Of a stretch of DNA of 52,390 bases, positions 1-52,390 are shown one piece after another. Every line of letters begins with the position of its first letter. Position 1 is the stretch's first letter. The DNA lies in the IMG/VR virus record IMGVR_UViG_3300048856_000102, positions 1 through 52,390 of that record; one strand, written 5' to 3'. Under the pieces are notes generated by a model, which searched no databases, was not told the origin of the DNA, and saw nothing but the letters and a program-made list of their open reading frames with translations. The DNA comes from a virus. Its lineage: Duplodnaviria > Caudoviricetes. The position numbers and the translations under genes are program-made.

Positions 1-1101
1 TTAACGGCCAACCAAGCGGATGACGCGATCCATTCCATCTGTCGCAAGCCGGGATTGTTCAGCCTCTCTGGAGTACAGTTCGGCATGTGCAATATCGTCA
101 TGCCCGAGCGTATCCATGATCTGTCGGGTTGATGCCCCGCCCTCCGCCAACATCTTCCCGAGCGTCTTTCTCAGACCATGCAGCGTGAAGCCTGGCTCGA
201 TGCCCGCAGAATTTGTCCAGTCAGCCATGCGGCCCGTAATGGACTTCGGAGAAAATGGCTCTCCATAGGCGGTTACCAAGACGGTAGGACCACGCCGTTC
301 AGTAGCGTCCAGGATGTCAGAGAGCATGGGCATGATTGGCAGAAACAGTTCCTTGCCGCCTTTACCCTGCACGACATTGAAGCCGTCGACCTTGCGCTGT
401 TGCCCATCCATGAGAACCGTCTTTGTGACACGCTGTTCCCATTTAAGACCAGCAACGTCCTCACGTCTGTTTCCGAGCCACAGGGCAAGCGCATAGGCGA
501 GGCGAGGGGTGGACCCAATGGGCCAGCGCTCTTCATATTTGCGCATTGCCTCCGCCGTCCACGCCTTCCAGCCGACATACTCAGGGCGCCATTTCAGCTT
601 GTAAGACGGGTCAACGTCTATCCATTCCTCATCCATTGCTGCATCGATCATTTTCCTGATCGCTGTCAGCAGATGCTTCGCCTTGTGCGGCGTTTCGGAA
701 TATTTGGATATGATATCTTTGAGATGCCGGCGCTTGAGGTCTCTGACAGGAACATCCCGCCATTGAAATGGATCTGTCTCGATCACGCGCGATTCAAGAA
801 ACATGCTGGCAAGAGAGCTGTTCTTGTCCTTCGTCGCCGGATCGAAAGCCTTCCACTCTGCCGACGCGATCACCAGTCGCCAGGCCGCGCCGAGCGTGCA
901 AGGCAGCGCTGCATTCGGATGCTTTACAATCTTGGCTGCGGGCTTCTTCAAGCCATTCAGAGCGCTCTCGTAAGCATTCTCGAAATCCGGTTCTCCGGGA
1001 CTTCCCAGCAGAGAAATGGTCTTGCCGTTACGGCGAAACCGCCAACGTTCTGTTCCGTGGCGGTCTTTGAAACTGGAAAGGTATGGGCGGCTTTCGGTCA
1101 T
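1..1101 (-). CDS. int: Tyrosine recombinase (phage integrase)
   Basis: Catalytic motifs GNRRED, LHGLRKT, LGH...Y; arm-binding-like N-terminus (DRHGTERWRFRR). Confidence 0.95.
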   Translation of the reverse strand: MTESRPYLSSFKDRHGTERWRFRRNGKTISLLGSPGEPDFENAYESALNGLKKPAAKIVKHPNAALPCTLGAAWRLVIASAEWKAFDPATKDKNSSLASMFLESRVIETDPFQWRDVPVRDLKRRHLKDIISKYSETPHKAKHLLTAIRKMIDAAMDEEWIDVDPSYKLKWRPEYVGWKAWTAEAMRKYEERWPIGSTPRLAYALALWLGNRREDVAGLKWEQRVTKTVLMDGQQRKVDGFNVVQGKGGKELFLPIMPMLSDILDATERRGPTVLVTAYGEPFSPKSITGRMADWTNSAGIEPGFTLHGLRKTLGKMLAEGGASTRQIMDTLGHDDIAHAELYSREAEQSRLATDGMDRVIRLVGR

Positions 1102-1110
1102 CTTGGCACG

Positions 1111-1359
1111 CTATGCCGCGCGCCCCCGCCCTGACAATAGGCTGTCGAGTACATTTCCAGCCATGTCCGGCAGATCGGCAAAGGCTGCATCCAGCGCATA
1201 CCTGTCCCAAATCACACGGCCATCTACACGTTTCCCCCTAGGCATACGCCCATCCTTCACCATTTCATCAAACTTTGTTGCGCCAACGCCAACCCATCGA
1301 GCGGCTTCGTCCCGGCACAATCCACGTGGCGGATAAGAAATCGGATCATGTCTAGCCAT
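1111..1359 (-). CDS. Excisionase-like / AlpA-type HTH protein
   Basis: PPRGLCRDEAARWVGVG...GRMP...WDRYALD pattern, directly upstream of int. Confidence 0.8.
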   Translation of the reverse strand: MARHDPISYPPRGLCRDEAARWVGVGATKFDEMVKDGRMPRGKRVDGRVIWDRYALDAAFADLPDMAGNVLDSLLSGRGRAA

Positions 1360-1909
1360 GGGATTGCTCCCCGATATCCACAGGCTCCGGCTTGCCTCCT
1401 ATTGCAGCCTCAAGGGCGGCAGTCATGGCGTCATGCGTTGACCTGTGGCAGTTGTCCATCCACACCCTCACCGCACGCTCCACCATAGCATCGTCTATCT
1501 GTGGGGTGGGATGAGTGTAGAGTTTATGTTCGGCGATATATGTATGAACCTCGTCCAGTTCTTTGTACGCCTCCTGCAAAGCGTGCTCGGCTTCATCGTA
1601 CTTGTCTTTCCAGTACTGAACGTCAGCGGCAGCGGGTGCTTGTACGTGTGAAAGAGCGGTGAGGATGCGCGTCTCGTAATCGGCTTGGGCGGCGGCTTTG
1701 GCGGCTTCCAGATCATTTTCAGCGCTCAAGAAATTTTCGTCTCGATAGACTGTGAAATAATCATGATTTTTCCACGACTTCCATTCGATAGAGTAGAACC
1801 ATACACCGGTTGCCTGGACATGGTCGTAGCTGCACGTGTCATTCGGCCCTTGTGGCTGCGTCCACTCAAGCGGCTTAACCGTGACGCTCACTGGCTCTGC
1901 TGTGCTCAT
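1352..1909 (-). CDS. Hypothetical phage protein
   Basis: 185-aa ORF overlapping both neighbours in the leftward operon. Confidence 0.7.
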   Translation of the reverse strand: MSTAEPVSVTVKPLEWTQPQGPNDTCSYDHVQATGVWFYSIEWKSWKNHDYFTVYRDENFLSAENDLEAAKAAAQADYETRILTALSHVQAPAAADVQYWKDKYDEAEHALQEAYKELDEVHTYIAEHKLYTHPTPQIDDAMVERAVRVWMDNCHRSTHDAMTAALEAAIGGKPEPVDIGEQSHG

Positions 1910-2121
1910 GGCGACACCTTCTTGGCCGGTGTTAATGCGACGGCTGCATTCCCGTCATGTTTCCAGAAATAGCAGTTGCCATTCTTGTGGGTGGCCTTGT
2001 CGCATTCGGCAAAATAATCGCCAGCCTTCACAGCATCCCATTGATATGAGTTCATCCAATCTGGACCGCTGCCAACCCATTCCAATTCTTTGCCGCAATC
2101 GGCGCACACGTGCTTACTCAT
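1906..2121 (-). CDS. Small Cys-containing hypothetical protein (CxxC)
   Basis: ATGA overlaps on both sides. Confidence 0.7.
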   Translation of the reverse strand: MSKHVCADCGKELEWVGSGPDWMNSYQWDAVKAGDYFAECDKATHKNGNCYFWKHDGNAAVALTPAKKVSP

Positions 2122-2447
2122 GATCCCCGTTCCTCCAATGCTGAGAGGGCTGCGGCGACATAGTCAACCAATGTGTCGATGCCAAAAACGTCTTCGTTGG
2201 CAATTTCAAACATATCGACCGTTTCTAGTGCCTCCTGACAGGCCTTGGTTAGCTGCTCGCGTTCTGGCTTAACTGCCTTCCGTTCCGCTACTATGCGAGA
2301 GATGAGTGAGAGGATTTCATCGACAGATGTTTCGTAAGTTCCGCCACATGTGTATTGCCGAAACCAATCCAGCAAAGTCTCAATCTCCTCATCCGTTGCC
2401 GGTGGCACGTCTTCAATCATTGCGAGTAGTTCGGGTGAGAGGGTCAT
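2118..2447 (-). CDS. Hypothetical protein starting MTLSPELLAMI
   Basis: ATG 2447 overlaps the upstream stop (ATGA); GGAGG RBS. Confidence 0.7.
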   Translation of the reverse strand: MTLSPELLAMIEDVPPATDEEIETLLDWFRQYTCGGTYETSVDEILSLISRIVAERKAVKPEREQLTKACQEALETVDMFEIANEDVFGIDTLVDYVAAALSALEERGS

Positions 2448-2629
2448 AGCGGCCTCCATTCGTCATCGGCCACGATCTTGACGGCATCAAAACACGGCTC
2501 GCAATAGACCTCTGTCGAGCATTTGTTTCCTTCATCATCCAGCATGATCGCATCGACAAGGCGATGATCGAAGAGGTTCTTGCACCGTTCGCAGTGGATC
2601 ATTGCGAGTAGTTCGGGTGAGAGGGTCAT
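2416..2629. repeat. 32-bp exact direct repeat (2416-2447 and 2598-2629) forming the 5' ends of two adjacent genes
   Basis: atcattgcgagtagttcgggtgagagggtcat occurs twice. Confidence 0.95.
2444..2629 (-). CDS. Small Zn-finger-like protein starting MTLSPELLAMI
   Basis: CERC...CEPC; ATGA overlaps; GGAGG RBS. Confidence 0.7.
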   Translation of the reverse strand: MTLSPELLAMIHCERCKNLFDHRLVDAIMLDDEGNKCSTEVYCEPCFDAVKIVADDEWRPL

Positions 2630-3015
2630 GCTGGTCGTGCCTCCAGAATAATGGACTCGCAGGCTTCTTCATCGCCCGTGTACATCCAAAGCTTGATTGC
2701 CAGGTCGAGCGGATTGATGCCGACGAGGGTCCAGTAATCACGCTCATTCATCGAATGCTGACGGCGGTGTTCCTCTGGTGAAAGGGGAACCGTCCACTTG
2801 TCGTGCGGCTTTTCTCCCATGCCAGTTGTCGGCTTGTGATAGCTGATATCGCCGTACCGGATATGGGCGGCGTCAACGTCGCGAAGTCCGGTCACAACGC
2901 ACGGAAGCGTCCGGATGAATTTCAAGTGTGCCTCGTCGTGTTGGCGAGGGCGCTTTTGCACCTTCGGAGCCGTCAGGGAAAAGGCCTGAGGATGCTTGCG
3001 GATTTGCATCGCCAT
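2626..3015 (-). CDS. DUF968-like (HNH-related) protein
   Basis: HLKFIRTLPCVV...AAH...GMGEKPHDKWTVPL...H...H motif; ATG 3015 overlaps the upstream TGA. Confidence 0.75.
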   Translation of the reverse strand: MAMQIRKHPQAFSLTAPKVQKRPRQHDEAHLKFIRTLPCVVTGLRDVDAAHIRYGDISYHKPTTGMGEKPHDKWTVPLSPEEHRRQHSMNERDYWTLVGINPLDLAIKLWMYTGDEEACESIILEARPA

Positions 3016-3224
3016 CAGTTCACCCCCAATTTTGCGTAATGCCTGTTGAGGAGGTCTACGATCAGATCGGCCCCTTCCTCGCTTGTGCATTCGCAGACAA
3101 TCTCTGCGTTCTCCGGATCCAGCATGATTTGATCTGTCGTGGTGCAGTCAGGCAGAACGAGAATTTCGGAGTATGATTCGCCATCCTCCTCGTGGTGCAT
3201 GGTCACCTTGCGGAACGTCGTCAT
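3015..3224 (-). CDS. Small acidic hypothetical protein
   Basis: Start and stop overlap both neighbours. Confidence 0.65.
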   Translation of the reverse strand: MTTFRKVTMHHEEDGESYSEILVLPDCTTTDQIMLDPENAEIVCECTSEEGADLIVDLLNRHYAKLGVN

Positions 3225-4069
3225 AGGTTCATCCCCAATTCGAGTTCATCGACCTGGGCAATGCCGCAAGCCTCGCGAACGACTTCGGCCAGGGCGCGCT
3301 CACCGCGACATACAGCGCGGAATAGCTTGACCAGTGTTGACGCCTTGTCGGCCGCCAATGGAGAGAGCTTCCGGCCTTCTGCTGCAAACCCGACACCTGT
3401 CGCGTGGACAACCGTTTCGTCGTCTCCGATGGAAGCTTTAAGTCGCTTGAGTAGATCGAGCAGGTTTCGCCTGTCTTCGGCGGAAAGGATGGTCGGGCCC
3501 GACGAAGATGTGGCGGAGGGTTCCATATCCTCGTCGGGCTGATCCGCTTTCGCGGGAAGGTCGGGAGCGACACCGGTGGGCACAGCATCGCTCCCTGCAT
3601 CGGTTGAGGGGGCATTCTCGTCCGATGTTTGGGTATTCTCGTCTTCGCCAAGATCGGCGATCTCCTTGCGCCAATCCGCTGGATCAACGCCGGTAATGTG
3701 CTGGATAATCGCCGTCATCTGTTCGACAGCTTCCTCAAGTTCCGGGTCGGTCAACTCGGTCAGGCTCTTCGGGTATTGCATAAAGGCGCCGGAGACGGTC
3801 TTCGACAGGTTCACGATGCCGAGGGAGAGCTTTATGGCCTCACTGGCTTGATCCTTCGTCTGCCAGGGTGTTTGGCACTCCTTGACCGCCTTGCCGATTA
3901 TGGCGAACCATTTACGGACAAGAACTCGGTCTTTCTCTTCGGTAAACCGAACACTGACCTTTGTGCCCCGGCGATAGGTGTCAAGGCGTTCTGCGTCGTG
4001 AGCTGTGGCGGGGATGAGTTTCCCTGCTTCGATTACCATTTTGAATGGAGGAGCTTCGTGTTTGGTCAC
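3221..4069 (-). CDS. Hypothetical protein, N-terminus resembling DUF1367-type recombination-associated proteins
   Basis: GKLIPAT..DAE.L N-terminus; adjacent to bet. Confidence 0.6.
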   Translation of the reverse strand: MTKHEAPPFKMVIEAGKLIPATAHDAERLDTYRRGTKVSVRFTEEKDRVLVRKWFAIIGKAVKECQTPWQTKDQASEAIKLSLGIVNLSKTVSGAFMQYPKSLTELTDPELEEAVEQMTAIIQHITGVDPADWRKEIADLGEDENTQTSDENAPSTDAGSDAVPTGVAPDLPAKADQPDEDMEPSATSSSGPTILSAEDRRNLLDLLKRLKASIGDDETVVHATGVGFAAEGRKLSPLAADKASTLVKLFRAVCRGERALAEVVREACGIAQVDELELGMNL

Positions 4070-4070
4070 A

Positions 4071-4931
4071 TCAGCCTCCGATGCGCTTCAGTGCGCGCTT
4101 CTTGATAGCGGTCGCGATCGACTGGTTTGTCTCGTCGCCTTCAAAGCGTGCCATGGGATCAGCTTCGGTCCAGACCTCTTCGATGCTGGCTTCATCCTGG
4201 GCAACCGCCAGGTCTTCCTCGAGCCGTTCGAAGAATGAGGTGTCGTCAAGGATCTCGCCGTCATCGGTGATGTCGCCGTTGTAGTCCTGTTCCTCGACCT
4301 CAGCGTCGACAACGGTGGACTGTTGCTCGATCTGCTCCATAGGCGGCACAGGAGGCTTGGGAGGAGTGCGTAGTGTTACCGGCGCCGCGTCCTTCATCTC
4401 AGCGATCTTCGCACCTTCATCTTCGTCATAGATGCCCGAGAAGCCGAACGCGTACCGTGCTGCCTGGATCATGGCCTTGTGGCGAAGCATCCGGTGCTTC
4501 ATTTTCCAAGGTGCGGTATCTCGTCTGCACTCTTCGTAATATTCGGTGACGACCACGGGGTGAGTGCGGTCCTTCCGGTGCATACGGCAGGTTATCGAGA
4601 TGAGTTCTCCCTTGTCGTCAGTGCCTGTTTCAAACTCAAAGCCATCACATGCAGGGTGGGAATTGACGAGATTGACCCATCCGTCGATCGACACAATGGG
4701 AACGATGCCGCCCCCTTGTTTCGGAAATGCATAGATCTCCCGCAACAGGGGATTCAGGTCGTACTCCTTCGCGACGATCAAGAATGCCGCGAACTCTTCC
4801 GGTCCCGCTTTTGAAAGCCCGCAAGTCGCGCGGACTGTTCGGCTGAATTCTTCCACGTTCAACGAATACTTGTCGGCCATGTGGTCCATAAGCATCAGTT
4901 TGGTGGGCTGTATTTTTGCTACGGCGTTCAT
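4071..4931 (-). CDS. bet: Single-strand annealing protein, Red-beta/RecT family
   Basis: EFAAFLIVAKEYDLNPLLREIYAFP...IVPIVSIDGW...RMLRHKAMIQAARYAFGFSGIYDEDE, the lambda Bet signature. Confidence 0.9.
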   Translation of the reverse strand: MNAVAKIQPTKLMLMDHMADKYSLNVEEFSRTVRATCGLSKAGPEEFAAFLIVAKEYDLNPLLREIYAFPKQGGGIVPIVSIDGWVNLVNSHPACDGFEFETGTDDKGELISITCRMHRKDRTHPVVVTEYYEECRRDTAPWKMKHRMLRHKAMIQAARYAFGFSGIYDEDEGAKIAEMKDAAPVTLRTPPKPPVPPMEQIEQQSTVVDAEVEEQDYNGDITDDGEILDDTSFFERLEEDLAVAQDEASIEEVWTEADPMARFEGDETNQSIATAIKKRALKRIGG

Positions 4932-4933
4932 GG

Positions 4934-5956
4934 TTATGCGGCCCTTTTTTCCTCAATGATTTTCATGCCTGGCAGCTTCACACCGGCCTTGGCGGCACGG
5001 TTGGCGAGGCTCTGAACGAGTTCGAGGATTTCCGGCCGATCTTTTAAGGCGATCAGCAACGGCTCTATGTCGGTTATCTGGGCCGATATAAACGTCCTGA
5101 GAGCGACCTTTGCCCCGGTGCGCCCCGCGGCAGCATTGCGGGCCTGTGCCTCCCTGTCGGCATCTGCGGCCTGTTGTGCGAGTTGTTCGGCACGCTGAGC
5201 AACAGCGACATCCCCGTCCTGTCTTGCCTCGGCCGCTGCGGCTTCCGCCTCCTGCCGTATCTTGTCGGCTTCCTCGCGGGCCTTACGTTGGCGTTCCTGC
5301 TCGAGTCTATCCTGTTCGCGCAAATACGCATCCATGTGGCGCTTGAGCTTGGTCGACAGTTCCTTCGGGTCTTCCTTGAGCTCGCGCCATTTGTCATCGA
5401 TGCGACGGGTTTCGTCGAGCGCGGGCTGCTTTTCGATCTTGTGCTGATCTGTGGCGCGCTTGGCTATATCCGCCAGTCGCTTTGACCAGATGGCAGCCTT
5501 GTCGGCATCGGCCTTGGTCTTGATCGGCGTCTTCAGGAATTCCTCGGCAAGTTCCTTGTCGCCCAGGTATTCGATGCGCAGTGCTTCCATGGGATCCGCA
5601 TCTGCAGAGTTATGCCCGACTGGAGCGACCGCTGGTTTAGGCTCGTCATCGAAGCCGCCACCAGCTATTGCCTTCTCGTAGGCTTCATGCGTGATAGGGT
5701 TGCGGCAAGCCCAAAGCCAAATTTCATCTGCGGCAACATCTTGACCGTTCCGGTATGCGAGCCAGCCTGGAACATCTTCATCCCACCAGATAGCTACGGG
5801 TTCCCAAGGTCCATTCTTCTTTCTGGTCCTGAAATATCCCTGCTCTGGTTCTGAATGGATTGGTCCTAACTGCCCCTTGAGGGCGTTCCTCCACCACTGC
5901 CAACGGTCGACAATCTTAACAGCAACGTCACCAGCCTTCTGAAATGTATCAGTCAT
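4934..5956 (-). CDS. Hypothetical coiled-coil phage protein (340 aa)
   Basis: Trp-rich N-terminus, long coiled coil and C-terminal LPGMKIIEE; not a recognisable exonuclease. Confidence 0.7.
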   Translation of the reverse strand: MTDTFQKAGDVAVKIVDRWQWWRNALKGQLGPIHSEPEQGYFRTRKKNGPWEPVAIWWDEDVPGWLAYRNGQDVAADEIWLWACRNPITHEAYEKAIAGGGFDDEPKPAVAPVGHNSADADPMEALRIEYLGDKELAEEFLKTPIKTKADADKAAIWSKRLADIAKRATDQHKIEKQPALDETRRIDDKWRELKEDPKELSTKLKRHMDAYLREQDRLEQERQRKAREEADKIRQEAEAAAAEARQDGDVAVAQRAEQLAQQAADADREAQARNAAAGRTGAKVALRTFISAQITDIEPLLIALKDRPEILELVQSLANRAAKAGVKLPGMKIIEEKRAA

Positions 5957-6468
5957 GCCATTTTCTCCATGCTTGACGAGCGCTGGGGTCGTCTGTTGTT
6001 GTTTTGCTCAGCCCACGTTGCCCATCGGCAGTTGCCTGGCTCGTAATTTCCGTCGTTATTTTTTCGATCAAGGGTAAGTCCGGAGGGGCGTGGACCCATA
6101 TCGGCAAGGAACGCTTCAAAGCTGTCCCGCCATCGGTCGCAGACAGTAATTCCTCGTCCGCCGTAATCATCCCACGCCGGGCTTTTCGGATTAAGCGTCC
6201 TGTCCTTCATTGCGTACCAGATGCGGTATTCACTGGTTCTCTGGCCAATGCGATTGTGGCCATGGATTGTGTTCGACAAGATGGCAATCTCGCGCTGGAG
6301 GCACCCGCAGCTTCTGATGCGTCCGGTCCTGACGTGGTTGGCGATGATGGATTTTTCGTTGCCACAATCGCAGCGGCAGAAGATGCGGCGATCTTTACCA
6401 ACGCCGCTGTCATCCAAGACGACAAGGCGGGCAAAGCGTTTTCCTACGATGACTTCACGAATGGCCAT
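5953..6468 (-). CDS. HNH homing-type endonuclease
   Basis: CRCDCG...SCGC...YGGRGITVCDRW...TLDRKNNDGNYEPGNCRWAT. Confidence 0.85.
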   Translation of the reverse strand: MAIREVIVGKRFARLVVLDDSGVGKDRRIFCRCDCGNEKSIIANHVRTGRIRSCGCLQREIAILSNTIHGHNRIGQRTSEYRIWYAMKDRTLNPKSPAWDDYGGRGITVCDRWRDSFEAFLADMGPRPSGLTLDRKNNDGNYEPGNCRWATWAEQNNNRRPQRSSSMEKMA

Positions 6469-6662
6469 TATTTAAACCGCGCCTCCGTAGTGTCGATGAT
6501 TTGATTGACGATGTCGCGAGCCATGCCCGCGCCGTAGACGTGGCAAAGGTCCTGGTAGTGCTGGCGTATCGAATACTCGATCATGCCTGCGGGCTTGGAT
6601 TGTGCGTGCCTGGCGAGGCGTTCTGTCATCTCGGGCGGCGTGTAGCGTGACGGGGCGTTCAT
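6468..6662 (-). CDS. Small hypothetical protein
   Basis: Overlaps both neighbours in the operon. Confidence 0.6.
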   Translation of the reverse strand: MNAPSRYTPPEMTERLARHAQSKPAGMIEYSIRQHYQDLCHVYGAGMARDIVNQIIDTTEARFK

Positions 6663-6925
6663 GCTGCACCTGCCTTCACCAGCGCGGCTTCAAGGTCACT
6701 GACGTCCCATCCTTCGCCCCTTACGACAACGATCGCCTCTTTTAGGGCGGCTACGAGATCGTCGTAAGAATTCACACATTTAACGATGCGAGCGGCGTTC
6801 TCGACTGCGTGGTCGTACGGTGTCAGCGCGTGCACCATAGCTTGCGCTACGATGACGCCTCCTGCGTCTGCAATGAACTTCTCCGAAGCGGGCGTTATGC
6901 GCCAAGGTGTTGGTGTATGGGTCAC
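6659..6925 (-). CDS. HTPTPW-family small phage protein (copy 2)
   Basis: GTG start at 6925; THTPTPW...IVKCVN..DDLV...KAGAA; paralog of 7062-7340. Confidence 0.75.
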   Translation of the reverse strand: MTHTPTPWRITPASEKFIADAGGVIVAQAMVHALTPYDHAVENAARIVKCVNSYDDLVAALKEAIVVVRGEGWDVSDLEAALVKAGAA

Positions 6926-7065
6926 ATCAGGCTCCCGAGATATCCTGCGATGAAGAGCAAACCGAAGGCTGCAATAGCGGTGAGGATTTGAACCCACTGA
7001 CGAGGCGCGCGATTGTCGTTGACGTGCGCGATGATCCGGTCTGGTTCCACGGTGAAGCGCGTCAT
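6922..7065 (-). CDS. 47-aa single-TM protein
   Basis: MTRFTVEP...ILTAIAAFGLLFIAGYLGSLM; ATGA and GTGA overlaps. Confidence 0.65.
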   Translation of the reverse strand: MTRFTVEPDRIIAHVNDNRAPRQWVQILTAIAAFGLLFIAGYLGSLM

Positions 7066-7340
7066 GCTGCACCTGCCTTGGCGAGTGCTTCCTTCGCCAT
7101 AGCAATGTCTTTGGCGCTGAGTTGATCGTGCCAGTGGATGAGGTGTGAGAGGACTTTGACCAGATCGTCGTGAGCGTTCACGCATTTGACGATGAACTCG
7201 GCATCAGCGTAGCGAGTGTCATGGTTTGCCTGATAATCCTCTTCATCCTGCAGGGTTGTTGCTACGACCTGCCTGTCTGGCCCAAGGATGAGCGTTTCGT
7301 CAGGAGAGTTTGTATTCCAAGGCGTTGGTGTGTGGGTCAT
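7062..7340 (-). CDS. HTPTPW-family small phage protein (copy 1)
   Basis: MTHTPTPW...FIVKCVNAHDDLV...KAGAA. Confidence 0.75.
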   Translation of the reverse strand: MTHTPTPWNTNSPDETLILGPDRQVVATTLQDEEDYQANHDTRYADAEFIVKCVNAHDDLVKVLSHLIHWHDQLSAKDIAMAKEALAKAGAA

Positions 7341-7444
7341 TGATCCACCTCCGCGCGAGCTGCGTCGATGGTGACCTCGGCTCGTCCGATCCAGAGGACG
7401 AACAGAACAGGAATTGCGGGAATGATGATTGCGAGCATCGACAT
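7337..7444 (-). CDS. 35-aa membrane peptide (not in ORF track)
   Basis: MSMLAIIIPAIPVLFVLWIGRAEVTIDAARAEVDQ; fills the gap exactly with TGATG and ATGA overlaps. Confidence 0.65.
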   Translation of the reverse strand: MSMLAIIIPAIPVLFVLWIGRAEVTIDAARAEVDQ

Positions 7445-7755
7445 CAGCGTGCGCTCCTCATCAGAAGGCCAAGGCCGAGAGCGTTGTGGTGCTGCCGCAG
7501 GGCGATCAGCCGGTTCGGGTCATACGACCAATGCTTTGCATCCCGCTTCTTGCCTTCGCGCTCGATCAGATCGTTCAAGCGGCTGATGGCGCGGTTTATT
7601 TCCGTATCCCTTGGAATGCCGAAGGCATGTTCAAGAACGCCTTGGGTGTGCCAGCCTTTGTCAAGCTTCAGGCAGATGGCCTCGACCGTAACCGGGCGAA
7701 GAGCGGTGTTGAGTGACTTGGACAAGTCCCGCATGGTGATGTCGATGGCGTTCAT
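7444..7755 (-). CDS. Hypothetical protein
   Basis: 103 aa, operon-coupled; HWSYDPNRLIAL motif. Confidence 0.65.
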   Translation of the reverse strand: MNAIDITMRDLSKSLNTALRPVTVEAICLKLDKGWHTQGVLEHAFGIPRDTEINRAISRLNDLIEREGKKRDAKHWSYDPNRLIALRQHHNALGLGLLMRSAR

Positions 7756-7913
7756 AGTGCCACTCCTGCTTGGTCGAGGGATATTTTAACGAGGACTCGA
7801 ATTGCTTCTGCTCTGGAGATGATGCGATTGGCGAAACGGTAATCGTCTATTGCCTTGACCTCGGCTTCGGTCAGCATCATTTGGAATTTCACCGTGCGGA
7901 GATCGACCTTCAT
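7752..7913 (-). CDS. Ribbon-helix-helix DNA-binding protein (53 aa, not in ORF track)
   Basis: MKVDLRTVKFQMMLTEAEVKAIDDYRFANRIISRAEAIRVLVKISL: beta strand plus two helices with the SRAEAIR motif; ATGA overlaps. Confidence 0.75.
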   Translation of the reverse strand: MKVDLRTVKFQMMLTEAEVKAIDDYRFANRIISRAEAIRVLVKISLDQAGVAL

Positions 7914-8167
7914 TTGCGGTGCTCCTGAAGCGAGCGCTGCGCTACGGCGCGCTCATATTCGATTTCACGGTCAGCTTTCGGATTGCAGACAGGGCAAGGC
8001 ACGATTGGTCCGTTGTTGTTCTGTTCGATCCATCCCGCTTTCGGTCCTGCACCTTTGCAGTGGCGGCAAGTGGTGACCGGGCGTCTGAAATTCGGGTTGT
8101 TGTCCATGCCCGAGAAAAGGGCAGCCCCAACTTGGATAAATGTTCCGATGTGGCCACGCCTTTTCAT
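7910..8167 (-). CDS. Zn-finger protein (CxxCxGxG...CxxC)
   Basis: CRHCKGAG...CPVC; ATG 8167 in an ATGA overlap. Confidence 0.65.
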   Translation of the reverse strand: MKRRGHIGTFIQVGAALFSGMDNNPNFRRPVTTCRHCKGAGPKAGWIEQNNNGPIVPCPVCNPKADREIEYERAVAQRSLQEHRK

Positions 8168-8271
8168 CGACGGATCCTCCAGTTGGCCCAGTTGAATAGG
8201 ATGACCAGCGCAATGGCACATGAGGCCTGCAGCGCAAGGTCGGGAATGGTGAAGGGTTCGAGGCCGTTCAT
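8164..8271 (-). CDS. 35-aa membrane peptide
   Basis: MNGLEPFTIPDLALQASCAIALVILFNWANWRIRR with ATGA overlaps. Confidence 0.55.
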   Translation of the reverse strand: MNGLEPFTIPDLALQASCAIALVILFNWANWRIRR

Positions 8272-8489
8272 TTGCACGACCCCCGACCGGCGCCGCCCAT
8301 TTCGCCGGAGCGATTGCTCGTCCGCAAACCGCAGTCGTAGTAGCCGGAAGCGCAGGAGTACTGCGTGGCGGCCTCTATCTCGAGTGGCGACCAAGTTGCG
8401 TATGTCCCGCAACCAGAGAGCTGCAGGGCAGCCGTGATGGTGCCGACGATGACAGCAGTGCCGATTATGTGAAGCTTTGGAGAGGTCAT
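8268..8489 (-). CDS. Small putative lipoprotein, first gene of the leftward early operon
   Basis: Hydrophobic N-terminus followed by the lipobox LSGC. Confidence 0.55.
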   Translation of the reverse strand: MTSPKLHIIGTAVIVGTITAALQLSGCGTYATWSPLEIEAATQYSCASGYYDCGLRTSNRSGEMGGAGRGSCK

Positions 8490-8519
8490 TTTTAGTTGCC
8501 CCGAAATTGTTTCGATGGG

Positions 8520-8612
8520 CAACATTCGCATTCAACACGAAACATGTCAACATAAAAGATGTCAGAAAAACACAAATCATGTTGACTGACACGACCGTGT
8601 AGGTTTATGCCT
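8520..8612. promoter_or_regulatory. OL-like operator cluster with divergent promoters
   Basis: ACA-N7-TGT boxes at 8535-8547, 8550-8562 and 8570-8582, plus an N6 variant at 8589-8600. Leftward TTGACA-N17-GAATGT; rightward TTGACT (8582)-N18-TATGCC. Confidence 0.7.
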
Positions 8613-8619
8613 TCGCAAT

Positions 8620-8880
8620 CACCGGTTCGCAGGTGTCCAAAATTTAGTGGTGACGGAGGTGCAATCCCTCTCGCTGGTTAAGCCACAGGCGCGGGTATTA
8701 GATCACCCTAAGGTGCCACCAGAAACAGAGGGCGAATTGTCGAGAGGCAGTTCTGGCATATGTCCCATTCCCGGCTCCGGCCTTCTGGAACATGCCATGA
8801 TACTCTCTGCTTCGTGAGGTTTGATTACCTCATGGGGTAGGGGGTATCTTTGGCTTCGAACCACTTCCCTCACCATCCTT
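8620..8880 (+). ncRNA. Candidate large structured RNA of unknown class
   Basis: 15-nt closing stem 8647-8661/8862-8876, nested helices, a GAGA tetraloop, a 22-bp hairpin with 6 G-U pairs and a possible pseudoknot. Confidence 0.7.
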
Positions 8881-8932
8881 CTGAACAAGAAAACAAGATA
8901 ATTAACAACAGAGGAAGGTAGAGCTCAAATGC

Positions 8933-9199
8933 TCAGTTTGAAGAAGTTGGAAGTGGAGCAGATTCGAGTTGATCAGCGCTTCGCAGTAGAGCCGCAGCGA
9001 CTTCACGCAATTGAACGGCGGTCATGGTCAATTGAACCGCAGACCGATTACCTGTTCTCATGTCCTCAACGGTTTGTGGATATTCCAGCCGCGCAACACA
9101 AAACATTCCCTGTACGGGAGCAAGCGTAAAACCCATCAAGGGGCGGACGCTGATGTTGCCGTTCTCGTCTAGATCGAAGCCGTTTGCATCTTTAGGCAT
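8933..9199 (-). CDS. Hypothetical protein (88 aa)
   Basis: MPKDANGF... with AAGGG RBS; distal gene of the cI-strand cluster. Confidence 0.65.
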   Translation of the reverse strand: MPKDANGFDLDENGNISVRPLMGFTLAPVQGMFCVARLEYPQTVEDMRTGNRSAVQLTMTAVQLREVAAALLRSADQLESAPLPTSSN

Positions 9200-9236
9200 T
9201 TTCGTTCCCTTCAACCCGGCCTTGGCGCCGGGTTCT

Positions 9237-9476
9237 TCATTCCATGTCTGGAACTTCACCCGACTGAAACAGCACGGATGGCGGCCCATATTCCCCGATG
9301 TCGGGTTCAGCTTCTCTCGCCCAGGCAAGCACTCCGACATGTTTCGAAGCCAACTCACGAGCGCTGCGTAGTGCGCGATCTTCGCTGTCGAACTGCATGG
9401 CTTCGAAGGCCGGAACGATTTCACCATCATCCGATCGATCGAAGGCCATGACTACTATGAGGCGAACTGGGTCCAT
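9237..9476 (-). CDS. Small hypothetical protein of a rhizobial type
   Basis: LIVVMAFDR...GVLAWAREAEPDIGEYGPP; AGGAG RBS. Confidence 0.7.
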   Translation of the reverse strand: MDPVRLIVVMAFDRSDDGEIVPAFEAMQFDSEDRALRSARELASKHVGVLAWAREAEPDIGEYGPPSVLFQSGEVPDME

Positions 9477-9477
9477 T

Positions 9478-9813
9478 TTAGGCTCCTGCAGAAGAGGTGA
9501 GGGCATCTTGCGTCAGCCTGCGCCTGACGTCTTCCTTCTGCTGTCGCACCATGCCGGGGATCAGAAAGGCATCAACCAAGGCCCATACTCCGAGGAGTCC
9601 CAAGATAACTAGGCCAACTCCAGCAACAGCCGTGATCACTCCGATTATAAATAGGATGAGCATGGTAGCACCCGACTTTGAAAGGCCCAGATAGAACCTA
9701 TGTACACCAAGTGCTCCCAGGAAAAACCACATCAAATATGCCGCTCGACGGGATTTGGCCTGGTTCGCCACCCGCTTCTCGATAAGCATTCTGTCTTGTG
9801 TTGACAGTTCCAT
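9478..9813 (-). CDS. TM2-domain membrane protein
   Basis: KS..AAYLMWFFLGALGVHRFYLG signature. Confidence 0.85.
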   Translation of the reverse strand: MELSTQDRMLIEKRVANQAKSRRAAYLMWFFLGALGVHRFYLGLSKSGATMLILFIIGVITAVAGVGLVILGLLGVWALVDAFLIPGMVRQQKEDVRRRLTQDALTSSAGA

Positions 9814-9847
9814 GTTTTTCCCAGCCCGGCCAAGCGCCGGGTTTTGA

Positions 9848-10420
9848 TCACCACTTGCATGCTGCTCGAAGCGGCTTAATCGCTTCATCAATTCCAGATA
9901 TTGGAAACTCGCCCGACACAGCACTCTCTGAAAACGGTGTCGCGCGAACAAACAGCGTCTTCGCTCCGATCAATTCCTTTATCCATGGCACGGATGACTT
10001 TTCGCTCCACAAACCTAAAACGGCATGGTCGTTAGAATCGGTGAAAGCTTTGCTCTTCGCTGGTTTGTCATCTACGCGATATTCGACCTTACCTCGGCCC
10101 TCAATGCTCGACATAAAGTGCCCAGCAAAATCGATATATACCTTGGTTTGACCTTCGTCGCATCGGATGAACAGGAACAAAGGCTTTTCCTGACCGTATC
10201 GGTTTTTGAATGGCGCAACCGATTGAACTGCCAAGCCAACACTGGGGCTGTCATCCAGTTTGGATTTCCCTTCGTCAACAAGCCAAACGCCCTTTTTCAA
10301 TTTTGCCATGGCGCAGGCATACTTGTCTTGAGCACTCGTCTTGGTGGAGCAGTCAACATCCTCTCCATGGACGGCAGTGGAACATAACAGCAGCAATGCG
10401 GCGGCGATCGGTAGCCTCAT
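9848..10420 (-). CDS. Exported VasI/TagO-like (T6SS-associated family) protein
   Basis: Signal peptide; W...SKLDDS...LFIRC.EG.T...VEYRVD...STDN-like segment...C-terminal IKPLRAACKW. Confidence 0.7.
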   Translation of the reverse strand: MRLPIAAALLLLCSTAVHGEDVDCSTKTSAQDKYACAMAKLKKGVWLVDEGKSKLDDSPSVGLAVQSVAPFKNRYGQEKPLFLFIRCDEGQTKVYIDFAGHFMSSIEGRGKVEYRVDDKPAKSKAFTDSNDHAVLGLWSEKSSVPWIKELIGAKTLFVRATPFSESAVSGEFPISGIDEAIKPLRAACKW

Positions 10421-10423
10421 CAC

Positions 10424-11200
10424 TCACCGGACCGTGCTGAATTTGCGCAAAACCCTGCCGACGATGGTTAGCTCATGCGCCTTCCATGTCTTTGTTTTAT
10501 GCCGAGGATTGTCTGACATCACTGAGATGAGGGTTTCTTCTGCGCCAGGATCACTTGTGACCTCAAGGCGCTTGATAGCCAGCCCACCGATCTCATCGAT
10601 GATTGCATAAAGACCATCAGGCGAGGGGCGGCGATGCCTGGTATCGATAAATACGACATCACCTTCATCAAGCGTGGGCTGCATCGAATCGCCCTGGACC
10701 GGGAATATCGCGATGTCCTTAGCAGCCAGACCAAGTGTGACGAGAATAGCCGGCGGCAATTTCCAATAGTCCTTCACCGCCTCTGCCGAAAAGGTCATCC
10801 CATGTTTTCCAGCAACCCCTTCGCTGGAAATAGCCAGACCGCCGGCACCCATCCCCGCTGTGATATCGATCTGGGGCGAGCTGCCCTCGGGTGCACCTCG
10901 CAATCCTGTTTCGGATCCCAAGGTCATTTCGTGGTCGCCATGGCTTTGCTCGGGAGCATCAGGGTCATAGCTGTGGACTAATCGCGGTTTTCCATCCTTC
11001 TGACCAGTCAATAGCTCGGCGGCACTTACACCGAACTTTCTGGCGTAAATTATCGCGTCATCAGGGCCATATTCGTTCTGGCCGTTCTCATGAGCTCGAT
11101 ACGTCGACGCAGTTACGCCCATGGCTTCTGCCGCTTTCGTGGCCGAACTAAACCCGGCGCTCATGCGCGCCTCTCGCAATCTTTCACCCATTGTCTTCAT
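10424..11200 (-). CDS. cI: CI-like repressor (XRE HTH plus S24 peptidase)
   Basis: MGERLREAR...YRAHENG HTH; VQGDSMQPTL...IKRL S24 Ser/Lys dyad; AG cleavage-type site. Confidence 0.92.
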   Translation of the reverse strand: MKTMGERLREARMSAGFSSATKAAEAMGVTASTYRAHENGQNEYGPDDAIIYARKFGVSAAELLTGQKDGKPRLVHSYDPDAPEQSHGDHEMTLGSETGLRGAPEGSSPQIDITAGMGAGGLAISSEGVAGKHGMTFSAEAVKDYWKLPPAILVTLGLAAKDIAIFPVQGDSMQPTLDEGDVVFIDTRHRRPSPDGLYAIIDEIGGLAIKRLEVTSDPGAEETLISVMSDNPRHKTKTWKAHELTIVGRVLRKFSTVR

Positions 11201-11204
11201 GGAA

Positions 11205-11274
11205 GCGACATTTACAGAACATTCAACATAAATCATGTTGACATCCTGACACGTATCGTGTTGATATCCGCAAC
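11205..11274. promoter_or_regulatory. OR operators and PR/PRM region
   Basis: TCAACATAAATCATGTTGA palindrome (ACA-N7-TGT 11226-11238) and ACACGTATCGTGT (11249-11261); TTGACA at 11238. Confidence 0.75.
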
Positions 11275-11496
11275 ATGAACACGATCGAAGACATCTTCTT
11301 GAACTTGGGCGGTACGGGCGCAGTGGCTCGTATCATAGGCGTCAAGCACTCCGCAGCATCTGAGATGCGTCGGCGTGGTTCCATCCCCGTCAAGTATTGG
11401 CCAGCCCTTGTTGAGGGTGCGACCGCTGCTGGCAAGGCAATGGATAACGACGTCTTGGTTCGTGTCCATATTGAACAGGCAGGGGCGGCAGCGTGA
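11275..11496 (+). CDS. cro: Cro-like HTH protein
   Basis: Divergent from cI; GG..AVAR.IG....ASEMRRRGSIP.KYW. Confidence 0.8.
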   Translation: MNTIEDIFLNLGGTGAVARIIGVKHSAASEMRRRGSIPVKYWPALVEGATAAGKAMDNDVLVRVHIEQAGAAA

Positions 11497-12242
11497 ACAT
11501 GATCCGCGTAGAGGAACGTCCGCAAGCCACACTGCCATCGAAAGTTGTCCATGCACCGGACTCTTTGCCAGCGCTTCTCGATAGAGCTGCAAGTGCTTTG
11601 GCCGCAGCAAAAGATAGCGCCGAAGTCCTCGAAGCTCGCGACATGGCTCGGGTTGCCTACGATGCGGCAAAGAGTGCCGGACGGCTTGCTCGCGCAAAAC
11701 AAGCGCACGATACCGTTCTCTCTCAAGTTTACCGCGCTCAGGCCGATGCCCTTATGATAGAGGCCCGCGCCAAGATGCGTTTGGCCGAAGAATACGATGC
11801 GGCGAAAGAAGCAGGCGAAGTTGCCGGTCACGGTGGAAACAGGGGAAATCAGCACGTTGCCAAGGTCGCAGGCCCGGACCTTGCCACCATCGCGGACATT
11901 GGTCTTTCGAAGCAGGAAATATCTGACGCAAGACAAATTCGAGATGCTGAAAAGGCGGAGCCCGGTATAGCCCAGCGCGCGCTCAACGCAATGCTTGATC
12001 GCGGCGAAGAGCCAACAAAGGCGAAGCTGAACCGCGAAATCGTAAACAGGCCAAAGCCTGAAAAAGTCATGAACCCGACCGCGCTTTGGTTGTGGGGCAG
12101 GCTTAAGGACTTCGAGCGGGATGGCGTTCTCACCCAAGACCCGAAATTTCTCATCAATGAAATGACCGAGCCGATGCGGGATGACGTCAGGCGTCTTTCT
12201 CCGCTGGTTGGTGCTTTCCTTGCAAAACTGGAGATCGAATAA
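11493..12242 (+). CDS. Hypothetical helical protein with probable HTH
   Basis: Ala-rich helices plus ATIADIGLSKQEISDAR; coupled to cro. Confidence 0.75.
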   Translation: MNMIRVEERPQATLPSKVVHAPDSLPALLDRAASALAAAKDSAEVLEARDMARVAYDAAKSAGRLARAKQAHDTVLSQVYRAQADALMIEARAKMRLAEEYDAAKEAGEVAGHGGNRGNQHVAKVAGPDLATIADIGLSKQEISDARQIRDAEKAEPGIAQRALNAMLDRGEEPTKAKLNREIVNRPKPEKVMNPTALWLWGRLKDFERDGVLTQDPKFLINEMTEPMRDDVRRLSPLVGAFLAKLEIE

Positions 12243-12679
12243 TGACCCAGCATCAGCAGATAATTGCCGAACTTGAGCGTCAATACGAATTCTTGAAGGC
12301 CGCGGATATCGTTGCTCCATCGTCGCTCGCCTACAAGGTGTACGAGCATTTTTCCCGAGGGAAAGTCGAAGCTCACATTCAGTACACAAGCATCGAGCAT
12401 TTGAAGAATATGGCGAGCAAGTTTCTCGCCAAGCGTAACAACCCGAACGCTGATGACAACGAGGTTTACGATCAGACATCGTTCGAATTCTCCGGTCAGT
12501 TGCAGGCCCGATATCCGATCCCGCACAAGAAGGGCGAGGAGCCCGTTTACAAGCTGCGCAGTCATCTCACTCCGGAAGAGAGAGCATGGAATGTGAAGCT
12601 GCTTCGCAAGTCCGCAAGATCCAGGCTTGAACACGCCGACGCCCTCGAAGCTGAAGGTCAGATGAGGGCCGCAGCGTGA
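12242..12679 (+). CDS. Hypothetical protein
   Basis: TAATG overlap; GGAG RBS. Confidence 0.7.
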   Translation: MTQHQQIIAELERQYEFLKAADIVAPSSLAYKVYEHFSRGKVEAHIQYTSIEHLKNMASKFLAKRNNPNADDNEVYDQTSFEFSGQLQARYPIPHKKGEEPVYKLRSHLTPEERAWNVKLLRKSARSRLEHADALEAEGQMRAAA

Positions 12680-13038
12680 GCGGCTGTTCAGTCATCGACC
12701 TTCGTGTCGTCTGCCTTGATGTCAGCCGCGACACCGACATTTCCCAGATCATCAAACTCATTTCATCGGAGGCTGAATTGCCACAGGAAACCAAGCCGAT
12801 TTATGCGCTCGAAAGTCTCCCCGAATTGATCGGGAAGAGACAGTTCGAAATGCTTTGCAATGCGATGGGCATTGAGATTTTGCCCGACATTCTGATGGGC
12901 TCTCCCATTGGTGAATACTTCGCCATGGTTGTCGAGCGCGATGCAATCCGCTTCCGTCAAGTAAGATCAGCCGAAGTCAATGCTCTCTCTAGGATGAGCC
13001 CTTATCGGCAGAAGATGGGTGGTCCTGTTCGTGTCTGA
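12676..13038 (+). CDS. Hypothetical protein
   Basis: GTGA overlap with the previous gene. Confidence 0.5.
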   Translation: MSGCSVIDLRVVCLDVSRDTDISQIIKLISSEAELPQETKPIYALESLPELIGKRQFEMLCNAMGIEILPDILMGSPIGEYFAMVVERDAIRFRQVRSAEVNALSRMSPYRQKMGGPVRV

Positions 13039-13330
13039 TCCGGCTCAAAATCCTTTTCCGAAGTTCAACTCTCTGGTGCAAGTCCTCTTCATAGGCTTGC
13101 CCAAGTGGAACCTCTTCATGCCCTCCGCCGACATATTCGATACATGCGAATGCGGTGGCAGGGTCGGAGAAGTCAACTTTCTCGAAGTGTTGTTGGAAAA
13201 GGTCGTTCGGGCTCCAAGAGATTATCCCCTGCAGTTGATCAATCATCGTTCGGATGAGGCCAATCGCAAGTTCAGCTCTTGCGTTGGCAATCCTCAGATC
13301 AACTTCGATTTCTTCAAGTTTGGTTTCCAA
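12989..13330 (-). CDS. Antisense-oriented hypothetical protein (moron-like)
   Basis: TTG start with AGGAAGGG RBS; protein-like composition. Confidence 0.55.
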   Translation of the reverse strand: METKLEEIEVDLRIANARAELAIGLIRTMIDQLQGIISWSPNDLFQQHFEKVDFSDPATAFACIEYVGGGHEEVPLGQAYEEDLHQRVELRKRILSRIRHEQDHPSSADKGSS

Positions 13331-13550
13331 GTTTGTCCCTTCCTGTTCTCAGCATATCGATTCTTGCAAAATCACCATGCCGCTTGCGGGAAGGGGCGTC
13401 TACCTGTCGAGGCGAATTCCCGTTCGCCCAGACAAACAACGACAGCTGCACACCGGTTGATGTTTTCCAAGACTTCCGAGTGCGCTTCTTCATTTGAGTA
13501 TCCTTCAGTGTCTCGCTGCTACGCCCCAAACGTAGCGAAGGACAGTTCGA

Positions 13551-13922
13551 ATGTGCGTCAAAACAGTTTCCAGAAACGGAAAAAGAGTTTCCGAGGATAA
13601 GATGAGTAACGTCGCGTTAATCGAAGCAAAACAATGGGCTGATGCGCTGATGGAAGCCGAATGGCGCGGTCGCAAAGACCGTGACGGGCCTGTCAGGTAC
13701 CGGTTGTCAAAGAAGACGGGTGTTCCCGAAAGCTACCTCTACCGCCTTCAATACAAGACGGCAGAAATGAAGGACGTGGCCGGTTCAGTCTACCGGTCGC
13801 TGATGTTGGCATATGAGGATTTGTGCCAGCGAAATGAGAATGCCGCCGACGCGATGCGCGAGCAGCGGCAAGCACTAAGGATCACCAATGAAGTTAATCG
13901 GGAGCCTGTTTCGGCGGGCTAG
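13551..13922 (+). CDS. Probable DNA-binding regulator in CII-like position
   Basis: RYRLSKKTGVPESYLYRLQY HTH-like segment; alternative start at 13602. Confidence 0.7.
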   Translation: MCVKTVSRNGKRVSEDKMSNVALIEAKQWADALMEAEWRGRKDRDGPVRYRLSKKTGVPESYLYRLQYKTAEMKDVAGSVYRSLMLAYEDLCQRNENAADAMREQRQALRITNEVNREPVSAG

Positions 13923-13976
13923 GGAGTGGATTTTGCTCAATTACGAGCGGTCCCGACACAATAAGAGGAATCGAAA

Positions 13977-14504
13977 ATGACCGCAGAAGCAGGACACAAT
14001 TCCGATTTGACGCCGGGCGAACTGAAAGCCCTGAAGTTCCACCATTTCAATGCAATCTCAGCACAGCGCGCTCGTGTTGCTGTCGAGCAAGCAGAATACA
14101 AACGGCTCCGCAAGCTCGCCAAGGCCGACAGCATTCCGCTTTGGCAGATCGACCACATGTTCAAGTGTTCTGATGTCGAGGATCCTGACATCATTCCAAA
14201 CCGGATCAAGGATGAAGCCGAGATCGCTTCGTGGTTTGCGCTTCCGATCTATTTCCAGCCCGACATGTTTGGTGTCGATCGCGAGCCAGGTGAAGACCGG
14301 GCAGAGCGGGAAGGGGAGGCTGCAGGTTTTGCCGGCAAAGACTGTGCTCCTCCATATGAAGCCACCAGCCCGATGGGCAAAGCGTGGCTGGCGGGATGGC
14401 GCAAGGGTCAGGACGAGCAGTTGGCTGCCTTCCAATCGGCAATGGAAAAGAAGAACGCGGCCATGCCCGAGCAGGGTGAACCCGACTTCCCGGATGGGGA
14501 GTAA
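13977..14504 (+). CDS. Hypothetical protein with C-terminal Rmf-like motif
   Basis: RAEREGEAAGFAG...PPY...AWLAGW.KG. Confidence 0.7.
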   Translation: MTAEAGHNSDLTPGELKALKFHHFNAISAQRARVAVEQAEYKRLRKLAKADSIPLWQIDHMFKCSDVEDPDIIPNRIKDEAEIASWFALPIYFQPDMFGVDREPGEDRAEREGEAAGFAGKDCAPPYEATSPMGKAWLAGWRKGQDEQLAAFQSAMEKKNAAMPEQGEPDFPDGE

Positions 14505-14509
14505 GCGCC

Positions 14510-14812
14510 ATGGAAACTCTCAAGATGCGCGCCAAGCGGATAGTGTCGGAAAGCCCGGCGCTGGCAAAGGAAGTTGCCCTCTTGTTGCAGGCGGAAGGCC
14601 CAACACTCACTCCAAAGCAGTTGAAGGCACTGGATTTCCTTCGTGAGTTCCGCGCCAAGCACGGTGTTTCTCCCACATACAACGAGACTGCCGACGCTTT
14701 GTGCGTGTCCAAGACTGCGGCGTTCAACCTGATCTCCCGGCTTCATGAGCGTGGTTTCATTCAGATGATGCCAAACCGCAGCCGGTCAATCGTGCTGCTG
14801 GAGGCGGCGTGA
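14510..14812 (+). CDS. LexA N-terminal-like DNA-binding protein without peptidase domain
   Basis: LTPKQLKALDFL....HGVSPTY.E.A.......L.ERGFI...PNRSRSI. Confidence 0.8.
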   Translation: METLKMRAKRIVSESPALAKEVALLLQAEGPTLTPKQLKALDFLREFRAKHGVSPTYNETADALCVSKTAAFNLISRLHERGFIQMMPNRSRSIVLLEAA

Positions 14813-15168
14813 TGCAGAAGCTCCAGCCCACACGCGAGCGCCGAAAGAATTTGAAGCAGCAGTTTCTCGACTTTGTGGAAGCAAATCCCTTCAGCAGCGC
14901 AGAAGAAATTGCGGCAGCTCTCGATTGCAGTTCTGCCTATGTCCGGGCCACTTCCCGTCGCAATAACAAGCCGCTTCTTCGCCGCAACAAGATGAGAACC
15001 GCAGCACCAACAAACTGGCTGCGCCTTTCGGACAGCATTTATCGTGGCTTGAGAAAGCACTCGGAGGCTCGCTGCACGACCGTAAACGAACTAGCCGAGC
15101 GGATCCTTGAAACCTGCATCAGCGAGAAAATGATCGACGCCGTTCTGGATGACGAGGTCTCGGCATGA
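14809..15168 (+). CDS. Hypothetical protein (HTH plus RHH-like)
   Basis: AEEIAAALDCSSAYVR; C-terminal TVNELAERILE. Confidence 0.65.
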   Translation: MMQKLQPTRERRKNLKQQFLDFVEANPFSSAEEIAAALDCSSAYVRATSRRNNKPLLRRNKMRTAAPTNWLRLSDSIYRGLRKHSEARCTTVNELAERILETCISEKMIDAVLDDEVSA

Positions 15169-15275
15169 ACGAGAAGCCCCTCACACCACTACAGGTAGGA
15201 ATAGGCGCGGTCCTGCTGATAGGCGCCGCAGCCTTCATCCTCGGTCCAATGATTTTCGGCATAGCGGGGGTTTGA
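15165..15275 (+). CDS. 36-aa membrane peptide (not in ORF track)
   Basis: MNEKPLTPLQVGIGAVLLIGAAAFILGPMIFGIAGV; ATGA overlap, and its stop abuts the next ATG. Confidence 0.65.
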   Translation: MNEKPLTPLQVGIGAVLLIGAAAFILGPMIFGIAGV

Positions 15276-15848
15276 ATGACAGTCGTCGCTTCAAACTATG
15301 CCCGCGAGGAAAACGACCTTTATCAAACCGAACCATGGGCGACGGAGGCGCTGCTTCGGAACTTCCCTGTCACCGGCAAATCGGTGTGGGAACCGGCTGC
15401 AGGTAACCACCTTATGGCTGATGTACTCATTGAGCACGGCGCGGAAGTCAGAACATCAGACATTGTAATCTACGACCGGCCTCATAATGAGATCGTGGAT
15501 TTCCTTGCTTCCGAAGCATCGGCAGCCCTTTGGTGTCCTGATGCGCTGATCACGAATCCACCTTATGGGAAGGGTAATCGGCAGGCAGTCAAATTCGCAG
15601 AGAAAGCACTGCAGTATTGCTCCGGCACTGTCGCGCTTCTCCTGACTGCCAAGTTCGACTTCGGCAAAACCCGCCGTCACCTGTTCGCAGACAATCCCCG
15701 CTTCGTTGCCAAGATCAATCTGATTGACCGGATCCAATGGTTCCCCGGGGATTCTAGCGGAACTGAAGATCACGCCTGGTACGTCTGGGGACCGACTCCA
15801 CTCATCCGAACAAAGCCGGTCATTTTTTATGAGGGGAGGCAAGCCTAA
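15276..15848 (+). CDS. Orphan amino-DNA methyltransferase (probably N6-adenine)
   Basis: YQTEPW, WEPAAG (SAM-binding) and ITNPPY catalytic motif. Confidence 0.85.
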   Translation: MTVVASNYAREENDLYQTEPWATEALLRNFPVTGKSVWEPAAGNHLMADVLIEHGAEVRTSDIVIYDRPHNEIVDFLASEASAALWCPDALITNPPYGKGNRQAVKFAEKALQYCSGTVALLLTAKFDFGKTRRHLFADNPRFVAKINLIDRIQWFPGDSSGTEDHAWYVWGPTPLIRTKPVIFYEGRQA

Positions 15849-16414
15849 TGCTCATTCTCGCATTCGATCCCGCTCAGACGACCGGCTATGCCTATTACGA
15901 TGATCAGGCACCATTGGCTGCCATCGAGGCCGGAACAATCAAATGCATTGGTGAAAGCTACGAGGACAAGGCCGCATCGCTCGGCCGGGCGCTGGTCAAG
16001 ATCATCAAGACCAAACGGCCTGACTTCATCGCCATTGAAATGCCCATCCGCACACAGCCAGGACAGCAGAAGCGGAACGTGAAGTTCATGGGCGAGGAAC
16101 AGCAGGTCCAGGCAGGCGGTTCCGGTCTCAATGCCGTCATCTCATCCAACCAACTCGTCGGCGCGATCTCGGCCATCGTCGGAGCATACAACATTCCTTT
16201 CGTCACCATTCCATCGGTCACATGGCGCAAAGCCTTTCTTGGATTCGGAACGCATAAGGGATGGGCGCGCAAGGATTGGAAGAAGGCGGTTCGCGATCGC
16301 TGCGCATCTTTGCGGATTGTTGTCACCAATGACGACCAGGCCGACGCCGTTGGAATTGCCTTCGCCGGTTCGCATCACCAAGCCGTGCGTGTTCTCAAAG
16401 CTCGAGCGGCATAA
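15848..16414 (+). CDS. RuvC-like Holliday junction resolvase
   Basis: ILAFDP..TGYA, IAIE, TWRK, DDQADAVGI. Confidence 0.8.
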   Translation: MLILAFDPAQTTGYAYYDDQAPLAAIEAGTIKCIGESYEDKAASLGRALVKIIKTKRPDFIAIEMPIRTQPGQQKRNVKFMGEEQQVQAGGSGLNAVISSNQLVGAISAIVGAYNIPFVTIPSVTWRKAFLGFGTHKGWARKDWKKAVRDRCASLRIVVTNDDQADAVGIAFAGSHHQAVRVLKARAA

Positions 16415-16438
16415 CCCCAGTCACTATCGGAGCACTCA

Positions 16439-16714
16439 ATGAAAAACCGTCTACTCGATCTCAACAACCATCTGTTTAGCCAGATGGAACGCCTGACAGA
16501 AGAAAATCTCACCTCTGAGCAGATCGAACAGGAGGTGAAGCGATCCGAAGCTATCGTCGCAGTGAGCGAGCAGATTATCCGCAACTCCGATCTAGCGCTC
16601 AAAGCGGCGAATTTGGTTGCTAATCACGGCGACAGGTTCAAGCCAATGCTGCCAACCATATTCCGGCCGACTGAGATGATCGAGGGCTCCACCAGCGATG
16701 GGGCCGCTAAATGA
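16439..16714 (+). CDS. Small phage protein commonly found next to HNH genes
   Basis: MKNRLLDLNNHLFSQMERL...EVKRSEAI. Confidence 0.75.
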   Translation: MKNRLLDLNNHLFSQMERLTEENLTSEQIEQEVKRSEAIVAVSEQIIRNSDLALKAANLVANHGDRFKPMLPTIFRPTEMIEGSTSDGAAK

Positions 16715-17349
16715 AAGGCAATTGGATCACATATAGCGCAGAAGAAATTGCCTGGCTGGACGTAAACCGAACCCTGGTCATCAGTGAGTATCACCGAGCA
16801 TTCTGCGAGGCGTTCGGACGGCACGATATTTCGGCAGCCAATCTTCACGCTCTACGCAAGCGGAAGGGGTGGAAAACCGGGCGCACTGGCTGTTTCCCCA
16901 AGGGCGGCGTTCCCGCCAACAAAGGCCAGAAGATGCCCTTCAATCCTAACAGCGCACGGACACAGTTCAAAAAAGGGCAACGCCCGCATAACACCAACTA
17001 TCTGGGCCATGAGCGCATCACCAAGGATGGTTATATCGAGATAAGCGTCGACGAGAGAAACCCTCATACAGGTTTTGAGCGCCGTTACGTCCAGAAACAC
17101 CGTTATCTTTGGGAGAAGATAAACGGCCCAGTTCCGGAAGGAATGTTTCTGAAATGCCTGGATACCAACCGTCAAAACACTGATCCGGCAAACTGGGAAC
17201 TGATGCCTCGCGCAGCGCAGGTCTATATCGGAGCTCGGTTCGGCATAAACTACGAAGCGGCCGAACCCGAAGTGAGACCCGCTATCATTAAGTTTGCCAA
17301 ACTGAAGCATGCGGCGAAGGCGGCGAAGTCCAAGACGAGGTCGCCATGA
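16711..17349 (+). CDS. HNH_3-type endonuclease-like protein
   Basis: FPKG/FKKG repeats, ERITKDGYIEI, KHRYLWE..NGPVP, D.NRQN.DP.N. Confidence 0.75.
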   Translation: MKGNWITYSAEEIAWLDVNRTLVISEYHRAFCEAFGRHDISAANLHALRKRKGWKTGRTGCFPKGGVPANKGQKMPFNPNSARTQFKKGQRPHNTNYLGHERITKDGYIEISVDERNPHTGFERRYVQKHRYLWEKINGPVPEGMFLKCLDTNRQNTDPANWELMPRAAQVYIGARFGINYEAAEPEVRPAIIKFAKLKHAAKAAKSKTRSP

Positions 17350-17699
17350 CATTCCAAGCAGCCTTCGATTTCATGCGTCCTACCTTCGCATCAAGCGACC
17401 CGACGCGGTTTCGCATTGATCTGACTGACAAGGCATATGGTCCGTATTGCGACATAGCCGTGATGCAGAACGACGACGGAACCTGGGCGAAGCAAATCGG
17501 CTATCAGATAAGCTACATGGGTATGGGCGGACCATTCTACGGTTCATATCGGTCGGCCGAAGCCGCGCTCGAATCCGCCGTCGAATACTTCCGGCAATCG
17601 TTTCAGCGCACTCTCGACAATCCATGTTCAGTACAATCCGACAAAGATAGAATTCACCTTCGGCGCTTGCTGGAATGGATTGAGAGTATTTCTGCATGA
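17346..17699 (+). CDS. Hypothetical protein
   Basis: ATGA overlaps on both sides. Confidence 0.65.
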   Translation: MTFQAAFDFMRPTFASSDPTRFRIDLTDKAYGPYCDIAVMQNDDGTWAKQIGYQISYMGMGGPFYGSYRSAEAALESAVEYFRQSFQRTLDNPCSVQSDKDRIHLRRLLEWIESISA

Positions 17700-19126
17700 G
17701 CGACCAAACGCCAATCCGCAACATTCCCAAAGATATCGAAGCCGAGGGCGGCCTGATCGCTTCCATACTCGTAGACAACACGATTTACGACGCCGTCTCG
17801 CGCATGATCGAACCGCAGCACTTCAGCGAAAAGCTATACGCTGAGGCTTTCACCATCATTGGCAACATGTTGAAAGCGGGCAAGTTCGTTTCAGCAGTCA
17901 CGCTCAAGAGCAAGCTTCCAGAGCACCTGCTAATTGTTGAGGGGCTGACGGTCGGTCAGCTCTTTCTCTCTATGACACAGCACGCTATCGGTTTGGCAGG
18001 TGCGAGGGGTTACGCCGAAGTCATCCACGAGATGTGGATTCGCCGGCAATTGATCGTTGCCGGCGAAGATCTGACCGCCACTGCCTACAATCTGCCGCCG
18101 GAAAAGAACATCATCGATGAGGTCGGCGCGATTGAGGAAAAGCTGGTCGAGATCAGGGCGGAGCGCTTGCGGGAAACCACAAGCATTGCCATGGGCGCCC
18201 GGTTCATCGAAGGCCTCAACATGGCCTACCAAGCCAAGGAGATTAAAGGCGTCGGCATCTGCCTGCCGGAGATATGCGAGGTTATTTCCGAGCCCTGCTT
18301 CGAGGCCGGCAATCTCTATGGCCTGTTGTCTTCGTCGGGTGAAGGCAAGACCAGCCTGACACTGCAGCAAATCTACCACGCCCTGATCAATGGTCACCCC
18401 GTCCAGTTCCAAAGCTATGACCAGAGCCAGGACCAGTGCATCCGCCAGATGGTGGCGCAGGTTTACGGCATAGAAGCCCGCCGGCAGCGTTCTGGCGATA
18501 TCAGCGAGAAAGAGTTCGGCGAGGCAATGGAACTGGCGCAGTGGCTCGACCGCAGCCGACTGTTCGAGGTGATCGAATGCAACGACGAGAATGCCGCCCA
18601 GCTATCAGGCTACGCCCGCAACTTCGTGAAGCGCCGCGGTAACGGCCGTGTTCCGCTCATAGTCACCGATCACATTGGTTCAGTTTCCCCCAGGACGGAC
18701 GACCAGCGTGCTGACGAAGGCACCAAGGCGAAGAACATCAACAAGGTGTTTAAATCGACAGCCAAAAGCTTGAATGCTGTCTGGTTGGTGCTGAACCAAC
18801 GCAACTCGAAAGGCATGAGCAGAGACAATCCCCGCCCGATCGCTGCCGATCTCTACGGAGGCGAGGGCGCCAAGCAGGCATACGATGCCGTCATGTATCT
18901 CTACCGGCAGGAGAAGTTCAAGGCCGAGCGTGTGGCCACAGCTGCCAACGATCGCGACTGGAAGACTATCAACAAGGTGTTTGCCGCGAATCCCGAGGGC
19001 ATTGCCGAGCTCGGTGCCGTGAAGGTTCGTTTTGGTAATCCTACTATCACCACCCGTGTCGATTTCGAAGCGAGGTTCACCCGCTATGTCTCCCAACGCA
19101 CGATCGAACAGCCGGAGTTGATTTGA
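17696..19126 (+). CDS. DnaB-like replicative helicase
   Basis: DIEAEGGLIASIL N-domain, Walker A SSSGEGKTS, IVTDH, VLNQRN, RPIAADL, YDAVMYLYR, KVRFG. Confidence 0.88.
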   Translation: MSDQTPIRNIPKDIEAEGGLIASILVDNTIYDAVSRMIEPQHFSEKLYAEAFTIIGNMLKAGKFVSAVTLKSKLPEHLLIVEGLTVGQLFLSMTQHAIGLAGARGYAEVIHEMWIRRQLIVAGEDLTATAYNLPPEKNIIDEVGAIEEKLVEIRAERLRETTSIAMGARFIEGLNMAYQAKEIKGVGICLPEICEVISEPCFEAGNLYGLLSSSGEGKTSLTLQQIYHALINGHPVQFQSYDQSQDQCIRQMVAQVYGIEARRQRSGDISEKEFGEAMELAQWLDRSRLFEVIECNDENAAQLSGYARNFVKRRGNGRVPLIVTDHIGSVSPRTDDQRADEGTKAKNINKVFKSTAKSLNAVWLVLNQRNSKGMSRDNPRPIAADLYGGEGAKQAYDAVMYLYRQEKFKAERVATAANDRDWKTINKVFAANPEGIAELGAVKVRFGNPTITTRVDFEARFTRYVSQRTIEQPELI

Positions 19127-19425
19127 TGAACTGCATTGCTGCCTGTGCCGTACCCGTTCCCCTTGGCTATCATGCCATGTGCCGGTTCAGCCATAACGCC
19201 AAGCCATGGCCGATCATGGATGGCGACAAACCTAAGGTGTTCACCGTTCGCGCCGATGCGCTCATAGCTGCCCAACAGCACGTAATCGACCATATCAATG
19301 GAACAATGCGCAGAGATGGCGTGACGCTCTCAGCGGCCCTATCTGAAGCCGAGAAGCTATTCCGTCCGGTCATCCGCAAGGCTGGCAGGAAAGCAGTCGT
19401 TGTCGAGATGAGGGCAAAAGCGTGA
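19123..19425 (+). CDS. Hypothetical protein
   Basis: Coupled to the helicase stop. Confidence 0.65.
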   Translation: MMNCIAACAVPVPLGYHAMCRFSHNAKPWPIMDGDKPKVFTVRADALIAAQQHVIDHINGTMRRDGVTLSAALSEAEKLFRPVIRKAGRKAVVVEMRAKA

Positions 19426-19625
19426 GAATGTGGTTTGCATACGAGTTATCAGACGCCGGCGTATGGGAGGCGGTCTGCTATCGCGTCAACTATGGTGATC
19501 CTGCATTGGATGATCGCCCGAGGACAAATCTTGTCGCTGTTCCAGCAAGTTGCATCGGCGACGACGGCGATCCACTCTTTGGCAGACTACGCGAGCGCTT
19601 CCCGCTGGAGGTGGTGGAGGGATGA
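19422..19625 (+). CDS. Small hypothetical protein
   Basis: GTGA and ATGA overlaps. Confidence 0.6.
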   Translation: MRMWFAYELSDAGVWEAVCYRVNYGDPALDDRPRTNLVAVPASCIGDDGDPLFGRLRERFPLEVVEG

Positions 19626-20062
19626 AAGAGCGCATTCAATCCATCTGTGGCGAATACGGCGTTTCAGTCATAGACGGGCGTCGGTATCCCGATCTGGGCG
19701 AAACACGCGCTGTGGCCACTCTGGAGAGAATTGCGAGGCGTTTCGGAGAAGGGCACTTGAGATTGGTCCTGTCCACCCTGGCGGAGACGGCCAACAACAA
19801 GGCGCTGCTCGATGAGGTGGGTCTGTGGATGGCCTCGGACATGATCCGGGCATGTGCCACGATCGTAGAGACGAGAACGGGTGATTGGCTGGAAACATGG
19901 GACGCTATGCCATTGGGACAACTGCAGTTTATTACACATGATTTATCTGGCGTCGTATCGCAGCGTCATGCCCTCGGTGGTATGGTCTACGAGCGGATAT
20001 ATAGGCGTTTCGGACCGAATGCGGATCAGCTCGATTTGCTAGACGACAGGAGAAGGCCATGA
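19622..20062 (+). CDS. Hypothetical phage protein
   Basis: ATG 19622 with GGAGG RBS; ETRAVATL..I...GE.H motif. Confidence 0.75.
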   Translation: MKERIQSICGEYGVSVIDGRRYPDLGETRAVATLERIARRFGEGHLRLVLSTLAETANNKALLDEVGLWMASDMIRACATIVETRTGDWLETWDAMPLGQLQFITHDLSGVVSQRHALGGMVYERIYRRFGPNADQLDLLDDRRRP

Positions 20063-20712
20063 ATATTGGAGACATTGCCGAACGCTTGATCGAGGCAGCC
20101 GAGATTGCGCGCTACAGTTATGATCCTGTCGGGCCGAAAAAGCTCAAGGCTCAAGCGCTGCCATACATGCATTCTACCGCTGACAAAAACGGATGGGGAA
20201 GTGAGCGTCTGGCCGAGGAACGTAAGGAGTTCTGGCAAAGCCTTTCTCGCAGTCCCACGGCCAGGCAGGTCTCGGAAGCAGAAGAGGCGTTTTCATGGCT
20301 TGCCTTGGTCAGTGACGAGGGGCAAAGATCAGCGTTGTCAGCATGGGTCGATTGCCATGTTGTCGGACGGCGATTCTTCAAGGATTGGTGCTTCGCAAAC
20401 GGCATCCATCCCGAGACTGGCAGAAGGCGAAAAGACCGCGCATTGTTCGCAATTCTGGGCCATCTCGTTCGTAAGCCATTGGTAAAGAACGAGAATGACG
20501 ATTTCGGCCTGTTGCTCGGTGACCCCGAAATAGACTACTTTGCAGATAAGATCAGGGACCGTGTCAAAAAAGACGGCATCTCCGCATGGTGGCAGGATGG
20601 AGCGTTCCAACCGATTATCGCTGGCGCCGAACACGACTTCTCGTGGGCCGATAAGCGAAACGAACAGAGACGTCAGCGCCGCGCAGCAATGCTCAAGAAG
20701 CAGGCGGCTTAA
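20059..20712 (+). CDS. Probable late-gene regulator (DUF6362-like, Q-equivalent position)
   Basis: IAERLIEAA...PTARQVSEAEEAFSWL; last gene of the early right operon. Confidence 0.6.
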   Translation: MNIGDIAERLIEAAEIARYSYDPVGPKKLKAQALPYMHSTADKNGWGSERLAEERKEFWQSLSRSPTARQVSEAEEAFSWLALVSDEGQRSALSAWVDCHVVGRRFFKDWCFANGIHPETGRRRKDRALFAILGHLVRKPLVKNENDDFGLLLGDPEIDYFADKIRDRVKKDGISAWWQDGAFQPIIAGAEHDFSWADKRNEQRRQRRAAMLKKQAA

Positions 20713-20960
20713 AGTTGCACTGCGATCGATCTTACCAGTTGTTTCAGATGGTCCGGCAGTAGGTTCGCCGTATTTCTTGATGCGGCCAAATTGAGAAGTG
20801 CGATATCAAGAGCTTGGCGATGAATGAGCCTGAAAGCTACCTTGCCGGATTCTATGTCTTGGTATGTCCTGTAAGGCAGACCCATCGCAACCGCCATCTC
20901 GGCCTGGGTAGCACCGAAAGTCTTGCGATAATCGGACAGAGATCGGATAACCTCGTTCAT
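20709..20960 (-). CDS. XRE-family HTH protein (moron)
   Basis: TQAEMAVAMGLPYRTYQDIESG; GAGGGA RBS. Confidence 0.85.
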   Translation of the reverse strand: MNEVIRSLSDYRKTFGATQAEMAVAMGLPYRTYQDIESGKVAFRLIHRQALDIALLNLAASRNTANLLPDHLKQLVRSIAVQL

Positions 20961-21028
20961 TGAATTGTCCCTCGTCATTTGTTACATTGGGAACCGGTGA
21001 ATATTGGTAGTATCCACCGGCCCCCAGT

Positions 21029-21097
21029 TTAGCGGCTAACGGAGAGTGTCAATCTCCATTTGCCGAACCGGATTTGGAAGGTGAGCTTTACGCTCAT
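21029..21097 (-). CDS. 22-aa cationic amphipathic peptide MSVKLTFQIRFGKWRLTLSVSR
   Basis: Perfect AGGAGG RBS 5 nt upstream; lies between a promoter and the HTH gene. Confidence 0.65.
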   Translation of the reverse strand: MSVKLTFQIRFGKWRLTLSVSR

Positions 21098-21104
21098 GGT
21101 GTCC

Positions 21105-21195
21105 TCCTAATCCCCGAAGCTTGAGTGCTTCGGTAAAATGACTATGCACGGAAACCGTGTTAGAGTAAAGCGTAAAAGCACGAAAACCGTGTAAA
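21105..21195 (-). promoter_or_regulatory. Leftward promoter with two operators and a 5' hairpin
   Basis: GCACG(G/A)AAACCGTGT at 21146-21160 and 21178-21192; TTTACT-N17-CATAGT; CCGAAGC/GCTTCGG hairpin. Confidence 0.7.
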
Positions 21196-21201
21196 TAAAT
21201 C

Positions 21202-21232
21202 AAGCCGTCTGGAGCAATCCGGGCGGCTTTTT
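21202..21232 (+). terminator. Rho-independent terminator-like hairpin
   Basis: AAGCCGTCTGGA-GCAA-TCCGGGCGGCTT-TTT. Confidence 0.75.
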
Positions 21233-21236
21233 CAGT

Positions 21237-21525
21237 TCAGGACGGCGACAGCGCAAGTCGAGACGGGCAGCTATTGCGAGCAAGGCCTTGTCCAGTCGGT
21301 TAAAAGGCAGGGGAAATCCCGCGTAGACTGCCAGCCTTCGGGCCCAATTACGGTGCGTCCTGAGATTTTCTTATGTAATCGGTTGGCTGCATCTGCGGCG
21401 AACTAATTACATAATAAGAACCAAAGCGCGACGGCGCACCGGGATCGAGCGTCAAGCTGTCAGACCTGCGACGATCTAAAAGAAATGCAGGCAGGGAACT
21501 GGACCCTTCACAAGAAACCAGCATC
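21237..21525 (+). ncRNA. Candidate structured RNA(s)
   Basis: TCAGGACG/CGTCCTGA closes a multi-hairpin junction (21237-21363); further long hairpin at 21368-21420. Confidence 0.45.
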
Positions 21526-21527
21526 CG

Positions 21528-21551
21528 CCCCGCCTAAGTGCGGGGTTTTTT
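21528..21551 (+). terminator. Rho-independent terminator
   Basis: CCCCGC-CTAAGT-GCGGGG-TTTTTT. Confidence 0.75.
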
Positions 21552-21774
21552 AATGAAGCAACGCTTGGCGCAGGTCGTCCAGCAATACCAGCGTCATAGG
21601 GGCTGCCTTGTCCTTCGCCATTTCCATGTAGTCGTGTAGTGCCGCTGAATACTGGCCTTGTTCAAGAGCGCCGTTGTGTTGCAGGCAGATGACCAGCATC
21701 TGAAACGCTGCTGTGACCGCTGACATATGCGCGGCAATGACTTCATGTTCGGGTGACAATGCTGGTTTTGGCAT
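21550..21774 (-). CDS. Small hypothetical protein (moron)
   Basis: GGAG RBS; 74 aa, helical. Confidence 0.6.
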   Translation of the reverse strand: MPKPALSPEHEVIAAHMSAVTAAFQMLVICLQHNGALEQGQYSAALHDYMEMAKDKAAPMTLVLLDDLRQALLH

Positions 21775-21824
21775 GACGTTTCTCCGTGTTTCATCGCACG
21801 CTATCACATTTCAAAAGGCTGACC

Positions 21825-22268
21825 ATGGACCTCTCACTTGCTCGCGAGATGATGGGTTATGCGGCCGAGCTGCTGAAGTACCGCTGTCCAGATGATCTGC
21901 CTGGAATAAGGGTCGAGCCAGAGCTCGAATGCCTGGGTCAAATACGCTGGTCGTGGCTACGCCCGCCGGTCATAGCGTTGCGACATTGGCGAGACGGTAA
22001 CCTTGGGGATCAGGGTGTTCTCGTCCACGAGATCGTGCATCACGTCCAGCGCTGCAACGACGTCGATATGCATGGGAACACCTTTTACATCTACGACAAG
22101 ACAGAGGTGGAAGCGATCACTGTCCAGTGCCGGTGGCTGCAGTCAAAGGGTGAAAACCCGCGAGACCATCTGTCCGAAGCTGCTGTCTACAAGATGACCG
22201 GCGACAAAGAGTTCGCAAAACTGGAATGGTTGGGAGTTGCACATGAGATGGACCAAAGGCGAGCCTGA
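21825..22268 (+). CDS. HExxH zincin-like protein (DUF6647-like)
   Basis: VLVHEIVHHVQ...E.EA...Q..WL. Confidence 0.7.
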   Translation: MDLSLAREMMGYAAELLKYRCPDDLPGIRVEPELECLGQIRWSWLRPPVIALRHWRDGNLGDQGVLVHEIVHHVQRCNDVDMHGNTFYIYDKTEVEAITVQCRWLQSKGENPRDHLSEAAVYKMTGDKEFAKLEWLGVAHEMDQRRA

Positions 22269-22446
22269 ACCGGCAATGGCTGATCCCATCCTTGTCACCC
22301 ACAAGGAGCACGGTCTGATGCTGGCGACATGGCAGGAGCATCGCGGATCCTACATCGGCGTGAAAGCGACCGGTGACACGCATGGCCCATTCTTTCACGG
22401 CATCATTGAGCCTGGCACGATAACGAAGTGGTTCAAGCCATCATGA
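22243..22446 (+). CDS. Small hypothetical protein
   Basis: GGGAG RBS; overlaps the previous gene. Confidence 0.5.
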   Translation: MRWTKGEPEPAMADPILVTHKEHGLMLATWQEHRGSYIGVKATGDTHGPFFHGIIEPGTITKWFKPS

Positions 22447-22460
22447 ACAGACGAAGCATT

Positions 22461-22736
22461 CTAATTGGTCAGGTTCGCACGAAACCATTCTGCGCCACCT
22501 TCATTCACTTTATACGTCGCCCAATCTGAACCACGCGTCAGTTCTACAACCAAAAGGCCATCGTCATCGTCCATCTCTTTTCTCAGAATGTCACGAATAG
22601 TGGAGGCTGGTCCTTTCAAAGAGCCGAACCACACTGATTTCAAAGGCGAGACGCATTTCATATTACGAAGAGCTTTGATGAGACTGTCGTAGTTTCGGAA
22701 CTTCCGCAGATCATAGCTAATCAAGTAGGCTGGCAT
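22461..22736 (-). CDS. Stand-alone Cas2/VapD-like ferredoxin-fold protein (moron)
   Basis: YLISYDL...Y..L...L......LKSVW...DDGLLV; AAGGAG RBS. Confidence 0.65.
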   Translation of the reverse strand: MPAYLISYDLRKFRNYDSLIKALRNMKCVSPLKSVWFGSLKGPASTIRDILRKEMDDDDGLLVVELTRGSDWATYKVNEGGAEWFRANLTN

Positions 22737-22829
22737 GCCCAAAGCTCCTTATTTTTTCTATTAGGTGGACTGCATTGGATGGGCAAAGGTCGAAATAATC
22801 AACTATCCATTTACGAGAGACTTCTTTGA

Positions 22830-23060
22830 ATGTTCATATCTCGCCCAATGCCACCGGAGACCATAATATCCATCGATGCCAGAATAGCCTTTGCTCCCGC
22901 TCCCGAACTGGTTGAGTGGGCAACGGCTACGTTCATCAACGATGACGGCAAGCTACACAAACCGGATCACTTACATTTGCAGTCTGCTTCGATCGGCATG
23001 CTCTGGACCAATGTCAGCAAGAGCCGCATCTTTGAGTTCGCCCGGCTGGAATGGCTCTAA
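22830..23060 (+). pseudogene. Truncated phage putative metallopeptidase
   Basis: RPMPP...FAPAPEL.EW...TFI..DG.LH.PDH.HL..A.IG.LWTN N-terminus, ending before any HExxH. Confidence 0.55.
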
Positions 23061-23073
23061 CCAAAACCGCTGT

Positions 23074-23286
23074 CTATTTTGAGGAAGAAGACTGCCGAAC
23101 TGCCTCACGCCATTGCAGGGAAATAGCCTCTGGCTCTTCGGTTACCAGGATGCAGAAGTGACTGGGGCTCTGCGGTCCTACCGTGTGAATGGTTGTGTGT
23201 TGTCCGTCTGGATACTTCTGAACCGCTATGATTGCGAATGGGTTGACATAGACAGGCTGTCCATCACTCGACGTGAACTTGAGCAT
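23074..23286 (-). CDS. Small FlbD-like beta protein
   Basis: MLKFT..DG.PVYVNP.AI.AV...TTI...VTEEPE; GGAGG RBS. Confidence 0.55.
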   Translation of the reverse strand: MLKFTSSDGQPVYVNPFAIIAVQKYPDGQHTTIHTVGPQSPSHFCILVTEEPEAISLQWREAVRQSSSSK

Positions 23287-23467
23287 TCTTTGGCCTCCGG
23301 ATTTGGCGTCGTAGGTACTAAGCCAGTCCATGAATTACCATCACGTTAAGCGGCACTCCTTTGACCTACCCAACCCGCGATAGGATACAGGCTTTCACTC
23401 ATACCGGATCGCCGGGAACAGTCGCCGCGAATGACATGTACGGGCTGTGAAGTGGGCAAGCGGGCAC

Positions 23468-24151
23468 CTAGGGATTGACGACAGCGGGCCTTTTCAACGC
23501 CTTAAGGCGGTTCACAAGGGTTTCAAATTGGTACACTGACTTCAGAAGTTCTTTTGCAAGCTCAATGGCGAGCTCGGCTTCCACTTCGGTTATCTGGTCA
23601 TAATCTTTAGCCTCGACGTGCGCCGCATCATTTCCAAGAATGCGAAGTTCATCGGCGGCAGACAAAAGCTCGGTTGGGATAACTGCGACAGAGCTCAGAC
23701 TTTCAATGCGTGCCTTCAGGTTGTTGCCCGTGGCGTTCTTGTTATCGCACAGCTCTTCCAATACCCGTCTCACCATCAAAGCTGACGCCTTGTAGCACCC
23801 CACGGAATGGCATTTGATGGCCTCTTCCAGACTCAACAATATAGGTTGGGGCAGATTGGTCGCGTCAAAGTCTATAACTTCCGGCGGATAGCTGGTAACG
23901 CGCTCTGTCCCGGCATCTCGAGACACGAAAACCAGGCCTTTACAATCATTGTTTGGACATTCGCGTAAACCCGCAAATGATTGGATTTGGTATGCGCCGC
24001 CGTTCGGGCGCTGTTTGTTTACTGGTCCCCACTGGATATCATTAACATTGTTGTAACCGCTAAACGCTCCCGAATGTCGGCAAATGGGGCATTTGATATT
24101 AATAACCGATGTTGCAACGAGTGTTACTCCTTTGGGAAATATAGCAGTCAT
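23468..24151 (-). CDS. DUF4145-domain (HEPN-related) protein with N-terminal Zn ribbon
   Basis: CPIC...CPNNDC; EAIKC...ASALMVRRVLE...L..RI..L...LRILGNDAAH. Confidence 0.85.
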   Translation of the reverse strand: MTAIFPKGVTLVATSVINIKCPICRHSGAFSGYNNVNDIQWGPVNKQRPNGGAYQIQSFAGLRECPNNDCKGLVFVSRDAGTERVTSYPPEVIDFDATNLPQPILLSLEEAIKCHSVGCYKASALMVRRVLEELCDNKNATGNNLKARIESLSSVAVIPTELLSAADELRILGNDAAHVEAKDYDQITEVEAELAIELAKELLKSVYQFETLVNRLKALKRPAVVNP

Positions 24152-24345
24152 ACTGTGCTCCGATTGGTGGGTGTGCCATTTCTATACATCTCCCCAATGT
24201 GATTTAGCGAGCATATTCTGAAGGCACGTCTTGACTTCCCCAGCCCAGAAGCGACGGCATATCGCAAGCTGTAGAAGAGCGCAGCATTGACACATAGAAG
24301 CTAGCCGTGGGCCAGATCGTCCGCATTGCCGGGATCATCGGGTTG

Positions 24346-24573
24346 TTAAAAGATGTTTCTGATAAACGGCAGGCCATCGCCACCTTGAGCATCAGACCTG
24401 GCCTTATCTAACAAAGATTCTCGCCTTCTGCGTGAGCGATTTGCGATCAGCTTGAGTGCTGTGCGAGATATGCGGAAACGACCGCAACCAGGGCAATCGA
24501 ATTCTGCGTAGTCGCCAACGGTTGGGATCACCTCAACCGGTTCGTCAGAAATAGGGCATGTCGTGCTTGTCAT
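24346..24573 (-). CDS. Small Zn-ribbon protein
   Basis: CPIS...FDCPGCGRFRIS; GGAGGAG RBS. Confidence 0.65.
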   Translation of the reverse strand: MTSTTCPISDEPVEVIPTVGDYAEFDCPGCGRFRISRTALKLIANRSRRRRESLLDKARSDAQGGDGLPFIRNIF

Positions 24574-24709
24574 TGACTGCCTCCTCCAAGGCGTGAGCGC
24601 TATCAACAGCTTATCCATTCAGAAAGCAAGCGAGTTGCTTGTCCCACGATGAAAGCAGCACGGTCTTCTTAGCAGTGGATGGAAGAGGGCAAGCGGGATT
24701 AATACCGAG

Positions 24710-24913
24710 CTAGAGCAGGCCAAACGAAACCAAGAATGGGTGTATCCCCGCTAACAGAGCGCCTGTCGCACCGATCGTTGCCAAGGTGAGTTCATATCCT
24801 CGAAGCTTCAACTGCTTGTAGACGTAGACTTTGCCATCCTTCCAATGAAGGTTGCCATCGTCATCCATCTTGAAGTTGTCGAGTTCATTCATGCTGATTG
24901 ATCGTAGTGCCAT
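24710..24913 (-). CDS. Small C-terminally membrane-anchored protein
   Basis: GGAGGG RBS; hydrophobic C-terminus. Confidence 0.6.
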   Translation of the reverse strand: MALRSISMNELDNFKMDDDGNLHWKDGKVYVYKQLKLRGYELTLATIGATGALLAGIHPFLVSFGLL

Positions 24914-24955
24914 GGTGCCCTCCGTCTATAGTAGAAATCCATAAGGCGCGATTGA

Positions 24956-25306
24956 ATGGCTCTCAAGACCCTCAAGCCCAAGGTTGGGATGCTTGCCCCA
25001 CGGCTAAAGCGATATACACCAGGTGACGAGACAGAGCGCTCACGCTTCAGGGACGAAACCCAGGCTTGGAGACGCTGGTACAAGACAGCCAAGTGGCAGA
25101 AGCTGAGATGGTCGGTACTGGTCAGGGATAAGTTCACCTGCCAGATGTGCAAGAGGCTGGAGCCCAACACGTCGCAGTTGGTATGTGATCACGTCGAACA
25201 GCATCACGGTAACGAAGAAGCATTTTGGTCCGGTCCATTCCAGACCCTCTGCAAGACCTGTCACGACAGCATAAAGCAGAAGCAGGAGCGCCGCTCAGCT
25301 CTCTAG
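24956..25306 (+). CDS. Packaging-associated HNH endonuclease (HK97 gp74-like)
   Basis: WYKTAKWQKLR..VL.RD.FTCQMC...CDH...H.G....FW..PFQTLCKTCHD; upstream of terS. Confidence 0.88.
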   Translation: MALKTLKPKVGMLAPRLKRYTPGDETERSRFRDETQAWRRWYKTAKWQKLRWSVLVRDKFTCQMCKRLEPNTSQLVCDHVEQHHGNEEAFWSGPFQTLCKTCHDSIKQKQERRSAL

Positions 25307-25843
25307 GTATCCAGGGTTCATCGCTACCCTCTCGGCAACATATCCGAATGCTTCGACCAAGAAGCGCGGCCTTGGCGCTGAGGTCGGATGGCGTATCGTA
25401 TATCGAAGGGCATACGAGCTTTGTTGTCCATGAAGGAAGGCAAGGTCGGCCAATGCCTTCGACAGTACTGTGTTCGGCTCGTGGCTGAAGTCGTCGTTTA
25501 CCCATAGGCCGCTTTCTCTGGCCTGCTCCCATACCAGTGCTGCTGCAGAGAATACCTCGTTTCGCAGGCTGGTATTTTCGCTTGCATCCCAAAGACGCAC
25601 AAGGTCATGGCCGTACTCTTTCCGGACTGAGTCTTGGTCGCGACCGAGCCGAATGAACGGATACTTCAAAAGCAGTTCGACACCATGCGACAGCAAGTGG
25701 AGGGCCGGCGTCTGTAGCATTCGCCCTTGGTTCTTCCATTCATCGGAATCGGTGAGAACGCGCGCAGCGCTTAGGTACCGATGCGCTCCCGCTATGAACT
25801 GACCGGCCTCGGTCATGAAGAAATGATCATCGGGATCTGACAT
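25295..25843 (-). CDS. HEPN-like domain protein (moron)
   Basis: HLLSHGVELLLK...GHDL..LW...ALRY pattern; AGGAGG RBS. Confidence 0.65.
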   Translation of the reverse strand: MSDPDDHFFMTEAGQFIAGAHRYLSAARVLTDSDEWKNQGRMLQTPALHLLSHGVELLLKYPFIRLGRDQDSVRKEYGHDLVRLWDASENTSLRNEVFSAAALVWEQARESGLWVNDDFSHEPNTVLSKALADLAFLHGQQSSYALRYTIRHPTSAPRPRFLVEAFGYVAERVAMNPGYLES

Positions 25844-25869
25844 GTCGCCTCCTAAGCCAATCCCTTTCA

Positions 25870-25960
25870 ACCTAGGTGGGGGGTGGGTCCAAAGTCCAGA
25901 GGCCTGCGACGGCTAGACCCGCGTCGTAGTCATCAACATATTATTTTTTTGGAGCACTGA
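25870..25960. other. Probable cos/packaging initiation region
   Basis: GGGGGGTGGGTCCAAAGTC...GACCCGCG element between the HNH and terS, as in HK97-like cos phages. Confidence 0.5.
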
Positions 25961-25969
25961 TTTTCAGCC

Positions 25970-26386
25970 ATGGCCGGAAACAAAAACAGCGGTCGCCCAG
26001 AGTTTGAGCCGACGGACGAAGAACGCGAGAAAGTCCGTGTTCTCAAGGCCGGCGCGATGTCAAATGAGGCGATAGCAGAAGTTATCGGCATATCTGAACC
26101 TACGCTGCGTAAGCATTTTTCTTCGGAACTGGATAGGGCGACTGCGAAGGTGAGGGCTGATTTGCTCATGGCTCGTTATCGATCGGCGATGGGCGGCAAC
26201 GTTTCGGCTCAGAACAAGATGATTGAACAGGTTGCAGCGGTTGATGCGCAAGCACGTCGCTCACCTGAGAAGGCGGAAAAGCCGGTGAAACTTGGCAAGA
26301 AGGAAGAGCAGAAGAATGCCGCCCAGGCGATCAGCGGCAAGTTTGCTCCACCCGAGCCGCCTAAGCTGGTCGTAGACAACCGATAA
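25970..26386 (+). CDS. Terminase small subunit
   Basis: GRP.FEPT, HTH (IAEVIGISEPTLRKHF), LGKKE; directly upstream of TerL. Confidence 0.8.
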   Translation: MAGNKNSGRPEFEPTDEEREKVRVLKAGAMSNEAIAEVIGISEPTLRKHFSSELDRATAKVRADLLMARYRSAMGGNVSAQNKMIEQVAAVDAQARRSPEKAEKPVKLGKKEEQKNAAQAISGKFAPPEPPKLVVDNR

Positions 26387-28111
26387 ATGAACGCACATCC
26401 GAATTGGAGCACCGCTTGTCCTGATTGGGAGAAGCGCATCGTAGCGCGTAAATCGTTGATACCTTGCGCTCCTTTGTTCCCATCCGAGGCGGAAGCCGCG
26501 CTTGAGGTGTTCAAATCACTCAAGGTTGTGGATCTTCCACAGACATTTGACCCGGCTACAGGAGAATATCAGTATCCAACCTTCGGTGAGGTATCGGAGG
26601 AATGGGTATTTGATTTCGTCCGAGCCGTCTTCGGAGCCTACGACGCATCAACAGCCACCAGGTTGATTGAAGAGTTCTTCCTGCTAGTCAGTAAGAAGAA
26701 CGGTAAATCAACGCTGGTTGCAGGTATAATGTTGACGGCGCTTATTCGGAACTGGCGACATTCAGCAGAATTGCTGATCCTGGCGCCAACTCGGGAAGTT
26801 GCTGACAACTCATTCAAGCCGGCGGCGGATATGGTCCGGGCAGACGCTGAGTTGGTAGACCTGCTCCACGTTCAGGACAACCTGAAGATGATCACGCACC
26901 GGCTCACGAGGGCTGTGTTGAAAGTGGTTTCTGCAGATGCGACCAGCTCGGCCGGCAAGAAGGCGGCGTTCGTACTTGTTGAGGAACTATGGCTCTTCGG
27001 CAAAAAAGCAGGTGCCAGCGCGATGTTGCAGGAAGCGACCGGCGGTCTGGTGTCCAGATCGGAAGGCTTCGTCATCTACATCACGACGCAATCGGACTCT
27101 CCACCTGCTGGTGTGTTCAAGGAAAAACTCGATTACGCCCGCTCTGTTAGAGACGGGGAGATTGAGGACAAGAGGTTTCTTCCTGTCCTGTATGAGTTTC
27201 CGAACTCCATGATCGAGAGCAAGGCATATCAGAAGCCCGCGAATTTCTACGTGACCAACCCCAATCTGGGGAAATCGGTTCGCAAAGAATGGCTGGAGCG
27301 CAAGCTGGCAGCCGTGACCAGCGGTGAAGATGAAGAAGGGGATACGATACAGACCTTTCTCGCCAAGCATCTGAACGTCGAGATTGGAATGAATCTCCGG
27401 GCCAATCGGTGGCCTGGTGCAGAGTTTTGGGACAAGCGCGTCGATAAGAGCATAACCAAGGAATACCTGTTTGAGGTCTGTGACGCGATCGTGCCGGGTC
27501 TCGACGGTGGTGGTCTGGACGATTTGTTCGGGCTCACTCTTCTCGGGCGGCACAAAGTAACCCGGCAATGGCTCTGCTGGGCGCACGCATGGTGCCACAA
27601 GGGTGTTTTGAAGCGCCGCAAGAAGATTGCTGACAGGCTGAGAGACTTTGCCAAAGCTGGTGAATTGACAATTGTTGATGACGAACTCGAAGACATCTCA
27701 GCGATCGTTGACGTCATTAGGGAAGTAAAAGATCGAGGATTGCTCGCAATGGTTGCGGTCGATGCCGCGGGCCTTGGTGAAATGATCGAAGCGCTGGACG
27801 AGATCGGCGTGACCCAAGAGGCGGGGCTGTTAATCGCTGCACCTCAAGGCTACGCCATGATGAACAGCATCAAAACAGCAGAGCGCAAGCTGTCAAACGG
27901 AACGCTGATCCACAGCGGTTCGTCGCTCATGTCGTGGTGTGTCAGCAACCTCAAGATCGAGCCGACCGCAACAGCGATCCGCGCGACGAAACAGAACGCC
28001 GGAGACGGCAAGATTGATCCTGTCATGGCTCTATTCGACGCCGTGACGGTGATGAGCAGAAATCCGGAAGTGAAGCGCGAGCCGACCTACCAGATGATCT
28101 TTGCCGCTTAG
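26387..28111 (+). CDS. Terminase large subunit (Terminase_1 family)
   Basis: Walker A SKKNGKST, Walker B VLVEELW, nuclease GLDGGGLDD, KIDPVMA. Confidence 0.95.
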   Translation: MNAHPNWSTACPDWEKRIVARKSLIPCAPLFPSEAEAALEVFKSLKVVDLPQTFDPATGEYQYPTFGEVSEEWVFDFVRAVFGAYDASTATRLIEEFFLLVSKKNGKSTLVAGIMLTALIRNWRHSAELLILAPTREVADNSFKPAADMVRADAELVDLLHVQDNLKMITHRLTRAVLKVVSADATSSAGKKAAFVLVEELWLFGKKAGASAMLQEATGGLVSRSEGFVIYITTQSDSPPAGVFKEKLDYARSVRDGEIEDKRFLPVLYEFPNSMIESKAYQKPANFYVTNPNLGKSVRKEWLERKLAAVTSGEDEEGDTIQTFLAKHLNVEIGMNLRANRWPGAEFWDKRVDKSITKEYLFEVCDAIVPGLDGGGLDDLFGLTLLGRHKVTRQWLCWAHAWCHKGVLKRRKKIADRLRDFAKAGELTIVDDELEDISAIVDVIREVKDRGLLAMVAVDAAGLGEMIEALDEIGVTQEAGLLIAAPQGYAMMNSIKTAERKLSNGTLIHSGSSLMSWCVSNLKIEPTATAIRATKQNAGDGKIDPVMALFDAVTVMSRNPEVKREPTYQMIFAA

Positions 28112-28122
28112 GAGAAACCCAA

Positions 28123-30090
28123 ATGAACCGCGCTTATTCCATCATGACCGTGAAAGCGGTCGATGAAGACCGTCGCGTCATACGCGGCACCGCCACGACA
28201 CCAAGCCCTGATCGGGTGGGTGACATCGTTGAACCCCTGGGCGTCTCCTTCAAGAACCCCATGCCACTCCTCTGGCAACACAAGAACGACAAACCAGTCG
28301 GTCTGGTGAGGTTCGACAAGCCGACAAAGGACGGGATCACGTTCGAGGCAGAGCTTCCGACGATCGAGGAGCCTGGCGCACTGAAAGATCGCATCGATGA
28401 GGCGTGGCAGTCGGTGAAAGCCGGTCTGGTCGCCGCTGTGTCGATTGGCTTCCGGGCTGTTGAATATGCATTCCTCGATGACGGCGGCATCCGCTTCGTC
28501 AAATCAGAGGTCTACGAACTCTCTTTGGTGACGATCCCGGCGAATGCCGACGCCACCATTTCACTGATCAAGTCGATTGATGCCCCAGTGCTCGCCGCGA
28601 CAGGCAATGAGCCAAAGGACAGCGATCGGCCTGTGCCTCCCGGCGTTACGGGGAAAACTACCCACAAAACGGTCAAACTCGTAAAGCCAGAAGGGAGAAA
28701 ACCAATGGCTAAATCACTCGCGGAACAGATCTCCGCATTCGAAGCCACGCGCGTTGCCAAGGCGGCTCGCATGGAAGAAATCATGGACGCAGCAGCAGAG
28801 AGCGGTGAAACGCTCGACGCTGAGCAGGAGCAGGAATATGACACGCTTGCCGGTGAGGTGAAGTCTGTCGATGCTCACCTGAAGCGTCTGCGTGACATGG
28901 AAACTGTCAAGGCAGTGTCCGCAAAGCCGGTCAATGGTGTGAAAACCACTGATGATGGTGCAAACGTACGTGCAGGTACTGTCAAAGCGCCGAAGCAGCT
29001 CGAAAAGGGCATCGAATTCGCTCAGTTCGCTATCTGCCTGGGTGCTGCGAAGGGCAACCTGATGCAGGCTGAACAGATCGCCAAGTCTCGCTTCGGCGAC
29101 AACGAGGCTCTGAACATCTCGTTGAAGGCGGCTGTTAACGCCGGCACAACCACAGACGCAACCTGGGCGGCCCCGCTGGTCGACACTTATCAGCGCTTTG
29201 CTGGTGATTTCGTTGAGTTCCTGCGGCCGCAGACTGTCATTGGTCGCTTCGGCGCCAATGGCGTTCCTTCTCTGCGTCGTGTGCCGTTCAACATCTCGAT
29301 CGTCGGGCAGACATCGGGTGGAGCGGGTTACTGGGTTGGTGAAGGCAAGCCAAAGCCGTTGACCAAGTTTGACTTCAATGAGGTCACACTGCGTTGGGCG
29401 AAGGTTGCCAACATCGCGGTCATTACCGAGGAGCTGCTGCGCTTCAGCAATCCGTCGGCGGAAGCGCTTGTCCGTGATCAGCTTGCTGCTGCTCTCATTG
29501 CCAAGCTCGACGTTGACTTCCTCGATCCTGCGAAGGCTGCTGTGGCCAACGTCTCTCCGGCGTCGATCACGAACGGTGTGACGCCGATCGCATCGAGCGG
29601 CAATGACGCTGATGCCATCCGCGCCGATGTTCAGGCTCTCTTTGCCGCATACATCGCTGCGAATATGACTCCGGCTAGTGGTGTGTGGATCATGTCCGCA
29701 ACGACTGCTCTCGCGCTGTCGATGCTGACCAACCCTCTTGGCCAGCCTGAGTTCCCCGGCGTCACGATGAATGGCGGCACCTTCTGGGGTATGCCAGTGA
29801 TCGTCACTGAGTACACTCCGGACGGCTATGTCATCCTCGCCAATGCTTCGGACATCTTCCTAGCCGACGATGGCCAGGTTGTTATCGACGCAAGCCGTGA
29901 GGCATCCCTGCAGATGGACGATGCGCCGACCAACGCATCCAATCCAGCAACAGCCACGACGGTTGTCTCGATGTTCCAGACCAACAGCGTGGCAATCCGC
30001 GCTGAACGCTGGATCAACTGGCAGAAGCGCCGCCCGCAGGCCGTTCAGGTCCTGTCCGGCGTTGCTTGGGGACAGCCAGTCGTTCCGTAA
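28123..30090 (+). CDS. Fused HK97 prohead protease and major capsid protein
   Basis: PLLWQH...SIGF...ELSLVTIPAN protease followed by capsid (WVGEGKPKP, SMFQTNSVAIRAERWINW). Confidence 0.92.
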   Translation: MNRAYSIMTVKAVDEDRRVIRGTATTPSPDRVGDIVEPLGVSFKNPMPLLWQHKNDKPVGLVRFDKPTKDGITFEAELPTIEEPGALKDRIDEAWQSVKAGLVAAVSIGFRAVEYAFLDDGGIRFVKSEVYELSLVTIPANADATISLIKSIDAPVLAATGNEPKDSDRPVPPGVTGKTTHKTVKLVKPEGRKPMAKSLAEQISAFEATRVAKAARMEEIMDAAAESGETLDAEQEQEYDTLAGEVKSVDAHLKRLRDMETVKAVSAKPVNGVKTTDDGANVRAGTVKAPKQLEKGIEFAQFAICLGAAKGNLMQAEQIAKSRFGDNEALNISLKAAVNAGTTTDATWAAPLVDTYQRFAGDFVEFLRPQTVIGRFGANGVPSLRRVPFNISIVGQTSGGAGYWVGEGKPKPLTKFDFNEVTLRWAKVANIAVITEELLRFSNPSAEALVRDQLAAALIAKLDVDFLDPAKAAVANVSPASITNGVTPIASSGNDADAIRADVQALFAAYIAANMTPASGVWIMSATTALALSMLTNPLGQPEFPGVTMNGGTFWGMPVIVTEYTPDGYVILANASDIFLADDGQVVIDASREASLQMDDAPTNASNPATATTVVSMFQTNSVAIRAERWINWQKRRPQAVQVLSGVAWGQPVVP

Positions 30091-30108
30091 GCAGTAAGCA
30101 ATGCAACT

Positions 30109-30138
30109 CTGGCCGGGGGAAACTCCGGCCAGCTTCTT
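30109..30138 (+). terminator. Hairpin after the capsid gene (weak terminator or mRNA stabiliser)
   Basis: CTGGCCGGGG-GAAA-CTCCGGCCAG followed by CTTCTT. Confidence 0.5.
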
Positions 30139-30155
30139 CAACTGGAGTGATCGCT

Positions 30156-30398
30156 ATGAAAACTGGTAACGGCTACATGACCCGCGCCTTGAAGTCGAAC
30201 GATCCGCGATACGCACGGGTTCTTTCAAAGCTGGGCTACAATCGCTCCGACATGGTTGCTGAGAAGGCTGTTCCAGCTAAGCAATCAAGCCTTGCTGAGC
30301 TCCGCGCTGAATATCAGCGGATTGTCGGCAAGCGTCCCTTCAATGGTTGGGATGCATCCGAGCTTCGCGCCAAAATTACTGCCGCCAAAGGAGAATAG
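30156..30398 (+). CDS. Small head-module protein
   Basis: GGAG RBS; LRAEY...GKRPF.GWD..ELRAKI motif. Confidence 0.7.
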   Translation: MKTGNGYMTRALKSNDPRYARVLSKLGYNRSDMVAEKAVPAKQSSLAELRAEYQRIVGKRPFNGWDASELRAKITAAKGE

Positions 30399-30401
30399 TT
30401 G

Positions 30402-31736
30402 ATGCGCCTCTTTGGCCTGAACATCACGCGCGAAAAGGCGCTCTCCGGCGTCGACAATCGCGGCGGATGGTGGCCGTGGGTACGCGAGCCCTTTCCAGGC
30501 GCGTGGCAGCAGAATGTCGAGATCAAGTATGACTCCGTCCTGTCGTATCATGCTGACTTTGCCTGCCGGACGCTGATCGCCTCCGACATTGCCAAACTGC
30601 GGATCAAGCTTGTCGCACAGGATAGAGACGGCATCTGGAGTGAGACCAAGAGCGCGGCCTATTCGCCGGTGCTTCGCAAGCCGAACGACTTTCAGAACCG
30701 CATTCAGTTCATGGAATCATGGGTGCTGTCGAAGCTACAGAAAGGGAACACCTATGTTCTCAAGCAGCGCGATATGCGCGGTGTGGTGGTCAAGCTCTAT
30801 GTGCTCGATCCGACCCGCACTACGCCGCTCGTTGCGGATGATGGAAGCGTTTTCTACCAGTTGAGCACCGACAATTTGTCTGGTGTTGAGAACGGCCTCA
30901 TCGTGCCAGCGCGCGAGATCATTCACGACCGGTTCAACTGCTTCTTCCATCCTCTTGTTGGCCTATCGCCGATCTTTGCCGGCGGGCTTGCTGCCATGCA
31001 TGGACTGGCGATACAGAATAGCTCGACCTCATTCTTTTCGAACGGCTCGCAGCCGAGCGGTGTGTTGACGGCGCCCGGCTCAATTAGCGATGAGACAGCA
31101 GAGCGTTTGAAGACAGCTTGGAAAGAGAAGTTCAGCGGCAAAAACGCCGGTAACGTCGCTGTTCTGGGTGATAATCTCAAATACGAGCCGATGACTGCCA
31201 AGGCTACGGATTCACAGCTTATCGAGCAGTTGAAGTGGACCGCCGAAGTGGTCTGCTCGACCTATCACGTGCCGCCTTACAAGATCGGTGTCGGCGCTGT
31301 TCCGGCCAATGCAAACGTTCAGGCGCTCAATCTCGAATATTATACCCAGTGCCTACAAATCCTGCTCGAATCCATTGAGCTTTGCCTGGATGAAGGACTT
31401 GGGACAGGTGAGGGCCTTGGAACTGAGTTCGACACTGACAATCTGCTGCGCATGGACAGCGTCACTCAGATGGAAGTGCTGGACAAGTCCAAAGGCATCA
31501 TGACACCGAACGAACAGCGCAAGAAGCTCGACCTTAGGCCCAAGCCTGGCGGCGAAAGCCCGATGCTCCAACAGCAGAATTTCTCGCTGGAGGCTTTGGC
31601 CAAGCGTGATACGCAGGCTGATCCGTTTGGAAATGACACGACATCGGCACCCGTAACCGAAACCGACAAGCAATTCAGCCCTGAGCGCGCAAAGACTATT
31701 TTCGCTGGGCGCCGTGAATTTCGAAAGGCTGCATAA
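30402..31736 (+). CDS. Portal protein, HK97 family
   Basis: LIASDIAKL, RKPN.FQ, GLSPI, FFSNGSQPSGVL, YHVPPYKIG, MTPNEQR. Confidence 0.93.
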   Translation: MRLFGLNITREKALSGVDNRGGWWPWVREPFPGAWQQNVEIKYDSVLSYHADFACRTLIASDIAKLRIKLVAQDRDGIWSETKSAAYSPVLRKPNDFQNRIQFMESWVLSKLQKGNTYVLKQRDMRGVVVKLYVLDPTRTTPLVADDGSVFYQLSTDNLSGVENGLIVPAREIIHDRFNCFFHPLVGLSPIFAGGLAAMHGLAIQNSSTSFFSNGSQPSGVLTAPGSISDETAERLKTAWKEKFSGKNAGNVAVLGDNLKYEPMTAKATDSQLIEQLKWTAEVVCSTYHVPPYKIGVGAVPANANVQALNLEYYTQCLQILLESIELCLDEGLGTGEGLGTEFDTDNLLRMDSVTQMEVLDKSKGIMTPNEQRKKLDLRPKPGGESPMLQQQNFSLEALAKRDTQADPFGNDTTSAPVTETDKQFSPERAKTIFAGRREFRKAA

Positions 31737-32866
31737 TGAACTTCCAAGAGGCGTTTGACGCAGGATTTGATGCCGTCAAAACTTACGTAGAGCGTTCGTT
31801 CGACGCCTATGAAACCCGGTTGGCTTTTCTAGAACACCGATTGGATAACTTGCCGGCGCCAAAAGACGGCAAAGATGCCGATATGGATGAAGTTCGCACG
31901 ATTATCTCAGACAAGATTGGCGAACTAAAATCCGCCATTGACGCTATCGAGCCGGTTCCTGAATTACCCGATATTTCGGCAATGGTTGACGCCGCTATTG
32001 ATGCTCGCTTGTCAGTAAAGGACATGGACAAGAGTATCGAAGATGTTGTTCGGATGGTGGTGGCCGAAATTCCTGTTCCAAAGGACGGGATTGATGGCAA
32101 GGATATTGACCCAGAATTCATCAAGACTTTGGTTGATGATGCTGTAAAGGCGATCCCATCCCCACAGGACGGCAAAAGCGTCACTATCGAAGATGTTGCA
32201 CCGCTCATAACCGCAGAGGTCGAGAAGCGCGTCAGCGACCTTCCTGTGCCGAAAGATGGCAAGGACGGGATTGATGGTCGCGACGGTATAGACGGAAAAG
32301 ACGGATTGCCGGGCATAAGGGGCATTGACGGGGCCGACGGGAAAGACGGGCTCGGCTTGGCCGGTGCTATGATTGACCGATCAGGCGAACTCGTTGTGAC
32401 CCTGACCAATGGCGAAATCAAAAACCTCGGGCCCGTCGTTGGCAAAGACGTCGACGAAGCTGCAGTGATGCGCACCATTGAAGCCAAGTTCGAGGCACTG
32501 CCGAAGGCGAAGGATGGTATCGATGGATTGGGCTTCGACGACTTTGAGGCGACATTCGATGGCGGAAAGACCGTCACGCTATCATTCAAGCAAGGCGAAC
32601 GGGTCAAGACCTTCGATTTCATATTGCCGATCATGGTTTACCGCGGCGTGTTCAAGGAAGGTGAGAAATACACCACTGGCGACACTGTGACCTGGGGCGG
32701 CTCGCTGTGGCATTGCGGAGAAGACACGAGCGACAAGCCGGAGACGACGAAGGCATGGACGCTGGCAGCCAAGCGCGGCCGGGATGGCAAGGATGCAGTA
32801 GTCCGGACCATCGAGACAAAGCCTATCGTGCGTGTCGGTGTTGCGAGCAAGAAGGAAGTCAACTGA
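31736..32866 (+). CDS. Head-associated protein with collagen-like KDGxDG repeats
   Basis: Repeated PKDGKD/GIDG; YRGVF...GDTVTWGGSLWHC...WTLAAKRGRDG. Confidence 0.85.
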   Translation: MNFQEAFDAGFDAVKTYVERSFDAYETRLAFLEHRLDNLPAPKDGKDADMDEVRTIISDKIGELKSAIDAIEPVPELPDISAMVDAAIDARLSVKDMDKSIEDVVRMVVAEIPVPKDGIDGKDIDPEFIKTLVDDAVKAIPSPQDGKSVTIEDVAPLITAEVEKRVSDLPVPKDGKDGIDGRDGIDGKDGLPGIRGIDGADGKDGLGLAGAMIDRSGELVVTLTNGEIKNLGPVVGKDVDEAAVMRTIEAKFEALPKAKDGIDGLGFDDFEATFDGGKTVTLSFKQGERVKTFDFILPIMVYRGVFKEGEKYTTGDTVTWGGSLWHCGEDTSDKPETTKAWTLAAKRGRDGKDAVVRTIETKPIVRVGVASKKEVN

Positions 32867-33159
32867 TGGTTGAACTTGCCACGCTCGAACAGGTGAAGCT
32901 CGCGCTGAAGGTTGATGCGGATGATGATGATGCCACTCTGGAATTGTTGATCAAGGCAGCGTCGGAGAGGATCGCTGGCTATATAAAAACGGACATGGCC
33001 AATCCCGTGCCAGACGCTGTGGTTGTCTCAACGATTATGCTTGTCGGATATATGTATAAAAATCCCGATAGCGATCCCTACAAGGACTTCCACCTTGGTA
33101 AGCTGCCGTATCCGGTGACGTCGCTGATTTACCACCTTCGCGATCCCGCTCTCGCATGA
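32866..33159 (+). CDS. Head-tail connector (gp6-like)
   Basis: TLEQVK..LKVD..DDD..LE.LI.AAS. Confidence 0.85.
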   Translation: MVELATLEQVKLALKVDADDDDATLELLIKAASERIAGYIKTDMANPVPDAVVVSTIMLVGYMYKNPDSDPYKDFHLGKLPYPVTSLIYHLRDPALA

Positions 33160-33172
33160 CCTTTGGAGATAT

Positions 33173-33523
33173 GTGATGGCGGCTACGCTCTCGGCTGGCA
33201 GTCTTGATCGAAAGATCACGATTCAGCGTTTCACGTCGACGGTGAACGAATACAATGAACCGGTTCAGGTATGGACTGACTTCATATCGTACCGCGCCCA
33301 GCGCAAGGATGTGTCGGACGGTGAGAAATATGCCGCCGGTGCAATCGGTTCGTCTCTCCGTTCCCGTTTCATCATTCGATCGACAGTCGATAGCCGCACC
33401 GTCACGCCGGTGGACCGACTTGTTCACGACGGCTTTACTTGGAACATCCTCGGCGTGAAGCAGTCCGACCAGGCGCGTGACCGCTTCATCGAGATCACGG
33501 CAGAGCGCAGGGCAGAGCCATAA
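33173..33523 (+). CDS. Head closure protein (SPP1 gp16-like)
   Basis: AGSLDRKITIQR...NEYNE...W. Confidence 0.85.
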   Translation: MMAATLSAGSLDRKITIQRFTSTVNEYNEPVQVWTDFISYRAQRKDVSDGEKYAAGAIGSSLRSRFIIRSTVDSRTVTPVDRLVHDGFTWNILGVKQSDQARDRFIEITAERRAEP

Positions 33524-33972
33524 TGGCGCGCCGCGTTCATGTGGATGGCCTGAAGGAGCTTGATAAAGCTCTTGGTCAGCTTCCAAAGGCCACAGCCAAA
33601 TCTGTTCTGCGCCGAGTCCTCAAGGATGCAGGAGAGCCAATTGCGCGGGCAGCTCGTCGGAATGCACCTATCGGTGACACTCATCATCTTCAGGAAAGCA
33701 TCGACGTGTCGACCAAATTGTCTAAACGGCAGCGAGCGCTTCACAAGGAAGCGGGCGGAAAAGCGTTTCAGGAGATGTTCGTCGGTACCAATGACCCGGC
33801 CGGCGTACAGCAAGAATTCGGCAACGAAAACCACGGTGCGCAGCCATTCATGCGACCGGCTTGGGATTCGGAACAGGACAAGGCGCTCGAGATCATCGCC
33901 AACCAGCTTTGGACCGAGATCAAGGCTGGCGCCAAACGGGTAGCAAAGAGCAAAGCAAGGGCATCACGATAA
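33523..33972 (+). CDS. HK97 gp10-like tail completion protein
   Basis: GLKEL...EFG......AQPFMRPAWD. Confidence 0.88.
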   Translation: MARRVHVDGLKELDKALGQLPKATAKSVLRRVLKDAGEPIARAARRNAPIGDTHHLQESIDVSTKLSKRQRALHKEAGGKAFQEMFVGTNDPAGVQQEFGNENHGAQPFMRPAWDSEQDKALEIIANQLWTEIKAGAKRVAKSKARASR

Positions 33973-34367
33973 TGGAAGCTGCTCTTATCGCTCTGTTGCT
34001 TGCCGATCCTGGCGTGACCGCGGCTCTGTCGACACGCATCAATTGGGGCCGGAAACCTCAAGATGTCACCGTCAAGCCATATGCGGTCCTGCAGAAGATC
34101 AGCGGACTGCCCGACTACACCATGCGCGCACCGTCTGGATTGATTTCCAGCCGCATACAGATCGATTTCTACGGTGACACCTACACATCGACGCGGAAGG
34201 CTGCGAACGCTGTCACGGCCCTTCTGTCCGGGTATTCGGGCACCGTTTCCGGCAAGCTCTTCCAAGGCGTCTTTCAGGACTCCGATCGAGACTTACCCGC
34301 AGCGGACGCGGGCGACACCACAACGTTATTCCGCACTTCCATCGACTTCATCATCTGGCACGATTAG
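33972..34367 (+). CDS. Tail terminator (DUF3168-like)
   Basis: RIQIDFYG..Y; position after gp10. Confidence 0.8.
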   Translation: MEAALIALLLADPGVTAALSTRINWGRKPQDVTVKPYAVLQKISGLPDYTMRAPSGLISSRIQIDFYGDTYTSTRKAANAVTALLSGYSGTVSGKLFQGVFQDSDRDLPAADAGDTTTLFRTSIDFIIWHD

Positions 34368-34376
34368 GAGAATCCA

Positions 34377-34802
34377 ATGGCCGAAACCGAAGCAATGATT
34401 GGCTATGGCAGCCTGTTCGCCATGGCTGACCCCGAAACCCCAACCGTGTTCGTAGACATCGCTGAAGTCTATGACATCACTCCACCATCGGACACTGACG
34501 ATCTGGTCGACGCAACCCACATGCAGAGCCCGAACCGCACACGCGAGTTCATTGCGGGCCTGACTGATCCGGGTGAATGCTCGTTCGAGATGAACTTCGT
34601 TCCGGGTTCTGCTGCCGATCTGGCCATCCAGGCAGCCAAGGGCAAGCGGATGATCTGCCGCATTACCTTCCCGAATGAGGTCACTTGGACCTTCACCGGC
34701 ATCCGGCAGGGTTACGAGCCGGCAGTCCCGAACGAAGACAAGATGACGGCGACCGTTACATTCAAGGTCTCTGGTCCTCACGTCAACGGCGTTGCGGCAT
34801 AG
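34377..34802 (+). CDS. Major tail (tube) protein
   Basis: DATHMQSP.RTREFIAGL.DPGE...TFKVSG. Confidence 0.88.
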   Translation: MAETEAMIGYGSLFAMADPETPTVFVDIAEVYDITPPSDTDDLVDATHMQSPNRTREFIAGLTDPGECSFEMNFVPGSAADLAIQAAKGKRMICRITFPNEVTWTFTGIRQGYEPAVPNEDKMTATVTFKVSGPHVNGVAA

Positions 34803-34809
34803 GTGATTG

Positions 34810-35163
34810 ATGGCTAATCCACACCGGGGCCAAGTGGCCTTCAAGGCGGGCGACAAGGAATATACCTTGTCGTTTTCCATCAATGCGATGTGCGAGCTTG
34901 AGGATCACCTCGAGCTTTCCATCAACCAGATCGCGAACAAGGTCCAAGACCCGTCGCAGATGAAAATGAGCTACTTGCGCGCTATCATTTGGGCTGCCCT
35001 TCAGGACAATCATCCGGACATCGATCTGAAGACAGCCGGCGCTATCGCCTCTGAAGCAGGAGCGGTCGCGGTGATGGATGCGATCAAGGCATGTTTCGTC
35101 GCAGCATTCCCGGAACTGGAGGCAGGCAAGAAGTCGGACCCCAGGAAGGCAGCGAGGGCATAG
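34810..35163 (+). CDS. Tail assembly chaperone (G, GTA gp10-like)
   Basis: MANPHRGQV...YTL.FS.NA.CELE. Confidence 0.8.
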   Translation: MANPHRGQVAFKAGDKEYTLSFSINAMCELEDHLELSINQIANKVQDPSQMKMSYLRAIIWAALQDNHPDIDLKTAGAIASEAGAVAVMDAIKACFVAAFPELEAGKKSDPRKAARA

Positions 35164-35459
35164 ACTGGCTTTCGCTGCATATTGGCTGGGTAGCCGCTGG
35201 AGAGGACAGCGAACGCTTCTGGCGGCTAACTCTGCGTGAAGTCAAAAGGGTGTTGAGCGGGCACCTTGAGCGAACACGTGTCAGGCGGAATGAGTTGATT
35301 TTTCTCGCATGGCATTCGGCAATGTTTCAGCGGTCCAAGAAGATGCCGAAGTTGAAAGACGTTGTAAGGTCTATCTCTCCCAAGACAAAGCGTCGTCAGA
35401 CGGTCGAGGAACAGATTGCAATTGCCATGCACTGGACGAACAGGCTTACCAAGCACTAG
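35091..35459 (+). CDS. Tail assembly chaperone T portion (-1 frame extension)
   Basis: Overlaps G in the -1 frame; FWRLTLRE...LAWH motif; no good own start. Confidence 0.65.
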   Translation: MFRRSIPGTGGRQEVGPQEGSEGIDWLSLHIGWVAAGEDSERFWRLTLREVKRVLSGHLERTRVRRNELIFLAWHSAMFQRSKKMPKLKDVVRSISPKTKRRQTVEEQIAIAMHWTNRLTKH

Positions 35460-35782
35460 TCTTTAAGTTGCTCGATATCGGCCTCGGCATCCTTCAGTAA
35501 GCCTTTGCAATCTTGCTTCGCAATGGGCTTGTCTGTGGTGACTGTCCCATGGCGCAACGCCTTGTCCAGCGCTGACACATCTTTGACCTTATAGGAAGTG
35601 TCTGGATCCGCCTTCATTATCGCCCGGCGGGCAGTCCCCATCCTGACCTCATAGATTTTTTCATCCTCGCAAACGAATGAGAGTTTCATGAAGTCCAAAT
35701 ACGATTTGACGATCTGGTCATTCTTCTGAACGTCACCAGGCGTTGAAGCCACCAACCCCAAAAACAACAGAACATTTAGCAT
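35456..35782 (-). CDS. Exported protein moron
   Basis: Signal-like N-terminus, two Cys, GGGAG RBS; antisense to the tail operon. Confidence 0.7.
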   Translation of the reverse strand: MLNVLLFLGLVASTPGDVQKNDQIVKSYLDFMKLSFVCEDEKIYEVRMGTARRAIMKADPDTSYKVKDVSALDKALRHGTVTTDKPIAKQDCKGLLKDAEADIEQLKD

Positions 35783-35843
35783 TCCGAACTCCCCTCAGTG
35801 GAGCGCGGACGCTATCGCATGATATAATCCGGAGCAATATCCC

Positions 35844-37895
35844 ATGGCATCAGCAGTAATCGGCGCTCTCCGGGTTAACCTCGGCATTGACAGTGCGGAG
35901 TTTTCCGACGGTCTCAAGAAGTCGAAAGACCAACTTTCCGCCTTCGGTGAGAGCATGGAGAAAACGGCGGGCAAGCTATCTTCAGTCGGTCAAAGCCTTA
36001 GCCTCTATTTGACTGCACCGCTCGTTGCATTTGGTGCCGCCGCTGTCGCCGCTGCGGGCGATTCTGCGAAAGCTACGGCTGCCGTTCAAGCCGCTCTGAC
36101 CAGCATGGGCAACGGGGTAGGATACTCCCTCGAGCAGCTTCAAGACCTTGCTTCCGGGCTTCAGAATGTGTCGACCTTTGATGACGACGACATCATGTCG
36201 AAGGTTACGGCCAACCTTTTGACGTTCGGCAAGGTGACCGGCGACGTGTTCGCGCGCGCTCAGCAGTCAGCTCTTGATCTGTCAGCACGCCTCGGCACTG
36301 ATCTGCAAGGCTCAGCCATTATGCTGGGCAAGGCTATGAACGATCCGATCAAGGGCATCTCGGCACTGACCCGCGTTGGCGTCTCGTTTACCGAGCAGCA
36401 AAAGGACCAGGTCAAGGCCATGATCAAGTCGGGCGATCTGCTCGGCGCACAGCGCATGATCCTTGACGAGCTCGAAAAGCAGTATGCCGGCCAGGCGGCG
36501 GCTCTCGCTGGTACGGATCCCGGCAAGATTGCATCCGCATGGGTCGCCATAGGTGACGCCATGGAGGGCATCGGCGCGGTTATCCTGCCGGTCCTTGGGC
36601 AGTTCGCGCAGTGGGTCAAATCCGTCGCCCAGGCATTCTCTGCCCTGACGCCCGAAACACAGCAATGGATCGTTATCGCGGGCGGCATTGCCGCTGCCAT
36701 CGGTCCAGCGCTGATCGCGCTTGGCGTCATGGTCTCGACCATTGGCTCACTGCTTCCGCTGTTGCCAGCGCTCGGCGCCGCGATGTCAGCCGCATTTGGC
36801 CCGATCGGTCTGGTTATTGGCGGCGTTGCAGCGGCGTATCTCATATTCGGCGACAATGTCAGCGCCGCGGCCAAGGCAACCGCCGATTCAGAAGGAGCAT
36901 ACCGGAACAACATCGGTTTACTTGATGCCGCGAAATCGTCTTCTGAAGGCTACACTATGGCGTTGCGCAATCAGATTGCGATGCAGGTCGAAGCCGCGCG
37001 GACAGCCGCTATTCAGGCACAGGCCACTTCAGAGGCTGCATTTGACCGAGCAGCCAATTTTAGGAAAACGTTCGGTGGAGTGAAGTTCACGCCCTTCGAA
37101 TATTTCGCAGATCAGAGCGACAAAGACGCGCTCAAGGCCAGCGAGGTCTATGTAGCGCTGAACAAGCAGCTCGCCGAAGTCGACAAGAACATGAAGGCAG
37201 TCAACACGACGGCTGTCACGATCACCCCGGCGCTTGCCGGTACTGGCAAGGCCGCTGCAGCCGGTGCCACCGAAGCGAAAGACGCTTGGGAGGGCCTACG
37301 AACCGTCTCCGATGGCGTTAAGGAAAAGATGGCGGCGCTTCAGCAAGAGACGCGTGCGATCGATGACGCATGGACAGAATTCGGCCGCGGCGGCAGAGAC
37401 ATCTTCGAAGGCTTGATCGATGGCACCATGACGTGGAAGGATGCGCTGAAATCAGCCATTCCAATAATTCAAGACTTGATCACGAACTTGATGAATGCGC
37501 AGAACCCATCCGGCTTCGGTGGGGGCATCTTCGGCAGCATCCTGAACGGTCTGACCGGGCTCGGCAGTGGTAGCTCAAGTTATTTCCCCCCGGCACCCAG
37601 TGGTGGTCTAGCCTTCGCAAGCGGTGGTTCGATCATGCCGGGCGGCGTCGGTGGGATCGATAGTCAGCTTGTGCAGTTCCGTAAATCCCCGAACGAACGC
37701 GTCGACATTACGAAGCCCGGTCAGCAACTGACATCTGGCGGCGGTTATACCGACAAGCGGACCTATACCATTGATGCCAGAGGCGCGGAGCACGGCGTTG
37801 AACAAAAGATACGCGCGGCACTCCAGGAGTACGATCGTCAGGTTCTGCCGGAAAGCATAGATCGCTTCCAAAATGACCCGCACCGGAGGGGATAA
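35844..37895 (+). CDS. Tail tape measure protein
   Basis: AVIGALRVNLGIDSAEF N-terminus, Ala-rich helices, FASGG C-terminal motif. Confidence 0.92.
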   Translation: MASAVIGALRVNLGIDSAEFSDGLKKSKDQLSAFGESMEKTAGKLSSVGQSLSLYLTAPLVAFGAAAVAAAGDSAKATAAVQAALTSMGNGVGYSLEQLQDLASGLQNVSTFDDDDIMSKVTANLLTFGKVTGDVFARAQQSALDLSARLGTDLQGSAIMLGKAMNDPIKGISALTRVGVSFTEQQKDQVKAMIKSGDLLGAQRMILDELEKQYAGQAAALAGTDPGKIASAWVAIGDAMEGIGAVILPVLGQFAQWVKSVAQAFSALTPETQQWIVIAGGIAAAIGPALIALGVMVSTIGSLLPLLPALGAAMSAAFGPIGLVIGGVAAAYLIFGDNVSAAAKATADSEGAYRNNIGLLDAAKSSSEGYTMALRNQIAMQVEAARTAAIQAQATSEAAFDRAANFRKTFGGVKFTPFEYFADQSDKDALKASEVYVALNKQLAEVDKNMKAVNTTAVTITPALAGTGKAAAAGATEAKDAWEGLRTVSDGVKEKMAALQQETRAIDDAWTEFGRGGRDIFEGLIDGTMTWKDALKSAIPIIQDLITNLMNAQNPSGFGGGIFGSILNGLTGLGSGSSSYFPPAPSGGLAFASGGSIMPGGVGGIDSQLVQFRKSPNERVDITKPGQQLTSGGGYTDKRTYTIDARGAEHGVEQKIRAALQEYDRQVLPESIDRFQNDPHRRG

Positions 37896-37898
37896 TAG

Positions 37899-38555
37899 AT
37901 GGCGTTTATTTTCCCCCTGTCGCTCGCTGCCTTCTTTGACAAGGCTCACGTCAAGACAATCAGCCTCACCATTGCTAATAATCAGGAATACACCGGTCTT
38001 GGCAGCGGACAGATCCTTACTGCGCAGAAAGCCCCTCCCGCGTGGATTGCCGATGTTTCGATGTCGAGCATGGAGCACGACTACGCGTTGGAACTGCAAG
38101 CCATCATCGAATCTCTGGATGGATCGATCGGTTCCTTTTATCTTTACGACCCGCGCAAGATATATCCAAAAGCGTACCCCAACGGCACGGGGTTGGTTAT
38201 TCCAGCCGGGGGCATCAAGATCAACTCGATAGGTGCCAACAACAAATCGATCTCGCTTAAAAACGCCATGGCCAACCAAGTGTTTTCGGCTGGCGATCTC
38301 TTTCATTTCGATTATGCGACCGGTCCTGTTCGGCGGGCGTTCCATCGCATAATCGAAACGTCCAGTGCCAACGGGTCCGGCACCACGCCGGTATTCGAGA
38401 TCCGTCCACATCTGCGCGTCGGAGTAGCAGTCGATCAAGTCGTCACGGTTATCAAACCTTCCGTCAAAATGCAGATGATACCGGGCACGTTCGTAACCTC
38501 GAACGACACTGAAGTTTCCACAACCATATCGTTCAGCGCGAGGCAGACGATATGA
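37899..38555 (+). CDS. Distal tail protein-like
   Basis: Position after TMP; LDG....FYLYDP...YP. Confidence 0.7.
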   Translation: MAFIFPLSLAAFFDKAHVKTISLTIANNQEYTGLGSGQILTAQKAPPAWIADVSMSSMEHDYALELQAIIESLDGSIGSFYLYDPRKIYPKAYPNGTGLVIPAGGIKINSIGANNKSISLKNAMANQVFSAGDLFHFDYATGPVRRAFHRIIETSSANGSGTTPVFEIRPHLRVGVAVDQVVTVIKPSVKMQMIPGTFVTSNDTEVSTTISFSARQTI

Positions 38556-39223
38556 AAGACCTCGATACAGCCACGCGCGACTATCTGCGCAGCCGCAAGG
38601 CCTTCATTAGGCACAACCTGTTCTGGATCACGGCCAAGAACCGGGACACTGGCGCCGAAGAAAGCATGGGTTTCTGGGATGGCTACGACAATCTGAACAT
38701 TCCTGTCGTTTCCAGCATCACCGGAACCATCATCAACCGGGATTACTTCGCATTAGGTTCGCTGCTTGGCGTCAGTCCCATCCCGCTTGTGTCCGATCTT
38801 TCAATCCGCATCGTGACGGTCTCTCTCAGCCATTTGAGCCCGGAAGTGCAGGACGCGTTTCGCCTCTATGATCCGCGCCTTGCTCCGGTCGAAATCCATC
38901 GGGTCTTGCTCGACCAGGATACCATGCTCCCGGTTGGCCCGGCACATCTGCGGTTCATTGGCTTTGTCAACGAAGCGCCGATCGAACGCCCGGCAGTCGG
39001 AGGAGAGGGCGGCATCTCCGTCACTTGCGTTTCGCACACCAGGCAGTTGACCAAGACCAACCCGGGCAAGCGGTCCGATGAAACGCAGAAGCAGCGCAAC
39101 GGTGATCGGTTCCGCAAGTATTCGACCATCGCAGGCGATGTCTCGTTTTGGTGGGGAGAAAAGAAGGGCAGCACGGCCGGCACGACCGTCAAGCAAATCA
39201 ACGAACTCTACCGCCGCGGATAA
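38552..39223 (+). CDS. Tail tip/hub protein (gpL-like position)
   Basis: RSDETQ..R.GDRFR.Y...WWG motif. Confidence 0.7.
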   Translation: MKDLDTATRDYLRSRKAFIRHNLFWITAKNRDTGAEESMGFWDGYDNLNIPVVSSITGTIINRDYFALGSLLGVSPIPLVSDLSIRIVTVSLSHLSPEVQDAFRLYDPRLAPVEIHRVLLDQDTMLPVGPAHLRFIGFVNEAPIERPAVGGEGGISVTCVSHTRQLTKTNPGKRSDETQKQRNGDRFRKYSTIAGDVSFWWGEKKGSTAGTTVKQINELYRRG

Positions 39224-39229
39224 TCATTC

Positions 39230-39646
39230 ATGATCAAGCTTTCTTACTGGCGTCCGTCCCTGACGGCGTACCTGGTGCAATGCCGCGCGCGCCCCTTCAA
39301 GTGGGGTGAGCATGACTGCGCCCTGTTTGTCTGCGGCGCTATCGAGGCAATGACCGGCGAAGATTTGGCCAAGCCTTACCGCGGCCGCTACAGGTCAGCT
39401 GCGGGCGGACTAAAGCTGATCAAGAAGGATGGCTATAAGGATCATGCCGAGTTCGCCGCGGCGTTCCTGACCGAACTCGATCATCCCTCGCAAGCTGCAG
39501 CCGGTGACATCATTGCCTACCAGGTCGAGGGCGGTACCGGCATAGCGCTCGGCATTGTCAACAATGATCGCTCCTATGTGTTGGCGCCAGACGGCATCAC
39601 GACCGTTCCCACCTTGAGCGCAGTCCGCCTCTTCAGGATCCCTTGA
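39230..39646 (+). CDS. NlpC/P60-like tail assembly protein (DUF6950-like)
   Basis: PFKWGEHDCALF...AMTG.D; GDI; ALGI at the usual His position. Confidence 0.8.
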   Translation: MIKLSYWRPSLTAYLVQCRARPFKWGEHDCALFVCGAIEAMTGEDLAKPYRGRYRSAAGGLKLIKKDGYKDHAEFAAAFLTELDHPSQAAAGDIIAYQVEGGTGIALGIVNNDRSYVLAPDGITTVPTLSAVRLFRIP

Positions 39647-42351
39647 TGAAAAAGACGCTTGGTATCCTGTTCGATGCAGCGACGATCTTTCTTAGCTCGA
39701 CCGCTATTGCCGTTGCCGATCCGATCAGCGGTCTCATCGTTGGATTGTCTTCCACACTCGCTGCCGGCGGCATTGGCGCCGCCATTGTCAAGGTCGGCAT
39801 CTTTGTTGCCCTCTCGGTTGGCAAAAGCCTTCTCACAAAGGCACTGACGAAGAAGCAGACGGTTCCCGGCATCAATGGGCAGATGAAGATCGGCGGAGAC
39901 AACCCGCTGTCGTTCATAGTCGGTACCTATGCGACGGCCGGAACGCTCGAATACGTCAATACCTCGGGCAAGGCTGGCAAGACGCCGAACGCCTACCTGA
40001 CCCAGGTCATCAGCCTGTCTGACTTTCCGGTCGACTCCCTGTCCAACATCCTTTGGGTGAATGGCCAGAAATGCGAGATCGATTTCGCCGGCGGCCTCGA
40101 TGGTGCCGATCAGGTTGGGTACAAGGTCAACGAGTTCATAGACAATGGTCAGCCTTACCTCTGGGTTCGGTTCCACGACGGTCACACCAATGTTGGTGAC
40201 AGCTTCCTTTACAACAAGTTCAATTCGGACAGCGTTCGACCCTGGTCAAATGACATGATCGGCGAGGGCATCGCATATGCGGTGATCACGGCGCGCGTCA
40301 ACCGCGAGCTGTTGCCCGGGGTGCCTCAGTGCCGGTTCGGTATCCGCGGTGCCCGCCTCTACGATCCGCGCAAGGATTCGACCAATGGCGGATCAGGCGC
40401 GCATCGTTGGGACAATCAGGCGACTTGGGAATGGACCGATAATCCTGTCGTCATCATCTACAATATCCTGCGCGGCCTCTATTACGACGGAGAATGGTTC
40501 TACGGCCTGCAGAAGATGATCGCCAGCCGCTTGCCGGTCGGCAACTGGTTCGCTGGCATGAATGAATGCGACCGGCTCATCACCAACGCCGATGGATCGA
40601 CCGAAAAGCAGTACCGTTGCGGTACCGAGATCTCTTGCGATCAGGAACCCTTGCAGATCATCGATGAACTGCGCAAGTCATGCAACGCGCGCATCGCGGA
40701 GATTGGTGGCATCTACAAAATCCTCGTCGGTGCTGCTGCGATGCCGGTCTACGCGATGAACGACGAAACGGTGGCAGTGACGGAAGGGCAGAACTTCACG
40801 CCCTTTCCCGGTCTGGAAAGCCTCTATAACGGCGTCCATGCCACCTATCCCGAGCCTGAAGAAAACTGGGGAACGAAGGATGCTCCGCCGATCTATCGGT
40901 CCGATCTCGAAGCGCAAGACGACAACCGCCGTCTCATGGCAGATGCTACCTTCCCGTATGTGCCTTTCCCCCGCCAGGTGCAGCGCCTATCCAAGGCCAT
41001 GATCGAAACGGAGCGCCGATTTCGCACGTTGAAATGGACGTTACCGCCCGAGCTCTACGAATATGAGCCGCTGGACACGATTTCTGTGACCAGTGCAGAG
41101 AACGGCTTTGACGACAAGTATTTCCTGATCGAATCGATGGATGATGGCGACAATGGCAATCAGGGTGTTGCCGTGCGCGAAGTTGATCCGGCTGACTACG
41201 ACTGGAACGCGGGTACTGATGAGCGTCCGACCGTCATCGGCTCGCTCGATCCGATCCGTCCCGCACCGCAGTACGTGCAGGACTTTCAGGTGTTCCCCTA
41301 TACGCAGGTGGACAGCGCAGGTAAGTCCCGCCGTCCCGCCATCCTTCTGGTCTGGAACGGGGAAGAGCAGGACGAAGTAATCGGCGTGCAGTATCGCATC
41401 CGCAAATCCTCATCGCTTGTCTTCGATTATATGGGGCAGACCCTTGATGTGCCGAAGGGCGATCATGTCATCTCGGAGTTCGTGCTTGCCAGCCAGCCTT
41501 ATATCGTCAATGCCCGCTGGATCGGAACGGAACCCAATCGGGAATTCCCATGGGGCGATGATCTTCCCGTCACTGCACCGAATGTGCTGCTCGGCTCGCA
41601 GGATATCATCGTGGAGCTTCAGGCGGTTCAGAATGATATGCGCAACGTCCTGGAGGGGCTTCGCGACGATCTTCAGCACGTCCAGGACAAGATCGAGCGT
41701 GTTGCGACCGATGCAGCAACGGGAACCGGCCAGAACATCGTCGATCGCAAGATAATTACAAAGGCAGTTGCCAATGCGATGTCGAGCATCGTTGAGGAAA
41801 GCCGCCAGCGTGTCGACGAGAACTTCGCCATGTCGGAGCGTACCACGCTGCTTCAGTCGAAGGTCACTGATCCCGTCACAGGCAATGATGCTCTTTCGAC
41901 GGCATTGTTTACACTCAACACGGTTGTCGACGGGCAGGGCGACGATATAACCGCCCTCGCGGAAGCCCTCCTCGATGTCGAAGCGAGCGTTGGCGATATC
42001 TCCGCCGGCGGGCTGATAAGCTTCAAGGTCCAAATACCACCTCCTGCCGGTGTTCTTTCCCAGATCAACATTCTCGCCCGGGCGAATACCGCATCCGCGT
42101 TCATTCAATCGGGGATGGTCATTCAGGTTTATGACTCGGGCGGCGGCGTGCTCAAGAGCAAGATACTGATGCTGACGGATCAGTTTGTCATCTGGGATGG
42201 GACAACGCAGAACCTGCCGTTTGTCTATGCAGGTGGCGTCCTCAAACTGGCAGTCGCGAACATCGGTCTGGTCACAGCCGGCATGATCCAGTCTGTCAAC
42301 GGCAAGTTGCAGATCGATCTCGACAACGTTCGCATCCTTATGTCGGATTGA
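39646..42351 (+). CDS. Central tail tip / host specificity protein (J-like)
   Basis: LYDPRKDST.GG.G.HR...WEWTDNP, coiled coil and a DUF1983-like C-terminus. Confidence 0.88.
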   Translation: MKKTLGILFDAATIFLSSTAIAVADPISGLIVGLSSTLAAGGIGAAIVKVGIFVALSVGKSLLTKALTKKQTVPGINGQMKIGGDNPLSFIVGTYATAGTLEYVNTSGKAGKTPNAYLTQVISLSDFPVDSLSNILWVNGQKCEIDFAGGLDGADQVGYKVNEFIDNGQPYLWVRFHDGHTNVGDSFLYNKFNSDSVRPWSNDMIGEGIAYAVITARVNRELLPGVPQCRFGIRGARLYDPRKDSTNGGSGAHRWDNQATWEWTDNPVVIIYNILRGLYYDGEWFYGLQKMIASRLPVGNWFAGMNECDRLITNADGSTEKQYRCGTEISCDQEPLQIIDELRKSCNARIAEIGGIYKILVGAAAMPVYAMNDETVAVTEGQNFTPFPGLESLYNGVHATYPEPEENWGTKDAPPIYRSDLEAQDDNRRLMADATFPYVPFPRQVQRLSKAMIETERRFRTLKWTLPPELYEYEPLDTISVTSAENGFDDKYFLIESMDDGDNGNQGVAVREVDPADYDWNAGTDERPTVIGSLDPIRPAPQYVQDFQVFPYTQVDSAGKSRRPAILLVWNGEEQDEVIGVQYRIRKSSSLVFDYMGQTLDVPKGDHVISEFVLASQPYIVNARWIGTEPNREFPWGDDLPVTAPNVLLGSQDIIVELQAVQNDMRNVLEGLRDDLQHVQDKIERVATDAATGTGQNIVDRKIITKAVANAMSSIVEESRQRVDENFAMSERTTLLQSKVTDPVTGNDALSTALFTLNTVVDGQGDDITALAEALLDVEASVGDISAGGLISFKVQIPPPAGVLSQINILARANTASAFIQSGMVIQVYDSGGGVLKSKILMLTDQFVIWDGTTQNLPFVYAGGVLKLAVANIGLVTAGMIQSVNGKLQIDLDNVRILMSD

Positions 42352-42357
42352 TCAAAC

Positions 42358-42774
42358 ATGGTAACGCGCACGCTTATCGGGTCATATCCCACGCTTGGCG
42401 GCGGCGCCCCGCGCATCCGCATCTCTAAACCTCTGAAGGATGTTCTCTCTGCGGGACTCAATGTCGAGGACCTGGCGTTTGACAGTTCTTGGAATGATGC
42501 GGGCGTCATCTACAGGACCGGGATTGTAAGCGTTGACCCTCCTGCTGTGCCAGTAGTCATCCCGTTCGGAGAAACATTGCCGACTGCGCCATTTTGCATG
42601 GTCTTCAAGGTTATGAGTGCTAACGAATTCTGGATGGGTTCGACGGACAGCGATGGCCCGAACGGCTACCAATGGCATGCGGAATGCACGACAAGCTACC
42701 TGAGGTTTTTCCCATACCACGGTTCGCCTGACGCTTATATCGGCGGGTATGTGATCTTGCGGGGTCCGCTATAA
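42358..42774 (+). CDS. Minor tail protein (paralog 1)
   Basis: RISKP..DV......LAFDS motif. Confidence 0.7.
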   Translation: MVTRTLIGSYPTLGGGAPRIRISKPLKDVLSAGLNVEDLAFDSSWNDAGVIYRTGIVSVDPPAVPVVIPFGETLPTAPFCMVFKVMSANEFWMGSTDSDGPNGYQWHAECTTSYLRFFPYHGSPDAYIGGYVILRGPL

Positions 42775-43163
42775 TGGTGTGGCGGCTTCTTATCGGCAAT
42801 CATCCGACGCATGGCATGGGCGGATATGTCTCTGTACCGGGCATAGACGTCTTCGCGGCGACCAAGTTTCAAATGATGTGGTCAACGCAGCAAGAGCAGC
42901 TTCAGATCGTGCAATCTGGATCTTTCTTTGTGAATGGAGGCGACGACGATGAACCTGAATGGGTTACGATCGGTTGGCCAGCCATGGGGTTCATCCCGTA
43001 CATCATGATTGGCTGCGACCGCTACGAACTCGTCTTTCAATATCTTTCACCAACGTCCGGACGGGTCAGGCGAGTGACTTATTCAGAAGCACGAACCACG
43101 GATTGGCCATCCAATTCTACGACGGGTTATTACATGGTGACAAAGACACCAAAACCGTTTTGA
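42774..43163 (+). CDS. Minor tail protein (paralog 2)
   Basis: VS.PG.DV..A....MMWS motif. Confidence 0.7.
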   Translation: MVWRLLIGNHPTHGMGGYVSVPGIDVFAATKFQMMWSTQQEQLQIVQSGSFFVNGGDDDEPEWVTIGWPAMGFIPYIMIGCDRYELVFQYLSPTSGRVRRVTYSEARTTDWPSNSTTGYYMVTKTPKPF

Positions 43164-43173
43164 GGAAGAATGT

Positions 43174-43617
43174 ATGACCAGGCGCCTCGATCTTTCTCCG
43201 GGGGTATTCAATCTGTCGCGGGAGGGATTCGACGTCCTCACAGCAACCGAAGAACAGCTTCTTTTCAGCGCGAACAGAGGGACCCCCGCCCGCTTCATTC
43301 GCGGCCAGTACGCCGGCAGCGTCGGCAGTGGCGGCGATGATGACGACCACACTGTTATGTTCGGCAAGACGTTCTCGGTTGTTCCCTTCGTCATCACGTC
43401 ACTGTACGGGGGCGCCGGCACGTCGCGCCCGGGCAACTTTGTTCCACAAAAGGGATTCGGCGGTTCACATCAGCCTTATGGCGATTTCGCCTTCAGCTTC
43501 ACGCGGTTCGACGTCGATGTCTATGTGGACCACATGTATTTGCAGATGACGAGTTTTTCCTCTGCGTTCGATTATGCCGTGGACTATCTCGTGTTCGACT
43601 ACAGATTGGGGTTTTGA
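43174..43617 (+). CDS. Minor tail protein (paralog 3)
   Basis: LSREGFDVLTA..EQLLFS motif. Confidence 0.7.
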   Translation: MTRRLDLSPGVFNLSREGFDVLTATEEQLLFSANRGTPARFIRGQYAGSVGSGGDDDDHTVMFGKTFSVVPFVITSLYGGAGTSRPGNFVPQKGFGGSHQPYGDFAFSFTRFDVDVYVDHMYLQMTSFSSAFDYAVDYLVFDYRLGF

Positions 43618-44121
43618 ATGCTTTACCAGGTCAACAAGGACGGCAAAATTGTCCATGTCACAAGCGAGCCTTCCGGCGTCGGCGCAGAGGAAGCCGTAGC
43701 ACAGATAAAAAGCGATACGAAGAGGGGCGAATGGTTCCAGATTTTGCCCATCCCTTATCCTGAAGAGCCCGTCATGCGCGCGGACGGTCAATATGAACTC
43801 GATACCGATGGCAATGTCCGCATGCATGTCCCCGGCTACATCCATCCGGACGTCGGGATTTTCACGCACTATCACAACAAGAAGGGCGAGCTTGCGGAGC
43901 GTCCGAAGATCCCGCCGCTGGTCAAGACTGAAATCCGTGCGGACGGCAAAGACTTCGTGCCGATCATCGGCCTGCCGGATCCGGTAACGGTCTATGTGGA
44001 TGGCGAGCCCTACGAAGTGACGGGCGGACGTCTCGACTTCACCGCGGAAGAGCCAGGGCGCTACAAGATCGAGTTCCGCTGGCCAGTGCAGGATTTCCAT
44101 GGGGAGATCGTCGCGAAATGA
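43618..44121 (+). CDS. Hypothetical tail-region protein
   Basis: Operon-coupled, beta-rich. Confidence 0.7.
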   Translation: MLYQVNKDGKIVHVTSEPSGVGAEEAVAQIKSDTKRGEWFQILPIPYPEEPVMRADGQYELDTDGNVRMHVPGYIHPDVGIFTHYHNKKGELAERPKIPPLVKTEIRADGKDFVPIIGLPDPVTVYVDGEPYEVTGGRLDFTAEEPGRYKIEFRWPVQDFHGEIVAK

Positions 44122-44471
44122 AGATGACGTTCAGCAAGTCGATCGACAAGGAACGACTGCGGGGCAGGGCCTCCATTGACCGCTTCTTTGTGCCGCTGAT
44201 CAACCATATCCTCGGCAACAAGCACGTCCTTTATGCGGCGAAATACACAGCAGCTCTTGCACATCTATCCGGTACGCCAAGTGCTCTCATCGCGGATGAT
44301 CAGGAAGCCCGCGAGATCATCACTCGCCACACCGCATCATTGGATGCCGTCGCGTCGGTCGAACAGCGCCGCCAGGCGCTTCAGTCACGCATTGATGGCT
44401 GCAACACCGCCGCAGAGATTGACGCTCTCCTAGCCCGCGTCCTGACGACAACGAACCAGACGGTGGGCTGA
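44118..44471 (+). CDS. Tail-region helical protein (fibre chaperone-like)
   Basis: ATGA overlap; IDGCNTAAEIDA C-terminal motif. Confidence 0.65.
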   Translation: MKMTFSKSIDKERLRGRASIDRFFVPLINHILGNKHVLYAAKYTAALAHLSGTPSALIADDQEAREIITRHTASLDAVASVEQRRQALQSRIDGCNTAAEIDALLARVLTTTNQTVG

Positions 44472-44623
44472 CTATCATCTCCGAAGCTGAAGGAAAGATA
44501 ACATGGAAAAGATCGATACATCGAAGCTTGAGCGCGAAATTTTCGCCGCTAAAACGATTGAAGATTTAAATGCACTCGAATCCGCCACTGGACTGCGCAT
44601 CGATCTTGGGTTGGATGGCAGCG

Positions 44624-44911
44624 CTAGGATTTCGCTCGTAGCGTCGAGTCTATTGCCGCTTTCATGCGAGAGGTTGCCGAAATCGCCATAATATGAACAC
44701 GGGCGAATTCCCCTACCTTATCCGGATCAATGTTGTTGTCTTCCCCGGCATAAGCTGATCCTGCGGCCATAGTAGCCCGTTTGACCGCTTCGTCTACCAG
44801 ATCGCTCTGATTCATTGATAGCAGAGCGGAAATCAACTCGCTCACCAACACGTTTGCTCCAATCGCTCTTCCCAAAGTTGCTTCTGGCGACGTGTCGATG
44901 GTGTCGGACAT
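44624..44911 (-). CDS. Hypothetical protein moron
   Basis: GGGGAG RBS; antisense to the tail operon. Confidence 0.65.
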   Translation of the reverse strand: MSDTIDTSPEATLGRAIGANVLVSELISALLSMNQSDLVDEAVKRATMAAGSAYAGEDNNIDPDKVGEFARVHIMAISATSRMKAAIDSTLRAKS

Positions 44912-45005
44912 TCAAGCTCTCCCCCTGTTAGCGCGGCAGTGAAGCACGGCATTTGCCTTGTGTCGAATCATTGCTTTTCGAAATTTCAACCATTGAGGTC
45001 TCTCC

Positions 45006-47063
45006 ATGGCACTATCCGACTATTTCTATTCGGACGGCACGATCACGGTCACCAATGGTTCAAAGGTGATAACAGGCGTAGGGACCGCTTGGCAGTTGCG
45101 CCATGCTGTGGGAGCTATCCTGTTCGTCGGTTCGAACTTTGGCTTTGTCGAAAGCGTCTCTGCTGAGGGGGCGGCTTTACTCAAAGACGATTGGGCTGGT
45201 CCAACCTCCGCCGGCGCTTCCTATACAATGTGGCTGGTACCCGCTGAAGCATCCCAGAACCTTGCGAACAATCAGCGCTTGTCGGAAATCATTCAATCGC
45301 TCACTGCAGCGCAGGCGGAAAGCGACATTCTGACGGCGATCGGGAACCTCGTGTTCGAGGTTGACGATCTGATCGTCGCAACCGGGGCAAACACCTTCCG
45401 CGTAGCAAAGAAGCTCGAATTCACCAATGGTGCCGAGTACGACAGGTTCGTCAACACGCTTGCTGCTCGCGCAACCTATGATCTACAGGCGGCTGGCTTC
45501 ACCGTCCTGGTCGCCGATATTGGCGATGGTCGGTCGGCTCTTTATGCGAAGAATACCGCAACGGCCGGCGATTGGTCCGATCCGGCGTTCTTGACCGGGG
45601 CGTCAGGCTCATTTCAGTCAAAGGGTAATTGAACGTCCGTCACTCCATACAATGCCGGTGACGTTGTCAGCTATCAGGGCTCGTCGTGGATCGCGCTGAT
45701 CGACAATACCAATCACGCGCCGCCAAGCCTGCCGACGACGGTAAATACCTGGTGGACTATCCTTGCCACGGCGGGGAAAGGCTTCACCTTCAAGGGCGCT
45801 TATTCCGGCGCGACTGCCTACGTCAAAGACGATGTCGTGCTCTACAACAACTCGTCCTGGATCGCCCTTATGTCCACGACAGGCAACACGCCTCCGGCTC
45901 TTCCAACCACCGTTAACACTCAATGGCAGTTGATTGCAGCCAAGGGCGATGGCGACGTCAGCGGCCCTGCTTCTGCGGTCGATAATAACCTTGCATTGTT
46001 CAACGGGGCCACGGGTAAATCCCTCAAGGATTCGGGTATTTCGGCTGCGTTGGTCGCCTCCTTCCGCAATGGGCCGAGGCGCAACCGCTTCGTCAATCCT
46101 TCCTGCAGTATCAGTCAGGAAAATGGCTTCACGGCATCGAATTCTCAGAATTTCTACATCGCAGATCAGTTCTATCAACTCTGGAATTCATCAACAGGAA
46201 CCTTTGCCGCACAGTTAATGAACAATGCTTCCACGCCAGACGGATCGAACAATCGGCTTCGCTTCACTTGTGGAACGGCTGATACCTCACTTGCTGCGGG
46301 CGAATATTGGATTGCAAGAACGAAAATTGAAGGTTGGCGTATCACTGACTTCATGTGGGGTACCGCGGCAGCGCGTCCCATTGTGATAGCTTTTGGATTT
46401 ATAGGACCGGCAGGAACATATTCGATGGCGTTTCGCAATGGCGCATCCACCCGATCGTATGTTGCAAACTTTACAATCACCGCGCCGCAAGCCAACACGC
46501 CGACGCGGCAGGCCTTCTTCATACCCGGCGACACAACTGCGGCAGTTTGGGAAGCAACCAACGGGATTGGAATGGAGTTTTCCGTCGTCTTTGCCGCGGG
46601 GACAAACCTCCAAGGCGTAGCTGGATGGAACGCGGGGGGCTTCTTCGGGACATCAGCCAACAGCAACGGAATGGGTGCAACCGGAACGTTTTATCTGTAC
46701 GACTTCGACATGTATATCAATGCCGATGGTGCAACCACGGCACGGCCATTCGAAACGACAGATTACCGCACGGACCTTGAAGACTGTCAGCGGTATTGGA
46801 GTCAATCCTATAACATTTTCAGTTCGGCGGTTACGGCGTCGCTAACATATTATCTGGATTTCCAGTTTCCGATTCAGATGCGCTCAACCCCTACCCTCAC
46901 ACTCGCAAATGTGGGCGGCAGCGTTGGATTCGCTGCCGCGTCCGGAACTGCGATCAATGCCGGTGGCGCCGCATTCACCAATGCCGTTGAAGCCCGAGTG
47001 GCAACTGGTACCAGTGGGGCCGGAACATTTTCATCAATCTGCACCGCTAATGCGAGAATGTAA
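45006..47063 (+). pseudogene. Tail fibre / receptor-binding protein interrupted by one in-frame TGA (45630-45632)
   Basis: ORFs 45006-45632 and 45837-47063 share a frame, and the intervening sequence is open: KGN*TSVTPYNAGDVVSYQGSSWIAL. Confidence 0.8.
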
Positions 47064-47065
47064 AA

Positions 47066-47452
47066 ATGACAATCGAATCTGTAAAAATGACAGAGGCAGG
47101 GGCGTTCGAAGTAGTCGAGGACGGGATCACAAAGTACGTACCCGACGACATGACAAACACCGATCGGCAGCGCTTGGAGGAATGGGACGGGGAGATCGAG
47201 CCTTATGTCCCCCCGGTTCCGCTGGTCCCAGTCTCCGCATCCCGTCGCCAGTTCAAGATGCAGCTGGCGATTGCTGGCCTATCGTCAGAGGTAAGCGCCT
47301 GGGTCTCAGTGCAGCCAGAGCTTGTACAGATCGCGTTCAACGAGTCTGGCTCGTTCAATCGGAATGACGAGATGCTGGTGCAGGGATTCGCTGCGCTCGG
47401 CTTCACGGCCGAGCAGGTCGACGTGTTTTTTACTGCGGCATCCCAACTGTAG
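47066..47452 (+). CDS. Tail fibre assembly/chaperone-like protein
   Basis: VP.D..N.D...IEPY then SRRQFK..L...GL...F.R...VD.FF.AA. Confidence 0.75.
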   Translation: MTIESVKMTEAGAFEVVEDGITKYVPDDMTNTDRQRLEEWDGEIEPYVPPVPLVPVSASRRQFKMQLAIAGLSSEVSAWVSVQPELVQIAFNESGSFNRNDEMLVQGFAALGFTAEQVDVFFTAASQL

Positions 47453-47469
47453 CGGGTCCGCAAAAATGT

Positions 47470-47790
47470 TACGTCCCGGTCCGCCTTATGGGGTACGCAC
47501 AACACTAAGAAGGCGGACCGGGTTGCCGACAAGTTGGTACATCAGCGAAAGGACGGTGCGCTTGTATGATTAATAAATAGTGAGCCCGACCTAGTGGACC
47601 GCAATTACCGACAGTTCGGGCTCTTTTGCTGAGTTAGGGCTCAGCATTTCTATAATACTGAAAAACCAAAAACCTGAAAAGTGAGGCCCGCCGCCTGTGG
47701 TAACTTCTACAGGTGCGGAGAGGTTGGCGACGAGCCTCTGTCGGAGAGGGTAAACCCCGACCCGCGATAAACTGCAATGCGGGCTTAATG
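47470..47790. ncRNA. Hairpin-dense intergenic region, candidate sRNA(s)
   Basis: 13-bp stem 47475-47487/47510-47522, stem 47582-47623 plus TTTT, and abutting hairpins at 47686-47784. Confidence 0.45.
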
Positions 47791-47832
47791 TTCCGGCACT
47801 CGAATCCATAATTCACATCAAGGAAATGACAC

Positions 47833-48465
47833 ATGAACAGAGCGGCGTTCTTCGCCTCGCTGCGCGCGGGGCTGTTTGCGCGTGGGTTGTCGCAATCCCA
47901 GGTTCAGGGCATTGATGCAATCCTCGACGAGGCCGACAGGCGGCGCACGGACCCTCGCTGGCTGGCTTATATGCTGGCAACGCCTTTCCTCGAAACCGGC
48001 GCGACCATGCAGCCGATCAAGGAAAACCTGAACTATTCGGCAAAGGGTTTGCTCAACACGTTCCCGCGCTATTTCACCCCGACGCAGGCGGCAGCCTATC
48101 AGCGGCAGCCGGAGCGCATCGCGAACCGCGCCTACGCCAATCGAATGGGAAATGGTCCCGAGGCTAGTGGCGACGGCTGGCGGTACCGGGGCAGGGGTTT
48201 GGTGCAGATCACCGGCCGGGACAATTACGTCAAGTTCGGCATCGCAAACGAGCCAGATCAGGCACTCATCGACGCTATCGCTGTACGCATCATGTTTGAC
48301 GGGATGGAGCGAGGCATGTTCACCGGCAAGAAACTGGCTGACTTCTTCGATGCCGACACTACCGACTGGCTGAATGCCCGACGAATAATCAACAGTCTCG
48401 ATCGCGCTGCGGACATCGCCGGATACGCCAAGGCATTCTATGCCGCTATCAAGGCCGCTTCGTAA
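47833..48465 (+). CDS. Endolysin, glycoside hydrolase family 19 (chitinase-like)
   Basis: LAYMLAT...ETG, ENLNYS, IANRAYANRMGN, DGWRYRGRGLVQITGRDNY, ARRIIN. Confidence 0.92.
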   Translation: MNRAAFFASLRAGLFARGLSQSQVQGIDAILDEADRRRTDPRWLAYMLATPFLETGATMQPIKENLNYSAKGLLNTFPRYFTPTQAAAYQRQPERIANRAYANRMGNGPEASGDGWRYRGRGLVQITGRDNYVKFGIANEPDQALIDAIAVRIMFDGMERGMFTGKKLADFFDADTTDWLNARRIINSLDRAADIAGYAKAFYAAIKAAS

Positions 48466-48827
48466 TGGATCATCGCCGTCGAAGGGGCGAAGGTTCACCT
48501 GGCTGGTCGTGGCGCCGCGCGCTCGTGCTGCCACTGATCGTCTATGCCTGTTATCGCCTGTCAATGATGGAGATGGCGGCCGACACCCGCGTGAACGAAA
48601 CTATTGCATGGGGCTGGATCGTCATCATCATCTCGTGCGTGTTCTTCTACACCGGCTTTGCCTCGGCGCAGGACATTGCCGCCATTCTCGCCACCCGTTC
48701 CGGGCTGCCATACGCAGACCCGCCGCAATACTACCAACAGACGCAGACTACCACCGCAACAACTGTTCCAGTCGTCAGCACTTCTGAGCCTGTGCTTGAT
48801 GAACCTGGGCCCGGAGCACGCCCATGA
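48465..48827 (+). CDS. Holin-like two-TM protein
   Basis: Two hydrophobic segments; follows the endolysin. Confidence 0.55.
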   Translation: MDHRRRRGEGSPGWSWRRALVLPLIVYACYRLSMMEMAADTRVNETIAWGWIVIIISCVFFYTGFASAQDIAAILATRSGLPYADPPQYYQQTQTTTATTVPVVSTSEPVLDEPGPGARP

Positions 48828-49276
48828 CCATTTTCGTTGCTGTCATCCGCACGCTCGGCATTCCGCTTTGCATTTTCCTTGGCATGCTTGGCTACTACGA
48901 AGGGGTCCCTGTTCTTCGTGACATTCCTTTCGCCGATCGCATCCCTGTTGTGCGCGAGCTCATCGCCGGCCGTGTTCCAACAGAGCGGGCAAAGGCAGCT
49001 GATGCCGCTCGATCGGGATATGTCCTGGAAGCCGAAAAGACGGCTGCGGAAGCCAAAGCCGCAAAGATCGAGAGGGATCGCGCTGCGGCTCAAATCGTCA
49101 TCGATGCCTACCAGGTTCAATTGGCGAACCGCCAAACACTCGACGCTCTGGAGAACGAACAGCATGAACAGGAGATTGCTGATTATGAAAAGAAGTTATC
49201 GGCTGCTGGCCGTGCCTGTCATGTTACTGATGCTGACCGGAGCTTCCTGCTCAACCCTTCAGGATCGGCTCGATAA
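48824..49276 (+). CDS. i-spanin (Rz-like)
   Basis: N-terminal TM, coiled coil and a C-terminal Cys. Confidence 0.65.
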   Translation: MTIFVAVIRTLGIPLCIFLGMLGYYEGVPVLRDIPFADRIPVVRELIAGRVPTERAKAADAARSGYVLEAEKTAAEAKAAKIERDRAAAQIVIDAYQVQLANRQTLDALENEQHEQEIADYEKKLSAAGRACHVTDADRSFLLNPSGSAR

Positions 49277-49487
49277 AGCCGCCACGGCACGAGGGGAGTT
49301 GCAGGCCGGCCTCAATCTTCCAGACTTGCCAGCGGACTGCCGCGTCATGGAGCCTCATGCCCCAATTGTCGTGGGCGGTGAGGCAATCTCGGGATGGAAG
49401 CGCGAGCGTGCGGCGACCGATAGGGCCAACGCCCGCGTAGGGCGCTGTGCAGGGTTTTACGACGCTGCAACTGGAAAGCTGCGATAA
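49185..49487 (+). CDS. o-spanin (Rz1-like lipoprotein)
   Basis: MKRSYRLLAVPVMLLMLTGASC lipobox, LPDLPADC, C-terminal C..FYD; overlaps Rz. Confidence 0.7.
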   Translation: MKRSYRLLAVPVMLLMLTGASCSTLQDRLDKAATARGELQAGLNLPDLPADCRVMEPHAPIVVGGEAISGWKRERAATDRANARVGRCAGFYDAATGKLR

Positions 49488-49852
49488 TGGCGCCCACGAG
49501 TCTCAATGATATCTACAAGGCCATAGGAACGCTTTCCGAACAGGTCACCAGCCTCCGCCGCGATATTGATGCCTCAGAGCGACGGGCGGGCGCTGAGAAC
49601 AGAGAAGCCGATGAGAAGCGGGCGCAGGTTCACCGGCGGATGGACGAAATCATATCCGAGGTGGGAGTCATCAAAACCGACATCGCGATCATCAAGGATG
49701 ACGTTGGTGACGCCAAGGCTGTCACCGATGACGTGAAGAAGTGGAAGCTGATGGGGATCGGGGCGCTCGGCGTAGTCGGGATAGGCGGCGCTGCACTCGG
49801 CGTGACGCTGGCAAGTTCATTCGAATGGCTCGCCCGCTTTCTACACAAATGA
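49487..49852 (+). CDS. DUF1515/XhlA-like coiled-coil protein with C-terminal TM
   Basis: VHRRMDE...VTDDVKKWKLMGIGALGV. Confidence 0.75.
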   Translation: MAPTSLNDIYKAIGTLSEQVTSLRRDIDASERRAGAENREADEKRAQVHRRMDEIISEVGVIKTDIAIIKDDVGDAKAVTDDVKKWKLMGIGALGVVGIGGAALGVTLASSFEWLARFLHK

Positions 49853-49856
49853 TATC

Positions 49857-49890
49857 GCCCGCCGCCGGTACTCAAGTTAGCGGGCTTTTG
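49857..49890 (+). terminator. Terminator of the late operon
   Basis: GCCCGC...GCGGGC-TTTT. Confidence 0.6.
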
Positions 49891-50086
49891 CGTTTCAGGG
49901 AGAACCTGAATTTCCAGTTAGATGGTTGGAACGTTGCTTATGCCTCGTCCGCACCGCTGTTGCTACAAAGCAACAACAGCAGAATCCTTTCAATTGCACT
50001 ACTTTGTGATAGCAACCAATGGTTGCAGCTCTGAATAATTCCTTAGTATTACGAGCAGGGACTTTTCTCATCGGGTGGGGGCTAGC

Positions 50087-52390
50087 ATGAGCGGCAACGC
50101 TGTAGACAATCAGAACAACATTAAAAATGCGCTCCTTGCGGGAGTTTGCACTGCGGCGCTAACAATAGCCTGCTCGTTCGTTTCACCGGCCTCGGCCGGG
50201 GACTATCTCGTTACCAACGATGCCGAACTTCGCGCCGCTATCATTGCCGCGAACGGTGAAACCGGCTCCTCGACGATCACACTGACCGATGACATCGATG
50301 TGGCGAGCGCTGGGACGATGCCTGCGGCTACCAAACCGATCACGATCAACGTCAATGGGTATTTGATCCAAGGCTATCAGCCGCCAAACGGTTCCGGTCT
50401 CGGTGGCAATGGCGTAGGGTTCTCCGGCGTCACGTTCATCAATTCTGGATCGGTTGCCGGCGGCTCGGCTGATCCAACTAGTATCTCGGGTGGTGGACTT
50501 GGCCTTAGCCTGCTCGGCAATAGTTCTCTGACGAACGACGGTACCATCACCGGGGGCAACAGCGGCGCCTCCGGGGGTGGGGGCGGAAACGGGCTGCAAG
50601 TCACTGGTGGAAGTCACGTCAACAATGGAACTATCCGCGGAGGAAACAGCACTACGCAAGGCGGCGGCAACGGCGTTAGCTTGAACAACGCTTCCCTGAT
50701 CAACAACAACCTGATCGAAGGGGGCAATACCGGGAACGCCGCAGGAAATGGTGTGGTCATGGGCGGCATCAGTTCCTTGACCAACAATGGAACGATACGG
50801 GGGAGTACCTCTTCCCTATCTACGACTGCAGGTAATACCTCCGCCGTTCTCGCAAGTAGTGGGACCCAAAGTGTAGTCAACAATGGCACCCTTGAGGGCG
50901 GGACTGGGGGGAACGCAGTCCGTGGAAGCGACTTCCTGGCGCAGTTTGCCAGCTTTTCGGTTATCAATGACGGGACCATTCTTGCCGGGACAGGCCAGCC
51001 GGACGCCATCCGCTTCAGCGTCAACGCAAACTCCGTCAACGTCCTCGAACTGCACTCCAACTCGGTGATAGTCGGCAATGTGGTCGCGACCGCGGCTGGC
51101 GCCAATGACACCCTGCGGCTGGGGGGCAGCGTGGACGGCACTTTCGATGTATCGGCGATCGGTCCGACGGCTCAATATCGCAACTTCGACAAGTTCGAGA
51201 AAACCGGCGACTATGCTTGGTACCTGACCGGCACCGGTACCGCCACGACGAACTGGAACATCCAGGAGGGTGGCCTTGCCATCGGTGATGGCGGCACGAG
51301 CGGCAGCATCATCGGCGATATTACGCTCAGCGGTGGAGCGTTGGGTTTCAACCGGTCCGATACGGTCACGTTCGACAACGCCATTACGGGCGCGGGGAGC
51401 GTCGTGCAGATCGGGAGCGGCAAGACCATCCTGAACGGCGACTATACCTACACCGGCCTGACGGCTGTCGGCCTCGGCACTTTGGTCATAAATGGCTCAA
51501 TCACCACTCCCATGTTCGTGGGGCCAGCCGGTACCCTAGGCGGCATCGGCACTATCTTCGGCGACGCCGAGAACCAGGGCACGATTGCTCCCGGCAATTC
51601 CATCGGCACGCTGACGATTGACGGCAATTACACCGGAAGCGGTGGTCTGCTTGAGATCGAGACGGAGCTTGGCGGCGATGCATCGCCCACAGACAGGCTG
51701 GTGGTTACCGGCGACACGTCCGGCAGCACCAATGTAAAGGTGCTCAATGTCGGCGGCACGGGTGCGCAGACGATCGAAGGCATCAAGATTGCCGACATTG
51801 GCGGTGCTTCCAATGGCACATTCTCGCTGCTCGGTGATTATGTGATCAATGGCGAACAGGCGGTCGTGGCGGGCGCCTATGGCTATACGTTGCACAAGAA
51901 CGGCGTGAGCACCCCTGGCGATGGTGACTGGTATCTGCGTTCTCAATTGAACAATCCTCCCACGAATCCACCCACAAATCCACCTACGACACCGCCTACC
52001 ACGCCTCCGACAACGCCGCCGTCAGGTCCGATCTATCAGCCCGGTGCACCGCTCTATGAGGCCTATGCGCAGGTGTTGCAGAATCTGAATGGCCTATCGA
52101 GCCTGCATCAGCGCGTCGGCAATCGCTATTGGGCCGGCGCTGGCAACAGCGCACTTGCACAGGGCGATGGCCCCGGAACGATAGAGGCAGCGCCGCTGCC
52201 TTCTGAAGGCGGCGATATCCTCACCGATGCGCGCGGCATCTGGGCGCGGATCGACGGCGCGCATGGCAGGTTCGAGCCGAGGACTTCGACGACGGACGCC
52301 GATTACGACATCGATACCTGGAGAGGCACGGCCGGTATCGACGGCCAGTTCCACGAGAGCGACGCGGGCAGGCTCATCGGCAGCCTCAGC
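50087..52390 (+). CDS. Host autotransporter (AIDA-I/pertactin-like passenger), truncated by the window edge
   Basis: Absent from the ORF track because there is no stop in the window. Signal peptide (..VSPASA), G/N-rich repeats, IAPGNSIGTLTI, TDRLVVTG, DWYLRS, LHQRVG, WARIDG. Confidence 0.9.
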   Translation, partial: MSGNAVDNQNNIKNALLAGVCTAALTIACSFVSPASAGDYLVTNDAELRAAIIAANGETGSSTITLTDDIDVASAGTMPAATKPITINVNGYLIQGYQPPNGSGLGGNGVGFSGVTFINSGSVAGGSADPTSISGGGLGLSLLGNSSLTNDGTITGGNSGASGGGGGNGLQVTGGSHVNNGTIRGGNSTTQGGGNGVSLNNASLINNNLIEGGNTGNAAGNGVVMGGISSLTNNGTIRGSTSSLSTTAGNTSAVLASSGTQSVVNNGTLEGGTGGNAVRGSDFLAQFASFSVINDGTILAGTGQPDAIRFSVNANSVNVLELHSNSVIVGNVVATAAGANDTLRLGGSVDGTFDVSAIGPTAQYRNFDKFEKTGDYAWYLTGTGTATTNWNIQEGGLAIGDGGTSGSIIGDITLSGGALGFNRSDTVTFDNAITGAGSVVQIGSGKTILNGDYTYTGLTAVGLGTLVINGSITTPMFVGPAGTLGGIGTIFGDAENQGTIAPGNSIGTLTIDGNYTGSGGLLEIETELGGDASPTDRLVVTGDTSGSTNVKVLNVGGTGAQTIEGIKIADIGGASNGTFSLLGDYVINGEQAVVAGAYGYTLHKNGVSTPGDGDWYLRSQLNNPPTNPPTNPPTTPPTTPPTTPPSGPIYQPGAPLYEAYAQVLQNLNGLSSLHQRVGNRYWAGAGNSALAQGDGPGTIEAAPLPSEGGDILTDARGIWARIDGAHGRFEPRTSTTDADYDIDTWRGTAGIDGQFHESDAGRLIGSLS
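51950..52024 (+). repeat. Degenerate 12-bp repeats encoding a PPTN/PPTT linker
   Basis: NPPTNPPTNPPTTPPTTPPTTPPS. Confidence 0.8.

Follow-up and report, generated by a model that had tools for sequence, protein, structure and literature searches.

The plus-strand segment 8647-8886 of the DNA analysed here, a 52,390-nucleotide stretch of phage sequence (hereafter the window), is one member of a phage RNA family that is conserved and uncatalogued. The folded RNA is about 240 nt long with a conserved core of about 212-240 nt, and about 120 full-length copies of it were found (86 in the first set), in Hyphomicrobiales prophages, IMG/VR phages, metagenomes and two records labelled 'Synechococcus phage'. 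The carriers are temperate phages of Rhizobium-like bacteria, and the RNA gene adjoins the repressor gene. Decisions of a temperate phage centre on its immunity region, which in well-studied phages contains proteins (cargo of the rexAB type) or small antisense RNAs; this group of phages of Rhizobium-like hosts keeps there a 240-nt pseudoknotted RNA that is directed toward the repressor gene. Two of its properties have no ready explanation in known RNA classes: an exchange between three strands that is preserved by covariation, and a word that is identical at two sites yet varies between phages. At a minimum, the family is a well-supported candidate for Rfam and a good target for structure determination.

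An earlier note on this DNA had not recognised the element as a tRNA, tmRNA, riboswitch or known ribozyme, and database searches bear this out. Covariance models of Rfam 15, ribozyme families included, gave no match at gathering threshold over the whole window, and at E up to 10 the interval 8400-9100 returned three chance matches (two miRNA models and one lncRNA), all far below threshold; ARAGORN reported no tRNA or tmRNA gene in the window, two-piece tmRNA included. The RNA is not described in the portion of the literature searched, which included 10.64898/2026.09.22.753630 and PMC8631192. An order-level sample of 151 genomes contained at least three strong matches, the centre genome included, under strict filters and with only 13 candidates per genome scored. 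Matches outside the Alphaproteobacteria in a first genome scan (Enterobacter, Anaerolineae, Aminicenantes, Acidobacteriota, Allosphingosinicella and Pyrinomonas) were dropped as chance; nhmmer gave no match for any of them. With the covariance model, the five of these other than Enterobacter gave no full-length match and only a 20-nt match in one (L084). The Enterobacter site (L072) apparently lies in coding sequence and is without an E. coli relative.

Folding z-scores, G·U pairs and covariation agree that the element is a complex non-coding RNA on the plus strand, as the note had proposed. Over 8600-8920 the plus strand folds with a z-score of -5.19 (0/100 shuffles as good) and the minus strand with one of -1.02 (15/100 shuffles as good), which, with the abundance of G·U pairs, assigns the RNA to the plus strand. 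The covariation among homologues that had been put forward as a check is present in the family fold: across 81 distinct sequences 31 of 55 pairs vary on both sides, and 92.7% of the cells in this alignment are paired, where shuffles reach 84.4% and slid controls 41-55%. In a more divergent set 42 of 56 pairs vary on both sides and 92.3% of cells are paired, against 77.2% in shuffles. A protein-coding reading of either strand is rejected. The antisense frame 8703-8888, whose codon-level conservation the note had named as a sign against an RNA, is open in 1 of 47 homologues and no such conservation was found; segment lengths modulo 3 split 11/19/17 in these homologues, and the distances between anchors (81-87 and 69-77 nt) fall in all residue classes modulo 3, without constraint.

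Covariation across the family shows the 5′ domain to consist of a double pseudoknot, a T-loop-like hairpin and a GNRA hairpin (table 1). Four of the five pairs of P1 vary on both sides and 98.5% of its cells are paired, and all four pairs of PT vary on both sides. In P4, the pair at columns 91-122 reads UA 69 times, CG 8 times and UG twice, and is never broken. P1 also encloses the 5′ strand of P2.

Table 1. Features of the RNA and its surroundings in the window (positions in nucleotides of the window).
Feature	Position	Strand	Description
Three operator-like 15-mers	8532-8581		TCAACAYNAAANATG type; repeat family D1; inverted repeats GTCAACAT/ATGTTGAC
PL-like promoter	8551-8546	-	Leftward; TTGACA; operators sit between this and the RNA promoter
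Putative RNA promoter	8582-8610	+	TTGACT 8582-87, 17-nt spacer, weak -10-like TTATGC 8605-10
Spacer inverted repeat	8589-8600	+	ACACG-N2-CGTGT, within the putative RNA promoter
P1 (pseudoknot helix)	8647-51/8682-86	+	GUGGU/GCCAC; 5′ end pairs with bulge between P2 and P3
PT (T-loop-like hairpin)	8656-59/8667-70	+	Loop UGCAAUC 8660-66; enclosed by P1
P2	8674-78/8718-22	+	99.7% paired, changes on both sides
P3	8688-92/8713-17	+	100% paired, changes on both sides; P2 stacks on P3
P4 (pseudoknot)	8705-09/8729-33	+	P3 loop ACCCU with AGGGC after P2
Isolated pair	G8712-C8726	+	Standard in 37/37 sequences of the divergent set (GC 21, UA 10, CG 6)
P5 (hairpin)	8734-8753	+	GAGA (GNRA) loop 8742-45; every pair changes on both sides in the divergent set
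Strand A	8754-59	+	UGGCAU; pairs with B
P6	8761-65/8787-92	+	All 5 pairs vary on both sides (divergent set)
L6 (loop)	within 8754-8797	+	Near-invariant CCGGCUCCGG and word copy DR1
DR1	8781-87	+	CCUUCUG; 3′ shoulder of L6
Strand B	8792-97	+	AUGCCA; complementary to A and to C
P7 (long hairpin)	8799-8848	+	5′ arm pyrimidine-rich, 3′ arm G-rich (GGGGUAGGGGG); many G·U pairs
Strand C	8851-54	+	UGGC; pairs with B
Pyrimidine-rich tail	8861-76	+	Between strand C and DR2
DR2	8877-83	+	CCUUCUG; single-stranded pyrimidine-rich 3′ tail
Purine-rich, A-rich tract	8884-8928	+	SD-like GGAAGG before 66-codon ORF 8929-9129
CI-type repressor	10424-11236	-	HTH and Peptidase S24 (Pfam, PHROGs)

The earlier note had drawn the RNA as a multiway junction, and its picture holds in part. 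The folded element is real and five of the proposed helices belong to the family fold, each of them covarying: CTGGT/ACCAG is P2, GGCGC/GTGCC is P3, the GAGA-capped hairpin is P5, TGGCAT/ATGCCA is the pairing A:B and the long hairpin is P7. The global fold, its closing helix and its pseudoknot do not survive. Only 54.7% of the cells of the 15-bp closing helix (8647-61/8862-76) are paired, and several of its pairs fail in over 70 of 78 sequences; one pair of CCCTCT/AGAGGG holds in only 6 of 79 sequences; and in the supposed pseudoknot AAGCCA/TGGCTT the first two pairs are formed in 21% of cells and the other four in 78%, the latter being conserved as GCC/GGC with little covariation. These three helices clash with P1, PT, P4 or B:C, each of which covaries, and therefore a junction closed by a single helix is wrong; the topology contains two other pseudoknots. 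GGGT/ACCC is able to form, but competes with pseudoknot P4.

The 3′ domain, as covariation also shows, is built from three strands, of which A and C are identical in sequence and each is complementary to B. A:B closes loop L6, and B:C lengthens P7. A and C share the same 4-mer (UGGC, UUGC, UGAC or UAGC) and B is its complement every time; at column level A:B is 87% paired. With an energy model that ignores both pseudoknots, the fold in which B:C is enforced is the more stable (median 5.4 kcal/mol, 42 of 47 sequences), and in the window the two alternatives lie within 0.5 kcal/mol of each other; the minimum free energy and centroid structures of the window differ by exactly the A:B/B:C exchange. 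B:C is predicted to be the more stable of the two, so that A:B may never matter. At several columns of P7, U·G outnumbers every other pair (columns 228-262, for instance, have UG 72 times). A terminator scan flags P7 together with CUUUGGCUUC in the window; family members have AGCUGUGGCC, AGCUAUGGCC or GUCUUUGGC at this place, with few U, and these bases pair with B.

The 3′ tail contains an exact second copy of a 6-11-nt word found about 90 nt away in L6, and both copies vary in concert over at least 20 word types. Of 79 non-redundant members, 76 have an exact repeat that is 6 nt or longer and spaced by 78-100 nt, and the identity, often 8-11 nt long, runs up to 11 nt. The window contains CCUUCUG twice where most members have CCUUCAG, and other words include UCGACA(GA), CCAGCCGUCA, GGGUCAGAC, GUUCCAUGAG, AGUGUGA, GGUUCUUG and more. 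Variation is mostly confined to the two bases before a constant C-A (UUCA in most members, otherwise GUCA, GACA, UACA or AUCA), the exceptions being UUCU in the window and in loci L166 and L327, UUCC in L149 and GUGUGA in L158. In one member, L148, the two sites carry differing words. Among 16 word types, 12 have their unique best match in the member's own tail; the mean shared length is 7.75 versus 4.08. The repeat exceeds all 100 shuffles in only 12 of 79 sequences; this control is weak because the tail has low complexity, and the case for the repeat therefore rests on the concerted changes. Such 'covariation by identity' of two word copies suggests a partner common to both, and offers experiments a direct handle.

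A partner for the word was sought within the phage. Pairing in cis is rejected: there is no consistent complement within ±500 nt, and the tail pairs with the next 200 nt at the level of chance (mean z 0.06, 4/73 below -2, by a crude measure, since RNAduplex permitted loops of great length). Judged by eye, neither the junction UGAA nor other loops covary with the word. A trans target inside the phage is likewise rejected, as six whole phage genomes and the window contain no complement of the word beyond chance; in the same sequences the 9- and 10-nt words are present only at the two RNA sites. The word was also considered as an att core and rejected, GCCTTCAG being present in a Synechococcus-labelled phage only at the two RNA sites and not beside int.

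The RNA has a putative promoter of its own with operators of the PR type, placed back-to-back with a leftward early promoter. The note had pointed out an upstream layout AAATCATGTTGAC..TGACACG-N3-CGTGT that recurs before cro, and the region 11229-11260 indeed has the matching ATCATGTTGAC..TGACACG-N3-CGTGT, while the operator half-site words also recur before cro. The PR-like promoter that it proposed gains support from this copy of the -35 and operator layout of the cro promoter, and from the family, in which 36 of 72 loci have TTGAC on the RNA strand at a distance of 8-95 nt upstream, versus 3 of 69 in a control window. The remaining 36 of the 72 loci have no upstream TTGAC, and a strict sigma-70 scan of 8000-11600 found no promoter. 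From the sequence of this region we infer an early transcript repressed by CI. Read by eye, some of the loci that lack TTGAC have there instead a terminator-like hairpin for the opposite strand.

The repressor gene is convergent on the RNA in 57 of 57 loci with a detectable homologue, 71 of 108 loci contain a repressor cluster, and no other conserved protein neighbour was found. The RNA gene faces the 3′ end of the repressor gene and the flanking genes are swapped freely; that the RNA stays at a fixed place while both flanks are exchanged argues that the RNA itself has a function. Downstream, the A-rich tract reported by the note proves to be a property of the family, purines making up on average 64.5% of the 60 nt that follow the RNA, against 50-52% further downstream. 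The 66-codon ORF that follows in the window has no Pfam or PHROG match. Only 33 of 66 loci have, within about 160 nt, an ORF of 40 or more codons on the same strand that carries an SD-like motif, and thus a role as a leader is not general.

Our best guess at the function is an early regulatory RNA, acting as a co-transcriptional switch that would present the word to a partner outside the phage. The RNA would be transcribed early, after the repressor is gone. A:B and P6 would form first during transcription, and about 60-70 nt later the more stable B:C would replace A:B, leaving a short time window. A single partner would read both identical words; it would not be encoded in the phage, and would thus be a host RNA or protein. 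The outcome would set the fate of the transcript, either by read-through into the variable cargo genes together with antisense transcription into the repressor operon, or by an action on the host in trans. Taken as a whole, with its conserved RNA family, early timing, A:B/B:C switch and word read by a host partner, this is the explanation towards which we lean, if only slightly. A host RNA partner such as a tRNA would represent a new way for a virus to sense the state of its host.

The same exposed words might instead serve as seeds for a host mRNA, sRNA or RNA-binding protein, making the molecule a trans-acting regulatory or sponge RNA that reprogrammes the host early in lytic growth, with the 5′ domain providing stability or recruiting protein; we regard this as possible but rather unlikely. 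Rhizobiales sRNAs such as NfeR1 and AbcR1/2 carry repeated identical motifs, and here too two identical words lie in unpaired contexts and change together. The elaboration of the double pseudoknot and near-invariant loops, however, far exceeds that of known base-pairing sRNAs. An RNA gene with its own candidate promoter, half of whose loci have no sizeable ORF directly downstream, would suit a free-standing transcript, but no clear intrinsic terminator follows the RNA. The absence of a target from the phage genomes would also fit. CTGAAGG, the complement of the commonest word, occurs 968 + 943 times in one Rhizobium genome, so frequently that this word points to no target.

It is improbable that the RNA binds tRNA in the manner of a T-box riboswitch, with the word as specifier for a host tRNA's anticodon loop, docking of the tRNA aided by the T-loop-like hairpin, and the A:B/B:C exchange as a read-out through which tRNA or amino-acid status would affect early transcription beside the repressor gene. 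T-box specifier codons favour C in the third position followed by a purine, and the variation of the word mostly has the form of an NNC codon plus A; the C-A exceptions listed above depart from this form, and the identity of often 8-11 nt is longer than an anticodon loop can read. T-boxes combine a variable codon-like word followed by A with a T-loop-type motif and mutually exclusive helices, and the RNA described here has conserved mutually exclusive helices and a PT loop of consensus UGCAAYU, whose U...A spacing we take to be that of a T-loop. It differs from them in carrying the word twice, in coming from another host group and in having no clear intrinsic terminator and no UGGN bulge for the tRNA 3′ end, and no T-box model in Rfam matches at E up to 10. 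Strands A and C pair with B rather than with an invariant CCA, and since UGGC varies to UUGC, UGAC and UAGC along with B, these strands are unable to read the CCA end. We know of no precedent for two copies of a specifier. That no partner was found in the phage would fit a host RNA. A more specific form of this proposal, which we consider a long shot, is a phage-borne sensor of host tRNA with the specifier codon UUC in most phages and GUC, GAC, UAC or AUC in others; its T-loop domain would dock the tRNA, the transient A:B would provide a kinetic window, and the state of a particular tRNA pool would decide whether early transcription continues, as antisense, into the repressor operon. This would constitute an RNA-only link from host translation status to the lysis-lysogeny switch, on a scaffold unrelated to T-boxes.

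Very little probability attaches to a self-processing or processed RNA, in which the words would mark two cleavage sites, cut either by a ribozyme core in the 5′ domain or by a sequence-specific nuclease, and release a hairpin fragment of about 90 nt. Catalytic and ligand-binding RNAs typically have near-invariant loop nucleotides and a core such as this double pseudoknot, and identical words at a fixed spacing would suit paired cleavage sites, but no ribozyme family matches and no internal guide sequence complementary to the words was found.

Identical boundary motifs are a requirement for template jumping, and although identical words flank a unit of 82-96 nt whose ends are joined by B:C pairing, a template of the DRT2 or telomerase type, on which nascent DNA would jump across the ~90-nt unit in rolling-circle reverse transcription, is scarcely credible and, for a reverse transcriptase encoded by the phage, largely refuted: RVT_1 matches neither the provirus (95% complete) nor any of 45 virus records that carry the RNA, of which 30 have a completeness of at least 90%, no protein neighbour except the repressor is conserved, and the unit length is not kept modulo 3, with no frame open throughout. 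DRT2 defence ncRNAs (10.64898/2026.09.22.753630) and retron msr-msd RNAs are templates for reverse transcriptases, and resemble the RNA in being structured, 200-300 nt long and located in prophage cargo regions, and in having a long hairpin and boundaries marked by short repeated words. Both have a reverse transcriptase gene beside them, of the UG2 type for DRT2, whereas neither the provirus nor the 45 related virus records has a reverse transcriptase. The repeat of at least 6 nt in 76 of 79 members has the form of the DRT2 boundary motif, which is insufficient alone for membership, and the inverted repeat that resembles retron a1/a2 is the closing helix discussed above, broken in most members.

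Among other known systems, Weinberg and colleagues reportedly described in 2017 FuFi-1 and further orphan structured RNAs near phage or XRE-type repressor genes. These share with the present family a conserved structure of a few hundred nucleotides, the status of functional orphans and an association with prophages and repressor genes; in contrast, no Rfam model matches here at E up to 10, FuFi-1 included, the hosts here are Alphaproteobacteria, and the double pseudoknot, three-strand switch and repeated word belong to the RNA described here. The c4 RNA of P1 and P7 and the CI RNA of P4 are likewise phage RNAs of the immunity region with short exposed words, but are about 70-80 nt long and carry words complementary to transcripts of their own phage, whereas the present RNA is three times larger and pseudoknotted, has no complementary site in the phage genomes and does not match the Rfam C4 model. 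The putL and putR RNAs of HK022 are also folded RNAs at the start of an early repressor-controlled transcript, and a similar action in cis on the polymerase is possible. On description the two are set apart: the put RNAs are about 70 nt long, consist of two simple stem-loops and belong to the main early operons, whereas the RNA described here points away from the early-left operon and toward the repressor gene.

The plus strand of 8600–8920 has a folding energy of −122.7 kcal/mol (z = −5.19), which none of 100 dinucleotide shuffles equals, whereas 15 of 100 shuffles are as good as the minus strand (z = −1.02); the strand assigned to the RNA in the earlier note is thus borne out. Its view that the RNA is neither tRNA nor tmRNA also stands, as ARAGORN finds neither in the window, and the novelty that it left to a database check holds against Rfam 15, with no match across the window at gathering thresholds and three chance matches only within 8400–9100 at E ≤ 10. 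No description of the RNA was found in the part of the full-text literature that was available.

BLAST matches comprise two records labelled Synechococcus phage and a plasmid-borne prophage of Pseudochrobactrum, in each of which the element sits in an unannotated gap. Pattern scans gave 30 IMG/VR loci and 58 genome loci, and nhmmer retained 89 matches, of which 86 span the full length and represent 79 unique sequences (48 at <97% identity). A second pattern, based on the 5′ domain, extended the set by 36 members of greater divergence (IMG/VR and metagenomes), and a stricter version of it by a further eight. Genuine genome matches all belong to Hyphomicrobiales or an uncultured alphaproteobacterium; pattern matches in other phyla are due to chance. 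A strong match occurs in 3 of 151 genomes sampled evenly across the order, and this sporadic presence fits prophage carriage. One record, OM868082.1, is labelled as infecting Synechococcus PCC 7002; its tail genes are annotated as gene-transfer-agent-like, and its cyanobacterial link is therefore treated with caution. Its immunity region is laid out as in the Rhizobiales prophages, and its true host range may deserve re-examination.

Homologues share a conserved fold. A covariance model was built from 48 sequences, and all members were then re-aligned to it. Standard pairs fill 92.7% of cells in the main alignment (81 distinct rows, 55 pairs) and 92.3% in the divergent set (38 distinct rows, 56 pairs), compared with 84.4% and 77.2% in column shuffles and 41–55% and 44–52% when partners are slid by 1–3 columns; the alignments were fitted to the model's nested pairs, which tilts the figures toward those pairs, and P1 and P4 did not form part of the model. 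Changes on both sides are seen in 31/55 and 42/56 pairs, respectively. P1 crosses P2, while P4 crosses both P2 and P3; the 5′ domain is therefore a double pseudoknot. The isolated pair beside P4 is standard in 37/37 sequences (GC 21, UA 10, CG 6), and a GGTGCAATTCC loop is a further feature of the RNA.

Helices of the RNA and operator-like sites in the window
Feature	Position	Strand	Remarks
P1	8647-51/8682-86	+	
PT	8656-59/8667-70	+	T-loop-like hairpin, loop UGCAAUC
P2	8674-78/8718-22	+	
P3	8688-92/8713-17	+	
P4	8705-09/8729-33	+	plus isolated pair G8712-C8726
P5	8734-53	+	GAGA loop
P6	8761-65/8787-92	+	
P7	8799-8848	+	
Three operator-like 15-mers	8532-81		between leftward and rightward promoters

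Five helices of the earlier note (P2, P3, P5, TGGCAT/ATGCCA and P7) were correctly drawn. Three others are not conserved, and each is incompatible with a covarying helix: a 15-bp closing helix (54.7% of cells paired), CCCTCT/AGAGGG (one pair present in just 6/79 sequences) and an AAGCCA/TGGCTT pseudoknot (first two pairs 21%, the other four 78% on conserved bases). Codon-level conservation of the antisense ORF 8703–8888, raised there as a possible objection, is not seen: the homologous frame is open in 1/47 members, the window itself, and the ORF is rejected as a gene. Lengths of the segment fall into all three residue classes modulo 3 (11, 19 and 17), and distances between conserved anchors (81–87 nt and 69–77 nt) have no modulo-3 pattern. 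Sequence comparison thus argues that the region is not coding.

The 3′ domain contains three strands, termed A, B and C. Strand A precedes P6 and strand C follows P7; the two always carry an identical 4-mer (UGGC, UUGC, UGAC or UAGC), and B, between them, is its complement, such that A:B and B:C are mutually exclusive. Under an energy model that disregards pseudoknots, 42/47 sequences fold more stably when B:C is enforced (median difference 5.4 kcal/mol); in the window, the enforced folds are 0.5 kcal/mol apart, and this exchange is precisely what distinguishes the minimum free energy structure from the centroid. Transcription reaches C last, and A:B would therefore be short-lived.

A short word at the 3′ shoulder of L6, the P6 loop, recurs exactly in the 3′ tail, 82–96 nt away. 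It is CCUUCAG in most members and CCUUCUG in the window (8781–87 and 8877–83). L6 differs in a second subclass, where it contains a mini-hairpin (ACCG...CGGU), and the words there include GGUUCAAG. Others, each at both sites, are UCGACA(GA), CCAGCCGUCA, GGGUCAGAC, GGUCAGG, GAUCAA, UACAA, AGUGUGA, GUUCCAUGAG and GGUUCUUG. Exact repeats of ≥6 nt are present in 76/79 non-redundant members, for 12/16 word types no other tail matches as well as the sequence's own, and mean shared length is 7.75 nt with the own tail versus 4.08 nt with other tails. Words differ between the two sites in one member, L148. Only 12/79 members exceed all 100 shuffles; low complexity of the tail makes this control weak. 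If the words behaved as A and C do, both copies would be expected to share a complementary partner. No complement was found within ±500 nt, downstream, or in six complete phage genomes and the window, which argues that the partner, if there is one, would not be phage-encoded; alternatively, it is a protein. At locus L116 (−), a second-subclass RNA with the word GGGUCAGAC (581–845) is followed ~220 nt downstream by a lone first-subclass 3′ tail (281–364; GGAACCCUCCCUCACCAGCCUUCAG), and the conserved tail may be a recombination joint between phage modules.

In the window, a leftward putative promoter (TTGACA) serves the early-left operon, from recombination genes through to int, and the rightward putative promoter is TTGACT-N17-TTATGC, its spacer containing ACACG-N2-CGTGT. 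The same words are present in the cro promoter region, in keeping with the repeated operator/−35 layout of the earlier note. Across the family, TTGAC lies 8–95 nt upstream on the RNA strand in 36/72 loci versus 3/69 in a control window, mostly 40–49 nt before P1. The sole conserved neighbour is the S24-type repressor, convergent in 57/57 loci with a detectable homologue and 66–4175 nt after the RNA, from which variable cargo genes separate it; its cluster is present in 71/108 loci. Purines predominate in the 60 nt that follow the RNA, and 33/66 loci have, within ~160 nt, an ORF on the RNA strand that carries an SD-like motif.

Position, promoter and fold support a putative RNA made early and under repressor control. 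The switch, together with the repeated word, suggests a transient structure that would offer a host factor its recognition word, and the outcome would then affect read-through toward the repressor operon, or a trans action. That the RNA is a trans-acting seed RNA is rather unlikely. A T-box-like mechanism, in which tRNA would be read, is doubtful to a greater degree: the words resemble NNC codons followed by A, but their identity is often too long and this form has exceptions. Processing or self-cleavage of the RNA is improbable, and a template for reverse transcription is largely refuted, with a reverse transcriptase in 0/45 records.

Upstream of P1, a G+C-rich hairpin followed by a T run (GAAAGCAATGCTTTC and TTTCTGCTT, for example) is seen by eye on the opposite strand, at 20–50 nt, in loci L015, L030, L049, L045, L019 and L028; it looks like an intrinsic terminator and would stop repressor-operon transcripts past their antisense crossing of the RNA gene. 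A cargo pair recurs 35–100 nt after the RNA on the same strand (L001, L003, L006, L019 and L023): a ~250-aa protein beginning MAETSIEWTDATWNPVAGC, which we take to resemble the Gp37/Gp68 (DUF5131) family, then a convergent ~300-aa partner, presumably TcmP-like. Elsewhere this place is taken by a DUF488 protein, an HNH-like protein or tiny membrane peptides. The window's minus strand encodes two proteins between RNA and repressor (9478–10423), one with a TM2 domain and the other VasI-like (PF11319) and secreted; both are probably repressor-operon cargo expressed in the lysogen. Within 11238–11275, only ~9 nt separate the −10-like TTGATA of the TTGACA-N17-TTGATA promoter from the start codon of cro (11275), whose mRNA may be leaderless or nearly so.
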